Origin: Gemmatimonadota bacterium
Lineage (GTDB): Bacteria > Gemmatimonadota > Gemmatimonadetes > Gemmatimonadales > GWC2-71-9
Reading direction: 5' to 3'
Length of the DNA: 38,328 nt
NCBI GenBank assembly: GCA_039588295.1
Contig: JBDHAB010000030.1
Coordinates: 1 to 38,328 of the forward strand
Numbering within the stretch: the stretch's first letter is position 1; each line of letters starts with the position of its first letter. Made by a program: the position numbers and the translations under genes. Below are positions 1 through 38,328 of the stretch, in pieces. The notes beneath the pieces were generated by a model that was not told where the DNA came from, did not search any database, and saw only the letters and a list, made by a program, of their open reading frames with translations.

Positions 1-1338
1 CAACACGTACACGCGGATCTTTCGGGGAAACGCGCCGTAGACTCTCGGGTGCGGAACCCCACGATCCATCGGCACCAGGTCGCCGTCGGAGGACGTCATC
101 ATCCACGGCTGCCGCATGAGGTGCTCGACGTCCTGGTCGTCCATGTTGAACGACACGATGCCCGCACTCCCGGCGTTGATGATGTCGATCGCGAGGTCCA
201 CCGGGTGCAGCCCGCGTTCGTCGGCAACCGCGGCCAGCGTGCGTCCCTCGATCGACGGGTCCGCCTCGTGGTAGCGGAATTGAATCCGGTGCGCGCCTCC
301 ACGTCGGTCCAGGTTCTCCACGATCGCCCTGCGCACCTCCGCGCGCCGGTCTCGGTCGGTGAGCCTGGCCATCAACGAGTCGTGGCCTCCGGCCTGTGCC
401 CACCTCGGTATGAGGGCTGACGTGAGTCCGGTCGCGGACGCCGTGTACGCATACTGGTCCGCGAAGACCGCGAGTCCTTCGGCTCGGGCCCGCTCGATGC
501 GCTTCGCCAATGCGGCTCCGTAGCCCCACACGCGTGGCCCGAGTGCTTTGAGATGCGTCGCCACAGCGGGCATCTTCGCCTCACGGGAGATGTGGATCAC
601 CTCGTCGAGGGCCGCGACGACTCCAACCGTATAGTCCGCCTCGTCCCGGATGTGGCTGGTGTACACGCCACCGTGCGCGGCTGCCACGCGTGCCATCGCG
701 AGCAATTCCTCGGTGGTCGAGTAACTGCCGGGAGCGTAGTACGGACCGGTCGAGAGGCCGAATGCGCCCGCCTCCATTCCCGTTCGGACCAACGCCTGCA
801 TGCGCTCGAGTTCCCCGTCGGTGGGGGCACGATCCTCCATACCCAAGACTTCCCGCCGGATCGAACCGTGGGGGACGAGCTGCGCGGCATTCACGCCGAT
901 TCCGTGCTGCTGGAGCACCTCGCGCTGCCGCACGAGATCGACGGGCCCACCTCCATCCGGATTCAGTAGCGCTGTGGTGATTCCCTGAGCCAACAGCGGC
1001 TGGGCGTGGCTCAGCTCGGCGCGCACTAACCCACGCCCGGCATGCGTATGGACGTCGATGAACCCTGGAGCCACATAGAGACCCGACGCATCAATGACCC
1101 GGCCCGCGCGCGCATGCTCGAGATTACCAACCGCGACGATGCGATCACCGCGGACGGCCACGTCCGCGTAGTACCACGGGTTGCCGGTGCCATCCAGTAG
1201 GCGCCCGTTGGTGATGAGGAGGTCGTACGGCTCTTGTCCACGTAGCGTGCGGACAGGGGAGAGCAAGCACACGGACAGGGCCGCCAGGGCGCTGGCGGCG
1301 GCAAAGCCTCGCCGACAAAGATCGATCTGCCTGCTCAT
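1..1338 (-). CDS. N-acyl-D-amino-acid deacylase / amidohydrolase family protein (3' end runs off window)
   Basis: Absent from the ORF track (no stop in window). Manual translation from ATG at 1338 (GGAG upstream): MSRQIDLCRRGFAAASALAALSVCLL...YDLLITNGRLLDGTGNPWYYADVAVRGDRI...PGFIDVHTH...HPRVYGAFPR. HxH metal motif intact; RRGF plus hydrophobic stretch suggests a Tat-like signal. Confidence 0.9.
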   Translation of the reverse strand, partial: MSRQIDLCRRGFAAASALAALSVCLLSPVRTLRGQEPYDLLITNGRLLDGTGNPWYYADVAVRGDRIVAVGNLEHARAGRVIDASGLYVAPGFIDVHTHAGRGLVRAELSHAQPLLAQGITTALLNPDGGGPVDLVRQREVLQQHGIGVNAAQLVPHGSIRREVLGMEDRAPTDGELERMQALVRTGMEAGAFGLSTGPYYAPGSYSTTEELLAMARVAAAHGGVYTSHIRDEADYTVGVVAALDEVIHISREAKMPAVATHLKALGPRVWGYGAALAKRIERARAEGLAVFADQYAYTASATGLTSALIPRWAQAGGHDSLMARLTDRDRRAEVRRAIVENLDRRGGAHRIQFRYHEADPSIEGRTLAAVADERGLHPVDLAIDIINAGSAGIVSFNMDDQDVEHLMRQPWMMTSSDGDLVPMDRGVPHPRVYGAFPRKIRVYVL

Positions 1339-1361
1339 CGCGTTGTCTCCATTCCTGGCAA

Positions 1362-2789
1362 TCATCGCTCGGTCTGCGGCGGACGTCGAATCGCTCGTCC
1401 CGGCGTCGCCCGCGATACGAACTCACCATCGTTCAATACCAGCGTGCCGTTCACGACCACGTATTTGACCCCTTCGGAGTACTGCGCGGAGTTCACGTAG
1501 GTCGCACGATCGATAATCGTGTTCGGATCGAACACCGTGATATCGGCGTACGTATCAGGCGCGAGGCGACCGCGCTCCCGCATCGAGGGTGTGCTCCGTT
1601 CGAGCCGCTCGGCCGGCATGATGGTCATCTTGCGCAGGGCTTCCATGAGCGTGAGGTGACCTTCGTCCCGGGCGAGTCGTCCGAGAACATGGGCGAACGT
1701 GCCCGCGCCACGTGGGTGGCCCTTGCCATTCACGATCACCCCGTCGCTGGTGATCATGACGAACGGATGGGTGAGCGCCATCAACATTTCGTTCTTGGGA
1801 ATGAAGAACGTGACGATGGTAGCACCCTTGTCCCGCCAGTGCGCGAACGTTTCTGCGTTCAGTCGCTCGCCCGTTTCGACCAGCATGATCGAGTCGACCG
1901 TGACTCCGCCGAAGCGCTCCTCCCAGCCGGGGTCGTAGAGCGCCGACTCGAGTCGCGTGCTGTTGGCGAGGTAGGGGTGAATGTCGGCTGTGACGTCGAT
2001 GCCATTCCGCTGAGCGCCCGCGATCATCTCGAGGCTCGCATCCACAGAACCGATGGCCGACGACGCGAGATGGACGATCTGCGCACTCGCTCCCGTGATC
2101 GCCGCCGCCGCGATCACCTCCTGTACCGACTGTACGATGGTTTCTGGGAACACGGAGCCTTTGTATCGTGAGTGGACGTGTGCTGGGACTCCGTGGTCGG
2201 CGGCCACCTGGAACATGTCGACGATCTCCTCATAGGAGGCGCCCGGCGTGTAGTTGATGCCGAAGCCGATCCCGAGGGCGCCAGCCTCGATTGCCTGGGC
2301 GGCGATCCGCTTCATCCGGCCCCGCTCCTCACGCGTGGCTGGTGTGTAGAGATCCGTCGCTCCCGCAGCCTCTCGTACGTCGGGATGGCCGACGGTGGTG
2401 CCGTAGTTCAAGAGCGCGCCCTGCGCCTCGAATTGGCGGTACCACTCGTCGATCTCGACCGGCCCGCCGTGCATGGAGACGACGGTGGTGACCCCGTCTT
2501 TGATCTTGTACCGCTGTGGCTCGTGTGACGGCCGCATGCGGGCCAGGATGTCCACAAATCCCGGAGCCACCACGAGGCCCGAGGCATCGATCGTGCGTGC
2601 CGCCTGAATGGGATCTCTGGTGATCGCCACGATCCGGTCACCACGCACCAGGACGTTGCGAACCCCATCGAGACCGCTCGCCGGATCCATCACCCGCCCG
2701 CCGACGATCGCAATGTCACCGACCTCCTGTGCCGTGAGCGCCGACGCCATGATGCATGGCACGATCAGCGCCCAGCGAAGTGTTCTCAT
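1362..2789 (-). CDS. Amidohydrolase family protein (D-aminoacylase-like), secreted
   Basis: Signal peptide; GGRVMDPASGLD..GDRI, APGFVD, DGVTT, SDG..HPRGAGTF, KMT..PA, ADITVFDP, VVVNG. The HxH position reads ILAR. Confidence 0.85.
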   Translation of the reverse strand: MRTLRWALIVPCIMASALTAQEVGDIAIVGGRVMDPASGLDGVRNVLVRGDRIVAITRDPIQAARTIDASGLVVAPGFVDILARMRPSHEPQRYKIKDGVTTVVSMHGGPVEIDEWYRQFEAQGALLNYGTTVGHPDVREAAGATDLYTPATREERGRMKRIAAQAIEAGALGIGFGINYTPGASYEEIVDMFQVAADHGVPAHVHSRYKGSVFPETIVQSVQEVIAAAAITGASAQIVHLASSAIGSVDASLEMIAGAQRNGIDVTADIHPYLANSTRLESALYDPGWEERFGGVTVDSIMLVETGERLNAETFAHWRDKGATIVTFFIPKNEMLMALTHPFVMITSDGVIVNGKGHPRGAGTFAHVLGRLARDEGHLTLMEALRKMTIMPAERLERSTPSMRERGRLAPDTYADITVFDPNTIIDRATYVNSAQYSEGVKYVVVNGTLVLNDGEFVSRATPGRAIRRPPQTER

Positions 2790-2836
2790 CGCCTGCCTCC
2801 GACTCGTTGGCCTGATGCCTGAGGGTGTTCTGCTTC

Positions 2837-2892
2837 CTTCTTTCTTCTCCCTTCTCCCTTCTCCCTTTTCCCTTGTCGCTTGTCGCCTGTCC
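2837..2892. repeat. Heptamer tandem array (CTTCTCC drifting to CTTGTCG)
   Basis: Eight in-register units: cttcttt cttctcc cttctcc cttctcc cttttcc cttgtcg cttgtcg cctgtcc. Confidence 0.85.
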
Positions 2893-2900
2893 CTCCCTGT

Positions 2901-3953
2901 TCACCTCACCGCCCGATCCGGCCTCAAGTGGCGCGCCAGAAACTGCCAGATCTCCCGGCGCGACTGTTTGGCCAACTGGTTGTCGAGCCGGTTGAAGCTG
3001 TGACCACCAGGCGCGTCCTCGTAGATCTTGTACTCGAAGCCCGACTTCCCCTCGGCCTTGAGCGCTTGAATGAGGCGCTCCACCTCGAGCACGTTGACGT
3101 CTCCGTCGTTCGTGTTCGTGTGAATGAGGAGCGGTGTCCCTTGGTACTTGTGGGTGTTCCACGAGGGAGACCGTCGCCGATACTCTTCCACATCCTCATA
3201 CGCGGTCTTGCCGATGTGGTACTCGGCGGAGTAGAGATCGCGGTACCCCTGGGTCTTGTAGCCCATGCGGGCGATGAGGTCACTCACCGGCACGCCGGCG
3301 TACGCCACCGCATAGGCGTCGGGGTGCTCGAAGATATTCATCAGTGCGTGCAGGCCCCCGTGGCTCCAGCCGATGATGCCCACTCGGTCTTGGTCGAGAA
3401 AATCGTAGTTCTCCAGCATGAAGTTGCGTGCGGCGTACGTGTCCTCGATTTCCAGGCCGCCGTAGTCGATGGCGCGGTAGGTCCCGCCGCCGTACCCGGT
3501 ACTGCCCCGGTACTCGGGCGCCACGACCGTGTAGCCCTGTGTCAGCAGCTCGCGCAGAATGTGGGTGTAGTACGTGGTGAAGTTGCTGTGGACCCCGCCG
3601 TGCGGGAACACAATGAGCGGCTGGCTCCTGCCGCGGTCCAGATCCTTCGGAATGAACACATAGGAGTAGAACCTGTAGGGGTTGCCGGCGCCCTGTGCGG
3701 TAGGGTTCGGCTCATACCGCAGCGCGGGGCCCGTGAGACGGACAATGTCGATCTCGGCGACGTCCCCCAAGCGGTGGAAAAACATGACGTCGTCGATGCG
3801 GCGGTTGATGGCGTCGACTTGGTGGCGGAGGCTCTCGATATGCCGTTCCAGCGTACGCTGGACGTTCTCGATGGATGCCTCGTCCTGACCGTGGGCCACC
3901 GAGGCTGTGAGGACGAGTGCCAGTGCTGGCACGAGAACTCGTGATCGCTTCAT
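2901..3953 (-). CDS. S9 family (prolyl oligopeptidase-like) alpha/beta-hydrolase, secreted
   Basis: Start moved to ATG 3953 (GGAGG upstream; MKRSRVLVPALALVL signal). Motifs HGGVH, EYRGSTGYG, GWSHGG nucleophile elbow, downstream Asp (NDGDV) and His (GGHSF). Confidence 0.9.
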   Translation of the reverse strand: MKRSRVLVPALALVLTASVAHGQDEASIENVQRTLERHIESLRHQVDAINRRIDDVMFFHRLGDVAEIDIVRLTGPALRYEPNPTAQGAGNPYRFYSYVFIPKDLDRGRSQPLIVFPHGGVHSNFTTYYTHILRELLTQGYTVVAPEYRGSTGYGGGTYRAIDYGGLEIEDTYAARNFMLENYDFLDQDRVGIIGWSHGGLHALMNIFEHPDAYAVAYAGVPVSDLIARMGYKTQGYRDLYSAEYHIGKTAYEDVEEYRRRSPSWNTHKYQGTPLLIHTNTNDGDVNVLEVERLIQALKAEGKSGFEYKIYEDAPGGHSFNRLDNQLAKQSRREIWQFLARHLRPDRAVR

Positions 3954-4138
3954 GGATTCCTCCTGCTCGCTGCCGATGGGGCGAATGGTGTGCGGCACCG
4001 CACGGAGACCCCCGAGTGATGGTGTTCGCCGTGTGCAGCCGTTGCACCGGACCGACGGTCCGATCGAGTTCCGTTCCCTGTCACAGGCCGTGTGCAAGTT
4101 CACTCAGCGGCTGTGCGCTGGTTCGCCGCACAGCCGAT

Positions 4139-4308
4139 ACGCTGCCGTGGACGTCGGAAACGATGTCTCGCACCGTTTGGTGTCGCACCTCGAAGAGAGG
4201 CTCCCGGGAGGGGCGGAGCCCTGACTACGCGAGCACGCGCGCGGTTGCGTGCCGCTCATTTGCCGCTGCGGCTTCGCGGCCGAGGAGGTCGAAGCGTTAC
4301 CGCAACGT
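4139..4308 (-). ncRNA. Candidate structured non-coding RNA (~170 nt), family unassigned
   Basis: Directly downstream of a TTGACA-17-AATAAT promoter. Ends pair (ACGUUGC/GCAGCGU), further nested pairings inside, followed by a perfect 10-bp hairpin at 4108-4136. Not matched to a known family. Confidence 0.3.
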
Positions 4309-4312
4309 GTCG

Positions 4313-4341
4313 ATTATTCGAGCCGTTTGAGCGTGTGTCAA
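4313..4341 (-). promoter_or_regulatory. Putative sigma70 promoter
   Basis: Minus strand TTGACA (4341-4336), 17-bp spacer, AATAAT (4318-4313). Confidence 0.55.
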
Positions 4342-4485
4342 GAGCCTCCGGGCGTCGGTTGTCCTCATTCGCCGACTGACTCCGTCCGAGTCCTTGGCGC
4401 TTGCCACGGGGCTCGCAGGGCCCTAGGTTCGCCTTTCCTGCGCCGCCCTGATCCCCAACCGAGTCACCCTGTGAGGTGTCCCATA

Positions 4486-5505
4486 TTGCAACCCGCGCGT
4501 CGCAAGCTCCAGCCATTCGACGAGCCGCCCATGGTCGCGCCGTTTGCCGAAGCGGGTCTGGAACCCCGGGAAATCTTGGAGTTCGCTACGGCAGCGGCGC
4601 TCGGATTGACCGACACGCCACGCTGGCTCCCCTGCCAGTATCTCTACGATGCGGAGGGCAGCCGCCTGTTCGACGAGATCACCGGCCAGCCAGAGTACTA
4701 CCCGACTCGCACCGAGGCATCGATCCTCGAGCATGCGGCCCTGGCAATCCGCGACGTCACGGGTCCCGTCACGCTGATCGAGTTGGGTTCCGGGAGTTCG
4801 ACCAAGACCGGGCACCTGCTCGAGGCGTACACCACCAGCGACGGAGCCGTGCGATACGTTCCGGTGGACGTCAGCGAAGCGGCGATCCGTGAGGCCCGCG
4901 CGCGCCTCACGGAAGAGCACCCGGAAGTCGAGTTCGCGGGGCTCGTGGGACGATACGAGGAGTCGTTCCACCTCTTCCGGGAGCACGCACCGGCCATGGT
5001 GCTGTTTCTCGGATCGACCGTCGGCAACTTCAACTTCGGCGAGTCGCTGCGGTTTTGGCGCCACGTGGCCCGGAGTCTCTCGGATGGTGACTACTTCCTG
5101 CTCGGCGTGGACCTCGTCAAAGATCGAGACGTGCTCGAGGCGGCGTACAACGATGCAGCCGGCGTCACTGCTCGGTTCACCAAGAACCTGTTCGTCCGCA
5201 TGAATCGCGAGCTGGATGCCGGAATCGATGTCGATCAGCTGGAGCATGTCGCGCGCTATAACGAGAAGTGGCAACGCATCGAGATCTTCGCGCGGTTCCT
5301 CTCACCCCAGACCGTGCGGATCGCGCCGCTCAAGGCCAGTGTGAACATTGGGGGCGGTGAGATGGTGATGACGGAGATCTCACGCAAGTTCGTGCTTCAG
5401 CACCTCGAGACGCATCTCTCGATGTTCGGTCTCAACCTGCGTGCCATCTTCACCGACGAGCGCCGCTGGTTTGGCGTGCTGCTGTTGCAGAAGCGCATGG
5501 GATAG
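4486..5505 (+). CDS. egtD: L-histidine N-alpha-methyltransferase
   Basis: LPCQYLYDAEGSRLFDEIT..PEYYPTRTE, IELGSGSSTKT, YVPVDVS, FLGSTVGN, GVDLVKD..LEAAYNDAAGVTARF, TEISRKF. Start taken as TTG 4486 (GAGGTG upstream); ATG 4531 is an alternative. Confidence 0.9.
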   Translation: MQPARRKLQPFDEPPMVAPFAEAGLEPREILEFATAAALGLTDTPRWLPCQYLYDAEGSRLFDEITGQPEYYPTRTEASILEHAALAIRDVTGPVTLIELGSGSSTKTGHLLEAYTTSDGAVRYVPVDVSEAAIREARARLTEEHPEVEFAGLVGRYEESFHLFREHAPAMVLFLGSTVGNFNFGESLRFWRHVARSLSDGDYFLLGVDLVKDRDVLEAAYNDAAGVTARFTKNLFVRMNRELDAGIDVDQLEHVARYNEKWQRIEIFARFLSPQTVRIAPLKASVNIGGGEMVMTEISRKFVLQHLETHLSMFGLNLRAIFTDERRWFGVLLLQKRMG

Positions 5506-5735
5506 GGGTAGGGATGGGCGGCCAACGGCCCGCCCACGATCACGTTTGCCGAGGGCCGCTTCCAGTTGATCGTCAGCGGTTCAGTCACCGCGACGGGCCA
5601 CAGCTCGAGCGCTTCAACCCGATCGCGGAACGTCCCCACGTTCCTCCACGGTGCGCCTCTGGCGGCGCCGTTGACCCGGCGATAACATCCCGCGTCCCCT
5701 CCCACACCACGTTTCTGCATTCGGAGTGGTCCATC

Positions 5736-8700
5736 ATGCTTCGCAATCGTTGGTTTCCGTGGTCGCCGGTCGTTGTCTCGGGGATCGTGGCCGTCGTGGT
5801 CACACTCGGCACTGCCGCACCCGCTATGGCGCAGTACGACTCGACACTGTACAACGCGCTCCGCTGGAGCAACGTGGGGCCCAACCGGGGCGGCCGTTCG
5901 ACGGCAGTCGCCGGCAGCGACGCTCGACCGCTGGAGTATTACTTTGGGGCCACCGGTGGTGGTCTGTGGAAGACCACGGATGCGGGTCAGACGTGGCGCC
6001 CAGTGACCGACGGACAGGTGCACAGCGCGTCCGTGGGCGCCGTCCAAGTCTGCGAGGCCAACCCGGACATCGTGTACATCGGTATGGGCGAGACCCAACT
6101 GCGCGGCAACATCCAGCAGGGCGACGGCGTCTACAAGAGCATCGATGGCGGCAAGACCTGGCGTCACGTGGGACTGGCCGCGACTCAGAACATCTCACGT
6201 GTCCGGATTCATCCCACCGACTGCAACATGGTCTGGGTCGCGGCCTTCGGGGTGCATTCCGCCCCAAACACCGATCGCGGTGTCTTCAAGTCGAGCAACG
6301 GGGGCGAGTCGTGGCGCAACGTTCTGTACCGCGACGAGCGGACCGGCGCCGTCGACCTCACGCTCGATCCCGGCAATCCGGCGGTGATGTATGCGAGCCT
6401 GTGGGAGGCATGGCGGAAGTCGTGGGGCATGTCGTCGGGCGGCCCGGGGAGCGGGCTCTTCAAGAGCGTTGACTACGGTGAGACGTGGACCGAGATCACG
6501 CGTAATCAGGGACTGCCGGAGACCGGTGTCGTGGGGAAGATTGGTGTGGCCGTGTCACCGGCAGCGCCGTGGCGCGTCTACGCGATCATCGAGCACGACG
6601 AGGGAGGGGTGTTCCGCTCGGATGACGGCGGGACCACGTGGATCCGCACCAACGAGGAACGACGGCTCCGGCAGCGGGCATTCTACTACACGCGGATCTA
6701 TGCGGACCCCACGGACGCGGACGTGGTCTATGCGCTCAATACCGGCCTGTATCGCTCGCGGGACGGTGGCGAGAGCTTTGGACGCATCTCGGTGCCGCAC
6801 GGGGACAACCACGACCTGTGGATCGCACCGACCGTCCCCGACCGGATGATCAACGCGAACGACGGCGGCGCCAACGTGTCGTTCAACGGGGGAGAAACCT
6901 GGACCGAGCAAGACTACCCCACTGCGCAGTTCTACCGCGTGTCGACGACCCACCATGAGCCCTACTTCATTTGCGGTGCCCAGCAGGACAATAGCACCGC
7001 GTGTATCCCGAGCAGGGGGTGGAACCACCTGGCACGCCAGGGCGGCGGCTCAGGCACCTTCTACTTCGCGCCCGGTGGCGGCGAGAGTGGGCACATCGCC
7101 AACAGCGCCGCGAATCCCAACATCTTCTTCGCCGGTTCCTACGGGGGGTACCTCTCGCGCTTCGACTACCAAACCGGGCAGCGACGGTCGGTCAACGTCT
7201 GGCCCGAGAACCCAATGGGGCAGTCGTCCGAGGGCATTGCCGAGCGCTTCCAGTGGAACTTCCCGATCGTGTTCTCTCATCACGATCCGAACGTGTTGTA
7301 CACGGGGTCGCAGCGGGTGTGGAAGACGGTCAACGAGGGTCAGAGTTGGGAGGCGATCAGTCCGGATCTCACCCGCCACGATCCGAGCACGATGGGTGCC
7401 TCGGGCGGACCGATCACCAAGGACCAAACGGGTGTCGAGACCTATGCCACGGTCTTCGCGATCGCGCCGTCGCACCACGACGCGAACGTCATCTGGGTCG
7501 GTTCGGACGACGGCTACGTGCACGTGACGCGAGATGGTGGAGCGAGTTGGCAGAATGTCACACCGCGCGACGCACCGGACTTCGTGCGGATCAACACCAT
7601 TGAAGCGTCACCCACGACACCGGGCAAGGCGTATGTGGCGGGCATTCGCTACCTCGTCGACAGCGACCGAAGCCCCTACGTGTGGAAGACTGAGGACTAC
7701 GGGTCCACGTGGACGAAGATCGTGAATGGGATTCCCGAGGACGACTTCGTGCGGGCCGTGCGCGAGGATCCCAAGCGACCCGGACTCCTGTTCGCCGGGT
7801 CGGAGCGAACCGTCTACGTCTCGTGGGATGACGGTGCCACCTGGCAGACACTCACGCTCAATCTCCCGATCGTGCAGGTGTCGGATCTGGCGGTCGAGGA
7901 GAACGACGTCATTCTTGCCACCCATGGCCGGTCGTTCTGGGTGCTCAACGGTATCGCGCCGCTCAGGCAACTGTCCCCTGACATCGCCCAGGCGACGGCA
8001 CATCTGTTCGATCCGGTCGATCCGGTGCGCGGCGTGGATTTCGGCGTGCAGGTCGTCTACTACCTCGAGAGCGACGTAGACTCACTCACCCTCGCGTTCC
8101 TGGATGCCGAGGGAATCATGATTCGAGAGTACACGGGCACGAAGGAAGACGGGGCGGGGCGCGAGGAAGGTCAAGAGCCGTCGTTCTTTGGTGGTGGTGG
8201 CCCGCAGCGTCCCTCGGTGGAGGCAGGGTCGCATTCCTTTGCGTGGAACATGCGGTATCCCGGCTATACCGATTTCGACGGGCGGATCTTCTGGGCCGCC
8301 GGCAACGCGGGGCCGCGGGCGGTGCCCGGGCGCTACCAGGTTCGGCTCACGACCGGCGACGTCGAGCAGACACAAGAGTTTGAGATCAAGCTCGATTCGC
8401 GCATCGAAGGGACGGTCGCGCGTTCGGACCTGCAGGAACGGTTCGAGCTGGCGCTCAGAATTCGTGATCGCGTCAGCGACGCGAATGAAGCCGTGATCTG
8501 GATACGTGATATCAAGCAGGCGATCGACGAGCGCCTGGAAGAGACGGACGAGCGAGGGATCAGCCGTCAGGCGGCTGCGGTCAAGGCTGCGTTGAGCGCG
8601 GTGGAGGAGGAGATCTACCAGGTTCGCAATCAGAGCAACCAGGATCCGCTCAATTTCCCGATCAAGTTGAACAACAAGATCGCGGCGCTCATGGGTGTGG

Positions 8701-8909
8701 TGGAGGGTGGCGAGAGTCGCCCGACGGAGCAATCGTATCGAGTGTTCGAGCATCTGGATTCGTTGCTCCAGCAGCAGCTGGATCGCCTGGAGGGGGTGGT
8801 GAGCACCGATCTGGCGCAGCTCAACCAGTTACTGGTTGGCGAGGGTCTCGAGGCGGTGGAGGTCGAGCGTCCCAATCGGGAGGAGCTGCAAGAACGGGGT
8901 GGTCAGTAG
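5736..8909 (+). CDS. Secreted BNR/Asp-box repeat (VPS10/sortilin-like beta-propeller) protein, glycosyl hydrolase-related
   Basis: Signal peptide from ATG 5736 (GGAG upstream); WSNVGPNRGGRS N-terminus, many S/T-x-D-x-G-x-T-W repeats, GAQQDN, ATHGRSFW, C-terminal coiled region. Confidence 0.88.
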   Translation: MLRNRWFPWSPVVVSGIVAVVVTLGTAAPAMAQYDSTLYNALRWSNVGPNRGGRSTAVAGSDARPLEYYFGATGGGLWKTTDAGQTWRPVTDGQVHSASVGAVQVCEANPDIVYIGMGETQLRGNIQQGDGVYKSIDGGKTWRHVGLAATQNISRVRIHPTDCNMVWVAAFGVHSAPNTDRGVFKSSNGGESWRNVLYRDERTGAVDLTLDPGNPAVMYASLWEAWRKSWGMSSGGPGSGLFKSVDYGETWTEITRNQGLPETGVVGKIGVAVSPAAPWRVYAIIEHDEGGVFRSDDGGTTWIRTNEERRLRQRAFYYTRIYADPTDADVVYALNTGLYRSRDGGESFGRISVPHGDNHDLWIAPTVPDRMINANDGGANVSFNGGETWTEQDYPTAQFYRVSTTHHEPYFICGAQQDNSTACIPSRGWNHLARQGGGSGTFYFAPGGGESGHIANSAANPNIFFAGSYGGYLSRFDYQTGQRRSVNVWPENPMGQSSEGIAERFQWNFPIVFSHHDPNVLYTGSQRVWKTVNEGQSWEAISPDLTRHDPSTMGASGGPITKDQTGVETYATVFAIAPSHHDANVIWVGSDDGYVHVTRDGGASWQNVTPRDAPDFVRINTIEASPTTPGKAYVAGIRYLVDSDRSPYVWKTEDYGSTWTKIVNGIPEDDFVRAVREDPKRPGLLFAGSERTVYVSWDDGATWQTLTLNLPIVQVSDLAVEENDVILATHGRSFWVLNGIAPLRQLSPDIAQATAHLFDPVDPVRGVDFGVQVVYYLESDVDSLTLAFLDAEGIMIREYTGTKEDGAGREEGQEPSFFGGGGPQRPSVEAGSHSFAWNMRYPGYTDFDGRIFWAAGNAGPRAVPGRYQVRLTTGDVEQTQEFEIKLDSRIEGTVARSDLQERFELALRIRDRVSDANEAVIWIRDIKQAIDERLEETDERGISRQAAAVKAALSAVEEEIYQVRNQSNQDPLNFPIKLNNKIAALMGVVEGGESRPTEQSYRVFEHLDSLLQQQLDRLEGVVSTDLAQLNQLLVGEGLEAVEVERPNREELQERGGQ

Positions 8910-8963
8910 GCGGAGCGGGCTCGAGGCGTTTGCAATCGCCACGAGGCTGGTTACCCTACAATT

Positions 8964-9287
8964 ATGACTGATCGCGAAGCAGGCATCACACGCGTCGACG
9001 TGCTCGACGACGACCGGATGTTCGAGGTTGTCGATGAGATGTTCCGTACGCAGATCAATCCGGCCGTCGCGCAACATGGTGGCCGAATCGACCTCGTCGA
9101 CGTCGAGAACGGTGTCGTGGTCGTTCGCATGATGGGTGGTTGCCAAGGATGCGGCATGGCGAACGTGACCTTGCGGCAGGGGATCGAAGCGTCGCTCCGC
9201 CGCACGGTCCCCGGATTCCAGAGTATTCGAGACATTACCGATCATGCCGCTGGAGCCAATCCGTACTATGCGGCATCGGGGAAATGA
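8964..9287 (+). CDS. NifU-domain (NfuA C-terminal-like) Fe-S carrier protein
   Basis: INPAVAQHGG..LVDV..MGGCQGCG..TLRQGIE..DITDH..G.NPYY. Confidence 0.88.
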   Translation: MTDREAGITRVDVLDDDRMFEVVDEMFRTQINPAVAQHGGRIDLVDVENGVVVVRMMGGCQGCGMANVTLRQGIEASLRRTVPGFQSIRDITDHAAGANPYYAASGK

Positions 9288-9368
9288 GGGAGAAGAGTGG
9301 GAAGGAATAAGGGATAAGTGAAGGGACGAGTCGAACGCTTGTCCCTTTTCCCTTCTTCCTTCTCCCTT
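9286..9368. repeat. Inverted heptamer-periodic array
   Basis: Purine arm (ataaggg ataagtg aaggg), core hairpin aagggacgag/cttgtccctt, pyrimidine arm gtccctt ttccctt cttcctt ctccctt. Confidence 0.75.
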
Positions 9369-9379
9369 GCACACCTCTC

Positions 9380-10615
9380 ATGCGCCTCCTCCTCCTCCTC
9401 CCCACCACCACCTACCGCACTGAGGCTTTTGTGGAGGCGGCCCTTCGGTTGGGCGTCGATCTGACGGTGGCATCGGAGGAGGACAGTGCGTTCTCCGAGC
9501 GCGAGTCAGAGGGCCTCCTGACGCTGGACTTTCGCAGCCCTGCGCAGATGGTTGCCGAGGTGGATGCGTACGCGGCCGAGTTTCCCGTGGACGCGGTGTT
9601 TGGGGTAGATGACGAGACCGCCGTCGCGGCGGCGACCATCTCCGACGCTTTGGGGCTTCCGCACACCCCTGTCCCCGCCGTGCGTGCCGCCGGCGACAAG
9701 CACCAGCAGCGTGAGTTGCTGCAGGCGGCGGGTGTTCCGGTTCCTCGGTACGTCCTGCATGAGATCGATGAAGATCCCCGCGGCATCGCGCGGGTGACCC
9801 AGTATCCTTGCGTGCTCAAGCCACTCCACCTTTCGGCGAGCCGAGGGGTGATTCGCGTGAACAGCGCCGAGGAATTCGTGTTCGCGCATCGGCGCATGGC
9901 GGAGATTCTGCGCGCGCCCGACGTGCGCGCCCGCGGTGACGAGCAGGGCGGGCGGTTCCTGGTGGAGCACTTCGTTGCGGGACCGGAATTCGCGCTCGAA
10001 GGGCTCGTCGTCGACGGCGAGCTCCACGTGTTGGCCTTGTGGGACAAACCCGATCCACTCAACGGGCCCTTCTTTGCCGAGACGATTTACGTGACGCCGT
10101 CGCGGGTTCCACAGGAGGTGCAGGGCGAGCTCGTTGATTGTGCCGAGCGCGCGACGTGGGCATTGGGACTCACGCGGGGCCCCATCCATGTGGAACTGCG
10201 CCACAACCGGCGCGGTCCCTGGCTCATCGAGCTCGCCGCGCGTCCCATCGGCGGGAAGTGCGGCCAAGCGCTGCGCTTCGGCGCCGATGGCAAGCTGTCC
10301 TTCGAGCAGGTCCTGCTGAGTCATGCGCTCGGGATGCTGACCGAGGTCCCGGTTCGTGAGTCGAGTGCGACCGGGGTGATGATGTTGCCCGTTCGGGAGG
10401 AAGGGGTGCTGCGCCGCGTGCAGGGTGCAGACGACGCCCGGCGGGTGCGGCACGTGACGGATGTGGTCCTGTCGGCCCACCGCGGTCAGCGCTTGATACC
10501 CCTTCCGGAGGAAGCGGTATACGTCGGGTTCATCTTCGCGCGGGCGGACACGCCAGACGAGGTGGAACAGGCGCTCCGCGAAGCCGACGAGCGCCTGAGG
10601 ATCGACGTGGGGTGA
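9380..10615 (+). CDS. ATP-grasp domain protein (L-amino-acid ligase-like)
   Basis: DKHQQRELL..GVPVP, YPCVLKP..SASRGVIRV, LVEHFVAGPEFALEG, GPIHVELR, IELAARPIGG. Confidence 0.88.
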   Translation: MRLLLLLPTTTYRTEAFVEAALRLGVDLTVASEEDSAFSERESEGLLTLDFRSPAQMVAEVDAYAAEFPVDAVFGVDDETAVAAATISDALGLPHTPVPAVRAAGDKHQQRELLQAAGVPVPRYVLHEIDEDPRGIARVTQYPCVLKPLHLSASRGVIRVNSAEEFVFAHRRMAEILRAPDVRARGDEQGGRFLVEHFVAGPEFALEGLVVDGELHVLALWDKPDPLNGPFFAETIYVTPSRVPQEVQGELVDCAERATWALGLTRGPIHVELRHNRRGPWLIELAARPIGGKCGQALRFGADGKLSFEQVLLSHALGMLTEVPVRESSATGVMMLPVREEGVLRRVQGADDARRVRHVTDVVLSAHRGQRLIPLPEEAVYVGFIFARADTPDEVEQALREADERLRIDVG

Positions 10616-10630
10616 GCGAGGATTCGGGCG

Positions 10631-10662
10631 CACCTACCACCTACCACGTATCCCCTACCACC
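10631..10662. repeat. Heptamer tandem array (CACCTAC)
   Basis: cacctac cacctac cacgtat cccctac cacc. Confidence 0.75.
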
Positions 10663-10676
10663 AGCTCCCCCCCTGC

Positions 10677-10705
10677 TTGACCCTCTCAAAGACCCCCGGT
10701 ATGTT
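10677..10705 (+). promoter_or_regulatory. Putative sigma70 promoter for the tRNA pair
   Basis: TTGACC, 17-bp spacer, TATGTT; ends 30 bp upstream of tRNA-Leu. Confidence 0.6.
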
Positions 10706-10734
10706 TTTGTCCCTCGGGAGGTTAGCTCCCGCAC

Positions 10735-10816
10735 GCCCTGGTGGTGGAACTGGTAGACACGCTGTCTTGAGGGGGCAGTGGCGAGAGCCGTCCCGGTTCG
10801 AATCCGGGCCAGGGCA
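10735..10816 (+). tRNA. tRNA-Leu (GAG)
   Basis: Acceptor GCCCTGG/CCAGGGC + A; D-loop GGAACTGGTAGAC; anticodon arm CTGTC-TTGAGGG-GGCAG; long variable arm; T-loop GTTCGAATC; CCA not encoded. Confidence 0.95.
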
Positions 10817-10822
10817 TCCCAA

Positions 10823-10894
10823 GCCACCGTAGCTCAGCGGTAGAGCTCTCGATTCGTAATCGAGTGGTCGTCGGTTCAATTCCGACCGGTGGCT
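10823..10894 (+). tRNA. tRNA-Thr (CGT)
   Basis: Acceptor GCCACCG/CGGTGGC + T; TAGCTCAGCGGTAGAGC; anticodon arm CTCGA-TTCGTAA-TCGAG; GGTTCAATTCC; CCA not encoded. Confidence 0.95.
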
Positions 10895-11037
10895 CTGAGG
10901 CTCGTCAAGGTCTGCGTCTGCGGAGCGGGCCAGAGCGCCCGCTCCCTCGCGTGCTGCTCTCTGTGCCTTGAATCCTCCGGGCACCGCGATCCGTCCTGTA
11001 TACCACACACGGACACATGGCTACGAGGAAACCTGCT

Positions 11038-12603
11038 ATGCGCATTGCACACGATCGTTTGGCGTATCTGGTCATCGCGCTGATCGTCCTTCCAGGGCAT
11101 GCGGCTCGTTCGCAGAGCTTGCCGACGGACGATCCGGTCATCCGCCAGATGTGGGAGGAGGGGATCGACCGCTCGCAGACCGGGCGGCTCGCCCAGGCCC
11201 TCATGGACTCGATTGGCCCGCGGTTGGCCGGGAGCCCCGAGTTTGCATCCGCCACCGACTGGCTGGTGGCGACCTACCGGAAGTGGGGGGTAGCAGCCCG
11301 CAAGGAGCAGTACGGCACGTGGCGCGGATGGCGCCAGGGCATCCTGCACGTCGACCTCATCGCCCCACGCGTGCAGACGCTCGAGGCAGAGCTCCTGGCG
11401 TGGAGTCCCGGCACAAACGGACCGGTCGAGGGGGAAGTCGTCGCACTCTCCGACATCGTCACCGGCTCCGATCCGGCGGCCTGGCTTCCGGGGGTGCGCG
11501 GGAAGTTCGTCCTGGCCTACCCGCCGGAGCAGATGTGCCGCGCACCGCAGGAACTGGAGGAATACGCACGGACCGAGACCGTGGAGCGGCTCGATGCGTT
11601 GCGCGACTCCACGAGGAGCGCGTTCTTCGCGGTGTTGCGACAGGCTGGGGGCTTTCGCACTCTGGGCGGTCGGCTCGAGGAGGCAGGCGCCGCGGGCGTG
11701 ATCCAGTCCAGCTGGTCACAGGGGTGGGGGGTCAACAAGATCTTCAGCGCCTCGACCGAACGGGTCCCGTCGATCGACCTGTCGTGCGAGGACTACGGGC
11801 TCGTGTATCGGCTCGCCGTCAACGGGCAGGGTCCCAGGCTCAGGATTGAAGCCGAGTCCGAGGCGCTGGGTGAGGTGCCGCAGTTCAACGTCATCGCCGA
11901 GATGACGGGTACCGAACTGCCGGACGAGTACGTGCTGCTGTCGGCCCACCTCGATTCGTGGCACGGCGCGACGGGCGCGACCGACAACGGGACGGGCACC
12001 ATCATGATGCTCGAAGCAATGCGGATCCTGAAGGCAACCTATCCGAATCCGCGGCGCACGATTCTCGTTGGACACTGGGGTGCGGAAGAGATGGGCCTGA
12101 TCGGCTCTCGCTCATTCGTCGAGGATCACCCCGAGGTGGTGGAGAACCTGCAAGTCGCCTTCAACCAGGACAACGGCACGTGGCGGGTCGAGCGGATCGA
12201 GGGGCAGGGCTTCCTCCGCGCAGGCCAGCACATCGGCCGGTGGATCTCGCTCGTTCCACGCGAGATCAGCGAGTCCATCACGCTGGAGTTCCCAGGCGCG
12301 CAGAACAATCGCGGCAGCGACCACACTTCGTTCGTCTGCCTGGGGGTCCCGGCCTTCCGACTCCAATCGAGCTACGACGAGTACCGGCAGTACACCTGGC
12401 ACACGAATCGCGACACGTATGACAAGATCGTGTTCGACGACTTGAAGCAGAACGCCACGCTCGCGGCGATGCTCGCGTATGCCGCCTCGGAGGATCCCGA
12501 GCGCGTCCCACGAGACAAGGCGGTGTTGCCCGTGGACCCGCGTTCGGGAGAGGCCCGCGAGTGGATGGGGTGTGGCACGGCGAGGAGGAGCTGGCAACAG
12601 TAA
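11038..12603 (+). CDS. M28 family metallopeptidase (carboxypeptidase Q-like), secreted
   Basis: Signal peptide; DSIGPRLAGS, SAHLDSW..GATDNGTG, GAEEMGLIGS, NQDNG, SDHTSF, WHTNRDT. Start ATG 11038 has GAGGA upstream; 11017 is an alternative. Confidence 0.9.
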   Translation: MRIAHDRLAYLVIALIVLPGHAARSQSLPTDDPVIRQMWEEGIDRSQTGRLAQALMDSIGPRLAGSPEFASATDWLVATYRKWGVAARKEQYGTWRGWRQGILHVDLIAPRVQTLEAELLAWSPGTNGPVEGEVVALSDIVTGSDPAAWLPGVRGKFVLAYPPEQMCRAPQELEEYARTETVERLDALRDSTRSAFFAVLRQAGGFRTLGGRLEEAGAAGVIQSSWSQGWGVNKIFSASTERVPSIDLSCEDYGLVYRLAVNGQGPRLRIEAESEALGEVPQFNVIAEMTGTELPDEYVLLSAHLDSWHGATGATDNGTGTIMMLEAMRILKATYPNPRRTILVGHWGAEEMGLIGSRSFVEDHPEVVENLQVAFNQDNGTWRVERIEGQGFLRAGQHIGRWISLVPREISESITLEFPGAQNNRGSDHTSFVCLGVPAFRLQSSYDEYRQYTWHTNRDTYDKIVFDDLKQNATLAAMLAYAASEDPERVPRDKAVLPVDPRSGEAREWMGCGTARRSWQQ

Positions 12604-12624
12604 GCCCAGGACCTCGGCTCAGGG

Positions 12625-13587
12625 CTACACGGCCGTCGGGATGCTCCCTGCGGTTGCGCGGGCCGGCTCGACGCCGATCTGCGAGACGTCGAGTGGAATG
12701 CCCTTGCGCCGGTCGCGCACCAACGCGATCGCGCCGGTGTCGCATTGGCCCTCGCAGACACCGCAGCCCATACACTTCTGCCAGTCGACGGTGGAGCGGC
12801 CGTTGACCGTGACCGCCTCGAAGGGACAGGCCTCCTCACAGGACCCGCAGGCAATGCACGATGCCTCGTCGACCTGGGCGACAAACCCCGACGCTGCCAC
12901 CATCGGCACGCCGTGCCGGACCATTGCTTCCAGCCCCCCGCAGCAGCACGTGCAGCAATTGCAGATGGCGTAGAACCGGTTGTCGCAGGCATCCTTGAAG
13001 TACGCGGTGTGCACGTGACCACGCTCGTGCTCCGCGCGGAGCAGCGCCACCGCCTCTTCCTGCGTCACGCGTCGCGATCGTTGGGGGTGATGCTCGAGCG
13101 TGAAGGCCCCATGACCCACGATCATGCACACGTCGGTGGGCGTGCACGGCTCCTCGCGCGCGAGGCGGCACGGACACTCCAGCAGCACGATGTTGGGAGC
13201 GCCCTTGAGCACGAGGTCGCGCGCGGTGGGGTAGGGAATCACCTGCTCGAGATCGGTGCGTTGGATGTCGTGGTCCAGCGTAACGATCCGGCAAGCCAGG
13301 TCGGTGGGGAGCACCTTGCCGTGGTACCGATCGGCCCACCAGCGTTTCACCCGTGGGGTCATGCGGGGCAGCAGTCTGTGGATGCAGAAGCTGATATACT
13401 GGTACGGCCAGCGCCCGTACACGTACCCGTGCAAGGCGCGCCAGAGACTCGTCTGGCGCTCGCCATCACGCGGGCCGGTGATTGCCGCGCGTGTGGACGG
13501 CAGCAGGAGGTGCCCGCGCTCACCGACGAGCCACAAGGCGATGAGCGCGGCCACCGGAACGCCAAGGATCACGAAGAGCCACAGCAT
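12625..13587 (-). CDS. Membrane-anchored 4Fe-4S dicluster (ferredoxin-domain) protein
   Basis: N-terminal hydrophobic helix; CPCR..C..C, ICNCCTCCC; C-terminal CIACGSCEEACP and CMGCGVCEGQC; AGGAG upstream of start. Confidence 0.85.
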   Translation of the reverse strand: MLWLFVILGVPVAALIALWLVGERGHLLLPSTRAAITGPRDGERQTSLWRALHGYVYGRWPYQYISFCIHRLLPRMTPRVKRWWADRYHGKVLPTDLACRIVTLDHDIQRTDLEQVIPYPTARDLVLKGAPNIVLLECPCRLAREEPCTPTDVCMIVGHGAFTLEHHPQRSRRVTQEEAVALLRAEHERGHVHTAYFKDACDNRFYAICNCCTCCCGGLEAMVRHGVPMVAASGFVAQVDEASCIACGSCEEACPFEAVTVNGRSTVDWQKCMGCGVCEGQCDTGAIALVRDRRKGIPLDVSQIGVEPARATAGSIPTAV

Positions 13588-13754
13588 GGGGGCTCCTTAG
13601 GGCGGAACAACCTCGGGTGCTTTTCTCGGGCCCGGGGAGGGTCGGTCTAAAGTGCATCAGCGGTGCCGCGTGCGACAAGTCGGATTTGGCCGACGCCCCG
13701 AGACCTGAAACCTTTACGCCCCAACGTTTCGTAGTGAGACGTCAGGAGGACAAC

Positions 13755-14036
13755 ATGGACCTAGGCAACCTGATTTGGATCGCCGCCACGGGGGCGGCCA
13801 GTATCTGGGGCTACGTGCAGACGCGCCGATTCATGCGCAAGCGCTTGCGGTACGTCGATGCGGCGCAGAAACCGGTGGCTCCGGTGGTCGTGGGGGTGGG
13901 AGCGGCAGTCCTGGCGGCGCCCGTCGCCTGGCTTCTCCCGTTTGTCGGCGTGGGGACCGCGATCCTGTTCGGGGCGGGCGTCGGGATGGGGGCAAGCCAC
14001 GGGCAGAAGGATGTGAAGCGGTTGCCCGGTTACTAG
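13755..14036 (+). CDS. Small hypothetical membrane protein
   Basis: Strong SD (AGGAGG) before ATG 13755; Gly/Ala/Val-rich hydrophobic segments. Confidence 0.75.
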   Translation: MDLGNLIWIAATGAASIWGYVQTRRFMRKRLRYVDAAQKPVAPVVVGVGAAVLAAPVAWLLPFVGVGTAILFGAGVGMGASHGQKDVKRLPGY

Positions 14037-14081
14037 GGCTGTCTTATAGTATCGCGAAGCACTTCCGCAGGTTGGAACGCC

Positions 14082-14357
14082 GTGATACAGCGGCCCACGC
14101 TAAAACCGGAGCCGGAATTGTCCCCTGAACCCTTCGGCTTTGACGCGGCGCAGGAGCGCCGGTCGGGTCAGGAACGCCGGGTGCTGTCGGATCGCCGCAG
14201 CGGGCAGGACCGTCGCCGGGCGCAGCGTCGCGCCGGATTTCGTACATCGGGGGCTGATCGCCGCGGTGCCGGAGATGACCGGCGGGGAGGCCAGCGTCGA
14301 AGTGGCGTCGACCGGCGGGCAGAGGGGGTGGGCTGGCAGCTCCCGGCCCGGGAATAG
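14082..14357 (+). CDS. Small Arg-rich (D/E)RR-repeat protein
   Basis: QERRSGQERRVLSDRRSGQDRRRAQRR..ADRRGAGDDRRGGQRRSGVDRR; fills a gap between called genes; start uncertain. Confidence 0.6.
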   Translation: MIQRPTLKPEPELSPEPFGFDAAQERRSGQERRVLSDRRSGQDRRRAQRRAGFRTSGADRRGAGDDRRGGQRRSGVDRRAEGVGWQLPARE

Positions 14358-14379
14358 CACACGGACCGATCCAAAAGGC

Positions 14380-14414
14380 CGCGCCCCCTGCCGTGCGTGC
14401 ACGGAAGGGGCGCG
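14380..14414. terminator. Hairpin between convergent genes
   Basis: cgcgcccc/ggggcgcg plus ccgtg/cacgg; short T run shortly after it on the minus strand. Confidence 0.45.
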
Positions 14415-14427
14415 TTGTTGACCGGGG

Positions 14428-15339
14428 CTACCGTTGGCCGAAGAGGTCTTCGAGAGCCACGGACAGCTCCGGAAATCGGAACTGATATCCGGCCTCGAGG
14501 ACCCGGGTTGGCAACACGCGCTGGAGGTCGAGCAGCGCTTGGGCGGCCTCCCCGAGTGCGACACGCAGCGCAAACGCGGGGGGTCGCAGCACCGCCGGCC
14601 GCCCCAACGCCGATCCCAGCGCCTTGGCGAATGCGTTCACGGTCACGGGGTTTGGGGCCGTGAGGTTGAGCGGACCCGCGACCTCGGACTGCATGGCATG
14701 CAGCACGATTCCGACCTGGTCGGCTACGTGGATCCATGACCACCACTGCTCCCCCGATCCCCACGGCCCGCCCAGCCCCAGCTTGAACATCGGGAGCAGC
14801 GCTTCGAGCACTCCCCCGTCCGGCCCCAATGCCAGGCCGCCCCGCATGAGGACCACCCGTGTGACCCCCTCGGCCTGACGAGCGGCCTCCTCCCAATCGG
14901 CGGCGAGCCGAGCGAGGAAGTCGGTTCCCGCCGGTTGGGACTCATCGACCACGTCGTTGCCCCGTGGGCCGTAGTAGCCGATGGCCGACGCGCTGAGGAG
15001 CGCGTGGGGCCGGGTCGGGGCGTCTCGGATGGCGGCTACGAGGTGCCGGGTGGTCTCGATCCGGCTGCTCTGCAGCAGCGCTTTGCGCTTCGCAGTCCAG
15101 TGTCGGGGCGGTTCGACGATTCGGGCTCCGGCGAGGTTCACCACCACGTCGGTTCCCGCGACCTGATCCTGCCACGGGCCGGGCACGGTGGGGTTGCCCT
15201 GGAGCACCGTGACCCCGGGGCCATGCCAGCGATCTGTCCCGGATCGGGACACCACGACACAATCGTGGCCCCGATCGAGGAGCGCCGCCACCAGGTGTGT
15301 GCCGATGAAGCCGGTGCCGCCGGTTAGGAAGATGCGCAA
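14428..15339 (-). CDS. TIGR01777 family NAD-dependent epimerase/oxidoreductase (YfcH-like)
   Basis: RIFLTGGTGFIG, VVNLAG, SASAIGYYG, DWEEAA, GLGGPWGSGEQWWSWIH, NLTAPNPV. Start likely TTG 15339. Confidence 0.92.
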   Translation of the reverse strand: MRIFLTGGTGFIGTHLVAALLDRGHDCVVVSRSGTDRWHGPGVTVLQGNPTVPGPWQDQVAGTDVVVNLAGARIVEPPRHWTAKRKALLQSSRIETTRHLVAAIRDAPTRPHALLSASAIGYYGPRGNDVVDESQPAGTDFLARLAADWEEAARQAEGVTRVVLMRGGLALGPDGGVLEALLPMFKLGLGGPWGSGEQWWSWIHVADQVGIVLHAMQSEVAGPLNLTAPNPVTVNAFAKALGSALGRPAVLRPPAFALRVALGEAAQALLDLQRVLPTRVLEAGYQFRFPELSVALEDLFGQR

Positions 15340-15491
15340 ATGTAAACCCTTGTCAAATATAAGTTTAGAGGTAATCACCCTGGCAGGGACGGGTCCCTCG
15401 GGGTAGCTTTACATACCAGGATTACACGAGGGATTCTACACGAAAATCGCCGCAGACTCGACCGACCAGGCGAGCTGAAGTAGGAGGGCCC

Positions 15492-16679
15492 ATGAAGGTT
15501 CGCTATCTCACCCACCTATCGAAGCTCGACGGCCTTGCCCCTGAGGAACGTCGTCGGCTCGAACCCGTAGCAGAGCGCTACGTCTTTCGCCTCAACAGCT
15601 ATTACCAACAGCTCATCAACTGGGACGATCCCGCCGATCCGCTGCGCCGGCTCGTGGTGCCGATGGAGTCGGAGCTGAACGATTGGGGCGAGCTGGACGC
15701 CAGCAAGGAATCGAGCTACACGCCGGTTCGCGGCTGCCAGCACAAGTACTCCGACACCGCCCTCTTGTTGGTGAACGAGGTCTGTGGCGCCTACTGCCGT
15801 TACTGCTTCCGCAAGCGGCTGTTCATGAACGACAACGACGACGCAACGCTGGAGTACAAGCCGGGGCTGGACTATATCGCCGAGCATGAGGAGATCACGA
15901 ATGTGCTGCTCACCGGTGGCGATCCGCTCATCATGTCGACGCGTCGTCTCGAGACGATCATCAGCGACGTGGCGGCGGTCCCGCATGTTCGCATCGTACG
16001 GATCGGCTCGAAAATGGCGGCGTTCAATCCGTATCGGATACTGGATGACCCTGACCTCCCGCGAATGATCCGTGAGTTCTGCGGCGCCGGTACGCAGATC
16101 TACATCATGAACCACTTCGACCATCCGCGCGAGCTCACCTCGGCGGCTCGGCACGCCGTCAAGCTGCTCAAACAGGCCGGCGCCATGACGGTCAATCAGT
16201 GCCCGATCGTCCGCGGAGTGAACGACCGACCGCAGACGTTCGCGGCCCTGTTCCGTGAGCTCTCGTTCATCGGTTGCCCGCAGTACTACGTGTTCCAGGG
16301 TCGTCCCACTGCCGGGAACGAACCGTACGAGGTCCCCATCGTCGAGGGCCTGCACATCTTCCTCGAGGCGAACCGGCAAGTGTCGGGACTCGCCAAGCGG
16401 GCCCGCTTTGCGATGTCGCACAGGACGGGCAAGATCGAGGTCGTCGGTGTCGACGACCGGCACCTATACATGCGATACCACCGGGCGCATCGCAAAGAGG
16501 ACTACGGGCGGATGATTGTGGCGCTACGCGACGACACCGCGTACTGGCTTGACCAACTGACGATTGTCTCCGGGCCGCGATCGGCCATCGACTCGGCGGC
16601 CGCGTATGAACCGCGTGGCGCGTGGGACGGGGATGGGAGCCGGGGACGCGGGGCTCGCTGGGGGCGTGCCCAGCCGTAG
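15492..16679 (+). CDS. KamA family radical SAM protein (aminomutase-like, substrate uncertain)
   Basis: HKY, CGAYCRYCFRKR (CxxxCxxC), LLTGGDPL, RIGSK, HFDHPREL, NQCPIVRGVND; AGGAGG SD. Confidence 0.9.
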   Translation: MKVRYLTHLSKLDGLAPEERRRLEPVAERYVFRLNSYYQQLINWDDPADPLRRLVVPMESELNDWGELDASKESSYTPVRGCQHKYSDTALLLVNEVCGAYCRYCFRKRLFMNDNDDATLEYKPGLDYIAEHEEITNVLLTGGDPLIMSTRRLETIISDVAAVPHVRIVRIGSKMAAFNPYRILDDPDLPRMIREFCGAGTQIYIMNHFDHPRELTSAARHAVKLLKQAGAMTVNQCPIVRGVNDRPQTFAALFRELSFIGCPQYYVFQGRPTAGNEPYEVPIVEGLHIFLEANRQVSGLAKRARFAMSHRTGKIEVVGVDDRHLYMRYHRAHRKEDYGRMIVALRDDTAYWLDQLTIVSGPRSAIDSAAAYEPRGAWDGDGSRGRGARWGRAQP

Positions 16680-16701
16680 GACGGCACTGAGGACGCAGGA
16701 A

Positions 16702-16739
16702 ACACGAAGCGCGGAGCCCTGAGGCTCCGCGCTTCGTGT
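16702..16739. terminator. Perfect 17-bp hairpin between convergent genes (possible bidirectional terminator)
   Basis: acacgaagcgcggagcc-ctga-ggctccgcgcttcgtgt; no long U tract. Confidence 0.6.
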
Positions 16740-16772
16740 GCCTCTCGCGCGCGCGGCTCGATCGCCGACAGC

Positions 16773-18914
16773 TCAGGACGGCGTCTCTCCGAGTTGCACA
16801 CGGGCATCGATCGCCATGACGCCGTCCTCCAGCGCGATGAGCGGGTTGATGTCCATCTCCGCGATCCGCGGGTGACGCTCCGCCAGCTGGGATACCCGCA
16901 AGATCGCGTCGCTGAGAGCGCCGAGATCGCGTGGCGGCTCTCCCCGGACACCTTCCAGCAACTTGTACAGCTTCACTTCCCGGATCATCGCTTCGGCGTC
17001 GGTGTCCAGCAGCGGAGCGAGTCGGAGGACGACGTCGCGCATGACTTCGACGTAGATGCCGCCCATGCCGAACATCACGAGGGCCCCTACCCGGGGCACT
17101 CTCGTGAGACCAATGATGGTCTCCGTCCCGCCGGATGCCATCTGTTGAACCAAAATCCCGTCTATGGTCGGTGCGGACGAACCCTCGTCCCCCATTTGTG
17201 GCACGCGTTTGACCATGGTCCGTACGGAGCGCTCCACCTCGTTCTCATCCTGCAACCCGAGCGCGACCCCACCGACCTCGGTCTTATGGGTGATCTGCGG
17301 GCTTACGATCTTGAGCGCAACGGGAAACCCGAGGTCGACTGCCGCCTCCGCGACCGCGGGCGCGAGGCTTTGCGTTCCGTCGTGTGAGACGAACCGCCAG
17401 GGAACCGTTGGGATTCCGTATGCCTCGAGGATGCGGAGTGCGGCATGCTCGCTGAGCTTGCGCGAGCCGCGCTCGAGGGTCGCATCGACGACGTGCTCGA
17501 CCGCTGCATCGTCGGTATCGAACGATACCGGTCGGCCCTCGGGTCGGTCCGTCATGTGTCGGAAGCGCCACATGGCTCCGAGAGCCCGCGCTGCCGACTC
17601 CGGAAAGATGTAGGCAGGGATCTTCGCCTCGTGGAGCTCGGCCTGGCCCGCGGGCAACCCCTGGCGACCCATGAGCACGGCGAGGAGCGGCTTCTGGGGG
17701 AATCGCTCGTTGACGCGGACAATTGCGGCAGCGACGTCTCGCGTTTGGATGCCGAGCGGCGGAACGAACGCGGCAATGGCGGCATCCACGTTGGGATCGT
17801 CGAAGACACAGTCCAGCGCGAACTCGTAGTTGTGGGGCGTGGCGCTCGCGATGAGATCCACCGGGTTCTTGACGCTCGCCTCCTCCGGAAGCTGCGAGCG
17901 TAGCTTGTGTTCCGTTTCGGGTGCGAGCCGCACCACGTTGAGTCCGTTGTGCTCGCAGGAGTCGGCCGCGATGATGCCGGGGCCGCCGGCATTGGTGACG
18001 ATGGCGACCCGATTGCCGGCTGGCAGCGGCTGATTGGAAAAGGCCATCGCGAGGTCGAACAACTCGTTCACGGATTGCGCGCGAATGGCACCCGCCTGGG
18101 CGATCATCGCGTCGGTTGCCAGTTCCGTTCCGCCCAGTGCGCCCGTGTGCGACGCCGCTGCCCGTGCGCCGGCCCCGGTCCGACCGGACTTCACGACACA
18201 CACGGGTTTGCGCCTCGTGATCTGCCGCCCGAGATCCACGAACCGGGCCGGATTGCCGAAACTTTCCAGGTACATCAGCACCACACCGGTCCGCGGATCG
18301 TCGCGCCAGTACTCCAGCAGGTCGTTGCCGCTGACGTCCGCTTTGTTGCCGCTCGAGACGAACATTGAAATGCCGATCCCGAGGCTCTCGGCGTAATCGA
18401 GGATGCTGGCCCCCATCGCTCCCGATTGGCTGATGAAGCCGACCGGGCCCACAGGAGGGGTGGCCGGGGCGAACGTGGCGTTCATCGCGACCGCCGGGTC
18501 GTTATTGATGACACCCAGACAGTTGGGCCCCACCATGCGGACGCCCGTACGTCGGACGAGCTCCACCAACTCCCGCTCGCGCTCGACTCCCGCGCCGCCC
18601 ACTTCCTTGAACCCTGCGGAGATGACCACGAGACCTTTGACACCTGCGTCGACACATTGTCCGGCAACGGCCGCGACATGCTCCTTCGGTACGACGATCA
18701 CGGCGAGATCCACCGGGCCCGGGACATCCGTGATTGATGGGTAGGCCGGGATCGAATGGATTGCCGGCGCCTTCGGGTTCACGGGGTAGACGGGACCTTG
18801 GAACCCGACGCGCAGCAGATTATCGAGAATCTGCCAGCCGATCGTGTGCTGTTGCCGCGACGCTCCGATCACGGCAATGGACGTGGGCCGGAGGATGGAG
18901 TCGAGGGTCGACAT
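16773..18914 (-). CDS. Acetate/acyl-CoA ligase (ADP-forming), fused alpha-beta
   Basis: PTSIAVIGAS, YPVNP, GPNCLG, SQSGA, GNKADV, AASHTGAL (phospho-His), TNAGGPGI, NPVDL, HKTEVGGV, EMDINPL, DAR. Start ATG 18914; the longer ORF reads through a repeat array. Confidence 0.92.
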   Translation of the reverse strand: MSTLDSILRPTSIAVIGASRQQHTIGWQILDNLLRVGFQGPVYPVNPKAPAIHSIPAYPSITDVPGPVDLAVIVVPKEHVAAVAGQCVDAGVKGLVVISAGFKEVGGAGVERERELVELVRRTGVRMVGPNCLGVINNDPAVAMNATFAPATPPVGPVGFISQSGAMGASILDYAESLGIGISMFVSSGNKADVSGNDLLEYWRDDPRTGVVLMYLESFGNPARFVDLGRQITRRKPVCVVKSGRTGAGARAAASHTGALGGTELATDAMIAQAGAIRAQSVNELFDLAMAFSNQPLPAGNRVAIVTNAGGPGIIAADSCEHNGLNVVRLAPETEHKLRSQLPEEASVKNPVDLIASATPHNYEFALDCVFDDPNVDAAIAAFVPPLGIQTRDVAAAIVRVNERFPQKPLLAVLMGRQGLPAGQAELHEAKIPAYIFPESAARALGAMWRFRHMTDRPEGRPVSFDTDDAAVEHVVDATLERGSRKLSEHAALRILEAYGIPTVPWRFVSHDGTQSLAPAVAEAAVDLGFPVALKIVSPQITHKTEVGGVALGLQDENEVERSVRTMVKRVPQMGDEGSSAPTIDGILVQQMASGGTETIIGLTRVPRVGALVMFGMGGIYVEVMRDVVLRLAPLLDTDAEAMIREVKLYKLLEGVRGEPPRDLGALSDAILRVSQLAERHPRIAEMDINPLIALEDGVMAIDARVQLGETPS

Positions 18915-18932
18915 GGAATGGGAAGTTAGCAC

Positions 18933-19033
18933 GAGAGATGGAGAAGGGATAAGGGAGAAGGGAGAAGGGGGAAGGGATAGGGGGAGAGAGGAGAAGGGAG
19001 AAGGGAGTTTCGCTTCTCCCTTCTCCCTTCCCC
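18933..19033. repeat. Inverted heptamer array (GGAGAAG)n / (CTTCTCC)n
   Basis: About nine GGAGAAG-like units, a short spacer (tttcg), then cttctcc cttctcc cttcccc. Confidence 0.85.
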
Positions 19034-19069
19034 TAGACATTCGCCCTGCGACTGAAGACGTTGTACCTA

Positions 19070-19588
19070 GTGCTCACACTCCTCAAGATCCTCCAGTCCC
19101 TGGTTCGTACGTTGAACTCCGAGGGGACACCGCATCAGGTGGCCGTGGGGATGGCGCTCGGCGCCTGCCTTGGCCTCACGCCGTTGCTCAACCTGCACAA
19201 CCTGGTGATGGTTGCGGCGATCGCCCTGCTGAACGTGTCGGTGCCGGGCGCGGTGCTCGGGTGGTTGGTGACGATCCCCTTGGGATTCCTGCTCGATCCC
19301 GTCTTCGACGCTGTGGGGCGGGAGTTGCTCGTGGATGCGTCGGGACTCACGCCGCTTTGGACCACGATCTACAACACGCCGATTCTCTCGTTTGCCAACC
19401 TCAATAACTCGGTGGTGCTGGGGAGTCTGATCGGCTGGGCTCTGTTGGCGCTGCCGTTGTACGCGGTGGCGCGGTTGGGTGTTGCCCGGTACCGAGCGAC
19501 GATCTATCCGCGCATCGCGCGGTGGCGCGTGTTTCAGGTGATCCGCGCGTCCAAGCTCTACAACGTGTACCGGTTGTTTCAGGCCTGA
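19070..19588 (+). CDS. TIGR03546 family membrane protein
   Basis: LNSEGTPHQVAVG..LG..LGLTP..NLHN..LNVS..LLDPVFDAVG..WTTIYNTP..NNSVVLGS; paired with a TIGR03545-like gene. Start GTG 19070 or TTG 19061. Confidence 0.85.
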   Translation: MLTLLKILQSLVRTLNSEGTPHQVAVGMALGACLGLTPLLNLHNLVMVAAIALLNVSVPGAVLGWLVTIPLGFLLDPVFDAVGRELLVDASGLTPLWTTIYNTPILSFANLNNSVVLGSLIGWALLALPLYAVARLGVARYRATIYPRIARWRVFQVIRASKLYNVYRLFQA

Positions 19589-19589
19589 G

Positions 19590-21437
19590 ATGCGACACCT
19601 CGTCGTCTTCCGCTGGAGAGCCATTGTTCTTGTGGCGTTGCTCGTCCTGCTGCTTGTCGTCGGGTGGCTCGTGCTGCTCGACACGATGGTCGAGCGAGGA
19701 GTCGAGCGATCGGGGGCGTATTTGGTGGGGGCGAGGGTCGACGTTCAGTCGGCGGACGTGCGGTTGGGTGAGGGTGTCGTCGTGCTTCGAGGCCTGCAGG
19801 TGACGAATCCCGATGCGCCCATGACCAATCTGCTCGAGGCCGAGGAGATCGTGGTCGATGTTCGCATGGCACCGTTGCTCGAGCGCAAGGTACTGCTCGA
19901 CACGGTGGCCCTGCGGGGCATGCGATTCGGCACGCCACGGGGGGAATCCGGTGCGCTCGACGACATGCCGCCGGGAAGTGGACGGATCCATCGCGAGATC
20001 GCGCAGTGGGCGGGCGCGATTCGCATACCGCCGCTCACACTTGCGGGCCTTCGCCAGGCGGCGAACCTGGACGCCATTCAACCGGAGAGTCTCAAGACCG
20101 TAGCGGAAGCGCGTGCCAGCGCGCGGCTGGCCGACTCGCTGGTGCGACGCTGGGATGCGGAACTCCGTGCGCTCGATCCGCGGCCACGCATCGATTCGGC
20201 GCGCGCCCTCGTGGGACGACTGCAGACCGCGGATCCGCTTCGTTTGGGCGTGAGTGGAATGGCCAATCTGGCCACCTCGGCGCGAGGGACGCTCACCGAG
20301 GTGCAGGATCTCCGCGCACGGGTTGGCGGACTCGATTCGACGGCGCTCGCGCAGCTGACGCTGGCACGGGGGCGGCTCGACGCACTCGCCGCTTCTCGCG
20401 CTTCCGACATCGCTTTCGGGTTGAGCCTGCTCGAGCTTCCCACGCTCGAGGGTCCACAGCTGTCACCCGCGATCTTCGGTGATGCGGTCATCGCCTGGGT
20501 GCGTCCCGTGTTGTATTGGTTGCGACTCGCCGAAGAGTACCTGCCGCCCGGGCTCCGCCCCCGGCGCTATGCGGGAGCCGATCGGGTCCGCGGGCGCGGG
20601 ACGACGGTACTCTTCCCCACCGAACGGTCCGATCCGCGGTTCCTGTTCGGCAACGGGGAAGCGAGCTTTGTGCTTGCGGGGAGTCCGAACATCGCCGGCG
20701 AGTATCGGGTTCACATTACCGGCTTGACCTCCGATCCGGCTCTGTACGGCAAGCCGCTCGCGCTCGTGGCCGAGCGGGCACAAGCGACGCGTGGCCCCGC
20801 GAGCGTGAAGCTAGCGGTGGTCTTGAACCATGTCGCTCGGCCCGTCCGGGATTCGGTGGACGTCGTGTTGCGGGAGATCGGCCTACCGGCACTCGATCTC
20901 CGTGCGATTGGCGCGCGGCTCCTCTTGGGTCGAGGCGCAACAGAATTGTCAGTACGACGCACGGGCGACCAGCTCTCGGGCCGGTGGACCTGGCGTACGA
21001 CTGACGCGTCGTGGGAGCGGCTGGCCGCCGATACCGCTCAGGAGGTGCCGAGCGTCGGCAGTCGCCGGTGGGTGGAGGAGCTGCTGTGGCGCGCGGTGTC
21101 CGGCGTTCGCGCCGTCGACCTCGAGTTGCAGCTGAGCGGGGACATTCGATGGCCGTCGCTGGCGGTGCGGTCCAACGTGGGTGAGGTGGTCGCACGGGCG
21201 TTGCGGCAGGAGGTTGGTCGCGAGGTCGAGCGAGTCGAGCGGGACGTGCGGGAGAGAGTGGATGCCCTGACCGAACGGGGGATCGCGCGCGCACACGAGG
21301 GCGTGGACGCGCTGCAGGCGAAGCTGACGAACGAAATCGCATCGCGGCTTGCGGAGCTCGAGGCGCTGGAGGCGCAGTTACGGGATGAGATCCGTAAGCT
21401 CTCGCGCCGGTTGCCCGAAGGGCTTCCGGTCCCATAA
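19590..21437 (+). CDS. TIGR03545 family protein (N-terminal anchor, AsmA-like N-terminus)
   Basis: FRWRAIV + TM helix; VGARVDV..GLQVTNPDAPMTNL, FGTPRGESGAL, RGRGTTVLFP, ITGLTSDPALYGKP; 1 bp after the upstream gene. Confidence 0.8.
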   Translation: MRHLVVFRWRAIVLVALLVLLLVVGWLVLLDTMVERGVERSGAYLVGARVDVQSADVRLGEGVVVLRGLQVTNPDAPMTNLLEAEEIVVDVRMAPLLERKVLLDTVALRGMRFGTPRGESGALDDMPPGSGRIHREIAQWAGAIRIPPLTLAGLRQAANLDAIQPESLKTVAEARASARLADSLVRRWDAELRALDPRPRIDSARALVGRLQTADPLRLGVSGMANLATSARGTLTEVQDLRARVGGLDSTALAQLTLARGRLDALAASRASDIAFGLSLLELPTLEGPQLSPAIFGDAVIAWVRPVLYWLRLAEEYLPPGLRPRRYAGADRVRGRGTTVLFPTERSDPRFLFGNGEASFVLAGSPNIAGEYRVHITGLTSDPALYGKPLALVAERAQATRGPASVKLAVVLNHVARPVRDSVDVVLREIGLPALDLRAIGARLLLGRGATELSVRRTGDQLSGRWTWRTTDASWERLAADTAQEVPSVGSRRWVEELLWRAVSGVRAVDLELQLSGDIRWPSLAVRSNVGEVVARALRQEVGREVERVERDVRERVDALTERGIARAHEGVDALQAKLTNEIASRLAELEALEAQLRDEIRKLSRRLPEGLPVP

Positions 21438-21513
21438 TGAGGTGAGCCGTGCGTGATCCGAACACGGCCGATCCGCGAGCGCCGCGACCCTCACCGTCGC
21501 CGATTGAGGTGCG

Positions 21514-24500
21514 ATGACGATCAACATTCCTGACGGGCAAAGCGCGGTGAGCGCCCATCGCCCGGACCTGGTGTCCGAGATCAATGCAGCACTGGGGGCG
21601 GCCGCTCGTGAGAGCGCCGACCGGTCTCTCGTGTCGGATCGTGGGGCGGTCGCAACGCTCCAAGCGTCCGACCGAGTGGACGGGCTCCTCGAACACACCG
21701 AACTGGAATTGCTCCGTATGCTGGTGCAGCGGTGTGTGACCCGACTCGAGCAGGCGGACTCCGAGGCTCGGTCAGCGCTGCGGCGGTTCGCGTGGGTGGT
21801 GCTCGACCTGGTCCGACGACCGGCCGTCGTCCGACGGGTGGATCGGGCGGCGATCGGAGATTGGGCCGGGCTGTTCCTACGAGCGATCGAAGTCTCGCAT
21901 CTCACGGTGGGACCGCTGCTCCGGCAACGTGCGGCGCGGTACGGTGAAAAGACGCTCTTCGAGCTTCCAGACAGCGGGGCGGGTGAGAGCCTGTCGTGGC
22001 ACGCGGTGATGCGGCGCGTCGATGCGATCGCTCGCGGGTTGCTTTCCCTGGACGATCCCGAGCGCATCGCGCCCGTCGCTATCCTCTCCGAGAATCGCAT
22101 CGAGATGGCGCTGCTGGATCTCGCATGTCTCTCGGCGGGCCTTCTCGATGTGATGGTGCCGGCCAACTCTACGGAGGCAGACGTCGGCTACATCCTGCGC
22201 CACGCCAAGGTGGCCACGGTGGTGGTTTCGAGCCGTGGGCAGCTGCGTAAAGTCCAGCACAACCGCGATAACCTTCCGGCACTGCGGCGGGTCATCACGA
22301 TGGACTCCATCGCAATCGGCGATCCGGATCTGCTGACCCTCGAGGCGGTGGAACAGCGGTCGGACCAGGTGGAGCCCGACGTTCCGGCACAGCGGGGCGA
22401 GGCCATCTCGATCGACGATGTCGCGACGGTCATGTACACGTCGGGCACCACCGGCATGCCCAAGGGGATTCAGTTCTCTCATCGCAACCTGGTCTTCAAG
22501 CGGTTCGCACGGGGACTGGCCCTTCCAGAGATCGGCGACGGGGATGTATTCCTCTCCTACCTGCCGCTGTTCCATACGTTTGGCCGGTTTCTCGAGATGT
22601 TGGGCTGCGTGTTCTGGGGTGCCAAGTACTGCTTCCTGCAGGACCCTTCGGTATCCGCGCTCGTGCAGGGAATGCAGCGCTACCGGCCAAGCGTGTTCAT
22701 CAGTGTCCCGCGAAAGTGGATCCAGTTATACGAGACGGCCGCAAACCGAGCGAACCTCCTAGAGGCCTCCGATGAGGAGATACTGGAGGTCACCAAGGAC
22801 GTGACCGGGGGTCGCCTACGCTGGGGCCTGTCCGCTGCCGGCCATCTGGAGTCGGAAATCTTCCGCTTCTTCCACAAGCAGGGCATCCAGGTCCTGAGCG
22901 GCTTCGGGATGAGTGAAGCCACGGGCGGCATCACCATGACGCCACCGTTCGAATACAAGGACGATTCACTGGGCGTCCCGCTCCCGGGCATCGAGCTGAA
23001 GTTGGCCGAAGATGGCGAACTGTGGATTCGCGGGCCCTACGTCATGATCGGGTATCTCGATCCGCCAGAGGGCGAACCCTCGTTTGACGCGGAGCGTTGG
23101 CTTCCGAGCGGGGACCTCATGCATCGAGATGCCGACGGCCACCTCCGCATCATCGATCGCAAGAAGGAGATCTACAAGAACATCAAGGGGCAGACGATCG
23201 CGCCGCAACGGATCGAGAACCTGTTCCGGGAATTCGAATCGGTCGGCCGCGTGTTCCTGGTGGGCGACCACAGGGAGTACAACACCCTCCTGATCTATCC
23301 GAATCCCGCCTATAAGGAGTTGGATTTCGGTTCGCGGCCGGCCCAGGAGGTGCGCGACCACTTCAGGTCCCTTGTCGCGTCGGTCAACAAGTTTGTGGCG
23401 CCGTTCGAGCGCATCGTGGACTTTGCGGTCATCGATCGTGATCTGGATGGGGATCGGGGGGAGCTGACGCCGAAAGGAACGCCGCGTCGCATGGTGGTCG
23501 TGGAGCACTTCGCAGACGCCATCGACGCACTCTACCGACGGACCAATCTCGAGGTCGGGGGTGTCGAGCTCACACTTCCCAATTGGCTGTTTCAGGCACT
23601 CGGCCTGACGGCGCAAGACGTGCAGGTCGTCCCAAACGGAATCGCAATCCCGTCGCTGGAGAGTCAACTCACGGTTCAGCGACTCGATGACATGCGGGTA
23701 CGGATCGGCTCCTGCTTGTATGTGGTTCCTCCGCGGGCGCTGAACCTCGGCGCCTTCCTCGCCACGCCACGGCTGTGGTTGGGGAACGAGGAGCTTGTGG
23801 CCTTTGCGCCGTTGGAGCTGTCCAGACGTGATCGGCCTGGCCGCCAGCATGTGGGGATCGCATGGTCGGGTCGCGTCGAACCCTCTCGACTCGCGGAGTC
23901 CGAACACGCGGCCTTGCGCGAGGCCGTCCGACGATCGGAATGGGATCTGCTGGAGCTCGATCGCGCGGCGCGCGCCATCGCCTCGGTCACTGAGGAGGCG
24001 GCGCTCGACGGGGTGCGACTGCTCGAGCGGGTGTTGGTGAATGAGGAAGGACCGCTCGCGGAGCCGGCACGGCTCGTGTTGGCGTGGGGTGCCGAGGCGG
24101 AATTCCCCGATGTGCGGCGCCGGGCCTTTCAGACGCTGGTACCCGCGGAACGCATTGCTCGCTTCCCCGAAACGCTGCGACGTTTCCTGGCGCGCGATCC
24201 GCTGTTGATCGATGCGGAAACGTCGTCGTTCCTCTGCGAGCGGAGTCTTCCCGACACGAAGATCGGAGCCTTCATCACGCTCGTTGAGGACGCGTGCATG
24301 CGAGACGGCGTCCGCAGCGACTGCGAGCCACTCTCACAATCGCTGCTGGGGTTCCTCGCCGAGTATGGAGCGGCACACCCGGCGCGGTTTGCGACGACGC
24401 GGGCGTTCCTCGTGCGAATGAGCCTGTTCGCGCAATCCCCGGAGGTCCGCCGCCGCGCCGCCGACGCCCGCGTGACCCTGGAATACGGCTTCCGTCAATG

Positions 24501-26280
24501 GCTGGGCCCGACGTCGAAGATCGCCGTCGACACCGAGACGGGTCAGGAGTATCGCTGGGAGGACGTGGTAGTGTTTGCCGAGGATACGGCTGAGACCGTC
24601 CGCAAACGTCTCCTGTCGGCAATCAAGACCACGCCGTTCCTGCGGGAGGCCGTATTCCTGTTCTACCGGGGCACGTTGATTCGGCTGAGCGACATCCCAC
24701 CGGGAGGGGTGTGGATTCGCTTGCTAGGCTCCCGACACGGGAAGTCGGTCTATCGAGTGACGGTGCAGACGCGGACCCAGGATACGTACGATCTCGCAGT
24801 GAATCTCAACGATGAGCTGTCGTCCGATCAGGTGCACGACGAGATCGACTGGCTGATCGTGTGCTCGGCGCCGGGGCCGGGCGCCCCGGTTGTGGAACGA
24901 TTCGGCGGGCACTTCGGGGAGCAGGATCTGTGGAGTGAGGAGTACGTGTCCGGCGATACGCTGGATCGAGAGATCCGACGGCTTGCGCGCCGCACGACCC
25001 AAGAAGAAGGGCTCGTCCAGCTATGGCCGTTCCTGGCGTGGAGTGCGCTCTCCGCCTACGTGGATTTCTGGCAGCGCACGGGGCGTCGTCTCGAGATCAC
25101 CGATCCCAGTATGGCAGACATCGTGCTGCCCACCCACGACTACCACACGGGGTCCCGGATTGTATCGTTGTCCGCCAGGCAACCACATGGCGGGCTGCTC
25201 GCGATGCTGCAGTTGTTCCGGGAGCGGTTCCTGCACGGCGTTGAGCAGGAGCACGACGTGCTCCGCGGTGTGGTCGGGTGGGACGTGATCTTCTCCGCTG
25301 TGCTGGAAGTGATCGGCGAACAGGATGGGCTGATGGCGCTCGATGAGGCGCTGACCGCGCAGCCGGAAGCTCCGGCGGGGTTGCGGGAGGCGTTGCATGC
25401 GTACGTGGCGACGGTCCGAACGCGCGGATTTCTACCCATGCGACTGTTCTTTGCTGCCAAGCGGTATCGTCGCTGGGCCCAGCTCAACCAGGATGCGACC
25501 CCGCAGGCGCGTGCGCGGACGCTGCAGGAGCTGTACGACACCTACCAATTGGATCGGTTGGCACAGTCGCATCCCGAGGTTCGCCTGCGGTTCTTCCGCG
25601 AGACGGTATTTCGCGGGGCGTCGGCGGAGTTGATACGCGGTCTGGACGAGCTGATTGCCCTCGTGCGGTCCGGAGAGCTGCGCAACGGTGAGCTTGCCGG
25701 TGCCGTCGCCGACCTGCGACAACGGTTATCGGTGGAGTCGGACGAGGACTACTTCCTGGCCCGGGTTCCGTTCGCGCACATCCGTCCCGAGGACGAAGTT
25801 GATTTCGTTAGCACCGATCTTGGCGGTATGGCGCAGAGCGAGATCGTGGTGCGTCTGGAAGACGCGGACGCCAACCTGTTCCAGGTTCGTCATGCGCTCG
25901 TGCCCAGGGAAGTGGAGCGGCTGCACCGGCTGTTCCTGTCGGCCAAGCTCGAAGTTCGGTTCCGTCCTGAGAATCGCTACCTCCTTGCCATCAACGCGCG
26001 GGAGCAGATCATCGGAGGGATCTTCTACGAGTTCGAAGAGAGCGGCGAGAGCGCTCACCTCGAGAAGATCGTCGTCGCCGACGGCTATCGTCGGAAGGGC
26101 GTGGCCGACGGATTGATGCGGGAGTTCTTCAACCGGTCGCGCGCGGCCGGGGCGAAGCGTGTAACAACCGGGTTCTTCCGGCCGGAGTATTTCTATTCCT
26201 ACGGATTCAAGATCGAGAAGCGCTACGCCGGCTTGGTGAAGCCCCTCGCAGAGGAGCCCGAGGACGCGACCGAGAGCTGA
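21514..26280 (+). CDS. Multidomain protein: long-chain acyl-CoA-synthetase-like AMP-binding domain + helical region + kinase-like region + C-terminal GNAT acetyltransferase
   Basis: AILSENRIE, MYTSGTTGMPKG, SYLPLFH, SVPR, GFGMSE, RGPYVMIGY, SGDL, DRKKEI..GQTIAPQRIE; C-terminal HLEKIVVADGYRRKGVADGLM..YFYSYGF; GAGGTG SD. Confidence 0.88.
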   Translation: MTINIPDGQSAVSAHRPDLVSEINAALGAAARESADRSLVSDRGAVATLQASDRVDGLLEHTELELLRMLVQRCVTRLEQADSEARSALRRFAWVVLDLVRRPAVVRRVDRAAIGDWAGLFLRAIEVSHLTVGPLLRQRAARYGEKTLFELPDSGAGESLSWHAVMRRVDAIARGLLSLDDPERIAPVAILSENRIEMALLDLACLSAGLLDVMVPANSTEADVGYILRHAKVATVVVSSRGQLRKVQHNRDNLPALRRVITMDSIAIGDPDLLTLEAVEQRSDQVEPDVPAQRGEAISIDDVATVMYTSGTTGMPKGIQFSHRNLVFKRFARGLALPEIGDGDVFLSYLPLFHTFGRFLEMLGCVFWGAKYCFLQDPSVSALVQGMQRYRPSVFISVPRKWIQLYETAANRANLLEASDEEILEVTKDVTGGRLRWGLSAAGHLESEIFRFFHKQGIQVLSGFGMSEATGGITMTPPFEYKDDSLGVPLPGIELKLAEDGELWIRGPYVMIGYLDPPEGEPSFDAERWLPSGDLMHRDADGHLRIIDRKKEIYKNIKGQTIAPQRIENLFREFESVGRVFLVGDHREYNTLLIYPNPAYKELDFGSRPAQEVRDHFRSLVASVNKFVAPFERIVDFAVIDRDLDGDRGELTPKGTPRRMVVVEHFADAIDALYRRTNLEVGGVELTLPNWLFQALGLTAQDVQVVPNGIAIPSLESQLTVQRLDDMRVRIGSCLYVVPPRALNLGAFLATPRLWLGNEELVAFAPLELSRRDRPGRQHVGIAWSGRVEPSRLAESEHAALREAVRRSEWDLLELDRAARAIASVTEEAALDGVRLLERVLVNEEGPLAEPARLVLAWGAEAEFPDVRRRAFQTLVPAERIARFPETLRRFLARDPLLIDAETSSFLCERSLPDTKIGAFITLVEDACMRDGVRSDCEPLSQSLLGFLAEYGAAHPARFATTRAFLVRMSLFAQSPEVRRRAADARVTLEYGFRQWLGPTSKIAVDTETGQEYRWEDVVVFAEDTAETVRKRLLSAIKTTPFLREAVFLFYRGTLIRLSDIPPGGVWIRLLGSRHGKSVYRVTVQTRTQDTYDLAVNLNDELSSDQVHDEIDWLIVCSAPGPGAPVVERFGGHFGEQDLWSEEYVSGDTLDREIRRLARRTTQEEGLVQLWPFLAWSALSAYVDFWQRTGRRLEITDPSMADIVLPTHDYHTGSRIVSLSARQPHGGLLAMLQLFRERFLHGVEQEHDVLRGVVGWDVIFSAVLEVIGEQDGLMALDEALTAQPEAPAGLREALHAYVATVRTRGFLPMRLFFAAKRYRRWAQLNQDATPQARARTLQELYDTYQLDRLAQSHPEVRLRFFRETVFRGASAELIRGLDELIALVRSGELRNGELAGAVADLRQRLSVESDEDYFLARVPFAHIRPEDEVDFVSTDLGGMAQSEIVVRLEDADANLFQVRHALVPREVERLHRLFLSAKLEVRFRPENRYLLAINAREQIIGGIFYEFEESGESAHLEKIVVADGYRRKGVADGLMREFFNRSRAAGAKRVTTGFFRPEYFYSYGFKIEKRYAGLVKPLAEEPEDATES

Positions 26281-26305
26281 TCGTCGTCGCTCCCGGACCG
26301 GAGCG

Positions 26306-26338
26306 AGAGAAAAGGGGGAACCCGTTCGGGCTCCCCCT
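26306..26338 (-). terminator. Rho-independent terminator of citrate synthase
   Basis: Minus strand agggggagccc-gaac-gggttccccct followed by tttctct. Confidence 0.75.
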
Positions 26339-26367
26339 CCGTACATCGCCGATCCGCGCGATGCGCG

Positions 26368-27696
26368 CTACTTGACGCCGGCCAAGGCCGCTTCGTTGAT
26401 GCCGGCGGTCTCTTCCAACATCGCGGTGGTGACCGACTTGGGCCGCTCGATCGGATATCCGAGCGCGCGATCCCACGTGATGTTGGCGAGCACGCCGATG
26501 GCGCGGCCGATACCGAACAGCACCGTGTAGAAGTCCCACGCCGTCACCCCGTAGTACCACTGGATGACGCCGGATTGCGCGTCCACATTCGGCCACGGGT
26601 TCTTCGCCTTGCCGTGTTCCTGCAGAATGTCGGGCGCGACCTCGTAGATGGTGCTGATGAGCTTGAACAACGGAAACTCAGGCAGGTGCTTGAGGCAGAA
26701 CTCACGCTGCGCCATGTACCGTGGATCGGTCTTTCGCAGCACCGCGTGTCCGTACCCGGGGATCACTTGACCGCTGTTGAGCGTATCCCACAGCGCCTGC
26801 TTTACCGTCTCCTTGGTGTACTTCTCGCCACCCAGGTGATCCAGGAAGTTCATCGTCCAGCGAAGCACTTCCTGGTTTGCCAGACCGTGTAGCGGACCCG
26901 CCAAGCCGTTGATCCCCGCCGACAGCGCATAGAAGGCATCGGACAATGCCGAAGCCACCAGGTGCGTGGTGTGGGCGGATACGTTGCCCGACTCGTGGTC
27001 CGAGTGGAGGATGAAGTACATCCGGGCTACGTCATCATACGGCTTCCCAATCCCCATCTGGTGGGCGAAGTTCCCGCCCCAATCGAGATCCGGATTCGGT
27101 GCGATATGCGTGTCGCTCTGGTACTTCATCCGATAGATGTACGCGCCGAGCGACGGCAGCCTGGCCAGCAGATTGGTGCAGTCTTCGAACATCGGCTCCC
27201 AGTAGTCCATCTTGCTCATGCCTTCGTTGTACCGCTGTACGAAGACGGACTCACGCTGCATCGAGAGAATTCCCGCCGAGAACAGAGTCATCGGGTGAGT
27301 ATCCCGCGGCATTGCCCGCAGTACGTCAATTACGTAGTGCGGGAGTTGCCGACGCGCCTTCCAATCCTCCACGACTTCCAGCGTCTGTGCCTTGGTGGGC
27401 ACCTCGCCGGTGACGAGGTAGTGCCAGAATCCCTCAACGTACGGGTAGTCGCAGCTCGGCACTTTCGGCAGTGCTGCGAACGTCTCCGGGATGGTCTTCC
27501 CGCGGAATCGGATGCCTTCGAACGGATCGAGGTATGAGATGTCGGTCACGAGGCACCGCACGCCACGGGCGCCGCCAATCGCCTGCGTGATCGAGACCTC
27601 GCCGACCTTGACGTCGCCGAACTCTTTGAGCAATCGAGTCGTCCGCGGACGATGCTCCTCGATCTTCTTTCGCAGGACTTCTTTCAACGTCGACAT
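26368..27696 (-). CDS. gltA: Citrate (Si)-synthase, eukaryote/Geobacter type
   Basis: GGARGV..S.LDP.EGIRFRG, HSDHESGNVSAHT, NGLAGPLHGLANQEV, IPGYGHAVLRKTDPRY, NPWPNVDA.SG, IERPKS; GGAGG SD. Confidence 0.95.
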   Translation of the reverse strand: MSTLKEVLRKKIEEHRPRTTRLLKEFGDVKVGEVSITQAIGGARGVRCLVTDISYLDPFEGIRFRGKTIPETFAALPKVPSCDYPYVEGFWHYLVTGEVPTKAQTLEVVEDWKARRQLPHYVIDVLRAMPRDTHPMTLFSAGILSMQRESVFVQRYNEGMSKMDYWEPMFEDCTNLLARLPSLGAYIYRMKYQSDTHIAPNPDLDWGGNFAHQMGIGKPYDDVARMYFILHSDHESGNVSAHTTHLVASALSDAFYALSAGINGLAGPLHGLANQEVLRWTMNFLDHLGGEKYTKETVKQALWDTLNSGQVIPGYGHAVLRKTDPRYMAQREFCLKHLPEFPLFKLISTIYEVAPDILQEHGKAKNPWPNVDAQSGVIQWYYGVTAWDFYTVLFGIGRAIGVLANITWDRALGYPIERPKSVTTAMLEETAGINEAALAGVK

Positions 27697-27814
27697 GCGC
27701 ACTTCCCTCCTCCTTGTAGCCTCCGCCCCAGATGCCAGTCAACCATTCGGTTTGACAGTTAACCACGTTAAAGATACTACAAGGTGTCACCTTTCGGCAG
27801 ATGAGGATGTGGCC

Positions 27815-30406
27815 GTGAAGACGCACACGGTTCGATTCGCGCTGACTGTTGCGGTGGCCCTCCATACGGTCGGTGGAGCGGCGCTCGCACAGGTACCCTC
27901 GTTTCAGGATGTCACGGGACACGGGTTTGGAGACCGCATTACCCAGCATTACGCGATGGTGGCCTATCTCGAGCGGCTGGCGGAACAGTCACCCCGGGTT
28001 ACCGTGACGGTGCAGGGCGAGAGCTGGGAAGGTCGGGAGCTGATGCTGGCCGTCGTGACGGCACCCGAGAATCATGCGCGGCTTGCCGACATTCAGGAGA
28101 CGTCGCGCCGGCTGGCCGACCCCCGGCGCACAGACGTGGCGGAGGCCGGCCGCCTCATCCAAACCCAACCGGTTGTGGTGTGGTTCGGTGGATCGATTCA
28201 CGGATTCGAGCTCTCGGGCGCCGAGGGCGCGCTCAAGCTGCTCGAGCATCTCACAACACGGGACGATCCGGCGACCCTGGAGGTGTTGCGGAACACGGTC
28301 ATCCTGATCGATCCGATGCTGAACCCTGACGGTCGTGACGCGTTCGTCCACTTCAATCACCAGACCATCGGGCGGGTGCCGACCTCCGACCCACGGGATT
28401 GGTCGAACGACTTCACGCGGTGGGAGCCCCTCAAGTTCCGCACCGGTCACTACTACTTCGACACCAATCGGGACTGGTTTGCGCATACACAGCGAGAGAC
28501 CCGGGCGCGGATGCCCACGCTGCATGCCTGGCGCGCCCAGGTGGCGGTCGATATGCACGAAATGGGGGTAGGCGCCGAGTTCTACTTCGACCCACCTGGC
28601 CGGCCATACAACCCCAACTTCCCCCAGTTCGCCAGACGGTGGTTCCAGCGCTTCGGCGAGGCTTATGCCGAGGCATTCGATTCGGCGGGATTCGAGTACA
28701 TGACCCGGGAGCGGTACAACTACTTCTATCCCGGCTACACCTCAAACCGCGGCTATCAGGGCGCGGTGGCGATGTTGTTCGAACAGGGGTCCACCCGGGG
28801 TCTCACGCACGAGCGCCCGGACGGTTCGGTGCGGACGCTGGCGGATGCGCTGGAGCAGCAATACGTGGCGGCGTGGACGGCGGCCCGCACGGCGGCCCAA
28901 AACCGTGCGACGATACTCACGGAGTACTACGACTCGCAGCGCGAGGCCATTGCCGAGGGAGAGCAGGGAATCCGCCGCTACCTGATCCCAATCGAGGGAG
29001 ATCCGGTGCTCGTGCGCGAGGTGGTCGACCTGTTGCGCCGCAACGCGATCGAGGTCTCGGTGCTCGAACAAGAGGTTGCGCTGTCACCGGTGCGCGACCG
29101 CACCGGCGCGACCGTTGGGCGGCGAAGCTTCGCGGCCGGCACTTACGTCGTCGAGGCGGCGCAGCCCTCGGGCCGCATGCTCCGGACCCTGTTGGAACCC
29201 GAGACGCCGTTGCCGGAGGACTTCCTGCAGGAAGCGCGCGCCCGCGTCGAGCGGGCGGAGAACCCGCGGTTCTACGACATCACCGCCTGGTCGCTCCCGC
29301 TGTTGTTCAACGTCGGCGGCTACAGTACGACTGACGGCCACGCGCTCCCCACGCGCATGGTCGCGGCAGACGAAGCACTGGCGGGACCGATGCGGGTGGG
29401 CATGGCGGACTACGCATACGTGTTCGAGGGTCGTTCGGCGTCGTCCCTGGCCGCCCTGTACCACTTGCGAGCACAGGGATATCGAGCCGCCGTGCTCACG
29501 GCACCCACCCGTATCCGAGGGATGGACATCGCCGGAGGGGCGGTGGTCGTGCGGGTCGGACAGAACGACCAGGCGGTGCACGAAGCGGTCCGTCGCGCTG
29601 CCGTCCGGTTCGCGGTCGATGTCATGGCGATGCCGAGTGGTCTTTCGGACGCGGGATACCCGGCGCTCGGGTCCGGCGATCATACGTTCAATGTGGAGTT
29701 GCCACGGATCGCCATGCTCGCGGGCGCACCGATTTCCGGCTATTCGTTTGGGTGGGCGTGGTACACGCTCGATCGGCAGTACGAGATCCCGGTGACGATC
29801 CTGCAGACGAGTCTGCTGGACGGTCCCGACCTCGCGCACTACAACGTGCTGGTGATCCCGTCGGTGTCCGGTGCTGCCCTCCAGGAGCGTCTGGGGGACG
29901 ACGGCGCCGAGCGCCTGGTGCAGTGGGTGCGTGACGGTGGGACCTTGGTCACCATCGCGGGCGCCACCGAGTTCGCACGCAGCCAACTCGAGTTGATCGA
30001 CCTCCGGAGCTGGTACGACACCGATGACGGGAAAGACGCGCAGCGTTTCGACGTCCCCGGCGCCATCTTTCGTGCGGAGATCGATCGTGGATACTGGCTG
30101 TCGGCGGGCTACGACGCTGGGGAGATCCCGGCGCTCGTGGATTCCGATCGTCTGTACTTGCCTCCGGACGGACCTCCGTCGTCGAGTCGTCGCGTCGTCG
30201 CACGATTCGCCGAGAATGGTCTGCTGTCGGGGCACGCGTGGCAGGAGACGTTGGACCGACTACCGGAAACGGTGTTCGCCTACGAGCAGCGGGTTGGGGG
30301 TGGACGGGTCATCGCGTTTACGGAGGACGTGAACTATCGGGCCTATTGGCGTGGGGCAAACCGGATGTTCCTGAACGCCGTGATCCTGGGGCCGTCGGCG
30401 CGATAG
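27815..30406 (+). CDS. M14 family zinc carboxypeptidase, secreted, with C-terminal GATase-like domain
   Basis: Signal peptide from GTG 27815 (GAGGA upstream); GESWEGRELM, SIHGFE (HxxE), PMLNPDG, DTNRDW, DMHEMG, FYDITAWSLPL, WVRDGGTLV. Confidence 0.88.
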   Translation: MKTHTVRFALTVAVALHTVGGAALAQVPSFQDVTGHGFGDRITQHYAMVAYLERLAEQSPRVTVTVQGESWEGRELMLAVVTAPENHARLADIQETSRRLADPRRTDVAEAGRLIQTQPVVVWFGGSIHGFELSGAEGALKLLEHLTTRDDPATLEVLRNTVILIDPMLNPDGRDAFVHFNHQTIGRVPTSDPRDWSNDFTRWEPLKFRTGHYYFDTNRDWFAHTQRETRARMPTLHAWRAQVAVDMHEMGVGAEFYFDPPGRPYNPNFPQFARRWFQRFGEAYAEAFDSAGFEYMTRERYNYFYPGYTSNRGYQGAVAMLFEQGSTRGLTHERPDGSVRTLADALEQQYVAAWTAARTAAQNRATILTEYYDSQREAIAEGEQGIRRYLIPIEGDPVLVREVVDLLRRNAIEVSVLEQEVALSPVRDRTGATVGRRSFAAGTYVVEAAQPSGRMLRTLLEPETPLPEDFLQEARARVERAENPRFYDITAWSLPLLFNVGGYSTTDGHALPTRMVAADEALAGPMRVGMADYAYVFEGRSASSLAALYHLRAQGYRAAVLTAPTRIRGMDIAGGAVVVRVGQNDQAVHEAVRRAAVRFAVDVMAMPSGLSDAGYPALGSGDHTFNVELPRIAMLAGAPISGYSFGWAWYTLDRQYEIPVTILQTSLLDGPDLAHYNVLVIPSVSGAALQERLGDDGAERLVQWVRDGGTLVTIAGATEFARSQLELIDLRSWYDTDDGKDAQRFDVPGAIFRAEIDRGYWLSAGYDAGEIPALVDSDRLYLPPDGPPSSSRRVVARFAENGLLSGHAWQETLDRLPETVFAYEQRVGGGRVIAFTEDVNYRAYWRGANRMFLNAVILGPSAR

Positions 30407-30408
30407 CC

Positions 30409-30470
30409 AGGTGGTAGGTGACAGGTGGTAGGTTGTAGGTGGTGCTTCCATCACCTATCACCTACTACCT
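30409..30470. repeat. Inverted heptamer array (AGGTGGT)n / (ATCACCT)n
   Basis: aggtggt aggtgac aggtggt aggttgt aggtggt - gcttcc - atcacct atcacct actacct. Confidence 0.85.
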
Positions 30471-30477
30471 GCCTCAC

Positions 30478-31422
30478 ATGCTGCGTCGAACGTTCCTCAA
30501 CTCGATCGCCGGTCTCGCTACCGGTGGACTCGTCGTCCCGCGGCGGCTGTGGCAGCAGCACGCGCTTCCCATCCGCCCGCTCGGTAGCTCCGGCCTCGAC
30601 GTGCCGATCCTGAGTCTCGGTGGCTTTCACGTGGGCCGCGCAGGATCGGAGGCAAAGGCGCGCGAGCTCGTCGAGTTCGCGTTCGAGCAGGGGATCCGCC
30701 TGTTCGACAATGCGGAGAGCTACCAATCGGGCACGGCGGAGCGCTGGGTCGGCGCGGCCCTGCAGGGGGAACGCCGGAACGCGCTGCTCATGTCCAAGAC
30801 GTTCTCGCTCGCCGACCGCAGCGCGGACAGCGCGCAGCGGCACCTGGAGGGGAGTCTCCGGCGGCTGCGCACGGACTATCTCGATCTCTGGCAGCTCCAC
30901 AGCGTGCGCACGGTCGAGGACGTGGACCGTGCATTTCGTTCGGGCGGTGCGATGGAGTACATCCTTGCCGCCAAGGCGGCAGGGACCGTTCGCTTCGTCG
31001 GTGTTACGGGGCATGCTCAGCCGGCCGCGAACCTGCGCGCGTTGGAGTACTGGGATCGCGGCTTTCGGTTCGACGCCATGCAGATGCCGCTCAATCCGAT
31101 TGACTACCACCAACACAGCTTCCAACGCGACGTGCTCCCGGAACTGGTGCGAAGGGGCGTCGGTGTAATCGCGATGAAGACGTCCGCGCAAGCTCGACTC
31201 GTGGCCGAGCGGGTCTGTAACATCGAGGAATGCCTTCGCTACGTCTGGTCGCTGCCCGTGAGTGTCGCCGTCGTCGGCATGGAGCGCCCCGAGCTCGTCC
31301 GCCACAACGCGAGGTTGGCGCGGGAGTTCGTCCGAATGAGCGATGCGGAGCTGGACGCGTTACGGTTGCGAATCCGGCCGCAGGCAAGGCCGGAGTTGGA
31401 AGGGTATAAGAGTGGGTCATAG
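30478..31422 (+). CDS. Aldo/keto reductase with Tat-like leader
   Basis: MLRRTFL leader; RPLGSSGLDV..LGG, FDNAESY, MSK, SLRRLRTDYLDLWQLH, RFVGVTGH, VIAMK. Confidence 0.9.
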   Translation: MLRRTFLNSIAGLATGGLVVPRRLWQQHALPIRPLGSSGLDVPILSLGGFHVGRAGSEAKARELVEFAFEQGIRLFDNAESYQSGTAERWVGAALQGERRNALLMSKTFSLADRSADSAQRHLEGSLRRLRTDYLDLWQLHSVRTVEDVDRAFRSGGAMEYILAAKAAGTVRFVGVTGHAQPAANLRALEYWDRGFRFDAMQMPLNPIDYHQHSFQRDVLPELVRRGVGVIAMKTSAQARLVAERVCNIEECLRYVWSLPVSVAVVGMERPELVRHNARLAREFVRMSDAELDALRLRIRPQARPELEGYKSGS

Positions 31423-31531
31423 GGAATAGGCAATAGGTCATAGGTGGCAGGTGACAGTGTTGAAGAAGCCCTCGTTCACCTACCACCTACCACCTACCAC
31501 CTACCACCTACCACCTACCACCTACCACCTA
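31419..31531. repeat. Inverted heptamer arrays between convergent genes: (ATAGGNN)-like x5 and (CACCTAC) x7.9
   Basis: ataggga ataggca ataggtc ataggtg gcaggtg (31419-31453); seven perfect cacctac plus caccta (31477-31531). Confidence 0.92.
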
Positions 31532-32260
31532 ATACGGCTGCCGCAGCACCACCGGTTTCGCCTTCCTCCGCATCCGCAGGTTGAGTGCCTCCACGAATAC
31601 CGAGAATCCCATCGCGAAATAGAGGTAGCCTTTGGGGATCTCGTGGTCGAGGCCTTCGGCCACGAGGGAGATGCCGATCAGCAGCAGGAAGCTGAGCGCC
31701 AGCATCCTGACGGTCGGGTGCCGCTCGACGAACGCCGAGATTGCTTCGACCGAGACCATCATGACGACCACGGCAATCACGATCGCCGCTGCCATGACCC
31801 AGACCACCCGGACCATGCCCACCGCCGTGATCACCGAGTCGAGCGAGAACACCATGTCCAGCAACATGATCTGGACGATCACGCCGGTGAACGATGCCGC
31901 CACCTTGGCACTGGCGTGCCCTTGTTCGCCCTCCAGCTTATCGTGGATCTCATGCGTGGCTTTGGCCAAGAGGAACAGCCCGCCCGCCATCAGGATCAGA
32001 TCCCGGCCGGAGATCTCGCGACTGAAAATCTCGAACAAGGGCTGTGTCAGTCGGATGATCCAGGTGATCGACAGCAGCAGCAGCAGCCGCATGAACATCG
32101 CCCCGAGCAGCCCGACGCGACGTGCGCGAGCCTGCTGCTCGGCGGGGAGCTTGCCCGCCAGGATCGAGATGAAGATGACGTTGTCGATCCCCAGCACGAC
32201 TTCCAAGACCGTGAGCGTGACGAGGGCTATCCAGATTTCCGGGTTGGTGAGCCAGTCCAT
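31529..32260 (-). CDS. TerC family integral membrane protein (YgdQ/YegH-type, no CBS domain)
   Basis: LTVLEVVLGIDNVIFISIL, GRDLILMAGGLFLLAKATHEI, DMVFSLDSVITAVG, IPKGYLYFAMGFS. Confidence 0.93.
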   Translation of the reverse strand: MDWLTNPEIWIALVTLTVLEVVLGIDNVIFISILAGKLPAEQQARARRVGLLGAMFMRLLLLLSITWIIRLTQPLFEIFSREISGRDLILMAGGLFLLAKATHEIHDKLEGEQGHASAKVAASFTGVIVQIMLLDMVFSLDSVITAVGMVRVVWVMAAAIVIAVVVMMVSVEAISAFVERHPTVRMLALSFLLLIGISLVAEGLDHEIPKGYLYFAMGFSVFVEALNLRMRRKAKPVVLRQPY

Positions 32261-32290
32261 GGTGGTTCCTTGGTCGGATGCGAGGTGGTT

Positions 32291-32380
32291 GAGGGAGAAA
32301 GGTAGTGGTGGAAGCGATAAGCGATAAGGGTGAAGGGGGTGGCGCTTCTCCTTAGCGCTTATCGCTTATCCCTTGTCCCT
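32291..32380. repeat. Inverted heptamer array (AAGCGAT)n / (ATCGCTT)n
   Basis: aagcgat aagcgat aagggtg aaggggg ... agcgctt atcgctt atccctt gtccct. Confidence 0.75.
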
Positions 32381-32399
32381 GTTACTATTCGAGCCACCA

Positions 32400-33608
32400 A
32401 TGGACATCTGCGACCGCATCTCCGCCAAGCTCGGCAAGTTCCGGCCGTCGATCACGCTGCAGCTCAAGGCGCTCGCTGCCGAACGGCACGCCAGCGGGCT
32501 CCCGGTCTATGACTTTGGACTGGGCGAGACGAAAGGTGAGCTGGCACCGCATATCCGCGAGGCGGGTGAGCGTGCGTTTCGGGACGGACATACCATGTAC
32601 GGTGACCCCGCCGGGCTGCCCGAGCTCCGCGCGGCGGTGCTTCGCTGGCTGGGGCTGGAAGGCCAGTATGGCATCGAGCACGTCGTGATTACGGCGGGGG
32701 CCAAGCAGAGCCTGTTCAACACGTTCCTCGCGGTATGCAATCCTGCCGATGCCGTGCTATTCGATGCTGCGCCATGGGTGAGCTATCAGCCGTTGGCGCA
32801 GGCCGCGTACGCCACCCCGATCATGGTTCTCCCAGCGGCTGGCGTGACGAACCGCCTCAAGGTGTCGCCGGACGATCTCTTGCGGAATCTGAAGATGCGG
32901 CCGCACGCCAAGTTGTTTCTGCTTAACAACCCGGTGAACCCCACGGGGCAACTGTACAGTCGCGACGAAGTGGAGCAAATGCTGCAGATTTGCGTCGAAC
33001 ACCGCATCTACTTCGTGCTTGATCGGCTCTACTGGCGGATCCTGTTCGACGAGAATGCGTATCCCGAGCCTCGGGTCGATGCCAACACCCGTCCGTGGTT
33101 GATTCAGGTCGATGGGCTGTCGAAGAACTTCCGTCGTACGGGCGGTATCCGGAGTGGCTGGTCGGTGGCTCCGGTCGATGTAGCGCAGGCGATGGTCAAC
33201 CTCCAGAGTCACTACACGGCGGGTCCGGCGATCCCGACCCAGCATGCGTCCCTCGCCGCCATCTCCGACGCGTATGATCCCGAGCTCAAGGTGGATCTGC
33301 AGCGCAACCGTGACTTGTTGCAGCGTGAGGCGCACGCGCTGCCGGACGTAGAGGTTTGGCCGACGCCGGCGACGTTCTACTCGTTCTGGGATGTCCGGCG
33401 GCTGTTCGGCAAACGGACACCAGACGGAACTTTGCTGATCACGTCCGACGACGTTGCCGAGTACCTGGTGCACAACGCGGGAGTCGTGACCGCGTCGGGC
33501 TGTGGATTCATGCAGGATGGATTCCTGCGCGTCTCGTTTGCGGTACCGGACGAGCACATCGTTGCGGGGATTCGCGCTGCGGCAGAAGCGCTCGGCAAGC
33601 TCCGGTAA
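32400..33608 (+). CDS. Class I/II PLP-dependent aminotransferase (aspartate aminotransferase-like)
   Basis: YGDPAGLPELR, TAGAKQSL, PWVSY, NNPVNPTG, LDRLY, GLSKNF..GIRSGW (PLP Lys), FLRVSFA. Confidence 0.88.
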   Translation: MDICDRISAKLGKFRPSITLQLKALAAERHASGLPVYDFGLGETKGELAPHIREAGERAFRDGHTMYGDPAGLPELRAAVLRWLGLEGQYGIEHVVITAGAKQSLFNTFLAVCNPADAVLFDAAPWVSYQPLAQAAYATPIMVLPAAGVTNRLKVSPDDLLRNLKMRPHAKLFLLNNPVNPTGQLYSRDEVEQMLQICVEHRIYFVLDRLYWRILFDENAYPEPRVDANTRPWLIQVDGLSKNFRRTGGIRSGWSVAPVDVAQAMVNLQSHYTAGPAIPTQHASLAAISDAYDPELKVDLQRNRDLLQREAHALPDVEVWPTPATFYSFWDVRRLFGKRTPDGTLLITSDDVAEYLVHNAGVVTASGCGFMQDGFLRVSFAVPDEHIVAGIRAAAEALGKLR

Positions 33609-33616
33609 CGCCCCGC

Positions 33617-35551
33617 TTACGTCGCCCTGGCGATTGCCTCCAGCGCTTCGGGATTCTGCAGGGAGGCGAGATCTCCCAAGTCCTTTTGGCCAAGATACGT
33701 GTCGCGCACCAGCCGACGCACGACCTTGGCGCTCCGGGTCTTGGGGAGATCGCTCACGAATAGCACCCGCTCCGGCCGATCGATCTTGCCGACCCGGCCG
33801 ACCACGGCTTGCACCAACTCGGAACGCAGTCCCTCCGTTGCCTCAACATCGGGTCGCGGCACCACGAAACAGACAATGGCTTCCCCCTTGAGTTCGTGCG
33901 GTACGCCGATGGCAGCTGCCTCGCTGATCTTATCGGTCGCCATGAGCGCGCCCTCGATCTCAGCCGGTCCGATCCGGCGGCCTGCCACGTTGAGCGTGTC
34001 GTCGGCACGGCCTTCCACGAACCAGTACCCGTCTTCGTCGATCCGCGCCCAGTCACCGTGGTTCCAGACATCGGGCCATTTCGACCAGTAGCTCTCGAGG
34101 TACCGGTCTGGATCGTTCCACAATCCGCGTGTCATGGACGGCGTTGGTTTCGTGGCTACGAGGTACCCCACCTCGTTCCGCACAGGCTGCCCGTCCTCAT
34201 TCCACACATCGATGGCCATGCCGAGTCCGGGAGCGACCAGTGAACAGGGTTTGAGCGGATGGATTGGCAGGGGAGACAGGAAGCAGCCGATGATGTCGGT
34301 CCCCCCGGAGATGTTGATGATGGGGCAACGGCTGCCCCCCACGACGTGAAAGAACCAGCGCCACGACCGCTCGTCCCATGGCTCGCCGGTCGACCCGAGG
34401 ATCCTGAGAGTCGAAAGGTCGTGCCTGTTGACCAACTTCGTTCCATGCTGGATGGCGAGGCGCACGGCGGTGGGCGACGTGCCAAAGACGGTGATGCGGT
34501 GCCGCTCGAGCATCTCCCACAAGCGGTCGTGACTCGGAGAGTCGAACGAACCGTCGTAGAGCATGATCGTTGCCCCGTGGAAAAGCCCCCCGATGATCAT
34601 CCACGGTCCCATCATCCAGCCGATGTCGGTGAGCCAGAAGAACCGGTCGCTGGGCTTCATGTCAAAGGCATAGCCCACTTCCTTCGCGACCTGCACCAGC
34701 GTCCCGGCGTGGCTGTGTACGGTCCCCTTGGGGCGGCCGGACGTGCCGGAGGTGTACAAGATGAGCGCCGGGTCCATGGAGTCCATGGCTTCGGTGGGGA
34801 CCCTGGCCTCGTGGGAGAGGAACTCTGGCCACGCCACGTCGCGCCCTGCGTACCAGACCACATCTTCGTCGGTATACCGTGACATGACGACCGTCGTGAC
34901 CGATGGCGCCTCCTCCACCGCGGCGTCCGCGTTCCCTTTGATGGGCACGTCGACCCCACGGCGTTGGGAAGCATCGGCGGTGAAGAGCAGCTTTGCACCG
35001 GCGTCGCGGAGCCGCTCCGCGGCCGCCGCCGGCGCGTAGCCGCTGAAGATCGGGATGTAGATCGCACCGATCTTGAAGGTGGCGAGCATCTGCACGACGA
35101 CGTCCGCCGTCATGGGCATGTACGCGGCGACGCGATCGCCCTTCTGGATGCCGGCAGCGACGAGGCCGGCCGCACACCGCTCTACCTGATCGTGGAGCTC
35201 GGCGAACGTGAGGGTCGTGACCGCGCCGTCTTCCCGCTCGGCAATGACGCATGCTCGAGCGGCCAGCCCGCCACCGAGGTGCCGCTCGAGGCAGTTCGCC
35301 GTAATGTTGAGCGTGCCGCCGAGGTACCACTCGGTCCACGGGTATCCCTTCGAGACGTCGCGAACCGTGTTGTATGGCTCTAGGAACTCGATGCCGAGGT
35401 CCTCGACGATCGCGTCCCAGAACCACTCCTGCTCTTCGAGAGATCGCGCGACGAGGGTCGCTTCGTCGCGGATGTCATGTTTCCGCATGAAGCGGGCGAT
35501 GTTGGTCGACTCGATGAACGCAGGCTTGGGTGACCATACGAATTCTGCCAT
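33617..35551 (-). CDS. Acetyl/acyl-CoA synthetase (AMP-forming, Acs-like)
   Basis: LNITANCLERH, GDRVAAYMPM, LYTSGTSGRPKG, TDIGWMMG, STGEPW, GRADD..VAGRRIGPAEIE, LPKTRSAKVVRR. Start 35551 or 35560. Confidence 0.9.
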   Translation of the reverse strand: MAEFVWSPKPAFIESTNIARFMRKHDIRDEATLVARSLEEQEWFWDAIVEDLGIEFLEPYNTVRDVSKGYPWTEWYLGGTLNITANCLERHLGGGLAARACVIAEREDGAVTTLTFAELHDQVERCAAGLVAAGIQKGDRVAAYMPMTADVVVQMLATFKIGAIYIPIFSGYAPAAAAERLRDAGAKLLFTADASQRRGVDVPIKGNADAAVEEAPSVTTVVMSRYTDEDVVWYAGRDVAWPEFLSHEARVPTEAMDSMDPALILYTSGTSGRPKGTVHSHAGTLVQVAKEVGYAFDMKPSDRFFWLTDIGWMMGPWMIIGGLFHGATIMLYDGSFDSPSHDRLWEMLERHRITVFGTSPTAVRLAIQHGTKLVNRHDLSTLRILGSTGEPWDERSWRWFFHVVGGSRCPIINISGGTDIIGCFLSPLPIHPLKPCSLVAPGLGMAIDVWNEDGQPVRNEVGYLVATKPTPSMTRGLWNDPDRYLESYWSKWPDVWNHGDWARIDEDGYWFVEGRADDTLNVAGRRIGPAEIEGALMATDKISEAAAIGVPHELKGEAIVCFVVPRPDVEATEGLRSELVQAVVGRVGKIDRPERVLFVSDLPKTRSAKVVRRLVRDTYLGQKDLGDLASLQNPEALEAIARAT

Positions 35552-35731
35552 GAGACGCATCCCCTCCACCTCCCTTGATACCGTTCATCCGGGCCGCCGA
35601 CAAGGGGGCCGCCCGTCCCCGCGGCGGTGGTGGGCGGCGTCGCTGGGGTCCCGGGTGCTCGGCGAGCCGCCGTTATGTGCGCTCGATCACGGCCCGACGG
35701 GCGTAAGGCCTTATCCTGACGATACTTCGGC

Positions 35732-35760
35732 TTGACAGTGCGAACCGAACTCCCCATCCT
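35732..35760 (+). promoter_or_regulatory. Putative sigma70 promoter
   Basis: TTGACA, 17-bp spacer, weak -10 CATCCT; ends 33 bp before the lipoprotein start. Confidence 0.4.
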
Positions 35761-35793
35761 TCGCGGGAATTCCACCCCCCGCCCGAGGCAGTC

Positions 35794-37368
35794 ATGCTGC
35801 GCTTCATTCGACCGCTCGCGCTTGGGCTCGCCGCGGTGTCAGTCGGCGTGTTCGGCTGCATCCTCCCGACGGACCGCTCCGGCGAGCTGCAGGTAGTCGC
35901 GGACGCCCTTCCCGCGCTCATCGTCAAGGACACGGTCCAGCTCACCGCGCGACTCATCGATCTCCAGAACGGCGGGGCCGATGTACCCAACGCGGAGTTG
36001 CGGTTCTCGTCCAGCGACTCGACGATCGTGCTCGTCAGTCCTGAGGGTCAATTGGTGGCGATCGGCGCCGGTACGGCAACGGTCGCCGCGAACGCGATCA
36101 GCTTCGACGACGCGGACCCGGCGATTCTTCAGGCGGACGTGCGGGCACTGCTCGAACTCGACAGCATCGTCCCGCTCACCACGGAGTTCGGGTCGCTGCT
36201 GTTCCTGTTTGGGGTGGGGTTGAATGAGGAACTCATCTTTTCGGTCGAATTGGGTGGAGAGGATGCACCGGTGTTGGGCTACATCCCTGACCCGCTCGAT
36301 CCACGGTTCGGCGCATTGGCGGTATGGGCGAAGCCGCCGGCGCCACGGAGCTCCAGCGTCTCGATTCTCGGGAAGAACGGTGGGCTGGTCGCGCCGCGGC
36401 TGATTGAGGTCGCTCAGCGGGACGTGTACGAGCCCAACGACACGGCACCCCGCCGCCTTGGCCCCCTCAACATCGGCGTCTTCAACCCGGCGCTGGCGTT
36501 CGAGTCGCTCGGGCGGGAAGAACAGCGCGCTCCGACGGATTGGTACACCTTTACGAACACTGCGGCACGGGACCGCACCATCATTGTGGGTGGGCAGGGT
36601 CTGGGAGCGGGGACGTTTGCGGTGTTCTTGACCGACTCGCTGCTTCCCTTCGGTCTGACGGACGATTTCCTGCTCGCGCCGGACGCGTGGACCATCGGAC
36701 CCTCGAGCCACGTCTGCGGCGGCATCGATCCGGGACTCGAGGAGTTGGATTTTCCGCTCGCCGCCGTCGCGCTCAAGGACCTTGCTCCCGGCACCTACCA
36801 TGTGCTCGTTGCGTACACTCCGGAGGCGGACCCCAGGGCGTACACGTTGTTCATCGCCAACGAGTATGCCTCGACGCTCCCCCCGGATGCGGCCGAAGAG
36901 AATGACTTCTGCAATGTGGCCACGCCAATCCCCGGCAACGCGACGAGGAACCTCACCATCGACAACCCGCACGACACCGACTGGTTCCGGTTCACGATTC
37001 CGGCCGGCGGACAGACCGTCACCTTCCGTGCGACGGCCCAGGACTCGACGGCCGACCTCGATCTCTATATTCTGGGTGATTTCCGCCCGGATTCGCTGCC
37101 GTCCGTCAGCGAGGCACTGACGGTGGGGGACGTAGAGGCGATCACGGCGGCGCTCCCGGCCGGTGACTACTTCCTCGTGGTGGTGGATTTCTTCGGTGTG
37201 CCGACCGACTACACGCTGAACGCCACCTTTGCCGCACCTCCGGCAGGTGTCATCGAGCAGATGCCACGTTCTAGCGCCGCCGAACGCGAAACGGCCCTGC
37301 GGGGGAAACGCGTGGGTGCCCAATCACAGACCGCACGACCGACCGTCAGACCGCGAACGAGGCGTTAG
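35794..37368 (+). CDS. Lipoprotein with Ig-like (Big_2-like) and pre-peptidase C-terminal (PPC)-like domains
   Basis: Lipobox VFGC; FSSSDSTIVLVSPEGQLVAIGAGTATV; two acidic motif sets DVYEPND..DWYTF and DAAEEND..DTDWFRF; ADLDLYI..GDYFLVV. Confidence 0.75.
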   Translation: MLRFIRPLALGLAAVSVGVFGCILPTDRSGELQVVADALPALIVKDTVQLTARLIDLQNGGADVPNAELRFSSSDSTIVLVSPEGQLVAIGAGTATVAANAISFDDADPAILQADVRALLELDSIVPLTTEFGSLLFLFGVGLNEELIFSVELGGEDAPVLGYIPDPLDPRFGALAVWAKPPAPRSSSVSILGKNGGLVAPRLIEVAQRDVYEPNDTAPRRLGPLNIGVFNPALAFESLGREEQRAPTDWYTFTNTAARDRTIIVGGQGLGAGTFAVFLTDSLLPFGLTDDFLLAPDAWTIGPSSHVCGGIDPGLEELDFPLAAVALKDLAPGTYHVLVAYTPEADPRAYTLFIANEYASTLPPDAAEENDFCNVATPIPGNATRNLTIDNPHDTDWFRFTIPAGGQTVTFRATAQDSTADLDLYILGDFRPDSLPSVSEALTVGDVEAITAALPAGDYFLVVVDFFGVPTDYTLNATFAAPPAGVIEQMPRSSAAERETALRGKRVGAQSQTARPTVRPRTRR

Positions 37369-37374
37369 CGACTG

Positions 37375-38328
37375 GTGATCTGCGTTCACTGCGACAGCCC
37401 GGTTCCCGACGGGAGTAAGTTCTGCTCCGAGTGCGGAGCGGACCCCTCGGATCCCGGGTCGTCGCAACGGACACAAGCGACGACCAGCAAGAAGGATCTG
37501 CTCACGCGTCTGCAGGAGGCCGTGCACGAGCGGTATGCGCTAAAGGAGCTCCTGGGGCGCGGTGGGATGGGCGCCGTGTTCCTCGCCGACGACCGCAAAC
37601 TCGAGCGTCCGGTGGCCATCAAGGTGCTCCCGCCCGAGTTGATTCAGGACGAGAGCTTCGTGGGGCGTTTCGAACGTGAGGCCCGCACGGCGGCAAAGCT
37701 CGACCACCCGGGTATCATCCCGATTTACTCGGTCGAGGCGGCGGACGATCTCCACTTCTTCGTGATGAAGTACGTCACGGGGCAGAGCCTCGACGCAATC
37801 CTCCGCTCGGGTCCAATGCCGATCGATCTGGTGCAGCGGATTTTGTGGGAGGCGGCCGTAGCGCTTGGCCACGCCCATACTCGCGGCGTGGTGCACCGCG
37901 ACGTGAAGCCCGCGAACATCATGATCGATGACTCCGGGCGCACCGTGCTGACGGACTTCGGCATTTCCAAGGCGAAATCGGCGGCGACGCAGTTCACCGC
38001 CACCGGCCAGGTGATCGGGACGCCGCATTACATGAGTCCCGAGCAGACGAAGGGACGCGAGGTCGACGGCCGCTCGGATCAATACTCGCTCGCCATCGTG
38101 GGCTACCGCATGCTCACGGGCCGGCTGCCGTTTGCAGATGATTCGGTGCACACGATCATCTACAAACATGTGTTCGAAGATCCGGATCCCGTGGAGCAGG
38201 ATCGTCCCGACTGCCCGCCGTTCCTGGCAACGGCCATCCGGCGTGCGCTGGCCAAGAATCCCGATGATCGCTTTTCCACGATGGAGGCCTTCGCCTCGGC
38301 CGTCTGGCCGGAGAACCCGGTGACGGCG
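37375..38328 (+). CDS. Hanks-type Ser/Thr protein kinase with N-terminal zinc ribbon (3' end runs off window)
   Basis: Absent from the ORF track. Manual translation from GTG 37375: MICVHC..FCSECG..LGRGGMGAVF..VAIKVL..RFEREAR..HRDVKPANIM..TDFGISK..GTPHYMSPEQ..SDQYS. Confidence 0.92.
   Translation, partial: MICVHCDSPVPDGSKFCSECGADPSDPGSSQRTQATTSKKDLLTRLQEAVHERYALKELLGRGGMGAVFLADDRKLERPVAIKVLPPELIQDESFVGRFEREARTAAKLDHPGIIPIYSVEAADDLHFFVMKYVTGQSLDAILRSGPMPIDLVQRILWEAAVALGHAHTRGVVHRDVKPANIMIDDSGRTVLTDFGISKAKSAATQFTATGQVIGTPHYMSPEQTKGREVDGRSDQYSLAIVGYRMLTGRLPFADDSVHTIIYKHVFEDPDPVEQDRPDCPPFLATAIRRALAKNPDDRFSTMEAFASAVWPENPVTA

Follow-up and report, generated by a model that had tools for sequence, protein, structure and literature searches.

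A conserved bacterial fusion protein combining a non-canonical acyl-CoA-ligase-type domain, a pseudokinase scaffold and a GNAT domain

The fusion gene and its family

In the window, i.e., the whole analysed stretch of 38,328 nucleotides from a Gemmatimonadota bacterium, a single frame without internal stop runs on the + strand from an ATG at position 21514 to the stop codon at 26280, encoding a protein of 1588 amino acids. Its GC content is that of the window, and promoter and terminator scans at the locus stayed at chance level. The gene (21514..26280) encodes an ANL ligase, a beta domain, ARM/HEAT-like helices, a pseudokinase, a helical bundle and a GNAT domain, all on the + strand, headed by an N-terminal extension (residues 1–130; 21514..21903) that is probably helical and weakly conserved. 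Pfam recognizes AMP-binding (residues 137–515, E 4e-70), the ACSL-type C-subdomain AMP-binding_C_3 (residues 557–677, E 3.7e-12) and Acetyltransf_1 (residues 1479–1552, E 1.6e-6), and nothing between the end of AMP-binding_C_3 at residue 677 and the start of the GNAT match at 1479. An AlphaFold model of residues 680–1588 (pLDDT 89.4, pTM 0.81) accounts for this entire part of the protein, which comprises, in order, a beta-rich domain (680–795), an all-helical stretch (796–1000), a bilobal kinase-like domain, a helical bundle and the GNAT.

An earlier note, made from the sequence alone, had described the frame as a 1588-residue adenylation–helical–pseudokinase–GNAT fusion. The open reading frame and the coordinates of all four segments (ligase, helical, kinase-like, GNAT) proved right, and the architecture is borne out by Pfam, the AlphaFold model and structural matches. 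The note had also seen no carrier or condensation domain and had set the protein apart from standard NRPSs, in agreement with the absence of any carrier-protein, condensation or reductase family from the seven listed Pfam matches; the protein has neither NRPS nor carboxylic acid reductase character.

A search with residues 680–1588, leaving out the ligase, retrieved 485 proteins among 7986 candidates, and a search with P0195, a distant relative from another family of the same phylum (1533 aa, 31% identity), retrieved 520 among 7991; the best 120 of each were listed, and the two sets may overlap. When the database was queried with a profile of the kinase-like region, 384 clusters (50% identity) matched; 150 representatives were listed, 71 of them full-length (at least 1450 aa). 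All 71 retain the five parts, from the ligase through the beta domain, the helices and the kinase-like domain to the GNAT, as judged by profiles built from the fusion family itself. The source labels of the members comprise Gemmatimonadota, Acidobacteriota, Eisenbacteria, Zixiibacteriota, Krumholzibacteriota and Marinimicrobia. In the Gemmatimonadota sample, the gene is patchy and single-copy, with the same uninterrupted frame in 12 of 401 genomes. This recurrence, together with the five-part layout of every full-length representative, rules out an assembly artefact or read-through, which the earlier note would have suspected had the homologs always been separate genes.

Shorter relatives (73 matches) lie mostly on short contigs, and two odd ones examined in full have frameshifted tails; a stand-alone split form was established neither among these 73 nor among the 150 listed of the 384 representatives. 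A single-sequence pattern scan of the genome collection returned one locus. In a FastTree phylogeny of 88 sequences, two deep clades are resolved, so that we are dealing with a real, conserved, two-clade family. It is apparently unstudied: no description of the architecture was found in the main texts of CC-licensed PMC papers and of bioRxiv, the supplements of which could hide a family survey, and in the Atlas its members bear automatic names only.

The ligase domain and its displaced A10 lysine

The adenylation core (residues 131–548; 21904..23157) carries an intact A3 P-loop, A4 His, A5 Glu and A7 Asp, and is followed by a C-subdomain of the ACSL type (PF23562; residues 549–677; 23158..23544) with invariant R549, K551, K555 and G559. 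Among family representatives, S310, G311 and K317 are each kept in 76/77, H354 in 77/77, E468 and D534 in 84/84, and R549 and K555 in 85/85. K555 aligns with K443 of luciferase, a residue which presumably acts in the second half-reaction. Between the clades, the ligase is the most conserved part of the protein (40–45% identity), with 97 of 547 columns conserved to at least 97%. None of the best 25 of 98 matching NCBIfam models reaches its curated cut-off, the best being FadD11 with 213.8 bits against a cut-off of 950, and PRK06187 scores 182.7 against 476. Judged by sequence, the domain is an ANL enzyme of the ACSL/FadD type by fold family, but not a canonical one. The long-chain acyl-CoA-synthetase likeness proposed earlier is, thus, upheld at the level of the fold family, while a fatty-acid substrate is unlikely in view of two features, the displaced A10 lysine and a basic triad.

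The altered A10 motif reads T652-x-K654-G-T656-x-x-R659 (23467..23490). In the joint alignment, column 656, the place of the canonical lysine, holds Thr (118) or Ser (96) in all 214 full-length members; of 47 control ANL proteins, 46 have Lys there. This register rests on these 47 uncharacterised controls and the published motif, the alignment of the C-subdomain to PDB sequences being too weak at A10 (CAR 6oz1, E 0.8). Two residues before this column, K654 is a lysine in 214/214 members. Representatives found via the kinase domain alone give the same picture, with Lys at 656 in 0/87 and 86 Lys and one Arg at 654. The controls were ANL proteins from the genome of the window and from metagenome loci L039–L102, with 11 loci left out beforehand; 10 of 57 control matches were dropped for want of the anchor motif or the C-terminal part.

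The A10 lysine contacts the alpha-phosphate during adenylation, is the key residue for adenylation and the target of regulatory acetylation, as stated in PMC8388817; the motif of the fusion does not fit Px4GK. As the canonical lysine is absent and K654 and K555 are invariant, the domain would either still work as a ligase, its lysine having been relocated, or be a binding domain that has lost adenylation. Restriction of ANL enzymes to a single half-reaction is exemplified by PtmA1/PtmA2 (PMC6594144). Adenylate-forming enzymes are regarded as having the A10 lysine almost without exception, and this residue as the standard acetylation switch; a family in which it has moved by two residues, beside its own acetyltransferase domain, offers a direct test of adenylation without the canonical lysine, and of whether such a shift evades a regulatory site or generates one.

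The second feature is an invariant basic triad—K329, R330 and R333 (22498..22512)—placed by sequence alignment on a predicted pocket helix. All three positions are basic in 214/214 full-length members and 77/77 representatives; of 53 controls, 50 have no basic residue there, three have one and none has two. K329 aligns gap-free with R220 of Luciola luciferase, which we take to be the equivalent of firefly luciferase Arg218 (numbering offset of two). The latter lies near the active site (PMC7555964). K329, R330 and R333 would, thus, line the acid pocket, and three fixed positive charges on the predicted pocket helix make a di- or tricarboxylic acid, rather than a long-chain fatty acid, the likely substrate. 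Together with the TCA genes nearby, the predicted basic pocket narrows the candidates to about ten acids. R358 was also considered as a pocket residue and dropped, with Arg at that position in 27/53 controls too.

Scaffold, GNAT domain and genomic context

Downstream of the ligase, the AlphaFold model places a small, unassigned beta-rich domain (residues 680–795; 23551..23898) with conserved P689, W691, G732, Y736, W755 and N758, followed by an ARM/HEAT-like helical stretch (residues 796–1000; 23899..24513) seen in both model and profile. The profile of residues 680–1010 matches engineered armadillo-repeat proteins (best E 5.6e-5), and a HEAT_2 match in the relative P0390 adds support, so that the HEAT-like helices suggested by the earlier note, all-helical in the model, find their confirmation. 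The protein-kinase-like domain (about residues 1015–1305; 24556..25428) is succeeded by a helical bundle (residues 1306–1420; 25429..25773), the latter defined by the model. Modelled alone, residues 1012–1415 reach a pLDDT of 93.9, and 50 of 50 listed structural matches are protein-kinase-like folds (Z 9.4–12.0), led by Bud32 (4ww5; Z 12.0, rmsd 4.3, 214 residues aligned) and further including homoserine kinase, YtaA and Rio1. Foldseek agrees with a kinase-like fold (best E 5e-6); the profile of the region yields nothing credible against PDB sequences (best E 0.042). As a lead only, the Atlas points this part toward DUF6206 clusters (score 0.94).

When the kinase motifs are placed by predicted secondary structure, the position of the beta3 Lys (N1097) is Asn in 104/108 clade-1 sequences and aliphatic in clade 2, and the DFG Asp position (S1218) is Ser in 105/108 and 91/106 sequences of clades 1 and 2, respectively. 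The catalytic-loop position 1197 is D or E in 101/108 close relatives and D in 19/87 diverse sequences, of which 70/87 have Asn at position 1202. With both the beta3 Lys and the DFG Asp absent, the domain, as far as its sequence goes, meets the definition of a pseudokinase given in PMC4718504, and the pseudokinase of the earlier note holds on the strength of these losses and the uniformly kinase-like structural matches. K1077, at the start of beta2, is Lys in 107/108 close relatives; across broad clade 1 this residue is K/R in 38/42 and the alphaC Glu is present in 36/42, and neither is kept in clade 2. Given the retention of these two residues, and that WNK kinases use a substitute lysine in beta2 (PMC4718504), the clade-1 kinase fold may still bind nucleotide.

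The GNAT domain (residues 1453–1580; 25870..26253) has a conserved E1466, an acidic residue 1517 and, as previously noted, an intact motif A, RRKGVA (residues 1526–1531). It matches YhbS best (4rs2; Z 16.0, rmsd 1.9, 135 aligned), with N-acetylglutamate synthase (Z 14.7), RimI and Ard1 among the other structural matches and no clear winner. The motif A pattern (R/Q-x-x-G-x-G/A) is found in 102/108 clade-1 sequences and, in its strict form, in 29/106 clade-2 sequences, where G1529 is kept in 103/106. Clade-1 members resemble one another more closely in the GNAT (76% identity) than in any other domain; between the clades, GNAT identity is 31%, with 6 of 128 columns conserved to at least 97%. The clade-1 alignment shows no variation at K1518 and R1556, and residue 1518 is Gly in 38/46 clade-2 sequences.

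Convergent to the fusion lies a gene for a eukaryote-like citrate (Si)-synthase (26368..27702, − strand; NF007128, 751.7 bits, cut-off 344). No further citrate synthase was found in this genome; five relatives that lack the fusion encode other citrate synthases. In the phylum sample, the eukaryote-like enzyme occurs in 12/12 fusion-bearing genomes, which represent about three lineages of non-independent kin, and in 21/389 others, i.e., in 21 genomes without the fusion. It adjoins the fusion in 10 of the 12; nine of these pairs are convergent, and one, in a genome of another family, is in tandem. A second order harbours clade 2, and here the eukaryote-like enzyme is present in 5/9 fusion-bearing and 13/292 other genomes (one genome, G115, belongs to both samples); none of these five citrate synthases shares a contig with the fusion, and the four fusion-bearing genomes without one are 72–95% complete. 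No citrate synthase was seen in the fetched flanks, many of them short, of the metagenome family loci L023–L038 and L040.

Clade-2 neighbours were taken from 34 hand-picked nearest ORFs at nine loci, three of them on short contigs. They include a class I fumarate hydratase, divergent and directly upstream of the fusion in two genera, and a PPDK/PEP-synthase regulator (PpsR), directly downstream on the same strand in a third genus. Four related marine loci have a gene for a CitMHS/SLC13-type transporter at a distance of two genes from the fusion. The fusion is linked genomically to TCA genes, although the link is not obligatory. No biosynthetic operon with shared tailoring, precursor or export genes recurs in distant loci, and a biosynthetic cluster was rejected for lack of shared neighbours beyond close kin. 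This genome also has separate ordinary ANL enzymes, one of them with the canonical ACSL A10 motif, as well as a sirtuin, which is common (10/14 controls).

Candidate functions and relation to known systems

The reading we favour, albeit tentatively, is that of a predicted protein acetyltransferase gated by a TCA acid and ATP, resembling Pat in its logic without being a Pat. The ligase-type domain would bind ATP together with citrate or another di- or tricarboxylic acid, its state would be relayed via the helical and pseudokinase scaffold to switch the GNAT, and the GNAT would acetylate lysines on enzymes of central carbon metabolism, the neighbouring citrate synthase being the first candidate. 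The nature of the acid, an allosteric relay, the acetyl-CoA donor and the protein acceptors are all inferred. Three considerations speak for gating. In type I/II Pats, a catalytically inactive synthetase domain serves as an allosteric sensor (PMC8556138); the canonical A10 lysine is gone; and a scaffold of about 770 residues suits relay and docking, these beta, ARM-like and pseudokinase parts probably exceeding what two-step small-molecule chemistry needs. The basic triad, the TCA genes nearby, the lack of a recurrent biosynthetic operon and the motif A of most clade-1 GNATs also favour this reading. Against it, the conserved ligase with K555, G559 and invariant K654 fits a working enzyme equally well, clade-2 GNATs often depart from the strict motif A, and the citrate synthase link is not obligatory and comes from few lineages.

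Possible as well, if rather unlikely, is a fusion that supplies its own acyl donor: the ligase, working via the relocated K654, would make a CoA thioester of citrate or of a C4/C5-dicarboxylate, and the GNAT would acylate protein lysines with it. A gated acetyltransferase and such a self-supplying polycarboxyl transferase differ only in ligase turnover. The invariance of the ATP-binding and thioester-forming residues (A3, E468, D534, R549, K555, G559), a K654 that is never lost, the invariant K1518 and R1556 of the clade-1 GNATs and a fusion unbroken in all full-length members argue for the self-supplying transferase; the loss of the canonical A10 lysine in all members, the Gly at 1518 in most clade-2 sequences and a GNAT that looks like ordinary acetyltransferases argue against it. 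Of the two mechanisms offered by the earlier note, both of them predictions, the sensing protein acetyltransferase fits slightly better than the self-supplying N-acyltransferase. A bolder form, similarly improbable, would be a single polypeptide that installs a new kind of lysine modification: its migrated-lysine ligase would make citryl-CoA or another polycarboxyl-CoA, and a nucleotide-binding pseudokinase would position the GNAT to acylate TCA enzymes. In a variant, the neighbouring citrate synthase would split citryl-CoA, and the two proteins together would behave like ATP-citrate lyase and pass acetyl-CoA straight to the GNAT.

A more doubtful arrangement reverses the roles, the enzyme proper being a CoA ligase of the AMP-forming type that activates a TCA-type acid, and the GNAT and pseudokinase its built-in control, proposed to act through acetyl-CoA or nucleotide binding or through auto-acetylation of K654. 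Such a design would accord with a ligase conserved far above the GNAT between clades, the frequently irregular motif A of clade 2, a clade-1 kinase fold that may bind nucleotide, and the precedent of Pat-type GNATs that regulate ANL enzymes at the A10 lysine (PMC8388817); it has to contend with an A10 motif that does not match Px4GK, and with the GNAT being the best conserved domain within clade 1, as would befit substrates acetylated in trans. Doubtful, too, is a small-metabolite synthetase in which ligase and GNAT successively make an N-acylated product, e.g., a citryl- or succinyl-amine: N-acetylglutamate synthase among the top GNAT fold matches and the transporter gene of the marine loci would suit it, but distant loci share no tailoring, precursor or export genes, and the large scaffold is left without explanation. 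A fatty-acid version, in which a long-chain acyl-CoA synthetase would supply an N-acyltransferase that puts fatty acyl groups on lipids or proteins, as the PF23562 C-subdomain, the best NCBIfam matches and the database names of relatives (long-chain acyl-CoA synthetase) might suggest, is highly improbable in the face of scores far under the cut-offs, three invariant basic residues on the predicted pocket helix, the separate ordinary ANL enzymes of the genome and the TCA genes next door.

Set beside known systems, the fusion is neither a Pat, an NRPS, a canonical ACSL nor a canonical kinase. Among the closest are the type I/II Pats (Pat/PatZ/YfiQ; SlPatA), in which a large domain derived from an acyl-CoA synthetase, with a changed catalytic residue, is likewise fused to a motif-A GNAT. 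Their domain, however, has the NDP-forming synthetase fold without the catalytic His (PMC8556138), whereas the ligase of the fusion belongs to another, unrelated fold, that of the AMP-forming ANL enzymes, and has its A10 lysine displaced, and ligase and GNAT lie about 770 residues apart, separated by the beta, ARM-like and pseudokinase domains; Pfam finds AMP-binding families only and no NDP-forming synthetase domain in the protein. With ACSL, FadD15 and FadD11 (PF00501 plus PF23562), the ligase shares fold family, C-subdomain type and motifs A3, A4, A5, A7 and A8, but it differs in the Thr/Ser A10 column with a lysine at −2, the basic triad on the predicted pocket helix, 900 extra residues and scores below all listed NCBIfam cut-offs. 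PtmA2, a non-adenylating acyl-CoA ligase, has lost its A10 lysine. It is an ANL enzyme specialised for one half-reaction (PMC6594144) and stands alone in a natural-product cluster, while in the fusion family the P-loop is invariant, and so is a lysine close to the A10 position.

The bilobal fold is common to Bud32/PRPK, RIO and APH/homoserine kinase (Z 9.4–12.0 over about 200 residues), and the clade-1 basic residue at the start of beta2 would lie where WNK has its substitute lysine (PMC4718504). Unlike active kinases, the fusion lacks the beta3 Lys, has Ser for the DFG Asp and does not conserve the catalytic-loop Asp family-wide; among small kinases and pseudokinases, its domain has no near structural relative. 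Type III GNATs, with a cAMP-, ACT- or NADP-binding regulatory domain, also place a metabolite-binding domain upstream of the GNAT, whereas regulation in the fusion would fall to a complete ANL enzyme together with the pseudokinase scaffold; its Pfam matches include no regulatory domain of the cNMP-, ACT- or NADP-binding kind. What is new here is the non-canonical ligase with its displaced A10 lysine and basic triad. Bacterial protein acylation is known from few GNAT classes, to which the family, if the favoured gated-acetyltransferase reading is true, would contribute a further class, based on an AMP-forming ligase together with a pseudokinase and spread across poorly studied phyla. The Atlas holds, in addition, smaller, separate clusters combining AMP-binding with GNAT and AMP-binding with APH domains.

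Genes surrounding the fusion in the window

The gene directly upstream of the fusion encodes a TIGR03545-like protein (19590-21437, + strand; 133 bits, below the cut-off of 173), which lies on the same strand, is separated from it by a gap of 76 nt, and shares synteny with it only among close kin. Located 2.5 kb upstream of the fusion, a single-chain NDP-forming acyl-CoA ligase (16773-19040, - strand) is composed of CoA_binding, Succ_CoA_lig and ATP-grasp_5 domains, and its synteny is kept in nine close loci. Its fold is that of the sensor of Pat, the bacterial protein lysine acetyltransferase; a GNAT domain is absent from this ligase according to the Pfam domain search.

Acetyl-CoA synthetase is a classical Pat target; an acetyl-CoA synthetase-like gene with ACAS_N and AMP-binding domains (33617-35569, - strand) is found 7 kb downstream of the fusion. 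The window also encodes a histidine-specific SAM methyltransferase of the EgtD type (4249-5505, + strand; PF10017).

Atypical family members and an unrelated ligase fusion

In the metagenome locus L032, a 625-aa ORF (2296-4170) combines an N-terminal part of the fusion family, including the KRFAR motif, with a C-terminal part that carries a canonical ACSL A10 motif, where the ORF stops; it is either an assembly chimera or a natural hybrid. Frameshifts, probably sequencing errors, break the family genes at L024:7878-12640 and in proteins P0343 and P0453. The deep-branching member P0378 is degenerate in the P-loop and A5 region, still keeps the basic triad of the predicted pocket helix, and has Arg at residue 654.

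A separate fusion type, unrelated to that of the window, is present at L039:5643-9686 and L042:3313-5943, comprising a region of ~400 aa without family assignment, followed by DUF2889 and an ACSL-type ligase, which in L039 has the canonical A10 Lys.

Citrate synthase copies and transporter neighbours

Two sampled genomes, G613 (contig G613:C96) and G537, each possess two eukaryote-like citrate synthases, which in G613 lie on one contig, ~2.4 kb apart. In four related marine loci (L029, L030, L035 and L037), the upstream flank contains a divergent gene with GAF and HD-GYP domains, beyond which lies a transporter gene of the CitMHS/TrkA-C type.
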